This document shows, piece by piece, positions 1-64,000 of a stretch of 64,000 nucleotides of DNA. Below the pieces are notes generated by a model. It did no database searches and had not been told where the DNA came from. It saw only the letters and a list, made by a program, of their open reading frames with translations. Position numbers and translations under genes: made by a program. The stretch lies in IMG/VR virus record IMGVR_UViG_3300035703_002708. One strand, given 5' to 3'. The DNA comes from a virus (lineage: Duplodnaviria > Caudoviricetes). Positions within the stretch are counted from its first letter, which is position 1; the number at the start of each line of letters is the position of its first letter.

Positions 1-2
1 CT

Positions 3-299
3 TTTATAGGACAACCAAATCAGAATGTCATCATAAGTAATACATTTTTCAACCCAATCAATATTGAGGTTGAAATTGTTGAAAACGACATATCTACCTT
101 AGCAATTGCATTACTAGGTAATCAAACTAAATCTATGGAAGACGGTATTTACACTATGTATGACTCAGATAACAATATCTTCAGACAATATAATTTATAT
201 GAAGTTAGAGATGAGTTTAATAGTTTGTTATATGAAGTAAGACAAGATAGGGGGGATAATATCGATTACAGTAAAAACTTTACAAATATTACTGAGTAA
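3..299 (+). CDS. 3' end of a probable virion structural protein (5'-truncated by window)
   Basis: Open frame 3..299 (FIGQPNQNVIISNTFF...KNFTNITE*), stop overlaps next ATG (TAATG); not in ORF track. Confidence 0.7.
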   Translation, partial: FIGQPNQNVIISNTFFNPINIEVEIVENDISTLAIALLGNQTKSMEDGIYTMYDSDNNIFRQYNLYEVRDEFNSLLYEVRQDRGDNIDYSKNFTNITE

Positions 300-3277
300 T
301 GGCAAAAAAATATACTTGTCCACCACAACAGGCGACCGCAGATAATACCTTTTCAGACAATCTTGTAGGGTTTCAGATTGTTGGTGGAGGAGGATTGACT
401 CAGGGTAATTTCGACTTTACTGTATCAATAACGGAAAAGTCCAATAGAGATTTTGTTGTAGGTACTTTTTCTGAACCAATAACCTTAGATTCGATGGGTA
501 TGGAATCTATCGAAGAATCTAAGGCAATCATAGAAAAAAACTTCCAAGTTTACCCAAATTTGGATTTAAGTCAAGTAACCAATTTTTCACAGTACGGTTC
601 ATTGGTTAAAAGAATCTCGGTTTCGTTAACAAAAATCATAAATTTTTTTCCCGCATCAATAGACGTTCTATTCAGAAGAAAAAATTATGTAACAGGCTCA
701 ACCGCCACAAATATTTCTTATAACGAAAATAATAATCAAACAACCTTTTCAATTGATGTTACCACAATTTTGAATCCGTTTGGTATAGATTTTTCTTTGA
801 ACTCGACAAGAAATGTGTCTTTATATGAAACACCAGTTTCCCCCTTAAGAGACATGGTAAAAAATGCAAATAGTTATAGTTTATACCTGAGTGGTAATTC
901 ATATGATATTGTTTTTTTAACCCCGACACAAAATTTAACAAGCGGAATTCTCACTTTAGTTGTCAATGGAAACCCTTTTTCAGGTCAATCGATATCCTAC
1001 GATGACTTGAACATAAGACCAAACAATAGTACTTCAGAAAAAGTATTCAACCAAGATTTTGACGAGGTTGAAAAATTTTTATTGAACAGAAAAAGTTTAC
1101 CGTTGTATACCGCATATTTTACAATTGTAAAAGAAGCCAACGATGGTACAACGTTTTTAACTAGTGATTCTGTGACATGGCCTCTATATGGTCCTTGGAA
1201 TTTGGATATTGTTACACCTAGTTTTACAACATATATCGAGAATTTGAACTCTATTGCTGAAAATTTCGACACATTTAGAACTAAATTAATTGTCAGGTTT
1301 TTGACAACAGGAGCATTCAAGGATTTTGATACAAATGACCAAAAAATTACGAAAGTTTTGGAACTATATGGACGTAGTTTCGACCAAGTAAAAAAATTTA
1401 TAGATGCTTTGGCTTTCATGAATTCAGTGAATTATAATATTAAAAATGATATTCCTTCACAATTACTTAAAAATTTATCTCAAACTCTTGGTTGGTCATC
1501 CAATATTTCTCCAATTACAAATGAATCATTTTTAAGTTCCGTTTTCGGAACAAATACACCAAGCCAATTTGCAGGTCAACCAGTTGCACCAACACCTGAC
1601 GAACTCAATTATCAATTCTATAGAAATTTAATATTAAATTCCGCCTTTCTTTTCAAATCAAAAGGTACTAGACAATCTATTCAAAATCTTTTAAGGTTAA
1701 TCGGTGCTCCAGATGCATTAGTAGATTTTAATGAGTACATATATGTTGCCGACCAAAGAATTAACATGAAACAATTCAATCAACAATACGCTCAAATATC
1801 AGGAGGTACTTTTGCGATTGAATTACCAGTGTTAGAACCTGAAAATACATTTAGAGTATTAGGAAGAACCTTTACAGGATTTACATTACAAAGTACAATA
1901 TTGGATGTAGATTTGACAAGAGAAGAATTTCCCGTAGACGATAATGGTTTCCCAAAAGCACCTGAAGATACTGAAGATTTTTTCTTTCAGAAAGGAGCAG
2001 GATGGTTCGAACAAACTCCTCAACATAGGTCAAATGAGGTTTTTGACGCAACATCAAGCACCTTTACAGGACAAAACCCAAATTACCAAACTAAATTAGA
2101 GGATTTCACTTACGGTCAAAAATATTTTGATAGGTTCAGAGATTTTCCATATACTGATTTAGGGTTTTCTTTGACTAGAACAAAAGACAATAAGAAAAGT
2201 TGGGTGGACGTAGAAACAGGATTGAGAAGAAATGTTGACGGTAATAATTCATTTTATTTTGTTGATGATGAAAGACTTGTTTTGAATGCTAAAAATGTTG
2301 AAGTTTTTTTGAATCCAGGTCAAGCATTGACATATGATGTTTGGTATTTGTCTCAAAATTATGATTACCCAATTCCTGCAACAGGGTATACTATAAGTGG
2401 AAATTGTTACTGCCCAACATACTTAAATCCAACAATATTGGATAAAACATTAATCGACCCGAATCCTATTTCTAAGACATTTTTTGAATTTGCACAAACC
2501 TTTTGGCAGAATATGATTAATGTAAGAGACAGACAATATATAACCAACGGAAAAACAGGAGGATACCCTACATTAGAATCGGTTTATTGGAAGTATTTGA
2601 AATCTATAAATTTCGATGAAATACCTGATAGTTTATTCACATATCAAAAAATGATAAATTACGTAAAAGGTATTGGTGATTATTGGATTAGATTGGTCGA
2701 ACAAATGGTCCCCGCAACTACAATTTGGAACGCAGGTACTAGATTTGAAAATTCTGCATTCCACAGACAAAAGTTTGTTTGGAGAAGACAAAGGGGTTGT
2801 CAAATTGTGCCTGTTCCTTGTAATCCGTGTACTTTGGTTGGTCCAATTCTTACATATGATTGTCAACAAGCTTCGACGATTTGTGATATCTATCCTTGGA
2901 CATCTAATCCTAATATATCAAATAATTTTGGAGAAGTATTAAACTATGTAATATCTGAATATACAAATAATCCTCTTTGTGATGTAAATACCATAACAAG
3001 TAATTGGTATGTAAACATAAGTTTAGGTGGTGCTCAAATTATTAATTATAAATTTTTCGAAGGAGTGGGATTAGATTTATTCGAAGATAGTTATCCTACA
3101 CCAAACGAATGGTTAACTGCATTAGAATCACAATTAGATAATTTATTCAGTTACGGTTTAGGATACGAAATATCAGGGAATCAAGTAACAATATTTACTG
3201 TTACTTGTGATAGTCTAAATTTAAATTCAGAGTTCCAAATAAATGTCGGAATAGATTTTTCAATTAATTGTTTTTAA
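299..3277 (+). CDS. Large virion protein, probable baseplate wedge/tail component
   Basis: 992 aa; segment LFKSKGTRQSIQNLLRLIG resembles the KGT-x-x-(S/A)I motif of myovirus baseplate wedge proteins; sits in structural operon. Confidence 0.55.
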   Translation: MAKKYTCPPQQATADNTFSDNLVGFQIVGGGGLTQGNFDFTVSITEKSNRDFVVGTFSEPITLDSMGMESIEESKAIIEKNFQVYPNLDLSQVTNFSQYGSLVKRISVSLTKIINFFPASIDVLFRRKNYVTGSTATNISYNENNNQTTFSIDVTTILNPFGIDFSLNSTRNVSLYETPVSPLRDMVKNANSYSLYLSGNSYDIVFLTPTQNLTSGILTLVVNGNPFSGQSISYDDLNIRPNNSTSEKVFNQDFDEVEKFLLNRKSLPLYTAYFTIVKEANDGTTFLTSDSVTWPLYGPWNLDIVTPSFTTYIENLNSIAENFDTFRTKLIVRFLTTGAFKDFDTNDQKITKVLELYGRSFDQVKKFIDALAFMNSVNYNIKNDIPSQLLKNLSQTLGWSSNISPITNESFLSSVFGTNTPSQFAGQPVAPTPDELNYQFYRNLILNSAFLFKSKGTRQSIQNLLRLIGAPDALVDFNEYIYVADQRINMKQFNQQYAQISGGTFAIELPVLEPENTFRVLGRTFTGFTLQSTILDVDLTREEFPVDDNGFPKAPEDTEDFFFQKGAGWFEQTPQHRSNEVFDATSSTFTGQNPNYQTKLEDFTYGQKYFDRFRDFPYTDLGFSLTRTKDNKKSWVDVETGLRRNVDGNNSFYFVDDERLVLNAKNVEVFLNPGQALTYDVWYLSQNYDYPIPATGYTISGNCYCPTYLNPTILDKTLIDPNPISKTFFEFAQTFWQNMINVRDRQYITNGKTGGYPTLESVYWKYLKSINFDEIPDSLFTYQKMINYVKGIGDYWIRLVEQMVPATTIWNAGTRFENSAFHRQKFVWRRQRGCQIVPVPCNPCTLVGPILTYDCQQASTICDIYPWTSNPNISNNFGEVLNYVISEYTNNPLCDVNTITSNWYVNISLGGAQIINYKFFEGVGLDLFEDSYPTPNEWLTALESQLDNLFSYGLGYEISGNQVTIFTVTCDSLNLNSEFQINVGIDFSINCF

Positions 3278-3280
3278 TAA

Positions 3281-5581
3281 ATGTCTTGTCAATATAATTT
3301 TAGTCAATTTTCAGTAACAGGAGACTGTGAAAATAATAGTTCTGGAGGTTTTACGCTTTACTTATCCTCAACCTCGGAACCGATGAGTATTACTTGGTTG
3401 TTGCCAAATCCATGGCCACCCGGCATTGGAGGACCTCAAGTCGAGACCCCAATTTATAATGGAACTTACACTTATTTAGGAATTCCTGCAGGAACATATG
3501 TTTTTACTGTAAATGATAGTTGCGGAAGTCCTACCGCCACCACTGAAAATAATAGAGAAACTATAAGTATTACTATATCATCAGGTTCGTCATGCGTCAA
3601 TATAACAGATGTTGTAAATACCACTTGCGGTAATTCTGATGGTTCTTTATTGGCAACTGTTCAGAATACAAATGGTGCTGTTAATATCAAACTATATTTG
3701 GAGGATAATGATGGTAGAGTAGTCCCATTACCACAACCACCAGGTCAAGAAGATATTACGTTTATTAGGGAAGTTGAAATAGACAATGACAATTATTTAT
3801 TTGATAATCTTCCGTATGGAAAATATTATGTTATTGCTGATGATGGAGGAGGTTGTACAGGAAGAAGTGAAAGTGTCATAATATTACCATCGGTAGGTGT
3901 TAATTTCGGGACATATATTGTTAATGATGCGGACTGTGGTAATGTAGAAACAGGTGTTGGTAAGATTTTTATAACAGGTTTGACAGGCACTGGGCCCTAC
4001 ACTTATAGATGGGAAGGTGTTGGTACTACATTAGATTATTTGGTTAACACTGAACAACCACTTACAGGTACATCAATAACAGGATTAACCGCCGGTTTTT
4101 ATCAGGCTACAGTCACGGACTCGAATGGTTGTAGTTTTTCTGTGATATCACAAGTTATCGAAAAACTTCCTGTAAGTTTAGGCAGCGTTTCAACATCACC
4201 ACCCACATGTTTTGATAGTAACGGGAAAATAACAGTACAAGTACTTAATGGTACTCCACCATATAGATTTAGTATCCCATCTATTTCATTTACAGATATA
4301 AGTTATTCTCAAACATACGTTTTCAGTGGTTTACCCGGGGGTAACTACACTATAGTAATAACCGATGCGGCTCTCTGCAGTGTTTCAACAACGACACAAA
4401 TAAATCAATCCAATAGCTTTGCTTTGGGGCCGGTGACTATTATCCCACCAACTTGCGGAAATTCAAATGGTTCCATTTCGATAGGACTCGTTGGTAACAC
4501 AAATTCAAGTAGTTATTTATATTCTTTGAGTGGTGCTAATGGAGTAACTTTTTCGAGTGTAACATCAACTAACAACACATTTTCTAATTTATTACCTCAG
4601 AATTATTTTCTTACAATTACCGACAATATTTGTACCTATACTCAGTTAATAAACTTATCGTCCAATTCACTTTTTACCATATCAACACAAACTTCGGGTG
4701 CAACATGTGGTAATAATAACGGGAGTGTTACCATAACTAAATCAACAGGTGGTACAAGTACCTTTTCATATTGGATAGAGGATGTTGATGGGAATAACGA
4801 CCAAACATTGGACAACACACCACTGAGTTCTTGTACATTTTACAATTTGGCGCCTGGAAGTTATATTGCTTACGTAAGTGACAAAAATAGATGTCAAGAA
4901 CAAACCTTCTTTGAAATAAGTAACAGTGAACCTGTAAATTTTATTTTGATACCAACGGATTCCACAAATGGGTCAAACGGACAAATAATTGCAAATATCT
5001 ATCAAGGAACACCTCCTTTTACTTTGACATGGTCATCTAATGTCAATGGACAAACAGGTACAACTGTAACTAATTTATCTGCCGGTACCTATAGTCTCAT
5101 AGTGCAAGACAGTGCAGGTTGCGTTCAGTCCAATACGGTTACACTGTCAGGTACTTATAATGCAACAAATTTCTCATTGTTTAATGTATGTAATAGCGTG
5201 ATAAGTTCTACCGGACAATTTACAGAAAGAAGTTTATCAAAGATGTTAGTTGAGGGTTACATAGATTTGACTAGTGGATGTACAAATTGTCTTATGAATT
5301 CGGCAATATTTTCAGCGGTTACAACAGTTGCAGGAACTGGTTTTAGTCAGTCTTTCTATACCGCAACAACGTTAAACGATGTTCCTTCAGAATCAAATTG
5401 GGCGACAACTGTTCAGAATCTTCTTAGTGGTATAACAGGTGTAGGTACCGTTACAGTTAATACTACAGAAAACACAATTACATTAGACACTTCTTGTGAG
5501 GAAAGTACAAACGCATTGGCCAATCAAAATATTACCGTCGAACTTAAAATTGTTTATGACATAGATTGTGAAAGTTGTTAA
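3281..5581 (+). CDS. SprB-repeat, Cys/Thr-rich putative tail fibre/adhesin
   Basis: Several units of the form TC..xxG.I.v...gGTpPY.y.w....f.nL.aG.Y...vTD.ngC, matching SprB repeats by eye. Confidence 0.65.
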   Translation: MSCQYNFSQFSVTGDCENNSSGGFTLYLSSTSEPMSITWLLPNPWPPGIGGPQVETPIYNGTYTYLGIPAGTYVFTVNDSCGSPTATTENNRETISITISSGSSCVNITDVVNTTCGNSDGSLLATVQNTNGAVNIKLYLEDNDGRVVPLPQPPGQEDITFIREVEIDNDNYLFDNLPYGKYYVIADDGGGCTGRSESVIILPSVGVNFGTYIVNDADCGNVETGVGKIFITGLTGTGPYTYRWEGVGTTLDYLVNTEQPLTGTSITGLTAGFYQATVTDSNGCSFSVISQVIEKLPVSLGSVSTSPPTCFDSNGKITVQVLNGTPPYRFSIPSISFTDISYSQTYVFSGLPGGNYTIVITDAALCSVSTTTQINQSNSFALGPVTIIPPTCGNSNGSISIGLVGNTNSSSYLYSLSGANGVTFSSVTSTNNTFSNLLPQNYFLTITDNICTYTQLINLSSNSLFTISTQTSGATCGNNNGSVTITKSTGGTSTFSYWIEDVDGNNDQTLDNTPLSSCTFYNLAPGSYIAYVSDKNRCQEQTFFEISNSEPVNFILIPTDSTNGSNGQIIANIYQGTPPFTLTWSSNVNGQTGTTVTNLSAGTYSLIVQDSAGCVQSNTVTLSGTYNATNFSLFNVCNSVISSTGQFTERSLSKMLVEGYIDLTSGCTNCLMNSAIFSAVTTVAGTGFSQSFYTATTLNDVPSESNWATTVQNLLSGITGVGTVTVNTTENTITLDTSCEESTNALANQNITVELKIVYDIDCESC

Positions 5582-6325
5582 ATGATGCAAAATATTATAA
5601 TATCATCTATAACAGGTTTAACACCACCCTATGAAATTTATGTTTGTGATTTCTTAGGTAATAATTGTCAATTAGTAGAAATAATCACATATAGTGTCCC
5701 CCCAATTGAAGTAATATCTTTACCTGATTATTTTAGTGGTGCCCCTGCAGTCTCATTGAAAATTGTGGAAACAAACGTACCCTGTGAAAAAAATATACCA
5801 GTTGTTTGTTCCTATTTCGGTAATGTGTTATTCACATTTTGTAAATGTAGTGATTTATCACAATGTATTTACACCGAAACAAATCCATTTTTGGTTTTTG
5901 GACAAGTTGTATCTTTGAACGAATATCCTGAATGTTGGCAATTTTCAGGATACCAATTTACAAATCAAACAGGAGAAGTTTTAACAGTAAACGGACTACC
6001 TTTTAATTCATGTCAAGAATGTTATGATGTTGTTGCCCCCTCTTATTTTAGTGCCTGTTGCTCAAACTACACTTTTAATTTTGATGAAACATTTCAGTCA
6101 ACATTCGAACCTAATAAAAGTTGGTATGTAAATATCCCTCCATCTGTTAGTGGTACGGGGACAGGATATACAGGTTGTACAGTTGTTATAAGTAACTATA
6201 TAACTCCTGACCAAACTTATGTACAAGCAGATTGGAACAACATTACGAATACCAATAATTCACCTGTTTTTCCTAATCCACCGATGTTTGATTGCAATGA
6301 TTGTACTGAAGTAATATCTTGTTAA
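5582..6325 (+). CDS. Cys-rich virion-associated protein
   Basis: 247 aa, many Cys (CQEC, CNDC, CC); N-terminal domain similar to ORF 12416-12652. Confidence 0.55.
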   Translation: MMQNIIISSITGLTPPYEIYVCDFLGNNCQLVEIITYSVPPIEVISLPDYFSGAPAVSLKIVETNVPCEKNIPVVCSYFGNVLFTFCKCSDLSQCIYTETNPFLVFGQVVSLNEYPECWQFSGYQFTNQTGEVLTVNGLPFNSCQECYDVVAPSYFSACCSNYTFNFDETFQSTFEPNKSWYVNIPPSVSGTGTGYTGCTVVISNYITPDQTYVQADWNNITNTNNSPVFPNPPMFDCNDCTEVISC

Positions 6326-6393
6326 TTATAAATCATTAATCTTAGTATTTATAACTGAAAACTTGAATTTATTTTTTTACAATAATATTATAA

Positions 6394-8037
6394 ATGGCAA
6401 CTTCATATTTAAAATCCTGTTGTGACAATAGTGTTACATACACACTGACCGGTTTAGGGTCCGCTTTGTCAATCGGCAGCATCTATCATGTAGTAATACC
6501 TAATTATTTTTCGGGTTGTTCTACAGTAATCACATCCTCACAACTTCAACCAGGTTCACCATCCTATCCATCTTCTACTGCGGTTCTCACAGGTCCATAT
6601 GTAAATTGTTCAACTTGTACTTCAGCATATACATGCAATAGAATAACCGCAACAAGTGAATGTGATGTTATAACAATCGCTCCAATGTCTGTTCAATGTT
6701 CTCCTAATATAACTGCAGGCACAATAACAATGATTGTCACAGGAGGAACTCCTCCATACAAAATAAAATGGTCAACTGGACTTTTAGGGCCCACTCTATC
6801 AAATGCTGAGTACGGTGTTGCTTATGGTGTAACCGTAACTGATTATAGTTGGCCTGATGGAGGGCCGGATTATACTGCGGTTACAACTTGTTTCCTAGCA
6901 TTACCGACCTCAACACCAACACCAACACCAACTATAACGCCTTCACCTCCTCCTAATAATACAACAAATTTATGTCTTCAAGTAACTATAGGAAATAGAA
7001 CTTACACCTACAATTTCACCCCTTCCAATACAAGAATAAATAATAAATTTACATGGATTTACGGTCCATATGTTCTCTCATGGCAAACTTCACAAGGAAC
7101 ATCCTTTTGGCAAGTTCAAATGCCGATTGGAGATGGTGTAAATCCTATTATCTTAAGAAATTCATCAAATACCTCAGTTCCTTTAGGGTCATTTATTGCT
7201 TTTGGAAGTCCTGGTACTACAGCAGTCATGACAAATGGGGTTTGCGGTAACCCAATTATGACCTTACAAAATGCTACAATTACTCCACCAACTTGTCAAT
7301 CAACGCCATTAACAGGTTCTATTTATGTTAATATATTGAACGGTCAACCACCTGTCACATACTCCAAAGACGGTGGATTAACATCACAATCAAGTCCATT
7401 ATTTTCTAATTTACCGGCAGGAAGTTATACAATAACGGTACAAGATGGTAACTCAACTACATTACAACAACAGGTTACAATACCTCAACCTCCGGCAACC
7501 AACACATACACTTTAGATGTGGAAACTAACATAGTTCCTCAAAATCCTGGAAACAGTTTATTGAATTTTACTGTAAAAGTGAGGGACGTAAATGGAAACT
7601 TAGTCACAACACTTCCTACAAACACAATAATATCATTCAACATACAGGCTGAAAATATACTACAGACAACTGTGTTAGGGGGAGGTAACGTTATATCAAA
7701 TGTACAAATAAAAAAGAATAATATTACACAATCTATAAGTCCGATAACCAGCACGACAAACAGTGCAAATGCAGTATCTACGTGTCCACCTGCTCAAAGT
7801 ACTCTATACAGTACAGGTAATATAAAACAATATAATGGATTAACCATCTCAGGTAGTGATTCTATAACTGGAACTATTCAGGTCCAAGTAACCAAAACTG
7901 CGGTAGGTAATGTCTGTATCTTGAAATCCTTGGACACAGTCAGATTGATTAATAAACAAATTACAGGTTGTAGTTGTTGTAACATAAGTAATACATCATC
8001 AACATCTACACAGATGCAAACTAACGCGGTTAAATAA
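6394..8037 (+). CDS. Cys-rich SprB-repeat adhesin/fibre with Pro-Thr linker
   Basis: GGTPPYKIKW and FSNLPAGSYTITVQD SprB-like units; PTPTPTPT linker; TATTTAT motif at 6346. Confidence 0.55.
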   Translation: MATSYLKSCCDNSVTYTLTGLGSALSIGSIYHVVIPNYFSGCSTVITSSQLQPGSPSYPSSTAVLTGPYVNCSTCTSAYTCNRITATSECDVITIAPMSVQCSPNITAGTITMIVTGGTPPYKIKWSTGLLGPTLSNAEYGVAYGVTVTDYSWPDGGPDYTAVTTCFLALPTSTPTPTPTITPSPPPNNTTNLCLQVTIGNRTYTYNFTPSNTRINNKFTWIYGPYVLSWQTSQGTSFWQVQMPIGDGVNPIILRNSSNTSVPLGSFIAFGSPGTTAVMTNGVCGNPIMTLQNATITPPTCQSTPLTGSIYVNILNGQPPVTYSKDGGLTSQSSPLFSNLPAGSYTITVQDGNSTTLQQQVTIPQPPATNTYTLDVETNIVPQNPGNSLLNFTVKVRDVNGNLVTTLPTNTIISFNIQAENILQTTVLGGGNVISNVQIKKNNITQSISPITSTTNSANAVSTCPPAQSTLYSTGNIKQYNGLTISGSDSITGTIQVQVTKTAVGNVCILKSLDTVRLINKQITGCSCCNISNTSSTSTQMQTNAVK

Positions 8038-8061
8038 AATAAATTAAGATATTTATTATCG

Positions 8062-10317
8062 ATGGCATACATACTCAAAAATACTTCGGGCTTAATCAAT
8101 ACAAGAATTACTGACACAGGCAGAGAAAAAATGTCTCAAGGGAGTTTCAATATAAGTTATTTCCAAATAGGAGATAGTGAAATTTCTTACAATGTAATAT
8201 CAAATTTTGACCAAACTAATACTGTAATACTTGAACCCTCGTTTAACTCCGCAAACAGCGCACCAGTACCTTCGGCAAACGTTCAAAACATAAAGTACCC
8301 TTATTATGTTGACGGAAATGCCGGTTCTACTTATGGAATCCCATTTATGGATTCAGTGGTGTCAAATGTATATAATGTCGCACCAATGAGAGGTTTTTTC
8401 AGTGCCAATACATCAACACTACCAACTAATTGGTATGTTAGAACGGGTAGTGAATATGTTAAAACACCAAATTACGTTGCTGATTTAGGTTTTTTTGGAT
8501 TTAATCAGAATACTATAACACTTACAGAGGACACATGCAATACTGCAACAACATATACATTTTCAGCCGGAGATTTTATTACAATATATTATCAAACTGA
8601 CACCAATTGTAGTTGTACGTATACACCAGTTTCAGGAAATTGTGCCCCACCATATTACCCATATAATCCTTGTCCACCAACACCACCTACAGATAGAAAC
8701 TGTTTACTATCATTCCAAAGTTGTAATCCAATATTAACCTACAGAATTGTGGATGTTGCGGGTAATACATTAACATTGGATAGACCTGTTGTCGATTATA
8801 TACACATAGGTACAAGTGGTAATGTACGAGTAATGGTATATCCTTCAGGGATGACAAACTTCTATGATAGTTCAACACCTGAAGAACATTGGAATCAAGA
8901 TGTGTTAAATTTTCAATCTGCATGCGATATCGATTTATTTAATGTTAATGTTTGGAATATGAACATTCCTTGGAGTGAATCACCAGCCGGTTTAAACGGT
9001 TCGGTTTATAAGGATTACACAAACTTTGGTTCTGTTAACTATTTGGGAAGTAAGGAATATTTTGGTTATAGCAGTAGTACTGGTCAAACTGATAGTAGTT
9101 CTGTATATTATTATAATTCTTTAGGTGACCAAATAACTGTGACCGGAACTGAACAAAAGGCTATAGCGATAATTCATTATACAAATAACACAATAGATTT
9201 TGTTTATGGTGAAAAATTTGCCTTAGAACCATATGACCCTGAAAATACAACAAATACGGTTGGTATGGCTCGTAATTTTAGATTACATATACCCACTTTA
9301 CAATGGCATAAGTCTAGTGGGGAATGTTGTTCAGGACAAACATTTTATGTTGACCCTGCAGGTTTCGATGGACAAAATCTATTCGAAGAACATTACCTGA
9401 CCTCTAACCTCAATAACGATATGAATATACCTGGACACAGGTACTATCATTTGTGGGACACATATGCAAATCCTGACGGTAATCCAAGTAGAATAGGTAA
9501 GGTATTTCCTGATTTACATATAATAGTGATTGATGATGAAGAAATAATTGCCGCTTTATCATACAAATCAAATAGAAATTGGACATTACCGGCACCGAGA
9601 GTTGCGACTATAACACCAGATGGTGCCGAAACAGGTGTTCTAACAAATCAGAATGAATATATGTATATTACATATAGATTTTCAACCACTCTACCCTTCA
9701 CAAATTCATTACATTGTAATTACTATCAAAAGTTACAAGGTCCAAACCCAACATGTAATTCAGTTACTCAAAACGTTTCATTAACTTTTGGTAATGAGTT
9801 TGGTTGTTTACCTGACACTTCATATTATAGTGTATTCCAAATAATCTGTCAAAAAGTAAGCGGCGACACAAGACCTGACCCCAATGGTTGGAAAATAATA
9901 GATGTGACTTCACAGTTACCTTCCTCAACAATAAATCAAACGAATTTAACCGCAACAACTTTTGTGATAACTGATACTTTGTATAGTTCAGCACCGACTT
10001 ACAACTTGGGTAATTACATTAGTTTAACAACAGTTGGTACCACTGGAAATACTTTGAATTTCGGAGATGAATATTTCTTTTATGGTAACATAGAAACAGA
10101 AATTCAGGCGACCATATACGAAATGAGATATCTTTGTAACCTGAGTCAGAATGAGTTTACATATACTTCCAATCCAACATGGTCTGCCGGGACCACTTCA
10201 TACATAACTGAAATAGGTCTACTTGACTCAAACCGAAATTTGATGGCAATATCTAAATTACAATCACCAATTCAAAGACAAAGTATTCAACAATTCCTTG
10301 TCAAACTTGATTTCTAA
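8062..10317 (+). CDS. Virion structural (tail/baseplate-associated) protein
   Basis: 751 aa; N-term LTDTGREKM..G.FNISYFQIGDSE and C-term YITEIGLLD...LMAISKL.SPI patterns I associate with phage tail proteins; TATTTAT at 8050. Confidence 0.55.
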   Translation: MAYILKNTSGLINTRITDTGREKMSQGSFNISYFQIGDSEISYNVISNFDQTNTVILEPSFNSANSAPVPSANVQNIKYPYYVDGNAGSTYGIPFMDSVVSNVYNVAPMRGFFSANTSTLPTNWYVRTGSEYVKTPNYVADLGFFGFNQNTITLTEDTCNTATTYTFSAGDFITIYYQTDTNCSCTYTPVSGNCAPPYYPYNPCPPTPPTDRNCLLSFQSCNPILTYRIVDVAGNTLTLDRPVVDYIHIGTSGNVRVMVYPSGMTNFYDSSTPEEHWNQDVLNFQSACDIDLFNVNVWNMNIPWSESPAGLNGSVYKDYTNFGSVNYLGSKEYFGYSSSTGQTDSSSVYYYNSLGDQITVTGTEQKAIAIIHYTNNTIDFVYGEKFALEPYDPENTTNTVGMARNFRLHIPTLQWHKSSGECCSGQTFYVDPAGFDGQNLFEEHYLTSNLNNDMNIPGHRYYHLWDTYANPDGNPSRIGKVFPDLHIIVIDDEEIIAALSYKSNRNWTLPAPRVATITPDGAETGVLTNQNEYMYITYRFSTTLPFTNSLHCNYYQKLQGPNPTCNSVTQNVSLTFGNEFGCLPDTSYYSVFQIICQKVSGDTRPDPNGWKIIDVTSQLPSSTINQTNLTATTFVITDTLYSSAPTYNLGNYISLTTVGTTGNTLNFGDEYFFYGNIETEIQATIYEMRYLCNLSQNEFTYTSNPTWSAGTTSYITEIGLLDSNRNLMAISKLQSPIQRQSIQQFLVKLDF

Positions 10318-10362
10318 CCAAAATATTTACAATTAGATTGTTTATATTACCATAGTTAATAT

Positions 10363-10968
10363 ATGGCAAAACAACAAATTAAAAATAATCCAAAAGTATT
10401 AGGTTTGGATGTGAGTACCAAAACAATAGGTTGGGCTTTATTTGATATGATGACCGAAGAGTTATTAGAACTTACTCATATATCTCCTGTGGCAAAACTT
10501 AAAGAAGAAAATAAAATTAAGGAGCTTTTTTTGAAAGCTGAAATTTTTAAACAAAAATTAGTTCAGTACAAGAATTTAGGAATTACCAAAGTTATAATCG
10601 AAGAACCTTTATTGAACTCAAATAACGTATATACAATTCAAACCTTACTTAGGTTTAACACACTAATATCGAAAGAAATTTATGATGTTTTAGGTATAGT
10701 ACCTGAGTATATATCAACCTATAACTCAAGAAAGTTCGCTTTTCCTGAGTTGGTTAAAGAAAATGACAAGAAAAAATTTGTATTATTTGGTGGTCTACCT
10801 AAAGACATTGACAAAAAAATGATAATTTGGGATTTGGTTGCTAAAAGAGAGCCTCAAATTAAATGGCAATATACTAAAAACCAAACACTCAAAAAGGAAA
10901 ATTTTGATATGTCAGATGCATATACCTGTTGTTTAGGGTATATGAAACAAGAAGAACTTTGGAAATAA
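10363..10968 (+). CDS. RuvC-like Holliday junction resolvase
   Basis: LGLDVSTKTIGWA, IIEEP and DMSDAY acidic motifs typical of the RuvC fold. Confidence 0.75.
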   Translation: MAKQQIKNNPKVLGLDVSTKTIGWALFDMMTEELLELTHISPVAKLKEENKIKELFLKAEIFKQKLVQYKNLGITKVIIEEPLLNSNNVYTIQTLLRFNTLISKEIYDVLGIVPEYISTYNSRKFAFPELVKENDKKKFVLFGGLPKDIDKKMIIWDLVAKREPQIKWQYTKNQTLKKENFDMSDAYTCCLGYMKQEELWK

Positions 10969-12411
10969 TTACCTTATTTGTGCGGGTGGACAAACCACAC
11001 TATCATCAATAGTTGTAAATGTAACAACACCGCTTGCATCAGTATTTCTACCTGCGGCACTACTGGGTGTTATAGTTGGTGTTGGCGTCGGTGTCGGTGA
11101 AACATTCTGAACTCCAAAACAAAAATTAACATTCTGGCAAATGTTACCTGATGGGGTTATACTTGGTGTTGGTGTTGGAGTCGATGTTGGTGCGGTATAA
11201 CCTGATGTTGGTGTTACCGTCATTGTTGGAGTAATAGATGGTGTTGGCGGAGCAATGTCACAATCAAAATATGCCGCCAAATCCAAAACACTACAATCAT
11301 TAGTTGGTGATGGGGTTGGTGTTGGACAGATATTAGATGCAAAAAACTCATTTGCTAAGTTTGGAGTTGAACTAGAACATCTATTACCACCAAACAAAAT
11401 ACATGTACCACCAATTGATGTGGATAAACACCATCTTGTTTGACCTGTGTTATAGTAAATTACACCACCATTGTCTCCGACATACACAGTATAACCATCG
11501 TAAGTACCACCTGATGTATAATTACCATCGTATTGTGAGGTAGAATAATACCCTGTTGATAAACAGTAACTAGCCGCGGAAAAATTGAAAAAAGATGTTA
11601 TGGAACCTGGAGATTGACTGAATCCAGTGTAACTCGAGTTTCCGAAATCATAACCATTGGTGAAACCGGTATTGAATGTGTCAACTTCGACTTCTATAGT
11701 ATTCGGACCAGTGGTATCCAAACCCATAAAATAAGTTTTACCTGAATATTCTATAGTACTTAGAATTTCTAAATATGTAGTATTGTCAAAAGAAAAATCA
11801 TTTACTAATGTTCCACCAGTTGTGAACTCAGATATATAGTTAATAGTTTTATCAGCTTTCATACAAGCCACAACAAATGTGTTTTTAAGTGAATTGTATG
11901 ATATATCATTTATTGTTCTTGATTCAGGTAATGTAAATAATAATTCACTTGTAAAACCTGAACCTATGATAGTATGTAAGTAAATTGTTGAACCCGAACC
12001 ACCAACCAACATAGTGTTACTCAAGGCACCTAAACCCTCAAACGCCGTAACACCACTTGATGTTAAAAGTCTATTGAAAGTTGTCGCAGGAAAATCTGAA
12101 AAAAGTCCATTAAATAAAATAGGAGACAGTTCTAAATCAAATTCAACTAAATCAGTGCCACCTGTATAGACCCAAATTTTGTTCAGGGTATTTGCAACCT
12201 CGCTGACATCACCACCTAATATAGAACTAATATCAATTTGATAATCGGTATTAGGATTAAAGTATCCAATTTTTGCACCATTTACATAAAATACTGATGC
12301 TGAATTGAAACAGATAAATGTTGTTGATGCTGAGGTTCCTGTGTAATCACCTGAACCATCATTCATTAAGGACCAATTTGTTATTAAACTACTACAATGA
12401 CTACTACTCAT
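10969..12411 (-). CDS. Ser/Thr/Cys-rich protein with Pro-Thr linkers (putative adhesin/structural)
   Basis: Track ORF begins at GTG 12441; ATG 12411 directly after the upstream stop is the likelier start; three PTPTP linkers. Confidence 0.6.
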   Translation of the reverse strand: MSSSHCSSLITNWSLMNDGSGDYTGTSASTTFICFNSASVFYVNGAKIGYFNPNTDYQIDISSILGGDVSEVANTLNKIWVYTGGTDLVEFDLELSPILFNGLFSDFPATTFNRLLTSSGVTAFEGLGALSNTMLVGGSGSTIYLHTIIGSGFTSELLFTLPESRTINDISYNSLKNTFVVACMKADKTINYISEFTTGGTLVNDFSFDNTTYLEILSTIEYSGKTYFMGLDTTGPNTIEVEVDTFNTGFTNGYDFGNSSYTGFSQSPGSITSFFNFSAASYCLSTGYYSTSQYDGNYTSGGTYDGYTVYVGDNGGVIYYNTGQTRWCLSTSIGGTCILFGGNRCSSSTPNLANEFFASNICPTPTPSPTNDCSVLDLAAYFDCDIAPPTPSITPTMTVTPTSGYTAPTSTPTPTPSITPSGNICQNVNFCFGVQNVSPTPTPTPTITPSSAAGRNTDASGVVTFTTIDDSVVCPPAQIR

Positions 12412-12415
12412 ATTT

Positions 12416-12652
12416 TTAACATTCAAGATAAGTTGTGCCACTTAGTTTAGTTACTGAACACCCATTGGAGTCAATAATTTTGACCGCAAAATCCGATAAA
12501 TTCAAGTATATGAAAGGTAATTCAAAACTATATGGAATTTGTCCACTTGTGAATTGAGAAACCCAAGTACAATTTGTAACATTATCATCACACACATACA
12601 CATTGAAAGGGGATTGTCCCGTTACACCACTAATAACTATATTTGTTGGCAT
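12416..12652 (-). CDS. Small Cys-containing protein, paralog of N-terminal domain of 5582-6325
   Basis: NIVISGVTGQSPFNVYVCD vs NIIISSITGLTPPYEIYVCD; TATTTAT upstream on minus strand (12670-12676). Confidence 0.65.
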   Translation of the reverse strand: MPTNIVISGVTGQSPFNVYVCDDNVTNCTWVSQFTSGQIPYSFELPFIYLNLSDFAVKIIDSNGCSVTKLSGTTYLEC

Positions 12653-12702
12653 AGATTTAACTTATGATTATAAATATAACAGGTAGGAAAAACTTGTGAA
12701 TA

Positions 12703-13638
12703 TTGATTGGAGTTAATTTTTTTGGTATATTTGTGGTTGTGCAAGACGAACAAGAAATAGTTGTAGATATCGTTAGAGGGTTCTTGGGTAAAGAAAAACT
12801 TCATTACGAAAGTAAGGGTCAGTATTCCTTTAACTGCCCCTACTGTGACCAAGCCCAAAACAAAGGGAACTTGGAGGTCAACGTATTCAAACACGTTTAC
12901 AAATGTTGGGCCTGTGGCGATTCAAACGGAACTCACGGAGCACTTGGAAAATTAATTGACGAGTTCGGAACCAAAAAACAAAAGAAAATATACTCTTTAT
13001 TCAAACCCGAAGAAGAGAAAAAACAAGAACCAAAAAAACCGAAGTTCAGATTACCTGAAGGTTACACACAATTCAAGGACTCAAACCCAGTTTATCCTGT
13101 TTACAAACAAGCAATCAATTACCTCAAAGAACGAAACATCAGTCAAGAAATTATAGAAAAATATAAAATAGGATTCTGTGACCAAGGTGATTTTATGGGA
13201 AGAATTATTATACCCTCCTTTGATAAAGACGGAAATCCAAATTACTTTATCGCTCGTTCTTGGAATAAAACTACAAGGTCCAAATATAAGAACCCCCAAG
13301 CCGAGAAAGATAAAATCATATTCAACGAAAGTTTAATTGATTGGGATAAAGACATTTACTTGTGTGAAGGGGTATTTGATGCTGTGTTTTTGGAAAACTC
13401 GATACCGATGCTTGGAAAATCTATGTCAAAGTTGTTATTTGAAACACTTTATGAAAGGGCTAACCGAAACATAATCATCGCTTTAGATGGAGACGCTTGG
13501 AAAAATAGTGTGAAGTTATTTCACGAATTAAATGGGGGTAGATTATTTGGAAAAGTAAAAGTCCTAAAACTACCTGAAGACAAAGATATATGTGATTTAC
13601 AAGGTAAAATCGAAGAGTTCTATTTTGATATTAAATAA
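12703..13638 (+). CDS. DnaG-type DNA primase (Zn finger + TOPRIM)
   Basis: CPYC...YKCWAC zinc finger, GRIIIP, LCEGVFDA, IALDGDA; true start probably GTG 12739 downstream of TATATTTG. Confidence 0.85.
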   Translation: MIGVNFFGIFVVVQDEQEIVVDIVRGFLGKEKLHYESKGQYSFNCPYCDQAQNKGNLEVNVFKHVYKCWACGDSNGTHGALGKLIDEFGTKKQKKIYSLFKPEEEKKQEPKKPKFRLPEGYTQFKDSNPVYPVYKQAINYLKERNISQEIIEKYKIGFCDQGDFMGRIIIPSFDKDGNPNYFIARSWNKTTRSKYKNPQAEKDKIIFNESLIDWDKDIYLCEGVFDAVFLENSIPMLGKSMSKLLFETLYERANRNIIIALDGDAWKNSVKLFHELNGGRLFGKVKVLKLPEDKDICDLQGKIEEFYFDIK

Positions 13639-13665
13639 TTTTTCCTTACCTTTCAAAAAAATACT

Positions 13666-14433
13666 ATGGAAATACTTTTAGAATTAAATAAGTTCGCTCA
13701 CATAAAATATTATGACGAACCACACAAATATTTTGTCAATAATAAAGAATTAACAAGTGCTACCACATTTATCGGTAAATTCAAAGATAAGTTCGATACC
13801 GAAAATATCGCCGAAAGTTATGCTGCCAAAAGAGGTCTTGATGTTCAGGATGTAATTAATGAGTGGGATTTGAAAAGGGATGTATCAACTGTGAAAGGTT
13901 CTTTGGTTCATAACTTTGCCGAGAACTGGTGGTATAATAAGGTGTTTCCTTATGACCCTCTTCCTATTGTTAGAAAGTTTGGTCAAGATATTATCAAGGA
14001 GAAATTCGAGAAGTGTGTTGATATCTTTAAGAAGTTTTATAACGATGCAAAAGAAAACCTGATTCCTGTAAAGATGGAGTTTGTTGTCGGTGACCTTGAT
14101 TATGGAATCGCTGGTATGGTCGATTGTTTGTTTTACAATAAGAAGTCGGGAAAATTAGAGATTTATGACTATAAGACAAACAAAGAAATCAAAACCAAAA
14201 ACACTTATGGGCAATACTTCAAAACTCCCATATCACATCTTGATTATTGTGAATTAAATACTTACTCTTTACAACTGAACCTTTATAAACACATCATAGA
14301 GAAAAATACAGGTTTAGAGTTGGGTAACTTATATTTGATTTGGATAAATGAAGTTAATGACACCTACAAAGTAATTCCTTGTAAAGACCTACAAGCAGAA
14401 ATCAAATTAATGTTGGAAACAATAAAAAAATAA
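13666..14433 (+). CDS. PD-(D/E)xK exonuclease (Cas4/RecB-like superfamily)
   Basis: KGSLVH, IAGMVDCL, IYDYKT, QLNLY motifs. Confidence 0.75.
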   Translation: MEILLELNKFAHIKYYDEPHKYFVNNKELTSATTFIGKFKDKFDTENIAESYAAKRGLDVQDVINEWDLKRDVSTVKGSLVHNFAENWWYNKVFPYDPLPIVRKFGQDIIKEKFEKCVDIFKKFYNDAKENLIPVKMEFVVGDLDYGIAGMVDCLFYNKKSGKLEIYDYKTNKEIKTKNTYGQYFKTPISHLDYCELNTYSLQLNLYKHIIEKNTGLELGNLYLIWINEVNDTYKVIPCKDLQAEIKLMLETIKK

Positions 14434-14445
14434 AATATATAAATT

Positions 14446-14682
14446 ATGGATTTAGACATCGGAAAACCAAAGATTGATTTGAGAGACCAACCAACCGTGA
14501 CTTGTGATAGTTGTGGTAGTATGTTCTTCAAAGAAGTTGTAATCATCAAACGAGTTTCAAAACTATTAACCGCAACCCCGAAAGATACTGACGTTCCTTT
14601 TCCAACCTATATGTGTGAAAAGTGTGGTCATGTAAATAACGAATTTAACCCATTCGCAATCGAAGTCGAAGATGATAAATAA
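14446..14682 (+). CDS. Small zinc-ribbon protein
   Basis: CDSC...CEKC. Confidence 0.6.
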   Translation: MDLDIGKPKIDLRDQPTVTCDSCGSMFFKEVVIIKRVSKLLTATPKDTDVPFPTYMCEKCGHVNNEFNPFAIEVEDDK

Positions 14683-15451
14683 AATAGTCCATTTTTCTGA
14701 TTTACACATCCGTCTATTCAAAGACCACGACCTATATAAGAAAATTTTGGTCGATGCTTTCGAACAGTGGAAACAAATCGCACCTGATAGGATTGTCTTT
14801 ACCGGTGATTTGGTTCATAGTAAAAACCAAATGACTCCTGAATTAGTTGAATTCGTGGCGTGGGTTCTGACTGAATGTTCGAAAATCACAAAAACTATCC
14901 TTATTATCGGTAATCACGACTTTCTCGAAAACAATCAATCAAGGTTGGATGCTCTTACACCGATTATCGATTCCTTGAAAGATGAAAATGTTGTATATTA
15001 CAAACAACGAGGAGTTTACGAGGATTCGAACATAGATTGGGTTGTGTATTCATTAACTGACCATAATATACCTCCATCGATACCAGACTCAAATAGATTA
15101 AAGATTGGTTTGTTTCACGGACCGGTACAAGGATTATCAACGGATGTGGGATATAAGTTTGATTCAGGGTTTGAATCATCAAAGTTTGAAGGGTGTGATT
15201 TGGTATTATGTGGTGACATACACAAAAGACAGGTGTTTGACATACCAGGAGGAAAGAAGGCTTATATGATTGGGTCCACCATCCAACAAAACTACGGTGA
15301 AACAATCAACAAACACGGATATGGAATTTATCATGTTGACCAAAACAAATATGAATTTGTTGACCTAGTAAATCCAAAACCATTTTTATCATTCAAAATA
15401 AACTCAATAGACGATTTAGTAGATGGAACAGAACGACTTGTCAATGCTTAA
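14672..15451 (+). CDS. Metallophosphoesterase, SbcD/Mre11/gp47-like nuclease subunit
   Basis: SDLH, TGDL, GNHD, FHG, GDIH motifs; near an SbcC-like gene. Confidence 0.85.
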   Translation: MINKIVHFSDLHIRLFKDHDLYKKILVDAFEQWKQIAPDRIVFTGDLVHSKNQMTPELVEFVAWVLTECSKITKTILIIGNHDFLENNQSRLDALTPIIDSLKDENVVYYKQRGVYEDSNIDWVVYSLTDHNIPPSIPDSNRLKIGLFHGPVQGLSTDVGYKFDSGFESSKFEGCDLVLCGDIHKRQVFDIPGGKKAYMIGSTIQQNYGETINKHGYGIYHVDQNKYEFVDLVNPKPFLSFKINSIDDLVDGTERLVNA

Positions 15452-15821
15452 ACTATCGGACTCAGACTTACAAAATGTTCAAAAGTTTTGTGAATTAAAT
15501 AATATTGAAGATGTAGAGAAATATATTCAGTATTGTTTCAAAAAGGGTTATGCGATAGACAAATACGGACTCATTAACGGAAAGGAACCTGAAGTTATTG
15601 AAATTGAAGTAGAGAAAATTGTAGAGAAAATTGTAGACAAACCCTGCGATGATACCAAGATGAAATTATTGGAGGGAACTTTACAGACATTAAAAAAAGA
15701 ACTATCTTTAAAAAACGAAAAAATAAACCAACTTGAAGAGATGGTAACCCAATTCAAGGATGTGGTATTATCACGGGGAGCCATTTACCATTCAAGTTCA
15801 AATTTAAATTCAAGAGTATGA
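15423..15821 (+). CDS. Hypothetical coiled-coil protein
   Basis: ORF in co-oriented operon with overlapping neighbours. Confidence 0.55.
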   Translation: MEQNDLSMLKLSDSDLQNVQKFCELNNIEDVEKYIQYCFKKGYAIDKYGLINGKEPEVIEIEVEKIVEKIVDKPCDDTKMKLLEGTLQTLKKELSLKNEKINQLEEMVTQFKDVVLSRGAIYHSSSNLNSRV

Positions 15822-16177
15822 CAGCATTAATTTTATGGATGATTTTAGCCTACGGTACCGCAAATGTTGTGGTGTATGGTAAAATCTTCGCAGGATTCAG
15901 ACAAACCATTTATGACATCGGTAACACAAACTTACCATTCGCATCAGGATTCAAGTTTCTATCAGAAATGATACAATGTATTATGTGTTTCGGCGTTTGG
16001 TTGGGATTTTTCTTAGGAGTGGCAGTATATTCACCAGTACACGAAATACTCGGAGTAAACCCTTATGTATCATGGTTTTTTGATGGTTTATTATCATCAG
16101 GAGCCGCATGGGCAATCAACGCAGTAATCGAATGGTTCGAAGTAAATAGACCAAATAATAACAATCAAAATCATTAA
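15818..16177 (+). CDS. Small membrane protein with CxxC
   Basis: Three hydrophobic segments; CIMCFGVWLG. Confidence 0.6.
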   Translation: MTALILWMILAYGTANVVVYGKIFAGFRQTIYDIGNTNLPFASGFKFLSEMIQCIMCFGVWLGFFLGVAVYSPVHEILGVNPYVSWFFDGLLSSGAAWAINAVIEWFEVNRPNNNNQNH

Positions 16178-16181
16178 TATT

Positions 16182-16388
16182 ATGCCAAGAGCTAAACACA
16201 GAAAAGACCAAAAAAAGAAGTCTCGAGCAAGAACTCAAAGAATTCAAGGACAACAGAAAAACATGCAGGCTAAAATGCAAGAAATGTTTATGAAACAACT
16301 TGAGGAAATCAGAGCACAATCATCAGGTGAAACAGAAAATCAATCAATCCAAGACGCTGAACTTATTCAGCCCACCACAGAACTTTAA
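16182..16388 (+). CDS. Small protein with basic N-terminus
   Basis: MPRAKHRKDQKKKSRARTQR, then Gln/Glu-rich helix. Confidence 0.55.
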   Translation: MPRAKHRKDQKKKSRARTQRIQGQQKNMQAKMQEMFMKQLEEIRAQSSGETENQSIQDAELIQPTTEL

Positions 16389-16398
16389 TTATAAAACC

Positions 16399-18732
16399 AT
16401 GAAACATAAATTGGACATAGAAAATTTGGATAATCCTTACGTGCAAGTAGTTTGGGAGGACACTCCTGAAAACTTTACACAAGAGAAAATCAAAAGTGTT
16501 AAACAATACTTTCAAAAGAAGTATTTGTCCAACAATGTTAATGTTATCACAAAGGTAAAACCTGTTGAAGATACTGATGTCCAATCGGTCGACATATCAT
16601 TCAACATTTTAGACCAGAATTATCAAAGGGAACTTATCAAGTCGTATCTAAAAAGTAAATCAGCCGACGACCAGTACGACAATATTCTTAAGATTGATTC
16701 TCAGGTTGAAAACAAATTGGTGTTAAATGAAACAGAAGTCACACCTTTCAAAAAATGGTTTATCAAAAGAATTGAGTTTTCGAACTTTCTATCTTATGGT
16801 GATAACCAAGTTTTAGATTTCGATAAGTGTGATGGAATAACCGTAGTAGAATCAGACCCTCCGAATTTCGGTGGTAAGACGGTCCTTACTGTAGATTTAT
16901 TATTATTTTTATTTTTCAACACTACCACCAAAACACAAAAGGCGGAGGAAATCTTCAACAGGTTTACTGATAAAAACAAAGTTTCAGTCAGAGGTGATAT
17001 TCTAATTGATGGTGAGGAATATATCCTTGTACGAACGATTGAAAGAAAGTTATCAAAGGCGGGAGAATGGAATGTAAAAACCAATTTGGATTTCTTTAAG
17101 AAATTATCAGATGGTTCGTTACAAAACTTCACAGGAGAGCAAAGACGAGAAACAGAGAACTTCATTAAAAAATCTATCGGAGAGATGGATGACTTTTTGA
17201 TGACAATTCTAACAACAGCCTCAAACTTGGAGGACCTATTGGAATCCAAACCAACGGCAAGAGGACAAGTGTTATCAAGGTTCTTGGGATTGGAATCACT
17301 AAAGAAAAAAGAAGAAGCAGGTAAAGAACTCTATAGTGAATTTTCAAAATCTATGTTGTCAAACATTTACAATACGGAATCTTTGAAACAAGAAATAGAG
17401 GGGTCAGAAAGTAAAATCATAGAGAACGAAACAAAGATTGGTTCGAATGAAAACCTGTTAGAAGATGTTAAACAACGTATTCAAAAAGGACAAGAATACC
17501 GTGACTCTCTTATATCTCAAAAACATACAGATATTGATAATGCAATTGCGATATTGAGTCCTGATAAGTTAAACTCTGAAATTGAGACACTTAAGTTAGA
17601 CAATACAAGATTGGTGTCTTTAATCAATTCAATCAATGTCGTTGAGCCATCTTCATATTATAAAGAAGACGAGCACGACAAAGTCAAAGAATTGTATAAT
17701 GTTGAGTTAAGAAAAAAATTCGAAGTTGAGTCAAAGATTTCAAACTTGAATGAACTGGCGAAATCTGTGTCAGGAGGTATTAAGTGTGAACACTGTGGTA
17801 TCGAACTACTAAACGCCGAGATAACAAAATCAAAGTTATCAGAACTCGCAGGACTTACTACGCATAAAGACCAAATAGTTGAGTTAATGAATGATTTATC
17901 AGACAAAGAAAAGTCATTCACACAACTTAAAAAGGAGTTTGATGAGTACGAAAAAAACAAACTCATTAAAGAAAAACACGAAGTATCTGTTGAAAGTAAT
18001 AATTTGAAAATTGAATCTCTCAACGATAAACTTGCAAAGTACAATCAAATCCAAGTCAAAATTGAGGAGAACAAACAAATTGAAAGTAAGTTAATTAAGG
18101 CTAACTTACGTATGGATGAACTTAACGGAGAACAAAGTAGATATACAAATGAGATTGGTCAGTTAAGATTCCAAAACGAAACACTCAATAAGAAAATCAA
18201 AGATAATTTCTCTATGATACAGAAAATATCAGAGGAGTCATCAAAAGAAAAAATCTATAAGTTGTATTTGGAAATCTTCGGTAAGAATGGTATCACAAAG
18301 TCGATTATGAAAACTATGATGCCAATAATAAACTCAGAACTACAAAGGCTACTTCAAGATAGTTCATACTTCAAGTTGGAAATCAGAATCAATGACAAAA
18401 ACGAAGTTGAGTTTATAATGATTGATAACAATACACAAGTTGAGAAACTTATGACATCGGGCTCAGGTTATGAAAAGACAATCGCATCACTTGCCTTGAG
18501 GTCCGTATTAAGTAAGATATGTTCATTACCAAAACCAAACATTATTGTTATGGATGAGGTCTTCGGAAAGATATCAAACGAAAACTTGGATATGGTTTAC
18601 GAGTTTTTCAGTAAGATTAAAGACTATTTTGAGAAAATTTTCCTTATCACACACAACCCTTTAATTTCTAATTGGGGTGATAATGTGGTGAAAATAAAAA
18701 AAGAGGATAATATTAGTAGAGTTATTCAGTAA
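16399..18732 (+). CDS. SbcC/Rad50/gp46-like ATPase with N-terminal extension
   Basis: IEFSNFLSYG start of ABC domain, PNFGGKT Walker A variant, coiled coil with CEHC zinc hook, SGSGYE signature, IIVMDEVFG Walker B, LITH. Confidence 0.85.
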   Translation: MKHKLDIENLDNPYVQVVWEDTPENFTQEKIKSVKQYFQKKYLSNNVNVITKVKPVEDTDVQSVDISFNILDQNYQRELIKSYLKSKSADDQYDNILKIDSQVENKLVLNETEVTPFKKWFIKRIEFSNFLSYGDNQVLDFDKCDGITVVESDPPNFGGKTVLTVDLLLFLFFNTTTKTQKAEEIFNRFTDKNKVSVRGDILIDGEEYILVRTIERKLSKAGEWNVKTNLDFFKKLSDGSLQNFTGEQRRETENFIKKSIGEMDDFLMTILTTASNLEDLLESKPTARGQVLSRFLGLESLKKKEEAGKELYSEFSKSMLSNIYNTESLKQEIEGSESKIIENETKIGSNENLLEDVKQRIQKGQEYRDSLISQKHTDIDNAIAILSPDKLNSEIETLKLDNTRLVSLINSINVVEPSSYYKEDEHDKVKELYNVELRKKFEVESKISNLNELAKSVSGGIKCEHCGIELLNAEITKSKLSELAGLTTHKDQIVELMNDLSDKEKSFTQLKKEFDEYEKNKLIKEKHEVSVESNNLKIESLNDKLAKYNQIQVKIEENKQIESKLIKANLRMDELNGEQSRYTNEIGQLRFQNETLNKKIKDNFSMIQKISEESSKEKIYKLYLEIFGKNGITKSIMKTMMPIINSELQRLLQDSSYFKLEIRINDKNEVEFIMIDNNTQVEKLMTSGSGYEKTIASLALRSVLSKICSLPKPNIIVMDEVFGKISNENLDMVYEFFSKIKDYFEKIFLITHNPLISNWGDNVVKIKKEDNISRVIQ

Positions 18733-18754
18733 GAATATTTATATTTGCACCACT

Positions 18755-21178
18755 ATGATGACAAGCAGTATTACAAAATTATTCGAGATAGCACACAACG
18801 AAAAAGACGTTGAAAATGCTTACAGGTATGCGTTCCTTAATCAATATAAGGATTTTGAAATTACTTCACCTTTTGGTTGCGATGGATTCGGAGTGTCAAA
18901 GACAAACAAAATTAGAGTTCTATTAGAATTTAAGGATGATTTGGATTTAAGTAACAAAACAGAATTGGCAAAAGTTATTGCTCAATCAATCTACTACACC
19001 AAAAAATTCTATGACCAAGGAACAATACCGCCTTCTACTGTCTTTATCGGTGATAGAAATGAGTGTCTAACTTTTCATGTTAATGATATTTTACCGTATT
19101 TGGAGTTAGATTTAGATTGGAGCATTGCACCATCTTCGGCTCATAGGAATATCGATTTGATATCTAAAATATCAGATGATGACAATATTCGACCATTCGT
19201 GTTTGATTATAAAGATTTTCCCGACTGTATTAGAAAAGTCAAAGAACTTACCGATAATGTACAACGAAAAGTTTTGGTCACAGACAAAAACATCACAGAA
19301 GTTTTCAGGTATTTCTATCAAAAAGTAATTCCAAAAACACATCTGGACACAAATCAAAGAGCAAATCTGTTTGTACAGTTGTTAGTCAATAAAGACGACA
19401 ATTATCTGCATCCGTCAAAAAAAAGAAAAACTGTTGTTACCAAGTCTTTTGGTGAAATTCAAATCTCATCGAGAGAAGCATTCGATTCTTTTTTTTCTCA
19501 CTTTTCATCATCTTATACACCATCGCAAAAACATAAATTGTCTGCTGTTGTTGACCGTATTGTAGAAGACACAACTCGCAGGAAACAAGGTGAGTTCTTT
19601 ACTCCTGCTATTTGGGTTGATAAAGCACACGAATATATTGCTTCTGTATATGGCGAAGATTGGAAAGAAAAATATGTGGTTTGGGACCCAGCTTGGGGTA
19701 CAGGAAATCTTACCCGTGATTACAAGTTCAAAGAACTTTATTGTTCAACTCTAATTCAATCGGACATTGATACTGCAAATCAGATGGGATATAACCCTGA
19801 AGCCGTAAAGTTTCAATATGATTTTCTGAATGATGATTATAATCAATTACCAATTGGTTTGAGAAACGCTATTGAAACAGGTAAACAAATTATTGTTTTG
19901 ATGAATCCACCTTATGGAACCGCTGCAGGTAATAAAAGCGGAAACATAAAAAAAGATATTTCATCAAATAGGGTTTATGAGGAAATGATTTCTGAGAACA
20001 ATTGGGTCGATGCTCAAAAACAATTATTTACTCAATTTTTGTACAGATTACAAAAAATCAACTCAAATCGAAATATTTCAATTTCACTCTTTAGTTCTCC
20101 TATTTTTATCACAAGTAAGAATTATTCTAAATTTTATGAATTTTTTACTCAGTTTTATGGTTTTCAAAAAGGGTTCATGTTCGATTCAAAAAATTTTGCA
20201 GATGTTTCAGAAAATTGGGGAATCTCCTTCACAATTTTTTCTAATAACCTTAACCATATTCCTGTAAAAATTGATTTATTAAATCTAAATGAAAATTTCG
20301 AAATTTCGAAAATTTCAGAGAAAGAACTGCCATCCTTCAATTCAATTTCAACGGCTAATTCTTGGATAAGAGAGAATATCAAATATAAAAAAATAGATTT
20401 TCCACAATTATCATCCGCGTTGAATGTAAAACAAAAAGGTGGTGGGGCTTGGGAAGAAAATGCTATTGGTTTTTTCTATAATGCTGGAAATAGTGTTGAG
20501 ACAAACGCAACAAATCAGGCATTGTCTACCGCACCTCATCATGGCGCAGCACAAGGCTTTCCTTTCAAAAAAGAAGATATTGGAAAAGTCCTCTCCACTT
20601 TTACCGCAAGAAAACTTATTACTTCAAATTGGAGTAATAGTAAAGACGAATATTTGAAACCAAAATTGGACTCAGAAAAGTTTTTAATTTATAGTGGAGA
20701 CTCGATTGTATATTCATTATTTAATTCTTCGTCTAATCAATCCTCACTTCGTCAAGTTAATTACAAAGACCAACTATGGGATATCAAAAATGAATTCTTT
20801 TGGATGTCTGTCGATAAGATGAAAGAACTTGCGGACCAAAACGGATATGATGAACTTTACAACGACGCAAGGACATCTTCAGACCGTCATGTTTACAAAC
20901 TTCTTTTTGGTGAAGAAAGAATATACGACAAACTTTCTCCTGATGCTAAAGCAGTTTTAGATAAAGCAACAGAACTTGTTGAAAGGTCAATGGAAGTCCG
21001 TCAGGTTATGGCAAATGATGAGAACCACTTAAACTCTTGGGATGCTGGATATGCCCAACTCAAACTTGCATGGAAAGAATACTTCCAAGAAGAGTTCAAA
21101 GAGTTCCGTCAATTATACAAAGCATTGGAAGATAGAATCAGACCATTAGTATATGAATTAGGTTTTCTAAAGAAATAA
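18755..21178 (+). CDS. Restriction endonuclease-N6 adenine methyltransferase fusion (type IIG-like)
   Basis: N-term DG...LLEFK PD-(D/E)xK-like; GEFFTP, VWDPAWGTGN (motif I), MNPPY (motif IV), C-terminal probable TRD. Confidence 0.75.
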   Translation: MMTSSITKLFEIAHNEKDVENAYRYAFLNQYKDFEITSPFGCDGFGVSKTNKIRVLLEFKDDLDLSNKTELAKVIAQSIYYTKKFYDQGTIPPSTVFIGDRNECLTFHVNDILPYLELDLDWSIAPSSAHRNIDLISKISDDDNIRPFVFDYKDFPDCIRKVKELTDNVQRKVLVTDKNITEVFRYFYQKVIPKTHLDTNQRANLFVQLLVNKDDNYLHPSKKRKTVVTKSFGEIQISSREAFDSFFSHFSSSYTPSQKHKLSAVVDRIVEDTTRRKQGEFFTPAIWVDKAHEYIASVYGEDWKEKYVVWDPAWGTGNLTRDYKFKELYCSTLIQSDIDTANQMGYNPEAVKFQYDFLNDDYNQLPIGLRNAIETGKQIIVLMNPPYGTAAGNKSGNIKKDISSNRVYEEMISENNWVDAQKQLFTQFLYRLQKINSNRNISISLFSSPIFITSKNYSKFYEFFTQFYGFQKGFMFDSKNFADVSENWGISFTIFSNNLNHIPVKIDLLNLNENFEISKISEKELPSFNSISTANSWIRENIKYKKIDFPQLSSALNVKQKGGGAWEENAIGFFYNAGNSVETNATNQALSTAPHHGAAQGFPFKKEDIGKVLSTFTARKLITSNWSNSKDEYLKPKLDSEKFLIYSGDSIVYSLFNSSSNQSSLRQVNYKDQLWDIKNEFFWMSVDKMKELADQNGYDELYNDARTSSDRHVYKLLFGEERIYDKLSPDAKAVLDKATELVERSMEVRQVMANDENHLNSWDAGYAQLKLAWKEYFQEEFKEFRQLYKALEDRIRPLVYELGFLKK

Positions 21179-21182
21179 AAAC

Positions 21183-21217
21183 AAAAAACCCCATCCTTTT
21201 AGGTGGGGTTTCTTTTT
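21183..21217. terminator. Bidirectional intrinsic terminator
   Basis: AAACCCCAT-loop-GTGGGGTTT flanked by A and T runs, between convergent genes. Confidence 0.75.
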
Positions 21218-21863
21218 AAAAATCCTTATCAAAAGGATTCGTTATGTCTCGTCTTTTAAATCCAACACCACCAACATATTGATTGGCGTCAGTTTTCTTG
21301 GCAAAAAACTCCATTACTTTCATTGCCGCCTTTCTATCAAATTCTTTATCTTCAGTTTCAGGAACAACACCATCGATGTATATTGAACCTCTGAATTGTC
21401 TAATGTCACCATCATAACTGAAAATATCGTCTATGTCGGATTCATCAAATTCTCCGTCACCATCGACAACCTCTTTGATTTTTTCCATAACATAATCGGT
21501 ATCTTCTTCGTCATCACCAAAATCTTCAAACTCATTTTCGTCTTGTTCCATCATTGGTTCCTCCATCGAAGATGAACCACCACGTTTGTCTTTAGCCTTT
21601 TCCAAATATGTAAACGCTTCCTCACCATATATGTCAAAAAGTCTTTGAAAAATCGCGGCAGGGTTTTTTCTCATATAACGAATAACATCATTAGGAATAT
21701 ATCTCGAATATGTTGGACCAAAAATATCCTTCACTTGAAACTCTCTTGGTTGTGTTGCTCTCTCAAGGTCTGCGGAGTAATCCTGCTCATATAGATTTTT
21801 TGTAATAGATTTTCTAATCTGTTCAACAAGTTCATCTCTTGTTAGTTTGATAATTTTTCTCAT
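21216..21863 (-). CDS. Acidic protein with N-terminal leader, putative head-internal protein
   Basis: MRKIIKLTRDELVEQIRKSITKNLYEQD; TATTTAT upstream (21882-21888, minus). Confidence 0.6.
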   Translation of the reverse strand: MRKIIKLTRDELVEQIRKSITKNLYEQDYSADLERATQPREFQVKDIFGPTYSRYIPNDVIRYMRKNPAAIFQRLFDIYGEEAFTYLEKAKDKRGGSSSMEEPMMEQDENEFEDFGDDEEDTDYVMEKIKEVVDGDGEFDESDIDDIFSYDGDIRQFRGSIYIDGVVPETEDKEFDRKAAMKVMEFFAKKTDANQYVGGVGFKRRDITNPFDKDF

Positions 21864-21867
21864 AAAA

Positions 21868-21900
21868 TTTGTCTTTACCAAATAAATATCCCTATATTTG
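21868..21900 (+). promoter_or_regulatory. Bacteroidota-type housekeeping promoter
   Basis: TTTG(21868)-N21-TATATTTG(21893) upstream of the sigma-factor operon. Confidence 0.6.
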
Positions 21901-21916
21901 TAAAATAATCTACGAC

Positions 21917-22420
21917 ATGAAATATCTTTTAGTTGTCTTCGGAGACTTTTCGAAAAAAACAAAGTTGGTCAAAACAATTGCTGAATCCGTTTCCATCATA
22001 TCTGATGAGGAGTCAGTTAAATATAGTTACGGTGATAATGTTGCGGTCATGAATTTCAACTCACTCGATGACCAAGAAGAGGTTGCCATATATATAGATG
22101 AGTTGTTAAAAGGTATCGTGACCCTATTTTTATTGACTCCATACACTAATAATGTATACACTTCGTTACCTATGGATGTTCACAAATATCTGTTTGGAAC
22201 GTCAGAAATCATAGATGAGGATAATTATAATTTGGAGGACGAAATCGACATTGACCGATTAGTACCACCACTTAATTCAAAATCTTCAACGAAAGTTGCC
22301 AAACTTAAGATAAAAGAACTATCTTTGGATGAAATTTTGGATAAGATAAACACAGAAGGAATTCACTCTTTAACAGAACAAGAAAGACTAACTTTAGAAA
22401 AACACTCAAACAGAATATGA
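21917..22420 (+). CDS. Hypothetical protein with DUF6576-like C-terminal helical hairpin
   Basis: LDEILDKINTEGIHSLTEQERLTL resembles the tail of Bacteroidota rhomboid-associated proteins. Confidence 0.55.
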   Translation: MKYLLVVFGDFSKKTKLVKTIAESVSIISDEESVKYSYGDNVAVMNFNSLDDQEEVAIYIDELLKGIVTLFLLTPYTNNVYTSLPMDVHKYLFGTSEIIDEDNYNLEDEIDIDRLVPPLNSKSSTKVAKLKIKELSLDEILDKINTEGIHSLTEQERLTLEKHSNRI

Positions 22421-23217
22421 AAGAGAAAAACACCTCCCTACCAATTAACCAAGAAGAAATTCAATCATACCTCAAAGATTTGAGGAAGATTAAGGTTATG
22501 ACCCCCGAGCGGGAAAAAGAACTTGCAAAACTTATTTCTTCAGGAAACCTGACAGAAGACCAACGTAAAAAAATTAACAAAGAACTCGTTGAGGGTAATT
22601 TGAGGTTTGTTATTACGGTCGCCAAACAATATCAAAATCAAGGGCTTGATTTTCCCGATTTGATTGCCGAAGGTAATATGGGTCTTATCAAAGCAATCGA
22701 GAATTTTGATTGGAGTAAGAACCTACGTTTTATATCATATGCAGTGTGGTGGGTTCGTCAGTGTATTTTACAATCTTTAAACGAGAACGCCCGTACTATT
22801 CGTCTTCCAGTTAATGTGGTTCAGGACTTACATAGGGCAAAAAAAGAAATCGAAAACAACGGTAAACAACTTCCCGAGAAGTTTACATCACTACCATCTA
22901 TGGTAAACCTCAACGATGAAATCAACGAGGATGGTGATACACTTATCGATGTTATCGTAAATGAAAACGTGACCATGCCTGACGAAGTGTTCAACACCAA
23001 AGATAAGTTGAAACAAAAACTTATGGAAGTATTGAATGTTTTGGATGAAAGAGAACGTGTAATTATTGAAGATTATTTTGGACTCGCAGGAACGCCCCGT
23101 ACATTGGAGGACATAGGAGAGGATTTTGACCTCACAAAAGAACGAGTTCGTCAAATCAAAGAAAAAGCGTTACGTAAGTTACGCAACGAAAGTTCAGAAC
23201 TCTTTGACTACATTTAA
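22417..23217 (+). CDS. RNA polymerase sigma70-family factor (Bacteroidota RpoD-like)
   Basis: NLRFVITVAKQYQNQG, DLIAEGNMGL, RFISYAVWWVRQ (region 2), TLEDIGEDFDLTKERVRQIKEKALRKLR (region 4.2). Confidence 0.92.
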   Translation: MKEKNTSLPINQEEIQSYLKDLRKIKVMTPEREKELAKLISSGNLTEDQRKKINKELVEGNLRFVITVAKQYQNQGLDFPDLIAEGNMGLIKAIENFDWSKNLRFISYAVWWVRQCILQSLNENARTIRLPVNVVQDLHRAKKEIENNGKQLPEKFTSLPSMVNLNDEINEDGDTLIDVIVNENVTMPDEVFNTKDKLKQKLMEVLNVLDERERVIIEDYFGLAGTPRTLEDIGEDFDLTKERVRQIKEKALRKLRNESSELFDYI

Positions 23218-23246
23218 CAAAAATTAAAATATTTATAAGAAAAACT

Positions 23247-23522
23247 ATGGAAAAGTATCAAAAGTATTTCACCCTTGCTACGCTCATTCTGTGTCTATTC
23301 ACATTCTTAAAGACTTGTGGAACGTCTTCAGAACTAAAAAGAATGGAAAAAAACATCGAAGGACTAAACAAAAAGGTTCATCAAATTGATTCAACATCTA
23401 TCAAACAAGAACAGATGGTGAAAATCATTAAAGAAACGCCTAATTGGAGAACACTTGAAATTGAGGAGTTATCGGACAAAAACAAAGTTCCTGTTAACTA
23501 CTATAAAAATATGGATAAGTAA
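23247..23522 (+). CDS. Membrane-anchored/lipoprotein-like small protein (possible lysis accessory)
   Basis: N-terminal hydrophobic stretch ending LKTCG, then coiled coil; TATTTAT at 23230. Confidence 0.5.
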   Translation: MEKYQKYFTLATLILCLFTFLKTCGTSSELKRMEKNIEGLNKKVHQIDSTSIKQEQMVKIIKETPNWRTLEIEELSDKNKVPVNYYKNMDK

Positions 23523-24370
23523 TGAAGAACTGGATTCAAAGAAATCTTAAAAGTATAATTGTAACAGCGTTTGTTATTCCGATACTATTAGTTGCTTTTG
23601 TATCAATATCACACGTAACATCCTTTTATGGAATATCGAACCCATTTGCTTGGGCGGTTTATCTCTCCGTTGCGGTTGAGATAGCCGCCCTTTCGGCACT
23701 TGCTGGTGTTTCAGTAAAACTAGGAAAGTTCATATATTTTCCTTTCATATTGGTAACATTTATTCAGTTTGTTGGTAATTTATTTTTCTCTTTTTCATTC
23801 ATCGAAGAACAATCAGAGTTATTTAAACAGTGGATGGAAATGGCAGGACCACTTTTTGAACCTATGGGTATTGAAACAACTGACATACCAACACACAAGT
23901 TAATATTGGCGCTTTTCAGTGGTGGATTATTACCAATCATATCTTTGACATTTGCTCATATGTTGGTGGTATATTCTAACAGAGAAGAACAATCAATTGA
24001 AACTCCAACACCAGTAATAGATTTAGAAGAAGTTTCTCGTCAAGCAGGTCTTATCGAAAAACAAAATCAACAAGAAGAAACAATCAACATCACCCAAGAA
24101 AAAATAGAATTACTCGAAAAACATCTTAATGAATTACAGAATCAGAAGTTCGGAAAAGCCGAACAACTCGTTTCTGAACCAGAACCAATAGAAACACCAC
24201 AAAAGACAGAAGAAATTATTGAAGAACCAACAGAGATTGAAATCGAGGAGGTTATTGAAGAACCTCAAGAAGAGATAGTAGTAGAAAATCAAACAGTAGA
24301 AGAACTTAAAGATAAGTTGGCTGAAGATTCTGGCATAAAGAGACTGACTTACACTAAAAGAAATGCCTGA
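23522..24370 (+). CDS. Multi-pass membrane protein with acidic tail (holin candidate)
   Basis: About four TM segments, adjacent to amidase-like gene. Confidence 0.45.
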   Translation: MKNWIQRNLKSIIVTAFVIPILLVAFVSISHVTSFYGISNPFAWAVYLSVAVEIAALSALAGVSVKLGKFIYFPFILVTFIQFVGNLFFSFSFIEEQSELFKQWMEMAGPLFEPMGIETTDIPTHKLILALFSGGLLPIISLTFAHMLVVYSNREEQSIETPTPVIDLEEVSRQAGLIEKQNQQEETINITQEKIELLEKHLNELQNQKFGKAEQLVSEPEPIETPQKTEEIIEEPTEIEIEEVIEEPQEEIVVENQTVEELKDKLAEDSGIKRLTYTKRNA

Positions 24371-24965
24371 GATTATTGAGTATGGGGATTTTAAAACAAC
24401 AGGGAAACAAAAAAAGAAAAAACAAATAATCCTGTGTCACACCTCAAGAGAGGTTGGAGAGTATTTATCATCGCTTAAAAATAGGTTAAACGGTAAGTTC
24501 GACAGAATACCAAATTATGTTCTTACAAGAGAAGGTACGATATTGAAATTGCTACCTGACATAGGACACACCAATTTCTTTAAAAACGATAATGTAAACA
24601 GAAATGGTATTATAATATCTTTAGAAAATTTGGGTTGGGTCGACAAGGAACCACTTAAAGACCACTATCGTAATTGGATTGGTAATATTTACAAGGGACC
24701 AATTATCGATAAGAAGTGGAGAGACTATTTCTTTTGGCAACCTTATACTGATGTTCAGTATGAAAGGTTACATTTTTTATGTGATAAACTTTGTGATGAG
24801 TTTAAAATCGACAAAAAAACTATAGGACACAACACCAAATTTACTGGAATCGAAAAATTCGATGGTATTGTCACAAAAAGTAACTACGACGTGATATTTA
24901 CTGATGTAAGCCCTGCTTTCGATTTTGACAAATTTAACAAACTATTTGATTATGGACAAACATGA
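24363..24965 (+). CDS. N-acetylmuramoyl-L-alanine amidase-like protein (endolysin candidate)
   Basis: IILCHT, YVLTREGTILKLLP, ISLEN, IGH, DVSPAFD follow Amidase_2 motif order, partly degenerate. Confidence 0.6.
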   Translation: MPEIIEYGDFKTTGKQKKKKQIILCHTSREVGEYLSSLKNRLNGKFDRIPNYVLTREGTILKLLPDIGHTNFFKNDNVNRNGIIISLENLGWVDKEPLKDHYRNWIGNIYKGPIIDKKWRDYFFWQPYTDVQYERLHFLCDKLCDEFKIDKKTIGHNTKFTGIEKFDGIVTKSNYDVIFTDVSPAFDFDKFNKLFDYGQT

Positions 24966-25575
24966 CGAAATAAAAAACCTATTAGAAGCATCGAGAAAAA
25001 TGCTTTCAGGAAATAATAAAATCTTGAAAGAAGATATCAAAAGTATCAAAAAAAAATATGGTATTTTCGAACAAGAAAAAATGAAAGATATTGATACGGG
25101 TGCAGAAATCGCCAAAAGAGTGAATGTACCTTCATCGGTGGAAACAGAAATTGAGTTCGAAACTGAAAATAAAAAAGACAAACAACAAGCCTACAGAATT
25201 TCAGGTGGAGTACTCACTATGCACGGTAAAGACCAACAAGACCTACAAATAACATCACTTGAAAAACAATCTTTTCAAGAAACTATGGATGAGTTTGTTG
25301 CTGAGGTTTCAGATATGGTTGATTTCAACTCACTGAATGTTTACGAAGATAGTGTTGAATGGTCGGGAAGACTAATTGAGTTCGATATGGATTTTATGTA
25401 CAGAATCGGTGAAACAAATGGTGTGTATGTAGATAGTGAGATGGTTAAAGTGGACCAAGATTTTGATATGATGATAGATAAATTGAGAAAATTCTATGAA
25501 AAATTCAAATCAAAGTGGGCAAAGATTATTGCTCAGAGAAAAAGAACTGAACCAGACCAGGAGGAAGAACAATGA
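24952..25575 (+). CDS. Hypothetical protein, putative head-associated
   Basis: Acidic, with LLE/ILKE/IFE sites near N-terminus. Confidence 0.55.
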   Translation: MDKHDEIKNLLEASRKMLSGNNKILKEDIKSIKKKYGIFEQEKMKDIDTGAEIAKRVNVPSSVETEIEFETENKKDKQQAYRISGGVLTMHGKDQQDLQITSLEKQSFQETMDEFVAEVSDMVDFNSLNVYEDSVEWSGRLIEFDMDFMYRIGETNGVYVDSEMVKVDQDFDMMIDKLRKFYEKFKSKWAKIIAQRKRTEPDQEEEQ

Positions 25576-26204
25576 TAGAACTTCTAAAAAAATTGGACTT
25601 TAAAACTTTGATGATTTTATGTTTAATCATCATCATACTTCTTTTAAGAATGTGTGATGGAGAAAGTAATGAAGTTAAAAAAGGTGACACAATCAAAGTT
25701 AATGGTAAAAAATATGAAGTTGTTGACCATAGAAGAGATACGACATATATAACAAGAGACTCAATTGTATATAAAAAAGGTAAAGATATCAAAGTTGAGG
25801 TTAAAGTACCGGTTTATGTCCCCGCAAATGTAGATACCCAAGAAATACTCAAAGATTATTTCTCAAGAAGATTCTATATTGATACATTAGATTTGGGTCA
25901 AAAATCATTTGTTATAGTAAAAGATACAATTACCGAAAACAAAATTCTTTCTAGAGTTTTCGAATCATCTATCACCGAAAGAATTATTAATGACACTCTA
26001 TTTCTTGTAGAACCTCCTAAAAGACAAATGTTTATCGGATTTCAAATGGGATTCGATAAGAAAGACATAATCAATTATGGTGGATTAAGTCTTTTGTATA
26101 AAGACAAAAAAGACAAAATCTTTGGATTAGGGTTAGGTATAAACTCCAATAGTCAACCTACAATTATGGGAAGTATGAATTGGAAAATTAAATTAAAAAA
26201 ATAG
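25572..26204 (+). CDS. Membrane-anchored protein, spanin-like candidate
   Basis: N-terminal TM (ILCLIIIILLLRMC), DT-rich extended region, C-terminal beta-rich segment; in lysis neighbourhood. Confidence 0.45.
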   Translation: MIELLKKLDFKTLMILCLIIIILLLRMCDGESNEVKKGDTIKVNGKKYEVVDHRRDTTYITRDSIVYKKGKDIKVEVKVPVYVPANVDTQEILKDYFSRRFYIDTLDLGQKSFVIVKDTITENKILSRVFESSITERIINDTLFLVEPPKRQMFIGFQMGFDKKDIINYGGLSLLYKDKKDKIFGLGLGINSNSQPTIMGSMNWKIKLKK

Positions 26205-26205
26205 A

Positions 26206-26451
26206 ATGGCACTTTCTTCATCAGAAAAAAAGGAAATAGAGACATTAGTCAGAAAAGAGATAAAGGATTTCTTGGGTTCTCAAACCGTAAGACAATTTGA
26301 GAATAAACTAATGGACGAAGTCGCTAAAGAGGTCAAAAGAGGAAAACTCGAAAGTGAAATAAAGGATTTAATAGTTAGAAGTATGTCAGAGTTTTATCAA
26401 TTTTTATGGACACAAAGAGGTACTTGGGAAGGGAGAATAAGGAGGTCATAA
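26206..26451 (+). CDS. Hypothetical protein
   Basis: 81 aa ORF in operon. Confidence 0.6.
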   Translation: MALSSSEKKEIETLVRKEIKDFLGSQTVRQFENKLMDEVAKEVKRGKLESEIKDLIVRSMSEFYQFLWTQRGTWEGRIRRS

Positions 26452-26453
26452 TC

Positions 26454-27353
26454 ATGGAAAAAAAAATTTATAAAAAAAAAGAAAATATTGAGGCCACAGG
26501 TGCGGCATCTGCTGGAGGTTATTCGGCACCACTTTTCGGTGACATGAAAGAAGATGAGGAAACAAAAAACACAGAAACACCTAATTTTTATAAGTCAATT
26601 TATAACCCTGATGACAAATCATATATTGCTGCTTATAAGATAATTGATGATTCTTCAGACAAATTTATAGAAGTTCTCAATATTCATGAAAATGAAGTTG
26701 GTCGAATTTATATGGATGGTAAAGAAACCTATGAAATATCAATTTTCAGATTCAGATTACCAAAATCTCAAATCCAAATTTTAGACGATGATACCGGTTT
26801 TGAGGGATTCAAATTTATCAAAATACCTTATTGGTTAGTAAAGAAAGACCCAACACAATATAAAATCAAAAGAATAAATAAGAAAAAAAGGTTATCGAGA
26901 AAGTATAGTTACCCTTTTCCTTCATTATCTAAAGATGTTGACAACAATGTAATCGATTATATAACTATTACTGATGGTGACAAAGAATCTATAAAAAAAA
27001 TTAAGACACAACAAGAAGGAAATGTAACTAAGACTGAAACAAAAGAGGCTACAGGTTCATCTTCAGCGGGTGCTTATGTAGGTCCCGCAGTTTGGGCAAA
27101 ATCATCAACCAAAAAAAATTGGAGAGGAGCTAAAAAAACTCAAATACCTGGCGGTAAGTTTGTTGAAGTTAAGAAAAAATGTCAAAAATTCCCATATTGT
27201 AATCAAGGGGATATTAAAGCCTTGAACATTTTCGAAAATGATAGAATAAACCAAGTTATCAAGAATATATCAAAAAAACATAATATAAGTGAGAATGTAA
27301 TCAAAAACATTTTGAGATATGAACTTGATGTATTTAGAAAATACAAAAAATAA
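26454..27353 (+). CDS. Hypothetical protein with internal repeat (putative head-internal)
   Basis: EATGAASAGGYSAP and EATGSSSAGAYVGP repeats. Confidence 0.6.
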   Translation: MEKKIYKKKENIEATGAASAGGYSAPLFGDMKEDEETKNTETPNFYKSIYNPDDKSYIAAYKIIDDSSDKFIEVLNIHENEVGRIYMDGKETYEISIFRFRLPKSQIQILDDDTGFEGFKFIKIPYWLVKKDPTQYKIKRINKKKRLSRKYSYPFPSLSKDVDNNVIDYITITDGDKESIKKIKTQQEGNVTKTETKEATGSSSAGAYVGPAVWAKSSTKKNWRGAKKTQIPGGKFVEVKKKCQKFPYCNQGDIKALNIFENDRINQVIKNISKKHNISENVIKNILRYELDVFRKYKK

Positions 27354-27379
27354 AGATATTTATTATAAAATAAAAAAAT

Positions 27380-28636
27380 ATGAAAACACTTAAAAATTAT
27401 ATCGATTCAGTTGTTAACAAAGTTTTACGTGAATCTTTAGAGGAAAAAGCCGATGAAATAATCGACAAAATAAAATCGAATGTAACCGAGGAAGATGATA
27501 TGGATGGATTTGAAGAACTCGAATTTAATGAGGACTATATGACTGAAGGTGAAACTTGTGAACAGTGTGGTGGTATGATGACTGAAGGAGAGTGTTCTGA
27601 GTGTGGATATAAAATGGAAGGTATCTACGAGGCAGACTTCGACCCTATGGAAAAATTGGAAAGAGTTTGTAATGAAGAAAGTGAAGAATTTGATGAGGAA
27701 GCATGTAAATCACACAAAAAATATGCAAAATCAGAAATGACCGAAAAATTACACGGAAAACAAAATAGATTGGACAAAAATAAAAATAACCGAATAGATT
27801 CTGAAGATTTCAAATTATTGAGAAAATCAAAAAAACATCAAACTGACGAAGAAATGGAAGAAGGTAACGCTTTCACAGGGGCTTTAGCGAAGGCTAAAAA
27901 AAGTGGTGAAGATGAATTTGAAGTTGGAGGTAAAAAATTTAATGTTAAAGAGTCAATTCGTTTGACAGAGGAGGAAATGATTGATTTGATAGAGAAAATA
28001 GTAAATGAGGAAAAAAGTAACATAAAAAAACAATCTAGTCATCATGGTACTTCTACAACTAAAAGGAATATAGAAAAATCCAAAAAAGAAAATGATGATT
28101 ATATCAAATCTGTCACTAAAAAAATGAAAGAATATCTAAAGGATGGTTCTAAAGGTGATTTTGATTTTGAACCGAAAATGTTCCCAAAAGGAAATGGAGA
28201 GTTGGCAAAAATGGATAAAAAAACTTATAAACCAACATCTGAAGTTCAAGAATACATTGAAAATTTTTCATCCGCAGGACTCGAAAACTTAGTATTTGAT
28301 GAAATTCATCCAAACGAAGAAAAGATGGATGAATACATGGAAGGTTCTTCAAAAGCAGGAAACAATCCAAAATGGGCAAATGCTGTAGAAACCGACGTTA
28401 ACAAAAAAAGAAACAAAGTCAGAAAGAGAAATTTACTTGGTATTCTGAAGAAAAAAGAAGGTTATAATAGACAAGCACAACCAGTTTACGACTATAAAAA
28501 CGATAGTGAAGAAGAAAAAGACGTTGCTAGAATATTTCAAGCGTTAGAGTCAACAGAAGATAAGAAAGAAAAACTAATTAAAGAGGATATAGAAAAAATG
28601 AATCATTTATTAGGATACGACAAAAAAACTCAATAA
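27380..28636 (+). CDS. Modular acidic protein, putative scaffold/head-internal polyprotein
   Basis: Short modules separated by [ILVM]xE sites; CEQC/CSEC; EF-hand-like DKNKNNRIDSEDF; TATTTAT at 27357. Confidence 0.55.
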   Translation: MKTLKNYIDSVVNKVLRESLEEKADEIIDKIKSNVTEEDDMDGFEELEFNEDYMTEGETCEQCGGMMTEGECSECGYKMEGIYEADFDPMEKLERVCNEESEEFDEEACKSHKKYAKSEMTEKLHGKQNRLDKNKNNRIDSEDFKLLRKSKKHQTDEEMEEGNAFTGALAKAKKSGEDEFEVGGKKFNVKESIRLTEEEMIDLIEKIVNEEKSNIKKQSSHHGTSTTKRNIEKSKKENDDYIKSVTKKMKEYLKDGSKGDFDFEPKMFPKGNGELAKMDKKTYKPTSEVQEYIENFSSAGLENLVFDEIHPNEEKMDEYMEGSSKAGNNPKWANAVETDVNKKRNKVRKRNLLGILKKKEGYNRQAQPVYDYKNDSEEEKDVARIFQALESTEDKKEKLIKEDIEKMNHLLGYDKKTQ

Positions 28637-28685
28637 TCTTCACATATTAATAACAACTACTATATTCTCCATAGGACAAAAACCT

Positions 28686-29153
28686 ATGGAGAATTTTTTT
28701 AACTATATATCAAAACCAGTTCACCCCGACGATGTTCAAGTTTGGTTGGATATGAATAATATCATACCTGAAAAAGTTGAACTTTACGCTGATTTTGCAA
28801 ATGGTCTTCATCAACTGATTTTAGATACCTATTTAGGTTTAGAAAATGAAAACCACGAAAACGAAATTGAAATGTCGGAGGAAGATAATAACAAACATTT
28901 CGAATGGTGTTGGAAAAAAACAATTGATAGTTTTGGAAAAGAAAATCTTAAGTTTTTCTATAAAGGAGAACATTTCGACCATTTTAAATCGTTTTTCGAT
29001 GAAGTCTTCTACAAACAAAAAGAAGATAAGATAAGAAAACAAATAAAAAGTTTTTTTGAAGACCTTTTTGACTTAAAAAAACCATTCACTAAATCCGATT
29101 TGGATATGTTAACTGACCTCTATAAATCATTAGATAAAAATTTAAAGAAATAA
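28686..29153 (+). CDS. Hypothetical protein
   Basis: 155 aa ORF with plausible composition. Confidence 0.6.
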   Translation: MENFFNYISKPVHPDDVQVWLDMNNIIPEKVELYADFANGLHQLILDTYLGLENENHENEIEMSEEDNNKHFEWCWKKTIDSFGKENLKFFYKGEHFDHFKSFFDEVFYKQKEDKIRKQIKSFFEDLFDLKKPFTKSDLDMLTDLYKSLDKNLKK

Positions 29154-29224
29154 AAACCTTTACTAAACAATCAGAAACACTATTTTTGTGATACAAATAA
29201 ACTATTTGAATTTAATTTTTAAAA

Positions 29225-29407
29225 ATGGAAACTATCGAAAAAATTAAAGAATTGACAGAATCTCTATCAATCGACGCAGGAAAATTCTACAAAGGAAATA
29301 AAAGCGCTGGTACTCGTGCTCGTGGAACTGCACAAGAATTGAAAGAACTTCTTCAAAACTTTAGAAAAGAAATCCTTGACGAAAGAAAAAAATCTGAAAA
29401 TGCTTAA
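29225..29407 (+). CDS. Histone H1-like (Hc1-family) small DNA-binding protein
   Basis: KFYKGNKSAGTRARGTAQELKELLQNFRKEI matches the KGNKxAxxRxR core of Hc1 proteins. Confidence 0.7.
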   Translation: METIEKIKELTESLSIDAGKFYKGNKSAGTRARGTAQELKELLQNFRKEILDERKKSENA

Positions 29408-29591
29408 TATAGATACATTATTTTTATTTATATTCATTTTTTCAACTTTGACTTTATTGAAAACTATTGTTAAAGTTATAAGTGCGGTGTCACAGAATAA
29501 CCCCCAACCGGCGTTTAAAAGTGACACCTCACTTTTATTTAATGGATTAGCCCTAACCTACATAATAACATACTTAATACAAAACATATAA
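29400..29591 (+). CDS. Small two-TM membrane protein
   Basis: Two hydrophobic segments; ATG 29400. Confidence 0.55.
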   Translation: MLNIDTLFLFIFIFSTLTLLKTIVKVISAVSQNNPQPAFKSDTSLLFNGLALTYIITYLIQNI

Positions 29592-29998
29592 TGACCTTTT
29601 ATCAAGAACTAGCAGTCATACATCCATATCTACAAAGTGTCAGAAAGTTGAAGAACTATTTGTCCATCGATGTTAACTTCCCAACTACTTGGAAACTACC
29701 CAAAAAATACGTGCCGGACAACTCAGTTGTTGAGAATGAATCAACACTGAAAGACCATAGATGTTTTTCTTTTGTATCGGCTTTCGAGGAAAAACTTGTT
29801 GAGGATATGTTAATTAATCTCAACGGAGTTATTAAATACAACAAAGAAAGAGAAGAAAAAGAGAGATTGTTCGAAACAAAAGTCACAGAATTAAAACAAA
29901 TCTTTGATAAACAAAATTTAGAGAACCTAAAAAATCTAAGTTTTGAATTAACCGAAAAAAAGTTAAGTTTGGACGATGAGCTCACAGAATCAGAATAA
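29591..29998 (+). CDS. Hypothetical protein
   Basis: 135 aa; TAATG junction with upstream gene. Confidence 0.6.
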   Translation: MTFYQELAVIHPYLQSVRKLKNYLSIDVNFPTTWKLPKKYVPDNSVVENESTLKDHRCFSFVSAFEEKLVEDMLINLNGVIKYNKEREEKERLFETKVTELKQIFDKQNLENLKNLSFELTEKKLSLDDELTESE

Positions 29999-30173
29999 TG
30001 CCAAGGTATTAGATTGGTTAGAAAAAGAAAAACAAAAAGACAGTGCTGAATTAATTGCAGATAAGAGAAAGTTTATCGAAGAGATTAGGAAGTTCAGAAA
30101 ATCAGATTTAACAAATTCAGACGAAATCAAGTTGACATTATGGCAGAAAATCAAGAAGACATTGGGATTTTAG
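29976..30173 (+). CDS. Hypothetical protein
   Basis: 65 aa, overlaps neighbours in operon. Confidence 0.5.
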   Translation: MSSQNQNNAKVLDWLEKEKQKDSAELIADKRKFIEEIRKFRKSDLTNSDEIKLTLWQKIKKTLGF

Positions 30174-30397
30174 AAAAGTTAGCATTAATTGCTGACGCTT
30201 CACAAAATCTTTTTACTGGTAGGGCTACAGTTATTTTTGAACTTCCGATAGGTGAGTTCAGAAAAACACAAAGTCAATTAAAAAAGGAACTTACAGGTGA
30301 AAAATTCAAAGTAGATATCTCAGGTACTGAGTTCATATTCCTTATGGATGGTGTTTTACAGGAAATGTCGTCGAATGACGGTAAAGAACCTTCTTAG
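30140..30397 (+). CDS. Hypothetical protein
   Basis: 85 aa ORF. Confidence 0.5.
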   Translation: MAENQEDIGILEKLALIADASQNLFTGRATVIFELPIGEFRKTQSQLKKELTGEKFKVDISGTEFIFLMDGVLQEMSSNDGKEPS

Positions 30398-30995
30398 GAA
30401 TACCATTTTCCTCCAAAAAATCATATAGATACTTTCTTTGTTCAAAGGTCCAATCCTGAACGAATATACAATCCATTTTACCTTTGGAAACAAAATTGTT
30501 TCCAAGATTATTAACAAACCGTTCAGCGTCATCATCAGTTTTAAGTGAAAATAATGTAAATTTTTCTTCAAATTGGACAATTATCTTGTTATTGATTTTA
30601 GAAATCATTTTTAAACCAGGTTTCGTGAGATAGTTTTTAATAAACTTATCAACTGAAATTCTGTTTTTGGTTTGAATATCATAAATTAACTCTTCAACCC
30701 TATACTCAATCATTCTAACAAGTTCGAACTCAGGGTCCTCAAAATCAACCTTGACATTTCTCCCAAGATAATCCTGCATATAAACAGAACTTTTACCACC
30801 TTTTCCGTATTTCAATAACCCTAACTGATAATCACACCTATATCCGTTTTCATATTGTTTCTCAAACACAACTTCATTTGATTTTTTTTCTAACTTCTTA
30901 AAGTATTGATTAACTCTATCTAAAGTTTTAAATTTCTTTAAGATTTTTTGTTTAGTTCTATTTTTGAAAAGGACTACGATAAAATTAAATTCCAT
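30342..30995 (-). CDS. Hypothetical protein
   Basis: 217 aa ORF, divergent from dnaJ. Confidence 0.6.
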   Translation of the reverse strand: MEFNFIVVLFKNRTKQKILKKFKTLDRVNQYFKKLEKKSNEVVFEKQYENGYRCDYQLGLLKYGKGGKSSVYMQDYLGRNVKVDFEDPEFELVRMIEYRVEELIYDIQTKNRISVDKFIKNYLTKPGLKMISKINNKIIVQFEEKFTLFSLKTDDDAERFVNNLGNNFVSKGKMDCIFVQDWTFEQRKYLYDFLEENGIPKKVLYRHSTTFPVKHHP

Positions 30996-31033
30996 AGAAA
31001 TAAAATATTATTTAAACATTTGAAGTAAACCAT

Positions 31034-31990
31034 ATGTCAAATCCTAATTATTACGATGTACTAGGTGTTCAAGAACAAGCAACACAAGAAGAAATAAAAA
31101 AGGCGTATCGTAAATTAGCGGTAGAACATCACCCTGACAAAGGTGGGGATGAAAACAGATTCAAAGAAATTGCAAACGCTTACGGTGTATTGGGGGACGA
31201 AAATAAAAGAAAACAATACGACCAACAAAAAAACAATCCATTTGCAGGATTTAATGGTGGTGGAGGTGGACCATCTATGGATGATTTATTTGCTCAGTTC
31301 TTTGGTGGAATGGGTAATATGGGAGGACAACAAAGAAGACAAAGACAAACTCCTGAAAAACTGATAGATGTTAACGTCACAGTTTTAGACTCATATAAGT
31401 CAGAATCAAAAAATATTGTATACAACAGAAAACACCAGTGTGGAGATTGTTCAGGACAAGGTGGGGAAAGACAACATTGTGGACATTGTGGGGGACAAGG
31501 TTTCGTACAACAAAGGGTAGGTACCGCTATGTTTATGCAAATGATGACAGTTGAATGTCCTTCCTGTAGAGGTAAAGGACATACTTTCAAAACTACTTGC
31601 CATTCTTGTCACGGTGAAGGTACAAAATCATCTATGGAACAAATAAATATCAAAGTTCCACATGGTATAGATAACGGTCAATTTATCAAGATACAAGGTA
31701 AAGGAGATTTTTCAGAGAATATGTATGGTAATCTTGTTATAAGGTTCAATGTGTCTTCTGTTGATAATTTTGAAAAACATGGACAAGATATGATATACAA
31801 TAAATTTTTCAATTTAGAGGAACTACAAAAAGATTCTTTTGAGGTTCCACATCCAGATGGTTCAATTGCAATTAGAATACCTCAAGAGTTTGATACAACA
31901 AAACCCCTTCGAGTTAAGTCAAAGGGGTTTAGAGGGTCTCAACAAGGAGACTTATACGTAAAACTCAATGTAAAGTTTGTTAGAAAATAA
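31034..31990 (+). CDS. dnaJ: DnaJ/Hsp40 co-chaperone (type I)
   Basis: J domain with HPD, G/F-rich region, four CxxCxGxG repeats, C-terminal domain. Confidence 0.93.
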
Positions 31991-32165
31991 AATTAAAAAT
32001 TTGTTTGAAAAGTATAAAATTACCATAAAAAGCCATTATCATCATCCAAATAGCAATCCAAAACATACCACTTCTTTGTAATTTTGGTTTATTTTTACAG
32101 GTTTTACAATTTGGGTCTTTTTGACCCACTTCTTTTGCGTATAGTGTTTCTAGTAATTCGTCCAT
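31980..32165 (-). CDS. Small membrane protein with CxxC
   Basis: CKTCKN followed by one TM segment. Confidence 0.5.
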
Positions 32166-32210
32166 AATATTTTTTTCAAAAAAATAAACTCAATTTTTTT
32201 TTGGTAAAGA

Positions 32211-32241
32211 TTTGGACGGAATGATATTTTTAGTATCTTTG
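32211..32241 (+). promoter_or_regulatory. Bacteroidota-type housekeeping (early) promoter
   Basis: TTTG(32211)-N19-TATCTTTG(32234). Confidence 0.7.
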
Positions 32242-32272
32242 TATCACAATAAACAAATAAACACATACAGTC

Positions 32273-32398
32273 ATGAAAACTTTCGAAGGTCTCTCAGAAC
32301 GTCACGTAGCACAAATCATTCGTCGTAAGATGATTCAGAAGGTTAAACCTTCAGGTAAGGTCTATGACCGTAACAAAACTAAGAAGTCAGTGTTTTAG
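32273..32398 (+). CDS. 41-aa basic microprotein
   Basis: MKTFEGLSERHVAQIIRRKMIQKVKPSGKVYDRNKTKKSVF*; own promoter; not in ORF track. Confidence 0.6.
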   Translation: MKTFEGLSERHVAQIIRRKMIQKVKPSGKVYDRNKTKKSVF

Positions 32399-32409
32399 TC
32401 AGGTTGGTG

Positions 32410-32438
32410 TTGATATATCACCCACAAAATGCTATACT
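32410..32438 (+). promoter_or_regulatory. -35/-10 type promoter
   Basis: TTGATA-N17-TATACT upstream of Dam-family gene. Confidence 0.55.
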
Positions 32439-32454
32439 TCTCTAAAAAACAATT

Positions 32455-33300
32455 ATGCCAGTTAGTTATATCGGGGGTAAATCCAAAATCGGTAAGTGGA
32501 TTACCCCCCACTATCCAAAAGATATCAAAACATACTCTGAATGTTTCGGGGGAATGTTTTGGTGTTTTTTTAATATGGACCTGAAAGAGTTTTCAGAGTT
32601 ATCTACCGTAATTTATAACGACTTCAATCCACTTAACTCGAACTTCTTTCGGTGTTTGAAAAACCCTGAACAATTATTGATTGAGGTGGAGAAAATACCT
32701 TGTCAACAAAAGGGTGTTTCATCAACGCCACCCGAATATAAGGAACTATTCAATAACTACCAAAAGAAATTATTTGATAGTGAATTTAAAGTAGGAGATG
32801 AACCCGATTACGAAGTTGCGGCTCAATACGCTTACATACTAACACAAGTATTTTCAGGAAGTAAACCTGAAAAGAGTTCATACATAGACCTCAAAGGAAA
32901 TTACAAGTCAAAGTATTTGACATTCAGAGATAAGTTGAAAAATCCAAAATGGGTCGAGAAGTTTAAGAAAATACAAGTTGTTGAGAATATGGATTTTGAA
33001 GAGTTCATTAAGAAATACGACAACGAAGATTTTTATGTGTATGTAGACGCCCCTTACTACAAAACAGAAGATTACTACTCCAATCACGACTTCGGTTTGA
33101 AAGACCACGAAAGACTGGCAAATACCTTAAAAAATATGAAAGGAAAGTTCTCTATGTCATATTATTATTTTTCACAATTGGAAGAATGGTTTCCAAAAGA
33201 CCAGTACAGATGGGAATCCAAGTCATTCGCAAAGGCTGCGGGTGCTAAAAAGGGTGGGAAACAATCTATTGGTGAGGAACTTTTGATTATGAATTATTAA
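32455..33300 (+). CDS. Dam/D12-family DNA adenine methyltransferase
   Basis: SYIGGK, ECFGG, YNDFN, ENMDF, YVDAPYY (DPPY variant), EELLIMNY. Confidence 0.85.
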   Translation: MPVSYIGGKSKIGKWITPHYPKDIKTYSECFGGMFWCFFNMDLKEFSELSTVIYNDFNPLNSNFFRCLKNPEQLLIEVEKIPCQQKGVSSTPPEYKELFNNYQKKLFDSEFKVGDEPDYEVAAQYAYILTQVFSGSKPEKSSYIDLKGNYKSKYLTFRDKLKNPKWVEKFKKIQVVENMDFEEFIKKYDNEDFYVYVDAPYYKTEDYYSNHDFGLKDHERLANTLKNMKGKFSMSYYYFSQLEEWFPKDQYRWESKSFAKAAGAKKGGKQSIGEELLIMNY

Positions 33301-33348
33301 TTTTTTTCCGTTTCATAGGTATTTATTTAAGAATAAAACAAAATACAA

Positions 33349-35175
33349 ATGAGATTAGTAAAACTATTGTCTTCAGTCGTAACTGAAAGGTCAACACCTA
33401 AGTCCGTGTTGTTAGAAATTTCAGCAAAATTAAAAGCCTCTTTGGTAGCCAAATTTAAAGAACAAACATCTGATTCACCTGATACAATCGGAGAATACAT
33501 CGATGAGTTTGAAAAGTATAAAAATGGTCTTCCGGCAGATAAAAGGGATTTAAGTAAATTCAACTACCCCGAACTTAAAAAAATTATCGATACCAAAAAG
33601 TTCCAAAAAAACGAAAAGGAACTCTTCACTAAATTTAAGAAAAAAGAAGAGAAACTTGAAAGAGTTGAGTTGGCAAGAACCGTAAGAAAGTTCTTGGAAA
33701 TCCAATCTAAATTTGGTAAGGTAAAAGACCCAACCAATTATAAGTTTTTAGATTTTTCTAAATTGGTAACTCAAGTTTATCCTAAATACATCAAAGAGAT
33801 TTTGATGGATAAATTCAAAAAGGAAAACACACAACTTACAGAAGACATATTAGATTATTATATCTCTGCATACATCGATAACTTTGATGAGTTGTATCCA
33901 CAAATGCCGCCACCAACACAATTAACATTCTCAGATTTCGAACACTACATTGATGGAATGAACAAAGGTTTGGCAAACGCAGGAGGTAAAGAATCAACTG
34001 AAGATATTGAGATTGTTTATGACGACAATAACTTGATGATTTTCCAACCAAAAACAAGAGACCAATGTATCAGATTGAAAAATGGTCGTAGTTGGTGTAC
34101 ATCCCGTGAAGGAAGCTCAAACTTGTTTTATAACTATAGATTAGACAACAGAAGAACACTTTATTATGTAATTGACCAAGATAAAGAATACTCTGATGTG
34201 AATTTTGCGGTTGTTGTTTTGGTTGACCCTGATGGAGATATGTCTCTTGCTGATGGCACAAACTCAGGTAGATATTCAGGACATCAAAACATTCCTTGGA
34301 ATGAGATTGCTACAAAAATTCCAAAACTTAAAAACCTTAGAGAGGTTTTCAAACCAAAACCACTAACTCAAGAAGAACTCGAGGTGATTAGTCAAATAAG
34401 AAATACTAGAGTTGGAGATAATCCAATTGAAGATTTAGGTTCTGAAGATAGAGCAGAAATGTGGTTGGAAATTAAATCACCAAGATTAAGTGACAAACAA
34501 TTTGAAAACCTTACAGTTCCATTAAGAAAAAAATACATCGCACTTGGACACGATTTGACTGCGGGTATGATTAATGTGGCGGACCCTGATACAAAAAAAT
34601 ATTACGTAAGTAAACAAATTGAATTAATTAAAACAAAGAGTTTAAATCAACTTTCTGAGTCAGATATTGCTATCCTTAACTTACCTGGTATGACCAAGTT
34701 AAAAGAGGAGATGAAAAAGAAATTTGCAACCGACTTCCAATCAGGAGACAACATATCAATCAGAATACCAGCACAAAAAGAAGGTAAATATATTGCTCTT
34801 TACGGTTTTGATGAACTTATTAGAAATCTTTCTTCAAATGTTAAATTCTTTGAGATTGTTTGTACGGAGAAAAATTATCCACAGTATGATTTACCGTCAG
34901 AATTTTGTGAGAGATTTACACAATTAGAAACTTTGGTGTTGGAAAACATCGTATCTAGTATCCCTGATAATATTAGTAACTTGAGAAATCTTACAGTACT
35001 AAATCTGAAAGGCAATCAACAACTTAAAACACTACCTAGTTCAGTATTGAAGATGGGTAATTTGGATATGGTTATTTTAAGAAATGCTCCTGATGACTTT
35101 ACACCTCCGCAAGGGTTTGATGAATATTTCGAAGACATGGGAGATAATTTTTATTACAGAACGAAGTTCGATTAA
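33349..35175 (+). CDS. Leucine-rich-repeat protein (paralog A)
   Basis: C-terminal LxxLxL/IPxxIxxL repeats; SWCTS domain; TATTTAT at 33320. Confidence 0.7.
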   Translation: MRLVKLLSSVVTERSTPKSVLLEISAKLKASLVAKFKEQTSDSPDTIGEYIDEFEKYKNGLPADKRDLSKFNYPELKKIIDTKKFQKNEKELFTKFKKKEEKLERVELARTVRKFLEIQSKFGKVKDPTNYKFLDFSKLVTQVYPKYIKEILMDKFKKENTQLTEDILDYYISAYIDNFDELYPQMPPPTQLTFSDFEHYIDGMNKGLANAGGKESTEDIEIVYDDNNLMIFQPKTRDQCIRLKNGRSWCTSREGSSNLFYNYRLDNRRTLYYVIDQDKEYSDVNFAVVVLVDPDGDMSLADGTNSGRYSGHQNIPWNEIATKIPKLKNLREVFKPKPLTQEELEVISQIRNTRVGDNPIEDLGSEDRAEMWLEIKSPRLSDKQFENLTVPLRKKYIALGHDLTAGMINVADPDTKKYYVSKQIELIKTKSLNQLSESDIAILNLPGMTKLKEEMKKKFATDFQSGDNISIRIPAQKEGKYIALYGFDELIRNLSSNVKFFEIVCTEKNYPQYDLPSEFCERFTQLETLVLENIVSSIPDNISNLRNLTVLNLKGNQQLKTLPSSVLKMGNLDMVILRNAPDDFTPPQGFDEYFEDMGDNFYYRTKFD

Positions 35176-35196
35176 TTTATTTTTTAATTTTGTGAA

Positions 35197-36567
35197 ATGA
35201 GAAACATAAAACTAAATAACGTCCTTCGTAGAATATTAAGAGAGGATTCTCGTTTGGATGTCTTGATTGACAAATATACTAAACCAAAAAAAGACGCTGA
35301 AAGAGGTACATCTAAAGCCTTAATGGGATTGGATATTTTGGGACAGATTATATTCGCTGACCCAACTACAAAAAAACCACAAGGAGATTTTGATACAACT
35401 GATTATAGTTTGGAAAACCTTAAAAAGGTACAACCTGGTCAGTATGTAAATTGGATGTTAAAAAACTTTGAAAGACCTGAATTAGACGATACTGGTGATT
35501 TGGCAAGGGCAAGGTCTTTATTTATGGAGGACCTATTCAAAGTAACGGACGATTTAGTTAAATTCACAAAGTACAAGCAATATTTCCCCGTTGATAAAAG
35601 AGATATCAACAAGTTTACACCACAATCATTATTTACGTTTTTGAATAACTTTGAACTACCTGAACGAGTAAGAGAAAAACTTAAAAAGTCAGAAGTTAAA
35701 AAAGAAATCAGAAAAGAACGAGAAGGATTCAAACATCCTGGTGCAAAAGTTGAGATGGTAGGTGATAATTACACGGTAGTGAAAATAGAAGGAACTGATG
35801 AGAAGGCACAAGAAGCCGCATCTTGGTATGGTGGATATTATGACCACGCAAACGGTGAGTCAAGATGGTGTACTTCACCACCTAATTCGAATTACTTCAG
35901 AGGATATGCAAAAGATGGTCCTCTTTATGTTATATTAGCAAATAACGATAATGGTAAAGTTGGAGGAAGAACTGGACTACCACAAGAAAGGTACCAATTC
36001 CATTTCCCATCCAATCAATTTATGGATAGATTAGATAATCAAATCAATTTAATTGAGTTTCTTAATAACAAGGCACCTGATTTGAAAGAATATTTTAAAC
36101 CTGAGTTTGCTGAGGGTATTGCTCAAAAAGGTACCAAAGTTGATATTAGTTATCCAAATAGTGCCGCAGGAAAATATATCGCCCTTTACGGATTTGAAGA
36201 ACTAATCGAAAATCTACCAGCGACCTTAACAGAGTTCGGATTTGTCAATAAGTCAAGTGATAAATTGGCTTGGGATATACCACCAAGTATTGGTAAATTC
36301 AAAGACCTAACGATGTTACAATTAGATGGAATTGTTAATACATTACCTGACGAGATTGGTAATTTATCAAACTTGTTTATGTTGGTATTATCTAATAATA
36401 AGAACCTCAAATCCTTACCACCTTCGATTGGTAAGTTGGATAGTTTGGTTGTATTGAACCTTATGGGTTGTGATAAAGACCTGTTTGGAACATTACCTCA
36501 AGACGTTCAAAAACAATTTAGTACAGAGTCACACGCAGAACAATTTTATGTTCATAACACTAATTAA
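35197..36567 (+). CDS. Leucine-rich-repeat protein (paralog B)
   Basis: IPPSIGKF, LPDEIGNL, LPPSIGKL repeats; RWCTS; shares GKYIALYGF with paralog A. Confidence 0.72.
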   Translation: MRNIKLNNVLRRILREDSRLDVLIDKYTKPKKDAERGTSKALMGLDILGQIIFADPTTKKPQGDFDTTDYSLENLKKVQPGQYVNWMLKNFERPELDDTGDLARARSLFMEDLFKVTDDLVKFTKYKQYFPVDKRDINKFTPQSLFTFLNNFELPERVREKLKKSEVKKEIRKEREGFKHPGAKVEMVGDNYTVVKIEGTDEKAQEAASWYGGYYDHANGESRWCTSPPNSNYFRGYAKDGPLYVILANNDNGKVGGRTGLPQERYQFHFPSNQFMDRLDNQINLIEFLNNKAPDLKEYFKPEFAEGIAQKGTKVDISYPNSAAGKYIALYGFEELIENLPATLTEFGFVNKSSDKLAWDIPPSIGKFKDLTMLQLDGIVNTLPDEIGNLSNLFMLVLSNNKNLKSLPPSIGKLDSLVVLNLMGCDKDLFGTLPQDVQKQFSTESHAEQFYVHNTN

Positions 36568-36569
36568 AA

Positions 36570-36863
36570 ATGAATAACTTAGATGTCGAATTGTATATGA
36601 GTCAGTTTGTGACTTTCTTCGAGAATAACCCAAATGATTTATTAGATTTAATTGGGGACTCGGACAAGGAATTATTTTATGATTTGGTAAAAGAGCAGTG
36701 TGAAAAAAATATAGAATCTGGTGATGAGGTGTCATTAACACAACATCAGATTATTGAGATTGTTGTAAAACTCAAAAAAGTTAATTTGGAAAATCACCAA
36801 ATGGTTGTAATAGTAGATAAGGTATTTCAATCAACATCTTTCGGAATGATTGGACTTAATTAA
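36570..36863 (+). CDS. Hypothetical protein
   Basis: 97 aa ORF. Confidence 0.55.
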   Translation: MNNLDVELYMSQFVTFFENNPNDLLDLIGDSDKELFYDLVKEQCEKNIESGDEVSLTQHQIIEIVVKLKKVNLENHQMVVIVDKVFQSTSFGMIGLN

Positions 36864-36895
36864 TTTGTTTTTATTGTAGATTGTTTTTATATTTG
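36864..36895 (+). promoter_or_regulatory. Bacteroidota-type housekeeping promoter
   Basis: TTTG(36864)-N20-TATATTTG(36888). Confidence 0.65.
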
Positions 36896-36920
36896 TGTTT
36901 GATTCAAAGTAATATTTTCT

Positions 36921-38594
36921 ATGATGAAAACAGATGTTGAAATCCTATATAAGCCTGAACGCGATGTTGAAATCCTATATAAGCATGAACGCAAAGTCTA
37001 CGGTACCAATTTTTTCAAAAACTCTTGTAGTTTAGAGGAAAGAACAAATACTAATCCTTTACCTCATATTACAGATGGTTTTGAATTTGATTCTTTATCA
37101 TCTGACAAGGAAGAAGATTTTGAAACAAACTTCGGTAATCCATTTTGTAGCGTCTCAAGAAGAAATAGAACTTTAGTTGTAGAAAAAACAGAAGATAAAG
37201 TTTCAATAAAAATATTTATCACAAGCACCGCAAGAAGAGTTGGTAGAGTTTATTTTGAAAAAACTAAGAACCTTTACTTCTTCACTTACAACATTAAGAC
37301 ACACGACTTTTATGATGGTGAGATAATTAATTACCACAAAAAAAGGAATTTCAGAAAAAAATTGAGGAGAAATCAGTTTTGGAGACAACCTATGATTCGT
37401 CTTATGGAATTTTTTGGGGGATTTTTCGCACAATCTGGTGAGAAACCAAGTAAAACTTTAGCCGTCACAGAATACGAAAAAGTAGTTAACCTTTTCACTT
37501 CCCAAATTCCCAACTACGACAAAAACTTTTTATTAACAAATGACGAGGCTTTGTTCAAAACACGGTGTGATAATTTAGGATATAAATTACCTGACAATTG
37601 GGCTTTATTTAGTAAAGTTTATCCAACCCCAACTAAAAAACTTTTAAAGAAACATAACTTCAAGTTTATAGATGCTTTACAATCAATCTATGGATTAAAT
37701 GGTGATAAGTTCAAAAAGATATTCCACGAAATAACTGATATAAATTCAAGGGCTTTAGAGTTCTCGGTAGATTTCTTCGGTGCCGAATTTTTTAAACAAC
37801 AAAAGGTAGAGTCCATTTTGAAAATCTTAACACACCACGACAGTTGGAGTTTTAAGTATTTGTTAGATAACCTACAAAAAATTGAATTCACTAAGCAAGA
37901 AAAGACAAACTTTTGGAATCTGTTTATATTAACAAGTGATAGTACGATTGATTTTTTTACACTATCTGAACACATAGATTTTATTGCAAGATTAAAAGGT
38001 TTTGGTGAGCAAGTTAAATTGAAGGCTAAAAACCGTAATCAGTTTATAGATGAACATACCGAGTTTTCGTCATTACTTCAGATGTATAAAAAAGGGGTTG
38101 TTTATAGACACTATAACGATGACTTTGTAAATAGAGTTGAGACACCTATTTTTGATAACGAATATTACTATCCTGTGTTACTCACAACAACGGAAGAGTA
38201 TAATCAGGAGTCGGCGGTTCAAAGTAATTGTGTTAGGGGATATTCAGATAAACCTTCGTCATTAATCATATCTTTACGTAAAGGAAGTAAAACATCCAAT
38301 GAACGGGCAACAATCGAATATAACTATCGGATGATGTCAGGTAAGATTTATATGACTAACATTCAGTGTTTGGGTAGGTTCAATAACAAACTGCCCGATG
38401 ACTGGAATTATGTTGTAAGAAAACTAAATGAGAGAATTCAATTACTAGGTTCTTCCAACGTATTTACCTTACCTGAACTAATAACTAAATTTAAACACAA
38501 AGAAATTTACCAAAAGGCGACATTCGATAAAAACGGATACCCCCATTGGGATAATGGATTAGAAAACGAAGAAGCGGATTTATTAGTATGGTAA
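36921..38594 (+). CDS. PcfJ-domain protein
   Basis: C-terminal EEYNQESAVQSNCVRGY...IISLR...ATIE...QCLGRFN resembles PcfJ (E..m.HCV..Y). Confidence 0.65.
   Translation: MMKTDVEILYKPERDVEILYKHERKVYGTNFFKNSCSLEERTNTNPLPHITDGFEFDSLSSDKEEDFETNFGNPFCSVSRRNRTLVVEKTEDKVSIKIFITSTARRVGRVYFEKTKNLYFFTYNIKTHDFYDGEIINYHKKRNFRKKLRRNQFWRQPMIRLMEFFGGFFAQSGEKPSKTLAVTEYEKVVNLFTSQIPNYDKNFLLTNDEALFKTRCDNLGYKLPDNWALFSKVYPTPTKKLLKKHNFKFIDALQSIYGLNGDKFKKIFHEITDINSRALEFSVDFFGAEFFKQQKVESILKILTHHDSWSFKYLLDNLQKIEFTKQEKTNFWNLFILTSDSTIDFFTLSEHIDFIARLKGFGEQVKLKAKNRNQFIDEHTEFSSLLQMYKKGVVYRHYNDDFVNRVETPIFDNEYYYPVLLTTTEEYNQESAVQSNCVRGYSDKPSSLIISLRKGSKTSNERATIEYNYRMMSGKIYMTNIQCLGRFNNKLPDDWNYVVRKLNERIQLLGSSNVFTLPELITKFKHKEIYQKATFDKNGYPHWDNGLENEEADLLVW
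36933..36992 (+). repeat. 30-bp in-frame tandem duplication
   Basis: GATGTTGAAATCCTATATAAGCCTGAACGC / GATGTTGAAATCCTATATAAGCATGAACGC (1 mismatch). Confidence 0.95.
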
Positions 38595-38932
38595 ATGAAC
38601 CTCAATTATTCAAAATCGAGAAAGATTTTCTAAATCGACAGGACACCCTGTTGAGTGTTATTACTTTTCACGATTTGGAATTGAGTCCGATATTTTTCGT
38701 AGAAAACGAAAAATTAGTTGATGAGTATGTATATATAGATATGACCACCCACAATAGAGGAGATGGTCAGGATATTAGAGAATATATAGTAAAACTAAAA
38801 GAGGGGTATTTTCTTTATTTCTCAAGAAGACCGAATGATTCAAGATTTAATCTGAAGGTTTTTTTCGGTAGTGATAAGAAATACTCTGACATTATTTTTC
38901 AAATAAACAGATATAATAATATAAAAAAATGA
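38588..38932 (+). CDS. Hypothetical protein
   Basis: 114 aa ORF in operon. Confidence 0.55.
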   Translation: MVNEPQLFKIEKDFLNRQDTLLSVITFHDLELSPIFFVENEKLVDEYVYIDMTTHNRGDGQDIREYIVKLKEGYFLYFSRRPNDSRFNLKVFFGSDKKYSDIIFQINRYNNIKK

Positions 38933-39243
38933 TTGAATTAACAGCACAACAAGTACAAGAAAAAATATCAGCAAATGAAAATTTCATTTTGGATTGCTAT
39001 GCACCGTGGTGTGGTCCGTGCAAAGTAATGATGCCGATGTTAGAAAACGCCTCATCTCAAATCTCAGAACTAAACATCTACAAATATAATGTGGATTCGG
39101 ATATGACACTGACATCTCAACTTGGAGTAAGAGGAGTTCCAACTATTAAAGGATTCAAAGAAGGTAAGGAAGTATTCAATAAAGTTGGTATCATGCAAAC
39201 AAACGAAATCATAAATTTATCTAAACAACTTATTAATGGATAA
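38929..39243 (+). CDS. trxA: Thioredoxin
   Basis: YAPWCGPCK, VRGVPT. Confidence 0.9.
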   Translation: MIELTAQQVQEKISANENFILDCYAPWCGPCKVMMPMLENASSQISELNIYKYNVDSDMTLTSQLGVRGVPTIKGFKEGKEVFNKVGIMQTNEIINLSKQLING

Positions 39244-39520
39244 GTTATTGATTTTATTCACGATGGAGGGGTGCCCTTTCTGTCAAATTATGAAAGACAG
39301 ATTGAACGAAGAGGAGATAGAATATTATGAAAGGGATATCAACATTTATCAAGAAGAATACGATATGTTCAAGGAAATCACCGAGAATGATTTTGTGCCA
39401 GCATTTATGATTGTCGAATCACCCGATGAGGAACCTTTCACACATTTATTTGCACCTGAAAGAGATTACAACGAAATAGAAGAAGGTATTGGTATTATCA
39501 AAGAACATTTCAGTCGTTAA
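39236..39520 (+). CDS. Glutaredoxin/NrdH-like redoxin
   Basis: GCPFC, FVPA. Confidence 0.8.
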   Translation: MDKLLILFTMEGCPFCQIMKDRLNEEEIEYYERDINIYQEEYDMFKEITENDFVPAFMIVESPDEEPFTHLFAPERDYNEIEEGIGIIKEHFSR

Positions 39521-39534
39521 GGTATTTATGTCAT

Positions 39535-39879
39535 ATGGACATAATAGTAGATAAACCACAGTTAGTAAGAGTAGTTTTACTGTATCTTAATAAGAATTTT
39601 GGAAATTTAACTCCTAAGACTAGTTCAAAATTTCCTGACTCAGTATTTTACGTAAACTCAGATAACGAGATTCTTATGGAATACAATAAGGAAACTGAAC
39701 GTGTTTATATTCATTACGACCAAATTTGGTCAAAATTCGAATCGTTATTTCACCTTAATCCTGTGGATATTCTATCAATTATGAAAGTTTGGTTGGAAGA
39801 GGATTACAAATTGGGGAATTCAAAACTTCGTATCCTCCCAAAGCACTCTGTTAACCATTGGAAGAGACTTACAAATTGA
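39535..39879 (+). CDS. Hypothetical protein with N-terminal leader
   Basis: MDIIVDKPQLVRVVLLYLNK; TATTTAT at 39523. Confidence 0.6.
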   Translation: MDIIVDKPQLVRVVLLYLNKNFGNLTPKTSSKFPDSVFYVNSDNEILMEYNKETERVYIHYDQIWSKFESLFHLNPVDILSIMKVWLEEDYKLGNSKLRILPKHSVNHWKRLTN

Positions 39880-39909
39880 AGTAAGAAAAATAACATTTTA
39901 GTATATTAT

Positions 39910-39938
39910 AAACCCACCCCCATTAAGGTGGGTTTTTT
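39910..39938 (+). terminator. Intrinsic terminator
   Basis: AAACCCACC-loop-GGTGGGTTT followed by T run. Confidence 0.75.
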
Positions 39939-40000
39939 GTTTTCAGATATTTATAGGTAAGTCCTAAAAATGAAAACTAAACCTAAAAATATACTAACAG

Positions 40001-40690
40001 ATGAAATCCTTTATCTTACTATTGTTATTTTTACTTCCTTCATTAATCCAAGGTCAAAGTTATACCATAAGTGGTAATTATACTTATGGAATTTCAGTTT
40101 TTGATTTGGATAAAACATCCTTTTATGATTTAAGAAACGAAAGAAGATTTACACCAGGGTATTCCTATGGTCTGTCAATTGGAAAGTTTTACAGGTCAGG
40201 ATATTATCAAAAAAAGTTTTGGGGTGTGAAACTCGAATTCAACAAGTTTCAGTATGCGCAGAACATCAGGCTAGTTCCCGAATCAATTCCACTGACCTCA
40301 CTCAAATTTATTGAGAAACGAATACAAGTAGATGGTTATTCAATTACACCAACCGCTTGTTATTACCCATCTGTAGGACAAAGTTTATTTGTTGAGTTCG
40401 GACCATCTTTTAATCACATATCTCAACAAACACAATCAACAGTATCAAATACAGTAGGTTTTGACTCACCATTAGTGCCCTATGAGTTTAAAAAAAATTT
40501 TCTTAGTTTATATTTGAGGTCTGGAGTATATTTTAATTTGACTGATTGGTTAGGTTTTAATATCGCTCTATTTTCAAAAACTAATATCACACCTGTTGTA
40601 GAAGATAACACATTTAGAAGTTATTTTTTTGGTGTTGATGGTGGTTTGACCTTTAGAATTGGAAAATGGAAAAGTTCTCGTACTCGTTAA
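40001..40690 (+). CDS. Outer-membrane beta-barrel protein (PorT/OmpA-barrel-like)
   Basis: Signal peptide, alternating amphipathic strands, terminal FFGVDGGLTFRIG. Confidence 0.6.
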   Translation: MKSFILLLLFLLPSLIQGQSYTISGNYTYGISVFDLDKTSFYDLRNERRFTPGYSYGLSIGKFYRSGYYQKKFWGVKLEFNKFQYAQNIRLVPESIPLTSLKFIEKRIQVDGYSITPTACYYPSVGQSLFVEFGPSFNHISQQTQSTVSNTVGFDSPLVPYEFKKNFLSLYLRSGVYFNLTDWLGFNIALFSKTNITPVVEDNTFRSYFFGVDGGLTFRIGKWKSSRTR

Positions 40691-42060
40691 TACTAATTTT
40701 ATTGTCAGTATTTTGTTTTGGACAAATACCTGGTCCATCAACTAATTGGTATTTCGGAGCTTTTGCAGGAATTACATTTAATTCAGGAAGTCCTGTTGCG
40801 CTTACCAACGGAGTTTTAAACACTACAGAAGGGGTTGCGACAATATCTGATAACTCAGGTAATTTACTATTTTATACAGATGGTGTAACTGTTTATAACA
40901 GGTTTCATGCGGTTATGACAAATGGATTGGGTTTGTTTGGAGATGCTTCATCCACACAATCGGCAATCATAGTTCAGAAACCTAATGAACCAAACATATA
41001 TTATATTTTTACATCAGATAATGATGTCGGACCAAATGGTATTTGTTATTCTACCGTTGATATGAATGCTGGATTTGGATTAGGTGCCGTAATAACAAAA
41101 AACATACAACTAAAAACACCCTCATGTGAAAAACTATGTGCTGTCAGAAATTGTAACAATCAAGACATATGGGTTATTTCAAAGGATTGGGGAAACAATA
41201 CATTTACCGCTTGGTCAGTAAATTCTTCGGGTGTTGGAGTTATCACATCTTGGTCAAATGCCGGTAGTGTTATAAATGGTGTTTCACAATCATCTTATGG
41301 ACAATTGAAAGCATCGCCTAATGGTAGAAAATTAGCCGCCTGTCATTATGGAACCACCACAGGAGGAATCAATAAAGTAGAATTATACGACTTTGACCCA
41401 GCGACAGGATATGTTTCAAATGGAGTTACTTTACATACTCAATTAGGTGTGTATGGTGTTGAATTCTCACCTGATGGTAAAGTATTATACGCTGGCACCA
41501 ATCAAGGATTACTTATGCAGTGGAACTTATGTGCGGGAACAATACCTCAAATACAATCATCAAGAACAACCATATCAAACGCAGGACCATTTATCGGTTC
41601 AATTCAAAGAGGACCTGATGGGAAGATATATGTTGCAAGAAATAATGATTCGTTATCTGTTATCAATAATCCAAATGTCGTAGGGTTGGGATGTAATTAT
41701 ACCAATTTGTCATTACCTCTTGCAAATAGGTCAAGTAGAATGGGACTACCAAATTTTGCCTCTTTTTATATTCAACAACAATTCGTTTTACCTGACCCCA
41801 CCATTAATTGCACTACCGCCAGTTTCTCAATTCCAATCTCTCAAAACACAGATTGTTTGTCTCAAAATGTTCAATATACTTACCTGTGGGACTTTGGAGA
41901 TGGGACAACATCACCTCAACAAAACCCAAATCACACATATTTATTATCAGGGGTGTATAATGTTTCAGTTACCATTACAGGACCTTGTACATCTACCACA
42001 ATAAACAAAGTTGTTAACATTCCACCTGGAGGTATAACAGTATCAGTATATACAAATTAA
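40666..42060 (+). CDS. Secreted beta-propeller-like + PKD domain protein
   Basis: Signal peptide; NWYFG..AGITF, EGVATISD..GNLLFYTDG, SSTQSAIIV typical of Bacteroidota T9SS cargo; WDFGDG PKD. Confidence 0.75.
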   Translation: MEKFSYSLILILLSVFCFGQIPGPSTNWYFGAFAGITFNSGSPVALTNGVLNTTEGVATISDNSGNLLFYTDGVTVYNRFHAVMTNGLGLFGDASSTQSAIIVQKPNEPNIYYIFTSDNDVGPNGICYSTVDMNAGFGLGAVITKNIQLKTPSCEKLCAVRNCNNQDIWVISKDWGNNTFTAWSVNSSGVGVITSWSNAGSVINGVSQSSYGQLKASPNGRKLAACHYGTTTGGINKVELYDFDPATGYVSNGVTLHTQLGVYGVEFSPDGKVLYAGTNQGLLMQWNLCAGTIPQIQSSRTTISNAGPFIGSIQRGPDGKIYVARNNDSLSVINNPNVVGLGCNYTNLSLPLANRSSRMGLPNFASFYIQQQFVLPDPTINCTTASFSIPISQNTDCLSQNVQYTYLWDFGDGTTSPQQNPNHTYLLSGVYNVSVTITGPCTSTTINKVVNIPPGGITVSVYTN

Positions 42061-42062
42061 TT

Positions 42063-42629
42063 ATGAAAAAAATAATCTTTACACTTATTCTTACAATCTT
42101 ATCTGTTGTAGGATATTCGCAAGTACCAACCCCCAATCCTGCAAATGGTGATTTTTATTGTCCTAATGATGTTCAAGTATATGGTGACCAAGTTATCGAC
42201 CCAAACGCCACTTATTCATTTTCAATCACACCAGCATTTCCTTTTAACGTAATTTCAGGTGGAGACCAAATTGAGGTTACTTGGACAACACCAGGTGTTT
42301 ATACAATTGAAATTACAAAAACAATCGGTGAGTGTTCTTCTGTTGCGACCGCACAAATTACGGTTTATCCTCCGACAATTCCTATTGTAATTAACGATGC
42401 GTTATGTCAAGGAAACGGAACAATAAACTTGACAGCAAATCCTTTGGGAACAAATCCTGTTTTTGGTGGTATAGGTGTAACAGGAAGTGTGTTTAACGCA
42501 GCAGGGTTAGCACCTGGCAACTATCCAATCACTTTTACATCCATTGATGCAAATGGTTGTCCTATGTCAGGAAATGGTTTAATTGTGATAACTCCTCCTC
42601 CTACCACACCTATAATCTATACTGACTAA
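42063..42629 (+). CDS. Secreted Ig-like/PKD-like protein
   Basis: Signal peptide; VTWTTPGVYTI, GNYPITF Ig-like strands. Confidence 0.65.
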   Translation: MKKIIFTLILTILSVVGYSQVPTPNPANGDFYCPNDVQVYGDQVIDPNATYSFSITPAFPFNVISGGDQIEVTWTTPGVYTIEITKTIGECSSVATAQITVYPPTIPIVINDALCQGNGTINLTANPLGTNPVFGGIGVTGSVFNAAGLAPGNYPITFTSIDANGCPMSGNGLIVITPPPTTPIIYTD

Positions 42630-43243
42630 TGAAAATACTGGGGGTATTAAATTCATTTACAGCGAAGGTATTACTGATATTTACAGTAATATTTATACTT
42701 TCTTCTGCTGTTCCTGTAGGTGAGGACCCACAAGTAATTAACCTTTGTGATACAACTTTCGTATTAAAAAAATACACGGTATATCCTCCATCAGGATATT
42801 TTAGTTCTTGGTTTGTAAATCCCGAAGCAACTATTATTGGCTCGTCAACTGAAAACACATTAACAATCAAATGGACTGAACCAGGAAACTATACAATTAT
42901 CGCTCAGTTCTCAAATGGTAGATGTGTAAGTAATAGTAAATTGGATGTTATTGTTGAAGGTTGCCCTGATTTTACGTTGTATATACCAAACACATTTACT
43001 CCTGATGGTGATAACATAAACGATGTATTTGGTGCATACGGAACCGAAATTGAAGAGTTCAGTATGGAAATATATAACAGGTGGGGAGAACTCATATTTG
43101 TATCTAACGCACTTGAATATAGATGGGATGGATACTATAAAGGTAACCTTTGCCAACAAGATGTCTATGTATTCAAAATAAGATATAAAGCAAGAAACTT
43201 CGTATCCAAAGCAATCTACGGTAGAGTTCTTCTACTTAATTAG
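42629..43243 (+). CDS. Protein with T9SS type B C-terminal sorting domain (gliding-motility-associated CTD)
   Basis: YIPNTFTPDGDNINDVF...IYNRWGELIF...WDG...DVYVFKI matches the CHU_C/TIGR04131 pattern. Confidence 0.85.
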   Translation: MKILGVLNSFTAKVLLIFTVIFILSSAVPVGEDPQVINLCDTTFVLKKYTVYPPSGYFSSWFVNPEATIIGSSTENTLTIKWTEPGNYTIIAQFSNGRCVSNSKLDVIVEGCPDFTLYIPNTFTPDGDNINDVFGAYGTEIEEFSMEIYNRWGELIFVSNALEYRWDGYYKGNLCQQDVYVFKIRYKARNFVSKAIYGRVLLLN

Positions 43244-43950
43244 AAAACTACAATATCTTCAATCCTATTTTTTATTAACCAAGGCTTTGATTCAAATGGA
43301 TTAAGTAAGTCCTCCAAGATATCATAAGTGTTGATTATTTCTCTTAACTCTTTGATAATATTTTCTGTGTAAAATACATCCAATAGTAAATCAAAGATAT
43401 AATCTTCAGATAAAAAAGATTTATCCAAACTTAACATCAATTTGAAGTCCTCGATAAATTGTTCTTTATTATGTTTTATCTCTATGGAGTTGGCATTAGT
43501 GATATTAAAAATATGATTTGATACATACTCACCAAAATAAAACTCAAATCTACCCATATCCAATCCATAACCGTGAGGAAATTCTGATGTGATGATGGTT
43601 TGCTCATAACCAAATGTTCTATCTTGACCATCGATATTATTTTGTGAGTATATCGGTCTTTCAGTGTCGTAATATTTAAACCAAGTTGGGTCCAACTTAG
43701 GTTTTGTGTTATAAGTTATTAAATCAATAACGTTAAATGTTTTGATATATGCGTTTGGGTAATCTTTCAAAAATTGTTCTTTGATTGGTCCCAAATCTAC
43801 AACCTCTGTAAGTGGTGTTTCTCCTTTAACAACAAAGAATGGTCCGCAATCTGAAACTTCTATAATTGTTTCAGAGTCAAACTTTTTAAGGATATAATCC
43901 GCAAATAAATTAACACAACCTCTTTTTGATTTTGAATCTATGTATCTCAT
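43240..43950 (-). CDS. Hypothetical protein, weak resemblance to MetK (SAM synthetase) fold
   Basis: ADYIL...E...VVKGE....VD resembles the MetK N-domain; C-terminal PW; catalytic GHPD/GAGDQG absent. Confidence 0.4.
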   Translation of the reverse strand: MRYIDSKSKRGCVNLFADYILKKFDSETIIEVSDCGPFFVVKGETPLTEVVDLGPIKEQFLKDYPNAYIKTFNVIDLITYNTKPKLDPTWFKYYDTERPIYSQNNIDGQDRTFGYEQTIITSEFPHGYGLDMGRFEFYFGEYVSNHIFNITNANSIEIKHNKEQFIEDFKLMLSLDKSFLSEDYIFDLLLDVFYTENIIKELREIINTYDILEDLLNPFESKPWLIKNRIEDIVVF

Positions 43951-43999
43951 AACTTTTTTTAGAATTGATAAAGAAAATAAATGATACTCTAAACACTAT

Positions 44000-44028
44000 T
44001 TGACATTTATCACATCATTTTTTATATT
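44000..44028 (+). promoter_or_regulatory. -35/-10 type promoter
   Basis: TTGACA-N17-TATATT. Confidence 0.6.
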
Positions 44029-44046
44029 TTCTCAAAACTTATTTAT

Positions 44047-44322
44047 ATGACAATAGCAGTCGAGGTAGAAGATGTTCTTTGGAGTATGACATCTTACGAG
44101 AAAAAAGAAATGTTTGAAGAACTATTATCTGAGTTAGATATCAATTGGGTTATGCAATGTCTGAACGACGCAAATATCACAGCAAAACTTTCTAAATCTG
44201 TTGATAAAAATCGTGATGATGAATACAATAACAAAGTTTTATCTTTACTTAACAATAAGTTCAAATTAACAAACGAGGAAGAGGAAATGATTTATAAAAT
44301 CTCAGATAGGATTAATCCTTAA
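44047..44322 (+). CDS. Hypothetical protein
   Basis: 91 aa ORF after promoter. Confidence 0.55.
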   Translation: MTIAVEVEDVLWSMTSYEKKEMFEELLSELDINWVMQCLNDANITAKLSKSVDKNRDDEYNNKVLSLLNNKFKLTNEEEEMIYKISDRINP

Positions 44323-45383
44323 AGTTCCAAGTAGTCAAAGAATGAATCGTTGATATACTCTATTACTTTTCTATAGTCAGGATAATCAGAAACTCTCAAT
44401 CTCAAACATTCATATTCGTCGCTATAATCTCTTGTCTCTTCTACTAAACTAAAATAGTTGGTGAAGTCACTTAAATTAGTACCATAACCAATATGCGATT
44501 CAATAAAAGCATGAATTAAGTCCACGAAATTTTCTGTAATGTCTATTCTATAAATATTTTTTTTATTTTCATCAGAACCCCAAACACCTTTTCCGATACC
44601 AACTGATTCCAATTCTTTTCTTACAGATTTATAGTATTCATCTGACAAAGCACCGTTATAAGCATTAGAATGGCAACTCTTTAAAGAAATTCTGAAATCA
44701 TCAGAGAAAACTTCATCTTTCAAAAACTTAAATGTGTTGGAATCTTTCAACATCTCGGCAACATTTTTCTCTGAAAATCGTAAAGTATTTTCATCTCCAT
44801 CCAAACTTGCCAAATTAGGTATAAGAGTATTATGAATTTTATAAGAAAAATTATTAATATTCAAAGTGTCAAAATTTTGTGAAATTATATTACAAAGTTT
44901 TTTGAAATTTTCTTTTGTTAGAACTTTTATAACATCTTCATGTACATCCTGTGTTGTATCGTAATAAGGTTCAAAACTATCTTCTCTTAATATATTATAG
45001 GCTAAATCATAAGATGATGGACCACTTCTTGTCTCGTCGCCAAAACAAAATAACTGAGCCAAGTCTTCCATATCTTTTAAAACCAAAAATATTCTACCAT
45101 TTTCATATGAAATATTTTTCCACAAACCTCTTGCAACATACTCTATGAATTTATTTCTTGTTTCGGGATTATTAAACAAATATTTATCAAACATATTTTG
45201 AATATAGTTGTATTCAAAACTCCTCTCTCCAGGAGAAATCAATTCTATCAAACCCTTTTTCTCAACTAAGTTCAAAAATCTTCTTATAGTGTCCCACTCC
45301 TCTTCATCTTTATTACCAACAAAAACGGTAAGAAACTCTAAATCATTATTATTGAATCTATCTATTAAGTTTTTTAATGCCAT
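44319..45383 (-). CDS. Hypothetical acidic protein
   Basis: 354 aa; TATTTAT upstream (45390-45396, minus). Confidence 0.6.
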   Translation of the reverse strand: MALKNLIDRFNNNDLEFLTVFVGNKDEEEWDTIRRFLNLVEKKGLIELISPGERSFEYNYIQNMFDKYLFNNPETRNKFIEYVARGLWKNISYENGRIFLVLKDMEDLAQLFCFGDETRSGPSSYDLAYNILREDSFEPYYDTTQDVHEDVIKVLTKENFKKLCNIISQNFDTLNINNFSYKIHNTLIPNLASLDGDENTLRFSEKNVAEMLKDSNTFKFLKDEVFSDDFRISLKSCHSNAYNGALSDEYYKSVRKELESVGIGKGVWGSDENKKNIYRIDITENFVDLIHAFIESHIGYGTNLSDFTNYFSLVEETRDYSDEYECLRLRVSDYPDYRKVIEYINDSFFDYLEL

Positions 45384-45401
45384 AATAACATAAATATAAT
45401 A

Positions 45402-45430
45402 AAAAAGGGGATTTTTGGTCCCCTCTGTTT
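45402..45430 (-). terminator. Intrinsic terminator
   Basis: GGGGA...TCCCC hairpin with A run giving U tract on minus strand. Confidence 0.55.
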
Positions 45431-45456
45431 AATTCTTAACCCCACTCAATATTTAA

Positions 45457-45603
45457 TTACTTCTTGTAATACTTCTCAACAGTTTTCCTAACCGCCTCTT
45501 GAATTGCACTGTTTTGTGGTCCAGTTGGTTGAGGTTGTGGCTGGGGTTGAGGTTGTTGAGGTTGTGGTTGAGGTTGATTGTTTTTACATCCGCATCCGCC
45601 CAT
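45457..45603 (-). CDS. 48-aa microprotein MGGCGCK-(PQ)n
   Basis: MGGCGCKNNQPQPQPQQPQPQPQPQPTGPQNSAIQEAVRKTVEKYYKK*; not in ORF track. Confidence 0.65.
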   Translation of the reverse strand: MGGCGCKNNQPQPQPQQPQPQPQPQPTGPQNSAIQEAVRKTVEKYYKK

Positions 45604-45607
45604 AACT

Positions 45608-46201
45608 TTAATTTATTATTTCAAATTTATGTCCATAGCAAGTTTTTCTTATTGACTTACCATTTCCGTTATTTACTGGTATTCCTCTCAAACAATTTGA
45701 GATTTTCATTCTTACGTGTTTAGGATTCCCTTTAGAAAAACCATTAGATATAAGATAATTAGCACCATCTACTAAATTATCAAAAATAACAGTTTCTTTT
45801 GAAATTATATTAGTTAATGAATACTTTGTAAAGTTATTATTTTTAGATAGATTATGTTTGGAAAGTTTAACTTTGACTTCAGTATTAAGAATATTTTTTC
45901 TAGAATCACTTACTTTCGCTAAATTGTATCCAAAAGACGAATCATTACTGTTATATTTTTCAATATAAAAATTTTCTCTCTCAATAAGTGTTTCTTTATC
46001 ACAATTTTCTAAAATCTCAAAAACAAAATTTGGTTCGCCATTTTTATTGAAAGAATTTTGTAAATAGTCGTTATCGTGAATACCTTTTCTCAACATCCAA
46101 AAATGTTTTGCTTTCCTGTAATCTAAATTTACGGAACTCCCGATATAAACCTTATGGTCAATCTTGTTTTGTATTTTATATATTCCTATTGTTTCGGACA
46201 T
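45608..46201 (-). CDS. Free-standing GIY-YIG homing endonuclease
   Basis: GIYKIQNKIDHKVYIGSS, R...H, FEILE, E...I...YNL; start ATG 46201 after TATTTAT (46218-46224, minus). Confidence 0.85.
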   Translation of the reverse strand: MSETIGIYKIQNKIDHKVYIGSSVNLDYRKAKHFWMLRKGIHDNDYLQNSFNKNGEPNFVFEILENCDKETLIERENFYIEKYNSNDSSFGYNLAKVSDSRKNILNTEVKVKLSKHNLSKNNNFTKYSLTNIISKETVIFDNLVDGANYLISNGFSKGNPKHVRMKISNCLRGIPVNNGNGKSIRKTCYGHKFEIIN

Positions 46202-46274
46202 AGAATAATCTATATTCATAAATATTTAGAATTGTAGTTTATAAGTTAATTAAAAGATATTTATCGATAACATT

Positions 46275-47663
46275 ATGGAGAAAATTACATTAAAAAAACA
46301 AGATATAACAAAGTTAATACAAATCCTTAAAGAACAGGATGAAGTAGAAGAACCAAATGACGAAATTTATATTGATTCAGAAGAACTCAATAGATTACTT
46401 CCAGCAATTGATTATAACTTGAATGCATTGTCCAAATTAAGAAAATTCAAGGACAAGAAAATTGTTATTAATGGTGATTTGAAATTAAGAGGAAAACCTG
46501 TAAAATCTTTGGGTCCTATTATTAGGGTTAATGGTAATTTAGATATAGTTGATACTGGTATAGCATCAATTGAAGGTGTGCAAATAGCGGGTAGAGTCCA
46601 AGATTGGGGAAGTGAAAGGGCAAAAATCAGAGAAAGAAAAAGAGTTGCTGGTTTAATGTCGGAAGCGCAGTCAAGAAGAGAAGATGACGATTGGAATATA
46701 GAAAATGGAGACCCTGAAGGATTAGCGGCGCACGCAGTCATCAAAGTAATGGAATATAATGACGAGAATGTTAGAACAGAAGAAGAAACAGAAGAACTCA
46801 GAGGATTAAAAGAAAGATTGGGTAATTTATATTACGACCAAGAACAAGGAAATGAAAGTGATGAATTATCTGATGAAATTTCTGAAATAGAAGGAAGAAT
46901 TGAAGAAATAGAAGAAAAGTATGATGTGTATGATTTGGTCCCATCAAGACATAAATATTATGGTAATTTATATAGATTTGATTTGGAGTGGGGTGCTGCC
47001 AAAGGTAATGAATATGCCGCAGGAAAAGAAGAGGATGCCGAAGCCGCAGCCTTGGAATATGCCGAGCAGTGGATAGATGAAAATGGAGTTCGTGGGTTTA
47101 ATGAAAATTTTTGGATGGACCACTTGGATGAAGAAGGAATATTGGATTATTTCAGAGATTTCTATGAAGATGACATAAGAAATAATACTGAGGTGTATTT
47201 TGATGACGATGATTTTGAACTAACAACAGAACAAGAGGCTCGCAAAGAACAATTGGAGAGTTATATTGAAGAAATGGAAGATTTACTATCAGAAACAGAA
47301 GAAGAGCAAAGAAATCTTGAGGATTCAGATAGTGAAGAATATTATGATTTGGATGAGAAAATAAAAGAAATTGAATCAAATATTGAAACCGCCCAAGAAG
47401 AACTAGATGGAATTGAACCTGACAAAGAACCAACAGAGGACATGATTGAAAGAAAAGTTGATGATATGTTGGATGATGTCAAATACGATTACGCAGCGAA
47501 ATTAGATGAATTTGGACTTGATATTGAAGATTGGGTTGATAAATCTTCACTTGCACAAGCCTACGTTGATTCAGATGGATATGGTATAATGAGTGGATAC
47601 GATGGAAGTTATGAAACCGAATATATCAACGAAGTTGCATATATCGTAATGAGAATAAATTAA
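46275..47663 (+). CDS. Highly acidic protein with short LRR-like segment and N-terminal leader
   Basis: INGDLKLRGKPVKSLG..RVNGNLDIVDTGIASIE; D/E-rich coiled coil; TATTTAT at 46258. Confidence 0.6.
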   Translation: MEKITLKKQDITKLIQILKEQDEVEEPNDEIYIDSEELNRLLPAIDYNLNALSKLRKFKDKKIVINGDLKLRGKPVKSLGPIIRVNGNLDIVDTGIASIEGVQIAGRVQDWGSERAKIRERKRVAGLMSEAQSRREDDDWNIENGDPEGLAAHAVIKVMEYNDENVRTEEETEELRGLKERLGNLYYDQEQGNESDELSDEISEIEGRIEEIEEKYDVYDLVPSRHKYYGNLYRFDLEWGAAKGNEYAAGKEEDAEAAALEYAEQWIDENGVRGFNENFWMDHLDEEGILDYFRDFYEDDIRNNTEVYFDDDDFELTTEQEARKEQLESYIEEMEDLLSETEEEQRNLEDSDSEEYYDLDEKIKEIESNIETAQEELDGIEPDKEPTEDMIERKVDDMLDDVKYDYAAKLDEFGLDIEDWVDKSSLAQAYVDSDGYGIMSGYDGSYETEYINEVAYIVMRIN

Positions 47664-47712
47664 CCTTTAATAAATCCCAACGTTTTATTATAATTTAGAA
47701 AAAGAAAAAATT

Positions 47713-48483
47713 ATGTCGGGAAGAAAATTAAAAAAAGGTTTTGAGTTTCTGTTAAATACAGATTGGGTATTTCAAACTCCAATTGATTTAGAACACAAAC
47801 AATATGTCTTATTAAGTTATTTTCAAAAACTTAACGAAAGGTTTGATAAATTCGAGGTATATCCATCATTTATAGAATTGTCATTACATTTCGCCAACGT
47901 AAGAACGATGATTGGTGAGAATAAAATGTTATCAACAGACAAGAAGTTTGAATACTTTGATGATGAACTCTTGGTTTCAGATTTGAAATATAATCAAATA
48001 CCCCAACTTAATTCTGATGAGGAGCAGCAATACCAAGAAATATTAAAATACACAGCCCCAAAGATTTATGATTACTTTAATATTGCAAAATCAATATGGG
48101 GTTTGGTAAATGAAAGCATTACAGTTCAGTTAAGAAGAAATAAAAACGAATTATCAAAAAAATCAGGATACTTTTACTATCACAACAAAAAAGAAAAAAC
48201 TCTTTATGTGTGGGAGTATAAGTTAAAGAAAACAAAAGGGTCGGTTGAATATAGAAATTTCTCAAACCAAATTTACTCCGGTCCAAAAGATGATTTGACT
48301 TTGACAGAAATAATTAATAATTTCAGCAAATGGAATAAACCAGACGTTAATAACAAATACCCAATATTTGAAGTAACGGGAGGAGATGACTACCCACTAG
48401 AACAAACATTATTACCAATATTCAAAAGAAGAGTATTAAGTTATATAAATCAATCTTTGTCATTAAAATACGATAGAGTATGA
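47713..48483 (+). CDS. Hypothetical protein
   Basis: 256 aa ORF. Confidence 0.6.
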   Translation: MSGRKLKKGFEFLLNTDWVFQTPIDLEHKQYVLLSYFQKLNERFDKFEVYPSFIELSLHFANVRTMIGENKMLSTDKKFEYFDDELLVSDLKYNQIPQLNSDEEQQYQEILKYTAPKIYDYFNIAKSIWGLVNESITVQLRRNKNELSKKSGYFYYHNKKEKTLYVWEYKLKKTKGSVEYRNFSNQIYSGPKDDLTLTEIINNFSKWNKPDVNNKYPIFEVTGGDDYPLEQTLLPIFKRRVLSYINQSLSLKYDRV

Positions 48484-48638
48484 AAACAGAAATCACATAC
48501 GAGTTAATCGAAAAACTTGTTTATCAAAATCCAAATGATTATACTTTGGGAAAGAAAGTAAGAGAACTAATCAATTCAATAAAATATCCCGATGACAAAG
48601 AGATTTCTGACGATTCAACAGATAAAGACAAGCCTTGA
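48480..48638 (+). CDS. Small hypothetical protein (52 aa)
   Basis: MKTEITYELIEKLVYQNPNDYTLGKKVRELI...; overlaps previous stop; not in track. Confidence 0.5.
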   Translation: MKTEITYELIEKLVYQNPNDYTLGKKVRELINSIKYPDDKEISDDSTDKDKP

Positions 48639-48780
48639 AAGAGGACAAACTTTACGTGAGTTATTCAAAGCAGATGCGATAATCTTTATAGATAAGTTCG
48701 CAACTGATGTGTATAAGTTATTTCAAAACGGACAAAACGAAAAACAAATCTTACAACAAATAAAAGACTGGAATATATGA
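48592..48780 (+). CDS. Small hypothetical protein
   Basis: 62 aa in chain of overlapping small ORFs. Confidence 0.5.
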   Translation: MTKRFLTIQQIKTSLERGQTLRELFKADAIIFIDKFATDVYKLFQNGQNEKQILQQIKDWNI

Positions 48781-48965
48781 AAACCCTAAGAAACAAAACA
48801 ACAGGTAAAATCGAACGAGTAAAAGACAAAGAAGCCGAACCAAAAGTAAAATATGGTTTTGAGTATGTATCAAAATCAGAGTGGAAAAAACAATTCAGAA
48901 CCCCAACTACAGAAACAAATGACAACACCACTTCCAAAAAACAAAGAAAAACTTCTTCTAAATAA
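48777..48965 (+). CDS. Small basic hypothetical protein
   Basis: 62 aa; ATGA overlap with previous. Confidence 0.5.
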   Translation: MKTLRNKTTGKIERVKDKEAEPKVKYGFEYVSKSEWKKQFRTPTTETNDNTTSKKQRKTSSK

Positions 48966-49122
48966 ATTAAGGGGTCCTTTACATATCTCTTTCATAGCAG
49001 AAAGTATTTTGAATTGTAGTGAGTATATGGCAATTGAAATATTGAAAGAATATATTGAGGAGGGTATTATAGAAGAGTCAAACGATTATAAGAATTTTTA
49101 TAAATTGAAACAAAATGGTTAA
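48853..49122 (+). CDS. Small hypothetical protein, possibly winged-helix (start uncertain)
   Basis: HISFIAESIL...MAIEILKEYIEEGIIEE. Confidence 0.4.
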   Translation: MVLSMYQNQSGKNNSEPQLQKQMTTPLPKNKEKLLLNKLRGPLHISFIAESILNCSEYMAIEILKEYIEEGIIEESNDYKNFYKLKQNG

Positions 49123-49498
49123 AATATCAGAACTACCAAAGGCTGTCGAACCCTTAATGTCAAATAGGTTCATAATTAAATTTAACGAAGAAGTAACAAT
49201 TCCTGAATATCTATTTAGAAATTTCAAAATATATAATGAAGGGGAATCATTAATTTTCAGAACTGAAATGTATCAGACTGTAAATTACTCATTCAACCCC
49301 TCTGATTTATTTAAGATGACGAGTGTAACAATACATTATTTAGACCCTGTTGGTGAAGTCGTTAATGGCATCAATTTCAACTTAAAAGGTTCCAATCTTG
49401 TCTATAAAAACGATTACAGAGATGATGGACTCTCAATACTTAAATTTCAGTTTGTGATTGATGTTGAATCCATGAAATTGATTTACCAAAATAGTTGA
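49115..49498 (+). CDS. Short divergent tail-tube (T4 gp19-like) paralog
   Basis: EPLMSNRFIIKF ... YLDPVGEVV ... DYRDD ... ID...LIY resembles myovirus tail-tube termini; middle shortened. Confidence 0.45.
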   Translation: MVKISELPKAVEPLMSNRFIIKFNEEVTIPEYLFRNFKIYNEGESLIFRTEMYQTVNYSFNPSDLFKMTSVTIHYLDPVGEVVNGINFNLKGSNLVYKNDYRDDGLSILKFQFVIDVESMKLIYQNS

Positions 49499-49501
49499 AT
49501 T

Positions 49502-49723
49502 ATGGAAAAAGAAATGGTGAATCATCCTAAACATTACGGAGGTGAGTCAAATCCATATGAGGCGATAAAGGTGATTGATGCTTGGGACTTGGATTTTTGT
49601 TTGGGTAACACAGTAAAATATATATCGAGGGCTGGAAAGAAAAGTCCTGAAAAAGAATTGGAGGATTTGAAAAAGGCTCTTTGGTACTTACAACATAAAA
49701 TAAATAAGTTAGAAAACAAATGA
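49502..49723 (+). CDS. DUF3310 (SaV-like) protein
   Basis: VNHPKHY, FCLGNTVKYISRAGKK, EDLKKALWYL. Confidence 0.85.
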   Translation: MEKEMVNHPKHYGGESNPYEAIKVIDAWDLDFCLGNTVKYISRAGKKSPEKELEDLKKALWYLQHKINKLENK

Positions 49724-50568
49724 TTGAAACAGGAAAGATTATAAACGGAGATTGTATTGAGGTTCTAAAAACTTTTCCTGAATCATTTATTGATTTAATT
49801 GTGACATCTCCACCCTATGGAGTAGGAATTGCATATGATGTTCACGACGATGATGTTTATTTTGAAGAATATTTAAAGTTCTCGGAGGATTGGTTAACCC
49901 AAGCATTTAGAGTGTTAAAAGATGACGGTAGAGTGGCCATTAACATTCCTTATGAAATCAATCGCCAAGATAAAGGTGGTCGGATTTTCTTTGTGTCGGA
50001 GATATACCAGATAATGAAACAAATTGGGTTTAAGTTTTTTGGTATTGTCGATTTAGAAGAAGATTCACCCCACCGAAGTAAGACCACTGCTTGGGGTAGT
50101 TGGATGAGCCCATCTTCCCCCTATATCTATAATCCTAAGGAGTGTGTGATACTTGCATATAAAAACAAACATATTAAGAAAGTAAAAGGGGAACCACAAT
50201 GGAAGGGTGAACCAACCCAAGTGGAACAAGAAGATGGAACTTATAAAACCAAGGTGGTTTATAAGGAGGAGGATAAACGTGAATTTATTGAATTAGTTTA
50301 TGGACAATGGAAATACCTTAACGATTCAAGACCGCTCACTAAGGCAACGTTCTCGATGGACATACCTACAAAGGCTATCAAGATACTATCTTACAAAAAC
50401 GATATTGTACTTGACCCATTTGCAGGAAGCGGAACAAGTCTGGTTGCGGCACAGATACTAGACCGAAGATGGATTGGTATCGAACTTTCGCCTAATTATT
50501 GTCAAGTCGCTGAAACAAGAGTAAATTACTTCAAAACACTTGAAGAGATAAAAGAAGACCAACTTTAA
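49720..50568 (+). CDS. N4-cytosine/N6-adenine DNA methyltransferase (beta class)
   Basis: GDCIEVL, VTSPPY (motif IV) precedes VLDPFAGSGTS (motif I), GIELS. Confidence 0.9.
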   Translation: MIETGKIINGDCIEVLKTFPESFIDLIVTSPPYGVGIAYDVHDDDVYFEEYLKFSEDWLTQAFRVLKDDGRVAINIPYEINRQDKGGRIFFVSEIYQIMKQIGFKFFGIVDLEEDSPHRSKTTAWGSWMSPSSPYIYNPKECVILAYKNKHIKKVKGEPQWKGEPTQVEQEDGTYKTKVVYKEEDKREFIELVYGQWKYLNDSRPLTKATFSMDIPTKAIKILSYKNDIVLDPFAGSGTSLVAAQILDRRWIGIELSPNYCQVAETRVNYFKTLEEIKEDQL

Positions 50569-50580
50569 GTTGGTTTTTTT
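50558..50580 (+). terminator. Intrinsic terminator
   Basis: ACCAAC-loop-GTTGGT followed by T run. Confidence 0.65.
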
Positions 50581-50603
50581 GTTTTGTATCATATTTATTG
50601 GAT

Positions 50604-52001
50604 ATGAAAAAAATACTCAAGGAATCAGGTATCAGAGATATTAATAAGTTAGCCGACAGATACAAAAAAGCAAAAATTTATTTTCACCAAGATTTGGACG
50701 GAGTAACTACCGCCCTAGCCATGAAAAACTACTTAGAAAACCAAGGGATTAAAGTAGTTGATACAGAAATAATACAATACGGAGATAGAGAGTTTGCGGT
50801 CAAAAAAACTGACGCAGAAGGAGATGTAATGCCGGTTTTGGTTGATTTTGCACACGGAAAACCCATGTTTGTCATTCATACAGACCACCACGACACTCAA
50901 GCAGGAGCAGAAGATACCAAATCAACAAGTTTCAGACCATCAAGGTCAAATGTTAAAACAATATCACAAACGGTATCACCCAAAGAAATATTCACATCTG
51001 AAGACATTGAATTAATCTCTATGGTTGATTCCGCCGACTATGCCTCTAAAGACATAACACCAAAAGAAGTTATCACTTATCTATTTCAATTAGATAAGGA
51101 TAAATCACTCCAAAGAAATAAAACCTTATTAGGTTTGGTTACGAACAAACTTTTATTGGCATTCAAAAACAAACCTGAGTTTTTGGAAAATATCGTAATG
51201 AATGCGCAGCCATCAATAATCTCCATTCTAAACAACATCAAAAGACAAATCAAAGAAAGAGGTTTTGCTGATGTTGATACATTAGAAAAAAACAAAGAGG
51301 GTTACATAGAACAAATGAAAAAAAGCCCAAATGTCCAAGATTTAGGTAATATTATAGTTCAATACGGTGGTGGTTATATGGTAAAACCAGGTTCTTATGA
51401 TAGATACACACCATTTGAGAATAACCCCGATGCTGACTTTTTGGTAATCGCATGGCCTTTAGGGTTGGTTCAAGCATCTTGTAATCCATTCAAAAAAGAA
51501 AGACAACTCAAAGGAGTTAATTTAGGTGAAGTTAAAGATGAAGTACTATCGAAGTGGGAAGGTCAGTTGAAACAAAAACAAGTTCCACTCTCAACAATTA
51601 AGTGGGTATCAGAAACATCAGTAGGTGAAGGTTCAGTAGGTTTTACATTCAAAGATTTTGTTGCAATTTACGGAAAAGAATTTACTAAGATGGATAATGG
51701 TAGAGATATCTTAACAGAAATTGGTTATTCTATGAACAAACACTTTGATGAATTATCTGAGGATGAGAAAGAGTTATTAGATAACGTTACAGTAAATGCT
51801 TGGGACATAATACAAGCAAACTCCGGTGGGCACAAATGTATAACAAACATCTCGGGACTTAATTATTTGGGAAGAGGAAAAAGACCACCTTCAGGAAAAC
51901 CAAAATTTGGTGACGAAGAAAAGGAATCATACGTTAAATTTGTAAAGATGGTTCAAAAAGAGTTTGTGGATGTGTTGAAAAAGAAAATCGATACTAAATA
52001 A
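50604..52001 (+). CDS. DHH-family phosphoesterase
   Basis: HQDLDGV, LVDFA, HTDHHD, VDSAD, C-terminal SGGH (DHHA1-like GGH); TATTTAT at 50592. Confidence 0.7.
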   Translation: MKKILKESGIRDINKLADRYKKAKIYFHQDLDGVTTALAMKNYLENQGIKVVDTEIIQYGDREFAVKKTDAEGDVMPVLVDFAHGKPMFVIHTDHHDTQAGAEDTKSTSFRPSRSNVKTISQTVSPKEIFTSEDIELISMVDSADYASKDITPKEVITYLFQLDKDKSLQRNKTLLGLVTNKLLLAFKNKPEFLENIVMNAQPSIISILNNIKRQIKERGFADVDTLEKNKEGYIEQMKKSPNVQDLGNIIVQYGGGYMVKPGSYDRYTPFENNPDADFLVIAWPLGLVQASCNPFKKERQLKGVNLGEVKDEVLSKWEGQLKQKQVPLSTIKWVSETSVGEGSVGFTFKDFVAIYGKEFTKMDNGRDILTEIGYSMNKHFDELSEDEKELLDNVTVNAWDIIQANSGGHKCITNISGLNYLGRGKRPPSGKPKFGDEEKESYVKFVKMVQKEFVDVLKKKIDTK

Positions 52002-52020
52002 TATTTATATAAAAAAAACT

Positions 52021-53091
52021 ATGAAAAAATCAGAATATATCGAATTGAACAACAAATGGGAATCATTTTCAAGCGAAGAAAGACAGTTTGTTATAAATTT
52101 ATTGGAAAATTTCCAAATAGATAAAAAAATAAACTTATCAGAGGCCAGATGGTGGAATACTGTTGGAGATATTTTAGGGATTTTTGACCCTACAGGTGTT
52201 ATAGATTTAATTAACGGAGTGGATTATATCAGACAAGGTGACTATTTTTATGGTTTTTTATCTATGATTGCTGTTTTACCATTCGTAGGCGATGCTATTG
52301 CAAAACCTATTATGGGAGTTAGTAAAAGTAGTAAACTTATGAGGGGTATGAACGAAGCTTTACGGTTATCAAAAATGGGTAAGACGGCTGAAGCCTCGAG
52401 AATACTAGCAAGTGCTTCCTCAACTCCAGGACTTATACAAAAATTGATAAAATCCTCAATAAAGTGGGGTGAAAAATTAAAAGATGCAGTTTGGGCTTTA
52501 CCTGGTGGTAAACTAACTACTGGTCTTAGAAAGACGATTATAGATTGGATTGATTTATTTATAAATGCTGCCGGGAAATCCTCACGAGCGAAAAAACTTG
52601 GGGCTATGGCGGCATCAAAAATAAAATCTCTTCCTCCTAATGAGGCGGCAAAACTATTAAATAATCTACAAAAAACAATTTCCAAAAATAGTAGAGTTTT
52701 TAGAAATTTCAAACCAAAAGACCCTGGTTTCATGGCTAAATATTTTTGGCCAGGTGCGACAGTAGGTGTTCTTTGGAGAAGTCGACCTTTAGCAGGTTTG
52801 GCTCGAAGAACAAAATGGTATGTTGGGTTTCTTTCTTCATTAGGTTTACCTTTTATGGAACCGGAAGAATTACCGAAACAAATGTCTGAGGAAGAATTGG
52901 ACCAAAAATTTCAAGAGTATGTTTCTTCTGAGAAGGGAAAGAAAAATTGGCAAGAAGAGTTTGGTGATGTTGATTTGGAAACTCAATCCGATGCTAGTCC
53001 TACAGAACCTGAAACTTTCAGTAAACCTAAACCTCAAAAGACTTCAGGTGACCCACTTTTTGATACGTTCACTGAATTTTTTGGAGTTTAA
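52021..53091 (+). CDS. Hypothetical protein with hydrophobic helical-hairpin segment
   Basis: DILGIFDPTGVIDLING...GDY...LSMIAVLPFVGDAIAK; TATTTAT at 52002. Confidence 0.55.
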   Translation: MKKSEYIELNNKWESFSSEERQFVINLLENFQIDKKINLSEARWWNTVGDILGIFDPTGVIDLINGVDYIRQGDYFYGFLSMIAVLPFVGDAIAKPIMGVSKSSKLMRGMNEALRLSKMGKTAEASRILASASSTPGLIQKLIKSSIKWGEKLKDAVWALPGGKLTTGLRKTIIDWIDLFINAAGKSSRAKKLGAMAASKIKSLPPNEAAKLLNNLQKTISKNSRVFRNFKPKDPGFMAKYFWPGATVGVLWRSRPLAGLARRTKWYVGFLSSLGLPFMEPEELPKQMSEEELDQKFQEYVSSEKGKKNWQEEFGDVDLETQSDASPTEPETFSKPKPQKTSGDPLFDTFTEFFGV

Positions 53092-53435
53092 TCAACCATC
53101 TTTATAATATCACCCTCCTCAATACCTAACCTTTCACAGGTTCCACCTTCTAATTCAAGGACCATATCTCCAAATCCTTCATAGTGAGGACAATTTTTTT
53201 CGTGACAAGGTTCGCAGTTTGAATGAATTTTTGTAATTTCGTTCCCGTCAATAAAAATTATGTCAAGAGGAACAATGCAATTTCTCATCCAAAATGAATG
53301 GTCGCCAGAACCCATCAGAAATAACATACCATCAAAGTCCTTGTTGAACCTTTTTCTCATCATGCCATTTTGAATGGCTTCTCTTGTAGCGGCAATCTTA
53401 ACTTTGAACTTTGAACTATTTATAGTTATAATCAT
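53088..53435 (-). CDS. DUF192-family protein
   Basis: GMLF, SFWMRNCIVPLDIIFID, VLELEGG. Confidence 0.85.
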   Translation of the reverse strand: MIITINSSKFKVKIAATREAIQNGMMRKRFNKDFDGMLFLMGSGDHSFWMRNCIVPLDIIFIDGNEITKIHSNCEPCHEKNCPHYEGFGDMVLELEGGTCERLGIEEGDIIKMVD

Positions 53436-53456
53436 ACAGATAAATATAACAAGAAA

Positions 53457-53900
53457 ATGGAATTGAAAAGATACTCAGGTGTTTTAATCAGATGTAAAGA
53501 TAAAGTTTTACTTTGCCAAAGAAGTTTCGATGAGGATTCAAGACCAGGTGAGTGGTCAATTCCTTGTGGTCATCAAGAAAAAAACGAAGATAAGGTGTCT
53601 TGTGCCATAAGAGAATTATATGAAGAAACAAACATTCAAGTAAGTCCGAGAGATTTGGCTTACGTGGGTGGAATTAAAACTAACGATGAATCAAATAATT
53701 ATGTGAGAGGAATATTGAGTGTGTTTGTTATGGATTCAGATGAAGAAATTTATCCTGATTTAACAGGTGCGAAAGATGGACAAGAACACCAAGAATGTGG
53801 ATATTTTACCATAGATAATTTACCTTCACCATTAGGTTCAGGACTAAAAGAGATTATCAACAAGTTATTATCAAAAAAACTTTCAACAATTAAGTTATAA
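53457..53900 (+). CDS. NUDIX hydrolase
   Basis: WSIPCGHQEKNEDKVSCAIRELYEETNI Nudix box. Confidence 0.88.
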   Translation: MELKRYSGVLIRCKDKVLLCQRSFDEDSRPGEWSIPCGHQEKNEDKVSCAIRELYEETNIQVSPRDLAYVGGIKTNDESNNYVRGILSVFVMDSDEEIYPDLTGAKDGQEHQECGYFTIDNLPSPLGSGLKEIINKLLSKKLSTIKL

Positions 53901-54009
53901 TATTGAATTTTTTTTTACATACTATTGATTTTCAGAAATTATGTGATATTTATGTTATCATAATATCAGCCAACAAAACCCCCTATATTTAGTTGGTTTA
54001 TACTTTAAG

Positions 54010-54052
54010 CCCCACTTTCGAATTAGTTTTTGATAAGTGGGGTTTTGTTTTT
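54010..54052 (+). terminator. Intrinsic terminator
   Basis: CCCCACTT...AAGTGGGG followed by TTTTGTTTTT. Confidence 0.65.
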
Positions 54053-54074
54053 CAGAAAACTTTTTTTACCTTTG
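54044..54074 (+). promoter_or_regulatory. Bacteroidota-type housekeeping (early) promoter
   Basis: TTTG-N19-TACCTTTG, followed by TAGAACCAAAA, which recurs after the 55076-55107 promoter. Confidence 0.65.
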
Positions 54075-54094
54075 TAGAACCAAAAACAAAAACT

Positions 54095-54297
54095 ATGAAA
54101 GAAGGAATTGATGATATCTTTTTTGTTGTCGGAGCGGTTTTTTGTCTGACAGTGATTATTCTAAAAGTAGTTGTAACAGTTGCTAACGCCTTTTTACTAT
54201 GACAGTAGGACAAGTAATTTATTTTGTTGGTATGACAGCACTTTGTCTGTACTTAATTTATTGTATGATTTTTAAAGACGGTAAACTCGGAAAATAA
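54095..54297 (+). CDS. Two tiny single-TM ORFs (54095-54202, 54199-54297)
   Basis: MKEGIDDIFFVVGAVF... and MTVGQVIYFVGMTALCLYLIYCMIF...; ATGA overlaps. Confidence 0.45.
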
Positions 54298-54575
54298 TGA
54301 AAACATTCTCAATCAAAATCCAACACGAAACTTTCGGAACTCTCATAAACGAGACAATCGTAGATGCAATACAGTTCAAACTATTTCTCAAAGCAATCAA
54401 CGCTTCATTGGAACTGAAAGACGACTTGTCATTTTTCAACGGAGAGGATTTTCTCTTTCACATACCCTTTAAATTTTTGAAGGAATCACTTATACTTACA
54501 TCCGTTAATGAGGTAGAACTCGCCCAACGTATGAAAAGTAAAGTTGAGGCATTAGTGACAAAAGAAACACGATGA
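54297..54575 (+). CDS. Hypothetical protein
   Basis: 92 aa in early operon. Confidence 0.6.
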   Translation: MKTFSIKIQHETFGTLINETIVDAIQFKLFLKAINASLELKDDLSFFNGEDFLFHIPFKFLKESLILTSVNEVELAQRMKSKVEALVTKETR

Positions 54576-55093
54576 ACAAAAAAGTATCTTTGGTAGTAAT
54601 TCCAAAACCAAACGAAGAGATTACACAGTGCAAAACAATTATGAGTAAAGAAGGTCGTATGACCATCGCTACTTATGACCACACAGTGAAACAAGAACTC
54701 AAATCTGGATTCACTCCTGTTGAGTATTATTTTGTGGATGACCAGCCCATATTACCCAATAATTATTATATCTCATATGAGAATGGTCCTACATTAAAAC
54801 TTCATACTGAGATTGACCACGTTATGAACAAAGGTCAATTCAAAAAAGGTGAGAGAAGAGTTTATCTTACTGAGAAAGATGTGTATTGGTTTTATAAGTC
54901 AGATACCAAAGAATATTTTGACTTCGCACCTTGGCATTTGAATGAAATAGTTGAAAAAGGATTTACTTGTTTTGTAAAAGAAAAAGATAACGAATGTAAT
55001 GGTGAGACCTGTCTAAATTGTAATTGCCACGAATTCAAAGAAGAAAATTTTGTGGCAGATAAATATAGAGATAAGTTTGTGGTTGTCGTTTAA
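54572..55093 (+). CDS. Hypothetical protein with C-terminal Cys cluster
   Basis: CNGETCLNCNC. Confidence 0.55.
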   Translation: MNKKVSLVVIPKPNEEITQCKTIMSKEGRMTIATYDHTVKQELKSGFTPVEYYFVDDQPILPNNYYISYENGPTLKLHTEIDHVMNKGQFKKGERRVYLTEKDVYWFYKSDTKEYFDFAPWHLNEIVEKGFTCFVKEKDNECNGETCLNCNCHEFKEENFVADKYRDKFVVVV

Positions 55094-55107
55094 TGTTCTT
55101 ATATTTG
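55076..55107 (+). promoter_or_regulatory. Bacteroidota-type housekeeping promoter
   Basis: TTTG-N20-TATATTTG. Confidence 0.65.
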
Positions 55108-55127
55108 TAGAACCAAAACGATAAACT

Positions 55128-55349
55128 ATGATTACTGTTGAAAAAGACACCCAAATCACGATTGTTTGCACTTTCGAAGGGCAAAATGAAAATGAGTTTT
55201 TTGATTTTGATGTTTGTAAAAAAGGAGATGTGTTAAGGTCAGAGAACTTGTATAACGAACTTTCGTTCGAACCCGAAGTATTACAGGTAAATTATTTTAT
55301 CGGTGACACATTCATTAAAGGATATTCTAAAATTGTAAATTGTAATTAA
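55128..55349 (+). CDS. Hypothetical protein
   Basis: 73 aa after promoter. Confidence 0.5.
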   Translation: MITVEKDTQITIVCTFEGQNENEFFDFDVCKKGDVLRSENLYNELSFEPEVLQVNYFIGDTFIKGYSKIVNCN

Positions 55350-55350
55350 T

Positions 55351-55557
55351 ATGGAAACCCCAATCCAAAAAGCAATAAAAATGTGTGATGACCTCTTGGC
55401 AGAACTCGAGGTAATGTCACGAACCGATTATGACGGGGCTCAACCCCGCATCGAAATGGTAGAACTTGTATCAACTAAAATCCGGTCGTTGGTAACAGAC
55501 GAGAAGGAAATGATTAATCAGATTTATTCAAACTGCGAAAAAATTAAGTTACAGTAA
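55351..55557 (+). CDS. Hypothetical protein
   Basis: 68 aa. Confidence 0.5.
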   Translation: METPIQKAIKMCDDLLAELEVMSRTDYDGAQPRIEMVELVSTKIRSLVTDEKEMINQIYSNCEKIKLQ

Positions 55558-55559
55558 TT

Positions 55560-56000
55560 GTGAAAAGGTTTATTGTCATTTTGTCAGTTATTTTGGGTTT
55601 TATGACATCTTGTCAGAAAGAGGACCCTATTGACCCTCCGACATATAATCAAATCAATCAACCACCAACTACTGATATTCCTAAATTTGCTGGCTCCACT
55701 TGGGTAATATATAAGTTTCAACCCTTATATTTCGTGACCGACCCAGAGTTAGTCACCGATACTTTGATATTCATCAATAACACCGAACTAAAATATAATG
55801 GTGTTTCTTGTGAATACTCTTTTTACCCAAGTGGATATCTGTGGTATTTCGAACTAAAACAAACTCCGAGATTTATTGGAAGTATAAATGCGTTTTTAAG
55901 TGAAGGACCAATCAATTATGGTGAGATTTTGGCACAAGAATATACAAATGTTTACAACCGAAACCAAAAATGGTTGGTTTGGATGAAAAAAGTAAATTGA
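55560..56000 (+). CDS. Lipoprotein with Bacteroidota surface-export-like signal
   Basis: Signal peptide II ending FMTS-C followed by QKEDP; GTG start. Confidence 0.7.
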   Translation: MKRFIVILSVILGFMTSCQKEDPIDPPTYNQINQPPTTDIPKFAGSTWVIYKFQPLYFVTDPELVTDTLIFINNTELKYNGVSCEYSFYPSGYLWYFELKQTPRFIGSINAFLSEGPINYGEILAQEYTNVYNRNQKWLVWMKKVN

Positions 56001-56005
56001 CCCTC

Positions 56006-56034
56006 TTGACCTTTTAAATCACAATTCTTATACT
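56006..56034 (+). promoter_or_regulatory. -35/-10 type promoter of the TROVE gene
   Basis: TTGACC-N17-TATACT. Confidence 0.7.
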
Positions 56035-56070
56035 TTCTAAACAAATTCGTCAAAAAAAAATTGTACTAAT

Positions 56071-57696
56071 ATGGCAAAGTTCCGAAATTCCGCAGTTGTA
56101 GAAAAATTAGATAACACCCCACCCAAAGAAAACTTGGTTGCATCAAACGCAGTTCCGAAACCCGATACGACAAATCTTCAAGGGTTCGAGGCTTATTCAA
56201 TTGAAAATTGGCTCCGTCTGATTTCTATTTTGAATACTTCTAAATTGGAGAACCAGTATTATCGTTCAGAAACAGAAACTATGAAAGAGTTGAAATCTCT
56301 TGTGGATATCTGTGGTAAAGAGGACCCATACTTTGTGGCTCAGTGTATCGTGTATTCTCGTTGTATTGGTGAGGGTATGAGAAGTATTAATCACTTGGCG
56401 GCAGTTTATCTTGCTCCATTTATGAGTGGTAAAGACTGGTCAAAACGTTTCTTCTCAGGTTGGGATAAGAAATCTCAAAAAGGAGGTACCGTGTTTCGTC
56501 CTGATGATATGAGTGAGATGGTTAGTTGTTTTACCGCCCTTAATGGTAAGTCAATCACCAACTCAATGAAAAAAGGTTTTGCCTCTACGTTAGAGAAACT
56601 TGACACATACTCACTTTTGAAGTATAAGAGTTCGATTTTGGATTTGTTCAATTTGGTTCATCCAAAACAAGAAAACTCAAACGCCACCGTTGAATTCGAA
56701 GGTAGGGTTGTTCCAACATTTGAAGCCATCGTTAAAGGTTATAATGTGTCTGCTGACACTTGGGAGGTTGCTCAGTCAGATGCTGGACAAATTGTGGCTC
56801 AGGCGGTTCGTGAAGGTAAAATCTCAACAGAAGAAGCAAAACAAGTTCTTACTGAGGCAAAGTCTGAGAATTGGAAAGGATTACTTACCGAAAACAAACT
56901 TGGTATCTTGGCAGCAGTTCGTAACATTCGTAACATTCTGTTGAACAAACCTGATGGTGACACTATTAATAAGTTGTGTTCTCTTTTGAGTGATGAAGCC
57001 GCAATTCGTAACGGAAAGGTAATGCCATACCAATTAGATATGGCTAACGAAGTTCTAATATCAGAATTTAACGATTCTAACTCTCGTAAGGTATCAAAGG
57101 CGTTACTTGATGGTTATGAAAAATCCATTCCGAACCTTGCTGAGTTACTTACAGGTAACAACCTTGTAATGATTGATATGTCAGGTTCTATGAACACAGG
57201 AATCAATGACCCTAAAGGCAAGTCACGTTACAAATCTACGTGTTTGGACAAGGCATCACTAATCGGTATGACAATCGCCAAGGCAGTAAACGCCGATGTA
57301 ATTCGTTTCGGTTCACACGCTGAGTATGTTTCTTACAATACAAACTCTGATGTGTTCAGTTTGTCTAAATCTATCATTCAAGGAATGGGAGGAACCTCAC
57401 TGGCACAAGCGTGGAGTACGGCAGAAGCATCAGGTCGTAAGTATGATAGAGTATTTATTCTGTCAGATAATGAGTGTAATGAAGGTTCAACTTACTCTCG
57501 ATACAAGAGTTATGTTGAAAAAGTTGGGGACCCGTATGTCTATTCAATAGACCTAGCCGCTTACGGAACAATGGCTATCGCGGGACCAAAAGTAAGATAC
57601 TACTACGGATATGGTTTTTCAATGTTCGAAGATATTGCAAAATCAGAGTTCAACCCGATGCACCACATCGAAAAAATCCGCAAAGTAGAAATCTAA
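56071..57696 (+). CDS. TROVE-domain Ro60/Rsr-like RNA-binding protein with vWA domain
   Basis: NLQGFEAY, DPYFVAQCIVYSR..GMRS (TROVE); MIDMSGSM MIDAS, GGTS, ILSDNE, IDLAAYG (vWA); 541 aa. Confidence 0.9.
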   Translation: MAKFRNSAVVEKLDNTPPKENLVASNAVPKPDTTNLQGFEAYSIENWLRLISILNTSKLENQYYRSETETMKELKSLVDICGKEDPYFVAQCIVYSRCIGEGMRSINHLAAVYLAPFMSGKDWSKRFFSGWDKKSQKGGTVFRPDDMSEMVSCFTALNGKSITNSMKKGFASTLEKLDTYSLLKYKSSILDLFNLVHPKQENSNATVEFEGRVVPTFEAIVKGYNVSADTWEVAQSDAGQIVAQAVREGKISTEEAKQVLTEAKSENWKGLLTENKLGILAAVRNIRNILLNKPDGDTINKLCSLLSDEAAIRNGKVMPYQLDMANEVLISEFNDSNSRKVSKALLDGYEKSIPNLAELLTGNNLVMIDMSGSMNTGINDPKGKSRYKSTCLDKASLIGMTIAKAVNADVIRFGSHAEYVSYNTNSDVFSLSKSIIQGMGGTSLAQAWSTAEASGRKYDRVFILSDNECNEGSTYSRYKSYVEKVGDPYVYSIDLAAYGTMAIAGPKVRYYYGYGFSMFEDIAKSEFNPMHHIEKIRKVEI

Positions 57697-57708
57697 TGGG
57701 GATTAGTT

Positions 57709-57739
57709 ATGGGGTGAATGGTTGATTCACCCCATTTTT
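57709..57739 (+). terminator. Intrinsic terminator after the TROVE gene
   Basis: ATGGGGTGAAT-loop-ATTCACCCCAT followed by TTTT. Confidence 0.8.
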
Positions 57740-57759
57740 CAAAAAAACAATCAACCCAC

Positions 57760-57788
57760 TTGACTGGTGTCAAAAGTTTGATTAATAT
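57760..57788 (+). promoter_or_regulatory. -35/-10 promoter of the ncRNA unit
   Basis: TTGACT-N17-TAATAT; boxA-like GTTCTTT at 57798. Confidence 0.6.
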
Positions 57789-57812
57789 TGTCACATAGTT
57801 CTTTAAAAAATA

Positions 57813-57939
57813 GACGTAGTAAGATTAGGGTTACTTCAATACATCGGTTCGAATCCGATACCTGTGAAAACAGGTTAGACAAGTGGATAAGTCGGAATTC
57901 TCATAAATTCAAAACAACACCCTGTTCATCATTCTCGTC
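57813..57939 (+). ncRNA. Y-RNA-like RNA 1 (YrlA-like) with permuted tRNA-like insert
   Basis: GACG/CGTC closing stem, TAGTAA..GTTACTTC and AACAC..ATTCT motifs; internal T-arm ATCGG-TTCGAAT-CCGAT; next to Ro60 gene. Confidence 0.75.
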
Positions 57940-57951
57940 ACCTTATACTTT

Positions 57952-58024
57952 AAGGTAGTAAGTTAAGTGTTACTTCGAAATAATCTGGAAATGTTCAAAA
58001 AAAAACACTTACGATATTCTCCTT
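57952..58024 (+). ncRNA. Y-RNA-like RNA 2 (short form)
   Basis: AAGG/CCTT closing stem, same motifs, 8-bp inner stem TAAGTGTT/AACACTTA. Confidence 0.65.
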
Positions 58025-58037
58025 AAATCGTTCTTTT

Positions 58038-58166
58038 CAGATAGTAATTCAAGAGTTACTTCTACAATTTAAATTAAATCGCGCCCTATATGGGCATCTA
58101 TCTATGAACGAAATCTAACCTTCGGGTTATTTTTCACCTAAAAACACTCTTGGAAAAATTCTTCTG
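58038..58166 (+). ncRNA. Y-RNA-like RNA 3
   Basis: CAGA/TCTG closing stem, same motifs, CAAGAGT/ACTCTTG inner stem, hairpins GCCC-TATAT-GGGC and TAACC-TTCG-GGTTA. Confidence 0.65.
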
Positions 58167-58175
58167 AATTCATTT

Positions 58176-58205
58176 AAAAAGGGGACCATCGGGTCTCCTT
58201 TTTTT
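58176..58205 (+). terminator. Intrinsic terminator ending the ncRNA unit
   Basis: AAAAAGGGGACC-ATCG-GGTCTCC followed by T run. Confidence 0.8.
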
Positions 58206-58239
58206 GTTTTATACACTATTTATAAAAAAAGGACATACT

Positions 58240-58545
58240 ATGGTTAATATAATGATTTCTGAAGAACAACTTGCCAGATTGGTTAATAAAATGAAACCAG
58301 TTAATGAAAGCAAAGATGGTAGTTATATGGCAAAACAACAACTATTTACCATCGCTACAATGGCTCACGAAATGTGGCAAGCGTTGGATGAGGGAGAACA
58401 ATTGGACGATTGGATGGAATCAAAAATCGCACAAGCAGACCAAAGTATTACTTCCGTTGTTAAGGCTTATTTCTATGATGAGATAACCGATGACCAAAAA
58501 GGAATGGGAATGTTGAATTACGATGATTTAGTAATAGGAAAATAA
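58240..58545 (+). CDS. Small protein with N-terminal leader, putative head-internal protein
   Basis: MVNIMISEEQLARLVNKMKPVNE; TATTTAT at 58217. Confidence 0.6.
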   Translation: MVNIMISEEQLARLVNKMKPVNESKDGSYMAKQQLFTIATMAHEMWQALDEGEQLDDWMESKIAQADQSITSVVKAYFYDEITDDQKGMGMLNYDDLVIGK

Positions 58546-58558
58546 AAAACGATATATT

Positions 58559-59014
58559 ATGAAACCCCTCCGAAAATATTTCAGTTTGTTGGGGACACTT
58601 CTTGGACTTTTTCTACCATTATTTTTAGGATTAATTGCAGGGTTCGACAAACCTTCATTTTCAAGTTATTATTTTACAGATGCCAAACTATTTTTTATTG
58701 TTAGTTTGACAATCATATCTTTAAGTTTTGTTACATTATCCAAAACTTGGTTCATACCCTGTTTATCACTTATCGTACTAACATACTTCAATTGTCACGA
58801 TTTTAGTGAGATACATCAATTCGCGGCTCATTTATTTTTTGCTAGTTCAACTTATCTAATACTCAAAGACAAAAGGTTCAGGGGATTTGGATTTTTGATA
58901 TTACTTGCGACTCCGATTGTATTTTTCTCTATTTACTATTTTGAACTAATCTCGGTTTTACTTATTTCAATTTTTCACTTATTTTATATGCGAAGAATTC
59001 TAAAAACAAAATGA
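58559..59014 (+). CDS. Multi-pass membrane protein
   Basis: About five hydrophobic segments; contains IHQFAAHLFF. Confidence 0.65.
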   Translation: MKPLRKYFSLLGTLLGLFLPLFLGLIAGFDKPSFSSYYFTDAKLFFIVSLTIISLSFVTLSKTWFIPCLSLIVLTYFNCHDFSEIHQFAAHLFFASSTYLILKDKRFRGFGFLILLATPIVFFSIYYFELISVLLISIFHLFYMRRILKTK

Positions 59015-60027
59015 CTATGAGATTAATACTTCTATTTTTATTATTTCCAATATTTTTAAAATCTCAACTAATACCTGAGGTCGGATACAAACTACAACTT
59101 ACTAATCAATTAGGTGTAATAAGACAATTAATTATCGCATTTGATAGTACAACATCAGATGGATTTGATTTGTGTTGTGATGCGGGAACTTTTGGAGGAC
59201 CAAACTCATTTTTAGGTATATATACACTTCTGAATGGAAACACATATTCGATTATGGCTTATGATAAACTGATTTCTGACAGAAGTATTAGTTTATATAC
59301 AACAGCAAACCCTGACCTTATTGAATTTACAATAAATGTAGTTGATACAATAGGTTATGAAAAAACAATAGTATCCTTATCTGATTCAGTATTTCCTGAC
59401 CAAAAGTTCAACTTTCCTTATACCTGTCAAGGTCCGATAACAGGAAATAGATTTACATTTCATACATCAGCACCTGTCAAATTAAATGTGATTAATGGTT
59501 GTGAGAGCGATAGCGGTGGTAGGGTAATCATCAATAATCCTAATGACAAATGGTCAGAAGAACTACGTTTGTATGGTGAATTATTTCAAAATGTAGATGA
59601 TACAATCATAACAAATCTTCAAAGCGGTTCTTACCAATATAAATGGTATAATCAAACAGGAGAACAAACTATTGATTTTGAAGTTAATAACAATCCATTT
59701 GATTTTGATTTGTTATTACCCAATAATTATGTATGGATAGACGACCCTGGTATCATACCACAATTATTCATAACGGGAAATTATGACCAAATAATGTGGA
59801 ACTTTGGAGATGGAAGTGAACCGAGATATGACGATTTGAACCCTGTTTATTATTATTCAGAGGTTGGACAATATACATTGGCTGTGACTGTAACGTCAGG
59901 CAATTGCACAAAAACCATTCAAGAAGTCATCACCGTAGATGATATTTTTGGATTTCCTAACATAAAATCAAAAAAAAATGATTATCCATTCTATTATGGA
60001 TTGGATGGTCGATTACACAAAAAATGA
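59011..60027 (+). CDS. Secreted PKD-domain protein
   Basis: Signal peptide; WNFGDG and PVYYYSEVGQYTL PKD; ends YYGLDGRLHKK. Confidence 0.7.
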   Translation: MTMRLILLFLLFPIFLKSQLIPEVGYKLQLTNQLGVIRQLIIAFDSTTSDGFDLCCDAGTFGGPNSFLGIYTLLNGNTYSIMAYDKLISDRSISLYTTANPDLIEFTINVVDTIGYEKTIVSLSDSVFPDQKFNFPYTCQGPITGNRFTFHTSAPVKLNVINGCESDSGGRVIINNPNDKWSEELRLYGELFQNVDDTIITNLQSGSYQYKWYNQTGEQTIDFEVNNNPFDFDLLLPNNYVWIDDPGIIPQLFITGNYDQIMWNFGDGSEPRYDDLNPVYYYSEVGQYTLAVTVTSGNCTKTIQEVITVDDIFGFPNIKSKKNDYPFYYGLDGRLHKK

Positions 60028-60170
60028 AACCAACAGGATTATTTGTGATTTGGATGTTATTAACAATTTTACTAACTTTCAGCATTATTGGTGTGATACT
60101 TTTCATACCTAACGGCACCAACCCTTCTACATGGATGCAAATAGGATTGAAATTGTTAGATAAAATTTAA
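60024..60170 (+). CDS. Small TM protein (48 aa)
   Basis: MKPTGLFVIWMLLTILLTFSIIGVILF...; ATGA overlap; not in track. Confidence 0.45.
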   Translation: MKPTGLFVIWMLLTILLTFSIIGVILFIPNGTNPSTWMQIGLKLLDKI

Positions 60171-60174
60171 ATTT

Positions 60175-60534
60175 ATGACACAAGAAGATTTTGAAAATCA
60201 TTTGAAACCCGCATATGAAGTTTATCTGAAAGAACATAAGTCAGAACCTTTTGTTTTATTGGATGAGTGCGATTTGACATATCAAGAATTTTTGAATAAA
60301 ATTAGAAGTCGGTATTCATTTGCCCATATGTGGGGCGTAGACCTCAAGGTAGAGTTGTTATCAGACGAAGAAAGATACAAAATTTGGTATGGAAATAATT
60401 TTGAGACAGGATTTGAATATAATCCAAAAATTTTACCTAACTTTGATGACGAATATTGGGAACCAACACCAATAAAGAAATTTGTTTTAACTTACAATAA
60501 CAAAACATTTGAATTTTACGAACCTTCAAAATAA
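60175..60534 (+). CDS. Hypothetical protein
   Basis: 119 aa. Confidence 0.55.
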   Translation: MTQEDFENHLKPAYEVYLKEHKSEPFVLLDECDLTYQEFLNKIRSRYSFAHMWGVDLKVELLSDEERYKIWYGNNFETGFEYNPKILPNFDDEYWEPTPIKKFVLTYNNKTFEFYEPSK

Positions 60535-60541
60535 ATAAGAC

Positions 60542-60790
60542 ATGGGAAAAGTAATTTTAGAATTTGATTCAGTTGAAGAGTCACAAGATGCAAGAGTTGC
60601 ATTGGACGCCATGAAATGGAAGATGTCGATGTGGGACTTGGACCAAAAACTTCGCACGGTCACAAAACACGGTATTAAATTTTCAAGTAACAACCAAGAA
60701 GCAACATCAGAAGAAATCGATTTTGCCGATAAAGTTCGTGAAGAAATCCGAGACATACTTAATGGTTATGGTTTAAATTTAGAAGATTAA
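60542..60790 (+). CDS. Hypothetical protein
   Basis: 82 aa. Confidence 0.6.
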   Translation: MGKVILEFDSVEESQDARVALDAMKWKMSMWDLDQKLRTVTKHGIKFSSNNQEATSEEIDFADKVREEIRDILNGYGLNLED

Positions 60791-60793
60791 GTT

Positions 60794-61117
60794 ATGAACA
60801 GAGAAATTAAAAAAGGAAATCTTAACTATGACCAATCAGGTAGAGCATATCCTGATAATCCTGAAATTAAGGAAAATTGGGATTGTATTTGGGAAAATAA
60901 TGGTAAATATTATGAGTTGGTTGGTGACAATGAACATAAGGAGTGGGAAGAAGTCAGTAATAGAATGAAAATCAACAGAGAAGAACTATACAAACTCTAT
61001 ATGGAGTGGGTGGAACAAGTTACGGAGGAATGTGATTGGAAGACTTCATTTGGTCCTGAAGAAATAGTTGGAGCAATTGCTACCATTTTAGAAAATAATC
61101 CACATTTGTATGAGTAA
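60794..61117 (+). CDS. Hypothetical acidic protein
   Basis: 107 aa. Confidence 0.55.
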   Translation: MNREIKKGNLNYDQSGRAYPDNPEIKENWDCIWENNGKYYELVGDNEHKEWEEVSNRMKINREELYKLYMEWVEQVTEECDWKTSFGPEEIVGAIATILENNPHLYE

Positions 61118-61286
61118 AGAATTAATCTCTAAACTTTTAAAGGCATCTCAAGAAATTGATAGAACACCCAAAGCCAATTACATCCATTTAACTACACACT
61201 TTATTCAAAGTGAGGCTGATAAAAATGGGGTTACATTTGATGAAATGGTTGAAATTATTGAGAATGTCTTGAATCCAAAACAATAG
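61110..61286 (+). CDS. Small hypothetical protein (58 aa)
   Basis: MSKELISKLLKASQEIDR...; fills gap in operon; not in track. Confidence 0.5.
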   Translation: MSKELISKLLKASQEIDRTPKANYIHLTTHFIQSEADKNGVTFDEMVEIIENVLNPKQ

Positions 61287-61292
61287 AAAGTT

Positions 61293-61508
61293 ATGAATGA
61301 TATAAATAAACTAATAGAACAAGGTAAAGAATTGGCTCGTAAACACGAAGAAATTCGTGATGAAATTCTAAACAATCCTGATATGGCTCAGGAATTAAAA
61401 GATATTATCATTAAAAATAGAATACCCGATGATAATGTTATCGATTTATCTGGGGGTAAAAGAATAAAAAGAATAGACCCTGACACATTTGAAATTGAAT
61501 ATGAATAA
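61293..61508 (+). CDS. Hypothetical protein
   Basis: 71 aa. Confidence 0.5.
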   Translation: MNDINKLIEQGKELARKHEEIRDEILNNPDMAQELKDIIIKNRIPDDNVIDLSGGKRIKRIDPDTFEIEYE

Positions 61509-62631
61509 CATCGATAAGCAATACCAAGCACTCCTACAAGACATACTTGACAATGGAGTTGAGAAGAAAGACCGCACAGGAACTGGTACCATTTCAGTGT
61601 TTGGTAGACAAATCCGTCATAAAATGTCTGATGGGTTTCCACTACTCACAACAAAGAAAATGGCTTGGAAAACTATGGTAACAGAATTACTGTGGTTTTT
61701 AAAAGGTGATACTAATATCAAATACCTTGTTGATAATGATTGTCATATTTGGGATGGTGATGCGTATAAGAACTTCAAGAGTAGATTTAGTCAAATGCCT
61801 GGCATTCAATCTTCGCTTCCTACAAAAGAAGAGTTTATCGATAAAATAAAAAATCAAGATGGATATGCTGAATTGTGGGGTGAATTAGGACCAATTTATG
61901 GTAAACAGTGGAGAAAATGGGAAGTAAATGAACCCAAAGAAATTTTAAGAACTGAAAATGTTACTTGGCCTTATGAACCAAACCCACACACATACCAACA
62001 AAGGGTAGGTACGTTCAAGATAAAACAAATAGACCAAATCCAAAATTTAATCAACAACCTTAAAACAAACCCAGACTCAAGACGATTAATGGTTAATGCT
62101 TGGAATGTAGGTGAATTGGACCAAATGGTTCTTCCACCCTGTCATTATGGATTTCAAGTTTATACAAGAGAGTTGAGTAGAGATGAACGATTTAGATTAT
62201 ATGTCAAAAGAGATAACCCATTATACCCTTTAAATGTTAAAGATGTTAACGAGTATTTAACATTGATAGGAATACCTAAACGAGCAATCTCTTTAATGTG
62301 GAATCAACGTTCAGTAGATACATTCTTAGGTTTACCATTCAATATTGCTAGTTATGGTTTGCTGCTTGAAATTATTGCTAAGGAAATAAATATGGTACCT
62401 GATGAATTGATTGGAAACTTAGGTGATGTACATCTTTATAGTAACCATGTTGAACAGGCTAAGGAACAAATTAGTAGAAAACCATTTGAGTTGCCTAAAT
62501 TAAATATTTTTGAACCAGCAATCGGTAAAGAAATATCTATACTGGATAATTTACATATATGGTCACCTAATTGTTTTATTATAGAAAACTATCAATCACA
62601 CCCCACCATTAAAGCACCTTTATCCAATTAA
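61501..62631 (+). CDS. thyA: Thymidylate synthase
   Basis: DRTGTGT, FPLLTTKK, ELLWFL, LGPIYG, DSRR, LPPCH, QRSVD.FLGLPFNIASY, H.YSNH. Confidence 0.95.
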   Translation: MNNIDKQYQALLQDILDNGVEKKDRTGTGTISVFGRQIRHKMSDGFPLLTTKKMAWKTMVTELLWFLKGDTNIKYLVDNDCHIWDGDAYKNFKSRFSQMPGIQSSLPTKEEFIDKIKNQDGYAELWGELGPIYGKQWRKWEVNEPKEILRTENVTWPYEPNPHTYQQRVGTFKIKQIDQIQNLINNLKTNPDSRRLMVNAWNVGELDQMVLPPCHYGFQVYTRELSRDERFRLYVKRDNPLYPLNVKDVNEYLTLIGIPKRAISLMWNQRSVDTFLGLPFNIASYGLLLEIIAKEINMVPDELIGNLGDVHLYSNHVEQAKEQISRKPFELPKLNIFEPAIGKEISILDNLHIWSPNCFIIENYQSHPTIKAPLSN

Positions 62632-62633
62632 TC

Positions 62634-63218
62634 ATGGAACAACAAACAGATTTTCAAGAAATCTTAAAACTTATGACCCTCAAGTTAAATAATGTCTCAT
62701 ACAACAACGGTGATATATCAGACATAGGTAATGAAGTTGGGTTAGCAATTGGGTCAATTTTGGAAAATATGACCGATGAAGAAATAGATGACTTTGTAAG
62801 TGGATTTAGACACGGAGTAAGTTTAACAAATGGAACACATTAAATTATGAAAACAGAATTAGAAATCAAACAAAAGTATGACGAAATGTTAAAACATACT
62901 GAATACTTGATGGGTCTTATAGAAAATTCGCCAGACTTAACTAATGACCAAATTAAAGAAATAATTTGTGAGCAAAACGCTCAACATCAGATGAATGCCT
63001 TGATGAGGTGGGTATTGAACATTAAACAATAAATTAATATATTTTGTATTATGGCAAAACTTGAAACGCAATACGAAAACTATTTGAAGGAGGTACCAAC
63101 CTCAACTTACTCATTTGATGAATGGTTAACCGAAGTTTGGGAACCTGAGATTGATGAACTAAAGGAGTGGGATGTCACTTTATCAGATGGATTGGACGAT
63201 ACTGAAAAATGGAACTAA
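62634..63218 (+). CDS. Three small hypothetical ORFs (62634-62843, 62847-63032, 63051-63218)
   Basis: Co-oriented, closely spaced ATG-start ORFs of 69, 61 and 55 aa. Confidence 0.5.
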
Positions 63219-63333
63219 CAAAAATAAACTTAAATAAACAAAACCGAATGTTACGGATTGGTTTTGGGAAACACTATGGAACTTGGTTTTTCAGAATTGA
63301 TTTGTGGTTCTTCGGTATAAGATTAAATTAATT

Positions 63334-64000
63334 ATGAAATTACAAGAATTATTAACAGAAATTCTCACATCAGGAGAATTTACCAAACCAAAGGACAAAT
63401 TTGGAATTACTAATGAAACAATTTACGGAGAAGAATTAGAACAATTCAAAGACCGAATTTTACAAACAGAAGAGTTTGCCGACTGTGAAGAATTGATTAT
63501 AATGAAACATCCAGTCAATCAAAACGAACTCGGAGAAGTAATCCACCCAAAGATGTATAAAGTAAGTAGCGAGGATAAACACACATTCAAAGGGAAGTGT
63601 TATTTGTTATCGTTAGCACTTACACCTGAAATGTATGACCCCAAGAAATTACACGAACCTGTATTGGAAGGTGCTTGTATTACACCAACTATTTATGACC
63701 AACAAACTTTTGAACCAAAAAAGAAAATTGTTTTAGAATTTTCTCCTGAATTGGCACAAGACCAACATATATATGATTTGGGTAATCCATCTATGATTGA
63801 GGATGCCGAAAAAAACGGAGAAACAATTTTAAGAAAACAATTACACGAAAAACTTGATAAGATTTTAGACAATCCTGAAAATTATAAAGTTAAAGGTGAA
63901 AAAGGTATGTTGGTGAGAGGTCTTTTTGAAGAAGTTAATAACAAAAATACAAATTCCAAAACCGACCTTTTAGGACTTCAAACAGAAAAACAAACTCACA
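63334..64000 (+). CDS. Hypothetical protein, 3'-truncated by window
   Basis: Open frame from ATG 63334 (MKLQELLTEIL...) to window end. Confidence 0.6.
   Translation, partial: MKLQELLTEILTSGEFTKPKDKFGITNETIYGEELEQFKDRILQTEEFADCEELIIMKHPVNQNELGEVIHPKMYKVSSEDKHTFKGKCYLLSLALTPEMYDPKKLHEPVLEGACITPTIYDQQTFEPKKKIVLEFSPELAQDQHIYDLGNPSMIEDAEKNGETILRKQLHEKLDKILDNPENYKVKGEKGMLVRGLFEEVNNKNTNSKTDLLGLQTEKQTH

Follow-up and report, generated by a model that had tools for sequence, protein, structure and literature searches.

Downstream of the Ro60 (Rsr) gene of a large, uncultured freshwater phage lie two RNAs, called here copies 2 and 3. We propose that both are functional and belong to an operon of three Y RNAs serving the phage's own Ro60, a reading that we hold to be probable, though well short of certain. 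The stretch of DNA analysed, which is 64,000 nucleotides long and is called the window throughout, carries three Y-like RNAs built on one conserved frame whose middle part differs from copy to copy. Y RNAs are thought to act as a docking stem joined to an effector module. To our knowledge, only the tRNA-like module has been studied in bacteria and no role has been established for the 'second' Y RNAs, the group to which we compare copies 2 and 3.

Genomic setting of the three RNAs

The 541-aa protein encoded upstream of the RNAs aligns over its full length with the Ro60/TROVE protein of the Thermus phage phiLo (PDB 9KOP/9L5Y; E 2e-10), which is its best match among solved structures, and it also matches phrog_850, an 'RNA-binding protein' (E 1.4e-32); Pfam TROVE and vWA_Ro60 match it below threshold only. 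The gene neighbourhood is usual for a phage (GIY-YIG, DNA methylase, DHH, NUDIX and thymidylate synthase), and the contigs related to the window, viral or metagenomic, come from freshwater and reach 312 kb. The region is organized as follows.

56071..57696, + strand, Ro60/Rsr gene (TROVE + vWA), 541 aa; matches phiLo Ro60 and phrog_850
57711..57739, + strand, terminator-like hairpin and T run 3' of the Ro60 gene; direct reading, with compensatory changes in orthologs
57760..57788, + strand, promoter-like site for the RNA operon (TTGACT, 17 nt, TAATAT); consensus match only, the arrangement being kept upstream of orthologous arrays
57798..57811, + strand, leader element, GTTCTTT and A run; conserved in 12/12 arrays examined
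57813..57939, + strand, Y-like RNA copy 1, with a tRNA-like module
57950..58026, + strand, Y-like RNA copy 2, short-loop (minimal) form; model R1 and ortholog comparison
58036..58168, + strand, Y-like RNA copy 3, two-hairpin form; folding and covariation in orthologs
58176..58203, + strand, intrinsic terminator ending the RNA operon; 12-bp stem and T run, with compensatory changes in orthologs

The three RNAs form one promoter-to-terminator unit on the same strand as the TROVE/Ro60 gene and downstream of it. From the TROVE stop codon it is 254 nt to the start of copy 2 and 340 nt to that of copy 3, which places both inside the distance of about 2 kb from a Ro60 ortholog that characterizes Y RNAs. 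The spacers between the RNAs measure 10 and 9 nt and are constant in length and partly conserved in sequence in the orthologs. The single promoter-like site, the single terminator and the spacers of 9-10 nt, all conserved in orthologs, together with the presence of such RNAs within the tRNA arrays of relatives, make it plausible that the three RNAs are cut from one precursor transcript, as had been supposed in the original prediction made from the DNA alone.

That prediction also drew attention to the heptamer GTTCTTT ahead of copies 1 and 3. Both sites exist (57798-57804 and 58030-58036), but their repetition carries little weight, since the internal site is kept only in the window clade and L152 (it reads ATACTT in L129, L130, L146 and L002, and is absent in L132) and since the window contains the heptamer 32 times, where 22 +/- 5 are expected. 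That the internal GTTCTTT might signal processing or antitermination ahead of copy 3 was consequently rejected, half of the orthologs not conserving it and the heptamer being frequent in the window. The leader site behaves differently: followed by A/G and then by A, it stands ahead of the leading tRNA-like copy in 12/12 arrays, and the L139-type arrays carry a short-loop copy upstream of it. Taken with its A run (57798-57811), it presumably resembles the boxA antitermination elements of rrn operons.

A frame common to the three RNAs

From 5' to 3', the frame opens with stem A, of 5-6 bp, and UAGUAA, followed after 2-4 nt by stem B, of 7-9 bp, and by the strand (G)UUACUUC / GUUACUUC. Then comes the middle part. 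On its 3' side, an A-rich tract with AC as its last letters leads into stem B', and a few nt closing with UUCU separate stem B' from stem A'. The sequences of stems A and B differ among the three paralogues and their pairing is kept.

A covariance model, R1, was constructed from 24 short-loop copies, including copy 2 of the window and five of its orthologs, and with stem A left out. On the 64-kb window it gave exactly three credible matches: copy 2 (E 4e-12, 74 bits, a score obtained by construction, copy 2 being a seed sequence), copy 3 (4e-4) and copy 1 (8e-4). A fourth match, at 39557-39639 (E 0.73), lies within a 114-aa ORF and was dismissed as chance. The R1 census returned 88 matches, 77 of them distinct, across 58 loci, with a share of short-loop RNAs that is inflated by the training of the model on short-loop copies. 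In the short-loop class, stem B exhibits two-sided changes at 7/7 pairs. For stem A, a register-free test was applied. Of 68 distinct RNAs, 87% show 5/5 pairing between the 3' tail and the 5 nt preceding UAGUAA, versus 19% when heads and tails are cross-paired; 41 different 5-mers occupy this position. The RNAs have the long end-to-end stem with a conserved internal loop that is typical of Y RNAs, both stems covarying and the UAGUAA / UUCU loop lying between them, and the 5' motif conserved throughout the family is (G/A)UAGUAA.

The shared frame is beyond chance, and all the features that the original prediction had ascribed to copies 2 and 3 are found where it had placed them. Its notion of a conserved protein-binding frame with swappable payloads holds in part. 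Middle parts that differ are indeed enclosed by a frame whose stems covary and which is tied to TROVE genes, and this frame is plausibly protein-binding, but an exchange of cassettes is unsupported, since the relatives display a tRNA-like core that is present or absent within the same frame, together with gradual divergence.

Copy 2 and the short-loop class

Copy 2 is made of the following elements, the boundaries of its loop being set by comparison with the other copies.

57950-57955 with 58021-58026, copy 2 stem A
57956-57961, copy 2 UAGUAA
57964-57970 with 58005-58011, copy 2 stem B
57977-58004, copy 2 loop or insert, 28 nt, 57% A, with eight terminal A

The loop is unpaired in RNAfold, and the RNA as a whole has a z of -1.2. 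The weakly structured insert of about 25 nt ending in an A run that had been described here is thus confirmed as an unpaired insert of 28 nt, but the A run belongs to the frame and not to the payload, because an A-rich tract just 5' of stem B' is common to all three copies and to most relatives. Over the final 8 nt of the middle part, the share of A is 62% for the short-loop class and 47% for the long one, versus 37% in the window.

The frame of copy 2 is identical at 46-49 of its 49 positions in the orthologs, while Ro60 third-codon identity drops from 92% to 57%; for the most distant pair (46/49 identical at 57% third-codon identity) P is about 1e-8. Compared with L132, copy 2 is 90% identical overall, against 77% for copies 1 and 3, and its loop has no change over the first 21 nt (P about 8e-6; 57% synonymous identity). 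This conserved segment could be a protein-binding or an RNA-binding site. In L125 and L001, whose Ro60 is 98-99% identical, 7-8 of the 28 aligned loop positions differ, which is beyond the synonymous expectation (P about 0.005), and three or four loop 'alleles' can be distinguished within the clade. The divergence in L125 and L001 fits either a relaxed constraint or a changed specificity.

The short-loop frame-bearing RNAs number 37 distinct members, with loops of about 17-40 nt, and the A content is 46% across 27 short-loop relatives. The T-arm/D-arm classifier mislabels some copies, including copy 1 of the window, and only its class 'short, no T-arm' was used. In three loci (L016, L234 and L239), even a search with filters off detects beside TROVE no RNA of this frame other than a short-loop copy. 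In L080 and L006, short-loop copies lie 1-7 nt from the flanking tRNA genes (L080:5880-6650; L006:6796-7228), a spacing for which release by tRNA-processing enzymes is expected, and this suggests that these copies are freed by such enzymes. The tRNA-less form is selected, and it may be sufficient alone.

Where the loop of copy 2 comes from is indicated by L136 and L137 (Ro60 76% identical), in which the frame of copy 2, with the same stem A and stem B sequences, encloses a 111-nt tRNA-like insert whose 5' linker resembles the short-loop starts of the window clade and of the L009/L139 group. Considering these frames and the deletion seen in copy 1 of L125, we prefer to regard the 'payload' of copy 2 as linker strands corresponding to those of a tRNA-like Y RNA, with no core between them; the change may have gone either way, by deletion or by insertion. 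The insert (L136:4644-4801, L137:2863-3020) is in T-arm-first order, with a T-arm, a 7-bp acceptor hairpin and a D-arm.

Copy 1 also varies among close relatives. At L125:2730-2819 (Ro60 99% identical) its insert is reduced to 44 nt, the T-arm and acceptor hairpin being gone and the D-arm and anticodon-like arm kept, which reflects either a recent module deletion or an assembly artefact; at L132:2289-2402 the copy 1 ortholog is without the anticodon-like arm, and the neighbouring copy 2 is the one that is 90% identical to that of the window. The frame is also found around tRNA inserts in normal order (L008:4711-4836, 4851-4978 and 1497-1628; L009:3593-3721; L072:3366-3493). These inserts score as Rfam tRNA with 49-61 bits (gathering score 29) and are in effect whole tRNAs inside a Y RNA frame. 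The relatives in T-arm-first, i.e. rotated, order give sub-threshold YrlA matches of 29-39 bits (gathering score 69).

The two-hairpin module of copy 3

Copy 3 is made of the following elements.

58037-58041 with 58163-58167, copy 3 stem A
58048-58056 with 58146-58154, copy 3 stem B
58063-58145, copy 3 insert, 83 nt
58083-58095, copy 3 hairpin 1 (GCCC, 5-nt loop, GGGC)
58110-58135, copy 3 hairpin 2 (about 9 pairs and an internal loop, UUCG cap)

AU-rich linkers separate the two hairpins, so that the insert of about 80 nt with a UUCG hairpin, a GCCC/GGGC hairpin and AU-rich stretches that had been predicted is borne out, with a length of 83 nt. The minimum free energy of copy 3 is -29.5 kcal/mol (z = -3.9), and 0/200 shuffles are as stable.

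This architecture is kept in nine orthologs from about six lineages, for which RNAalifold recovers stems A and B and both hairpins, and single-sequence MFE folds repeat the layout in 8/9. In the alignment, 97.7% of the cells are paired, compared with 29-59% in slid controls, and 5 pairs carry two-sided changes, a number reached by 0/500 shuffles; these covariation statistics rest on few independent events, since the module comes from about six lineages of one clade only. Hairpin 1 changes from GCCC/GGGC to GUCC/GGAC in L152, the lower stem of hairpin 2 is altered in sequence in every lineage, and the tetraloop of hairpin 2 changes from UUCG to GCAA in L132. Where the identity at synonymous sites is 66-73%, that of the insert is 74-79%, and its linkers vary. 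Since the pairing of the hairpins is kept through these changes while the linkers vary, the shape of the module is selected and the sequence of its linkers is not. The original prediction had named the absence of compensatory changes, as in decaying duplicates, as one result that would speak against it; what is found is that the frames are conserved and that the hairpins of copy 3 carry such changes, and both copies are under purifying selection rather than decaying.

The module is confined to the window clade, and a frame pattern specific to copy 3 retrieved only two already known contigs from IMG/VR. By its position in the array and by a shared stem A, copy 3 corresponds to the fourth copy of L137 and L006, which is tRNA-like, in T-arm-first (rotated) order, and has a UUCG-capped acceptor hairpin. 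A homology of the copy 3 hairpins with the T-arm and the UUCG-capped acceptor hairpin of that copy was not retained, though it may be conceivable: MAFFT places them opposite each other and their identity is unconvincing. Hairpin 2 with the next ACC was rejected as an acceptor-like minihelix, the ACC being conserved in neither L132 nor L152.

Linkage of the frame to TROVE genes

A protein-anchored search provided 9 viral and 31 metagenome loci whose Ro60 is 58-99% identical to that of the window. The search of viral and MAG contigs by RNA pattern produced matches most of which were due to chance and were removed by a full-frame test. Among the 115 viral loci found by RNA pattern alone, 8/8 with a TROVE gene have a credible frame, and none of those without a credible frame (about 100 of the 115) has a TROVE gene; in three further frame-bearing contigs the TROVE gene is elsewhere on the contig. 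For the credible frame-bearing MAG loci, TROVE is within 8 kb in 7/9, and at an eighth TROVE-bearing MAG locus, L234, the frame was found only by model R1. Several of the frame-bearing MAG loci may be prophages or phage contigs, since several also carry tRNA arrays and GOLLD RNA.

The GOLLD RNA (Rfam RF02032) lies in the MAG contigs L250 (1268-1741 and 3004-3478) and L234 (4718-5213), with TROVE genes, tRNA arrays and Y-like RNAs of this frame a few kb away at most; two copies score 158 and 160 bits, above the gathering score, and the third scores 143 bits, just below it. A separate observation concerns some 250 nt that look structured and include a T-arm-like hairpin, located directly 3' of the Ro60 gene at L006:4640-4890 and also present in L005, L007 and L138 (Ro60 75% identical). 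Rfam gives no match for this stretch, which also lacks the Y frame; the Y array is 1.3 kb further on.

Proposed model and alternative readings

In the model we propose, all three RNAs would offer the same docking module to Ro60, which comprises stems A and B, the asymmetric internal loop between them, where UAGUAA faces UUCU, and two junction strands, GUUACUUC being the 5' one and the A-rich tract the 3' one. Having the same docking module, copies 1 to 3 would compete for one site on the Ro60 ring and give rise to three kinds of particle. By analogy with Deinococcus, Salmonella and the phage phiLo, the stem would gate Ro60 and the middle part would set the effector that is tethered. Copy 2 is the minimal form, in which the docking module is closed by a 28-nt single-stranded A-rich loop, and copy 3 carries a lineage-specific two-hairpin module, conserved in shape and not in sequence, that would act as a shape-specific adaptor. 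The tRNA-less copies would lead either to gate-only particles or to particles docked via single-stranded A-rich RNA. The effector would most likely be a host 3'-5' exoribonuclease such as PNPase; in the complete 294-kb relative no RNase_PH/PNPase gene and no RtcB gene were found, so that an exoribonuclease partner would have to be supplied by the host. About 13 kb from its Ro60 locus, the same relative has an ORF of the PolyA_pol/CCA-adding family (244 aa, G006:C1:258389-258811).

A broader form of this model, which we consider possible but doubtful, would make the frame a general Ro60-docking scaffold for a multi-adaptor set, in which the 21-nt segment of copy 2 and the module of copy 3 would dock different host or phage proteins, e.g. 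ribonucleases or defence nucleases, and the loop alleles would track these partners. If this were true, one Ro60 ring could be redirected to several effectors during infection.

Three other readings have to be weighed against the operon of functional Y RNAs. Copies 2 and 3 might be decaying duplicates, i.e. non-functional remnants of tRNA-like Y RNAs after the loss of their module. Module loss does occur in the clade (copy 1 of L125, copy 1 of L132, the insert of L136/L137 relative to copy 2) and very close relatives diverge strongly in the copy 2 loop, but decay is hardly compatible with frames of copies 2 and 3 that are 94-100% identical where synonymous sites are 57-92% identical, with a copy 2 that is the best conserved of the three RNAs in the comparison with L132, with the compensatory changes in the copy 3 hairpins, or with the recurrence of short-loop copies in many lineages, where they can be the sole frame-bearing RNA beside TROVE. 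We regard this explanation as extremely improbable. Hardly less improbable is that the RNAs act as guides, the copy 2 loop and the copy 3 linkers pairing with host or phage transcripts and bringing Ro60 to them, as the original prediction had envisaged as one option. Both copies do have single-stranded stretches, 21 nt of the copy 2 loop are conserved across lineages at 57% synonymous identity, and the loop alleles differ between clades as those of target-tracking guides might. The complementarity is nevertheless at chance level: the longest complements in the 64-kb window, both strands included, measure 9-12 nt, and 31-94% of shuffled queries do as well or better; in copy 3 it is the hairpins that are kept and the single-stranded linkers that are poorly conserved. 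Base-pairing guides are not known among Y RNAs (cf. PMC4201824), and this also counts against the reading; the base-pairing part of the original prediction finds no support in the window.

It is also conceivable, although we judge it unlikely, that the operon produces one multi-domain scaffold, an uncut RNA of roughly 370 nt that would hold several Ro60 rings together. The single promoter-like site and single terminator, the spacers of constant length (10 and 9 nt) and partly conserved sequence, and the dimeric and higher-order particles formed by phiLo Ro60 on Y-like RNA (PMC12135203) would all agree with it. Against it, YrlA and YrlB of M. smegmatis are processed from one precursor (PMC4201824), single copies in relatives stand alone or 1-7 nt from tRNA genes, which implies excision, and copy number and order vary among the arrays. 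The reading of copies 2 and 3 as separate, functional partners of the phage Ro60 is the one we retain.

The idea of a second, non-tRNA Y RNA has already been published. What is new here is a distinct and widely distributed frame that the current Rfam models miss, a tRNA-less form that is more conserved and is sometimes the sole copy, orthologous frames with and without the tRNA core, and a conserved two-hairpin module. Since its motif is missed by those models, many phage Y RNAs are probably unannotated. The relatives, about 77 of them distinct, constitute a natural series on an invariant frame, from the full tRNA through the rotated-order tRNA, the partly deleted tRNA and the two-hairpin module to the bare loop. 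With this series, and with orthologous frames differing only in the tRNA core, the contribution of the module to Ro60 becomes directly testable with matched RNAs.

Comparison with known Y RNAs

No Rfam family, YrlA and Y_RNA included, matches copies 2 or 3 at the gathering score or in a search of 57600-58300 with E up to 10. No tRNA or tmRNA gene is predicted by ARAGORN anywhere in the window, and blastn of the RNA region against 50,697 deposited phage genomes gives no match. Neither a T-loop nor a D-arm is present in copy 2 or in the insert of copy 3. A GNCGAAN0-1G (CGAA) motif is known near the 5' end of bacterial and phage Y RNAs (PMC4201824, PMC12135203); it is literally absent from copies 1 and 3, and copy 2 has CGAA only, within ACUUCGAAAU.

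With YrlA (Rfam RF02553), copies 2 and 3 have in common the docking stem and the position beside Ro60, but they are without its T-arm, its D-arm and its acceptor-like stem. Another parallel is with the 'second' Y RNAs. Species possess two or more Y RNAs, one of which is not tRNA-like (PMC4201824), and in M. smegmatis YrlA and YrlB come from a common precursor by processing (PMC4201824). YrlB of Salmonella Typhimurium and M. smegmatis and Yrn2 of Deinococcus radiodurans likewise lie beside the Ro60 gene together with a tRNA-like Y RNA, have a long terminal stem and a small loop but no full tRNA-like domain, a layout that copy 2 would share, and have been proposed to allow Ro60 to form other particles (PMC4201824). 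They differ from copy 2 by loops described as small and pyrimidine-rich, whereas that of copy 2 is 57% A, and by the T-arm that M. smegmatis YrlB keeps and copy 2 is without (PMC4201824). There is no detectable sequence similarity, the conserved motif being UAGUAA / GUUACUUC here and GNCGAAN0-1G there. As for copy 3, its 83-nt structured two-hairpin module is unlike the YrlB/Yrn2 loop and has no described counterpart.

In Deinococcus and Salmonella, Ro60 binds the stem of the Y RNA and the rest of the RNA tethers an effector, PNPase (PMC4201824), and the Ro60 of phiLo binds two phage Y-like RNAs and the host PNPase (PMC12135203). phiLo, with Yrl1 and Yrl2, likewise combines a phage Ro60 with more than one adjacent Y-like RNA (PMC12135203), and the effector, host-derived in phiLo (PMC12135203), would also come from the host in the phage of the window. 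The RNAs of phiLo lie upstream of the Ro60 gene and were picked by their CGAA motif (PMC12135203), whereas those of the window are three, lie downstream in a transcription unit of their own and have a different conserved frame, with arrays of up to 4-6 copies in relatives. The metazoan Y RNA paralogues (human Y1, Y3, Y4 and Y5) likewise associate one conserved Ro60-binding stem with divergent loops that bind different proteins (see PMC4201824); they have no sequence relationship with the phage RNAs, and are eukaryotic pol III genes as opposed to a bacterial-type operon. By analogy, copies 2 and 3 would be Y RNAs by position and function, outside Rfam YrlA and Y_RNA, and would be the counterpart in this phage of YrlB, of Yrn2 and of the Yrl1 and Yrl2 RNAs of phiLo.
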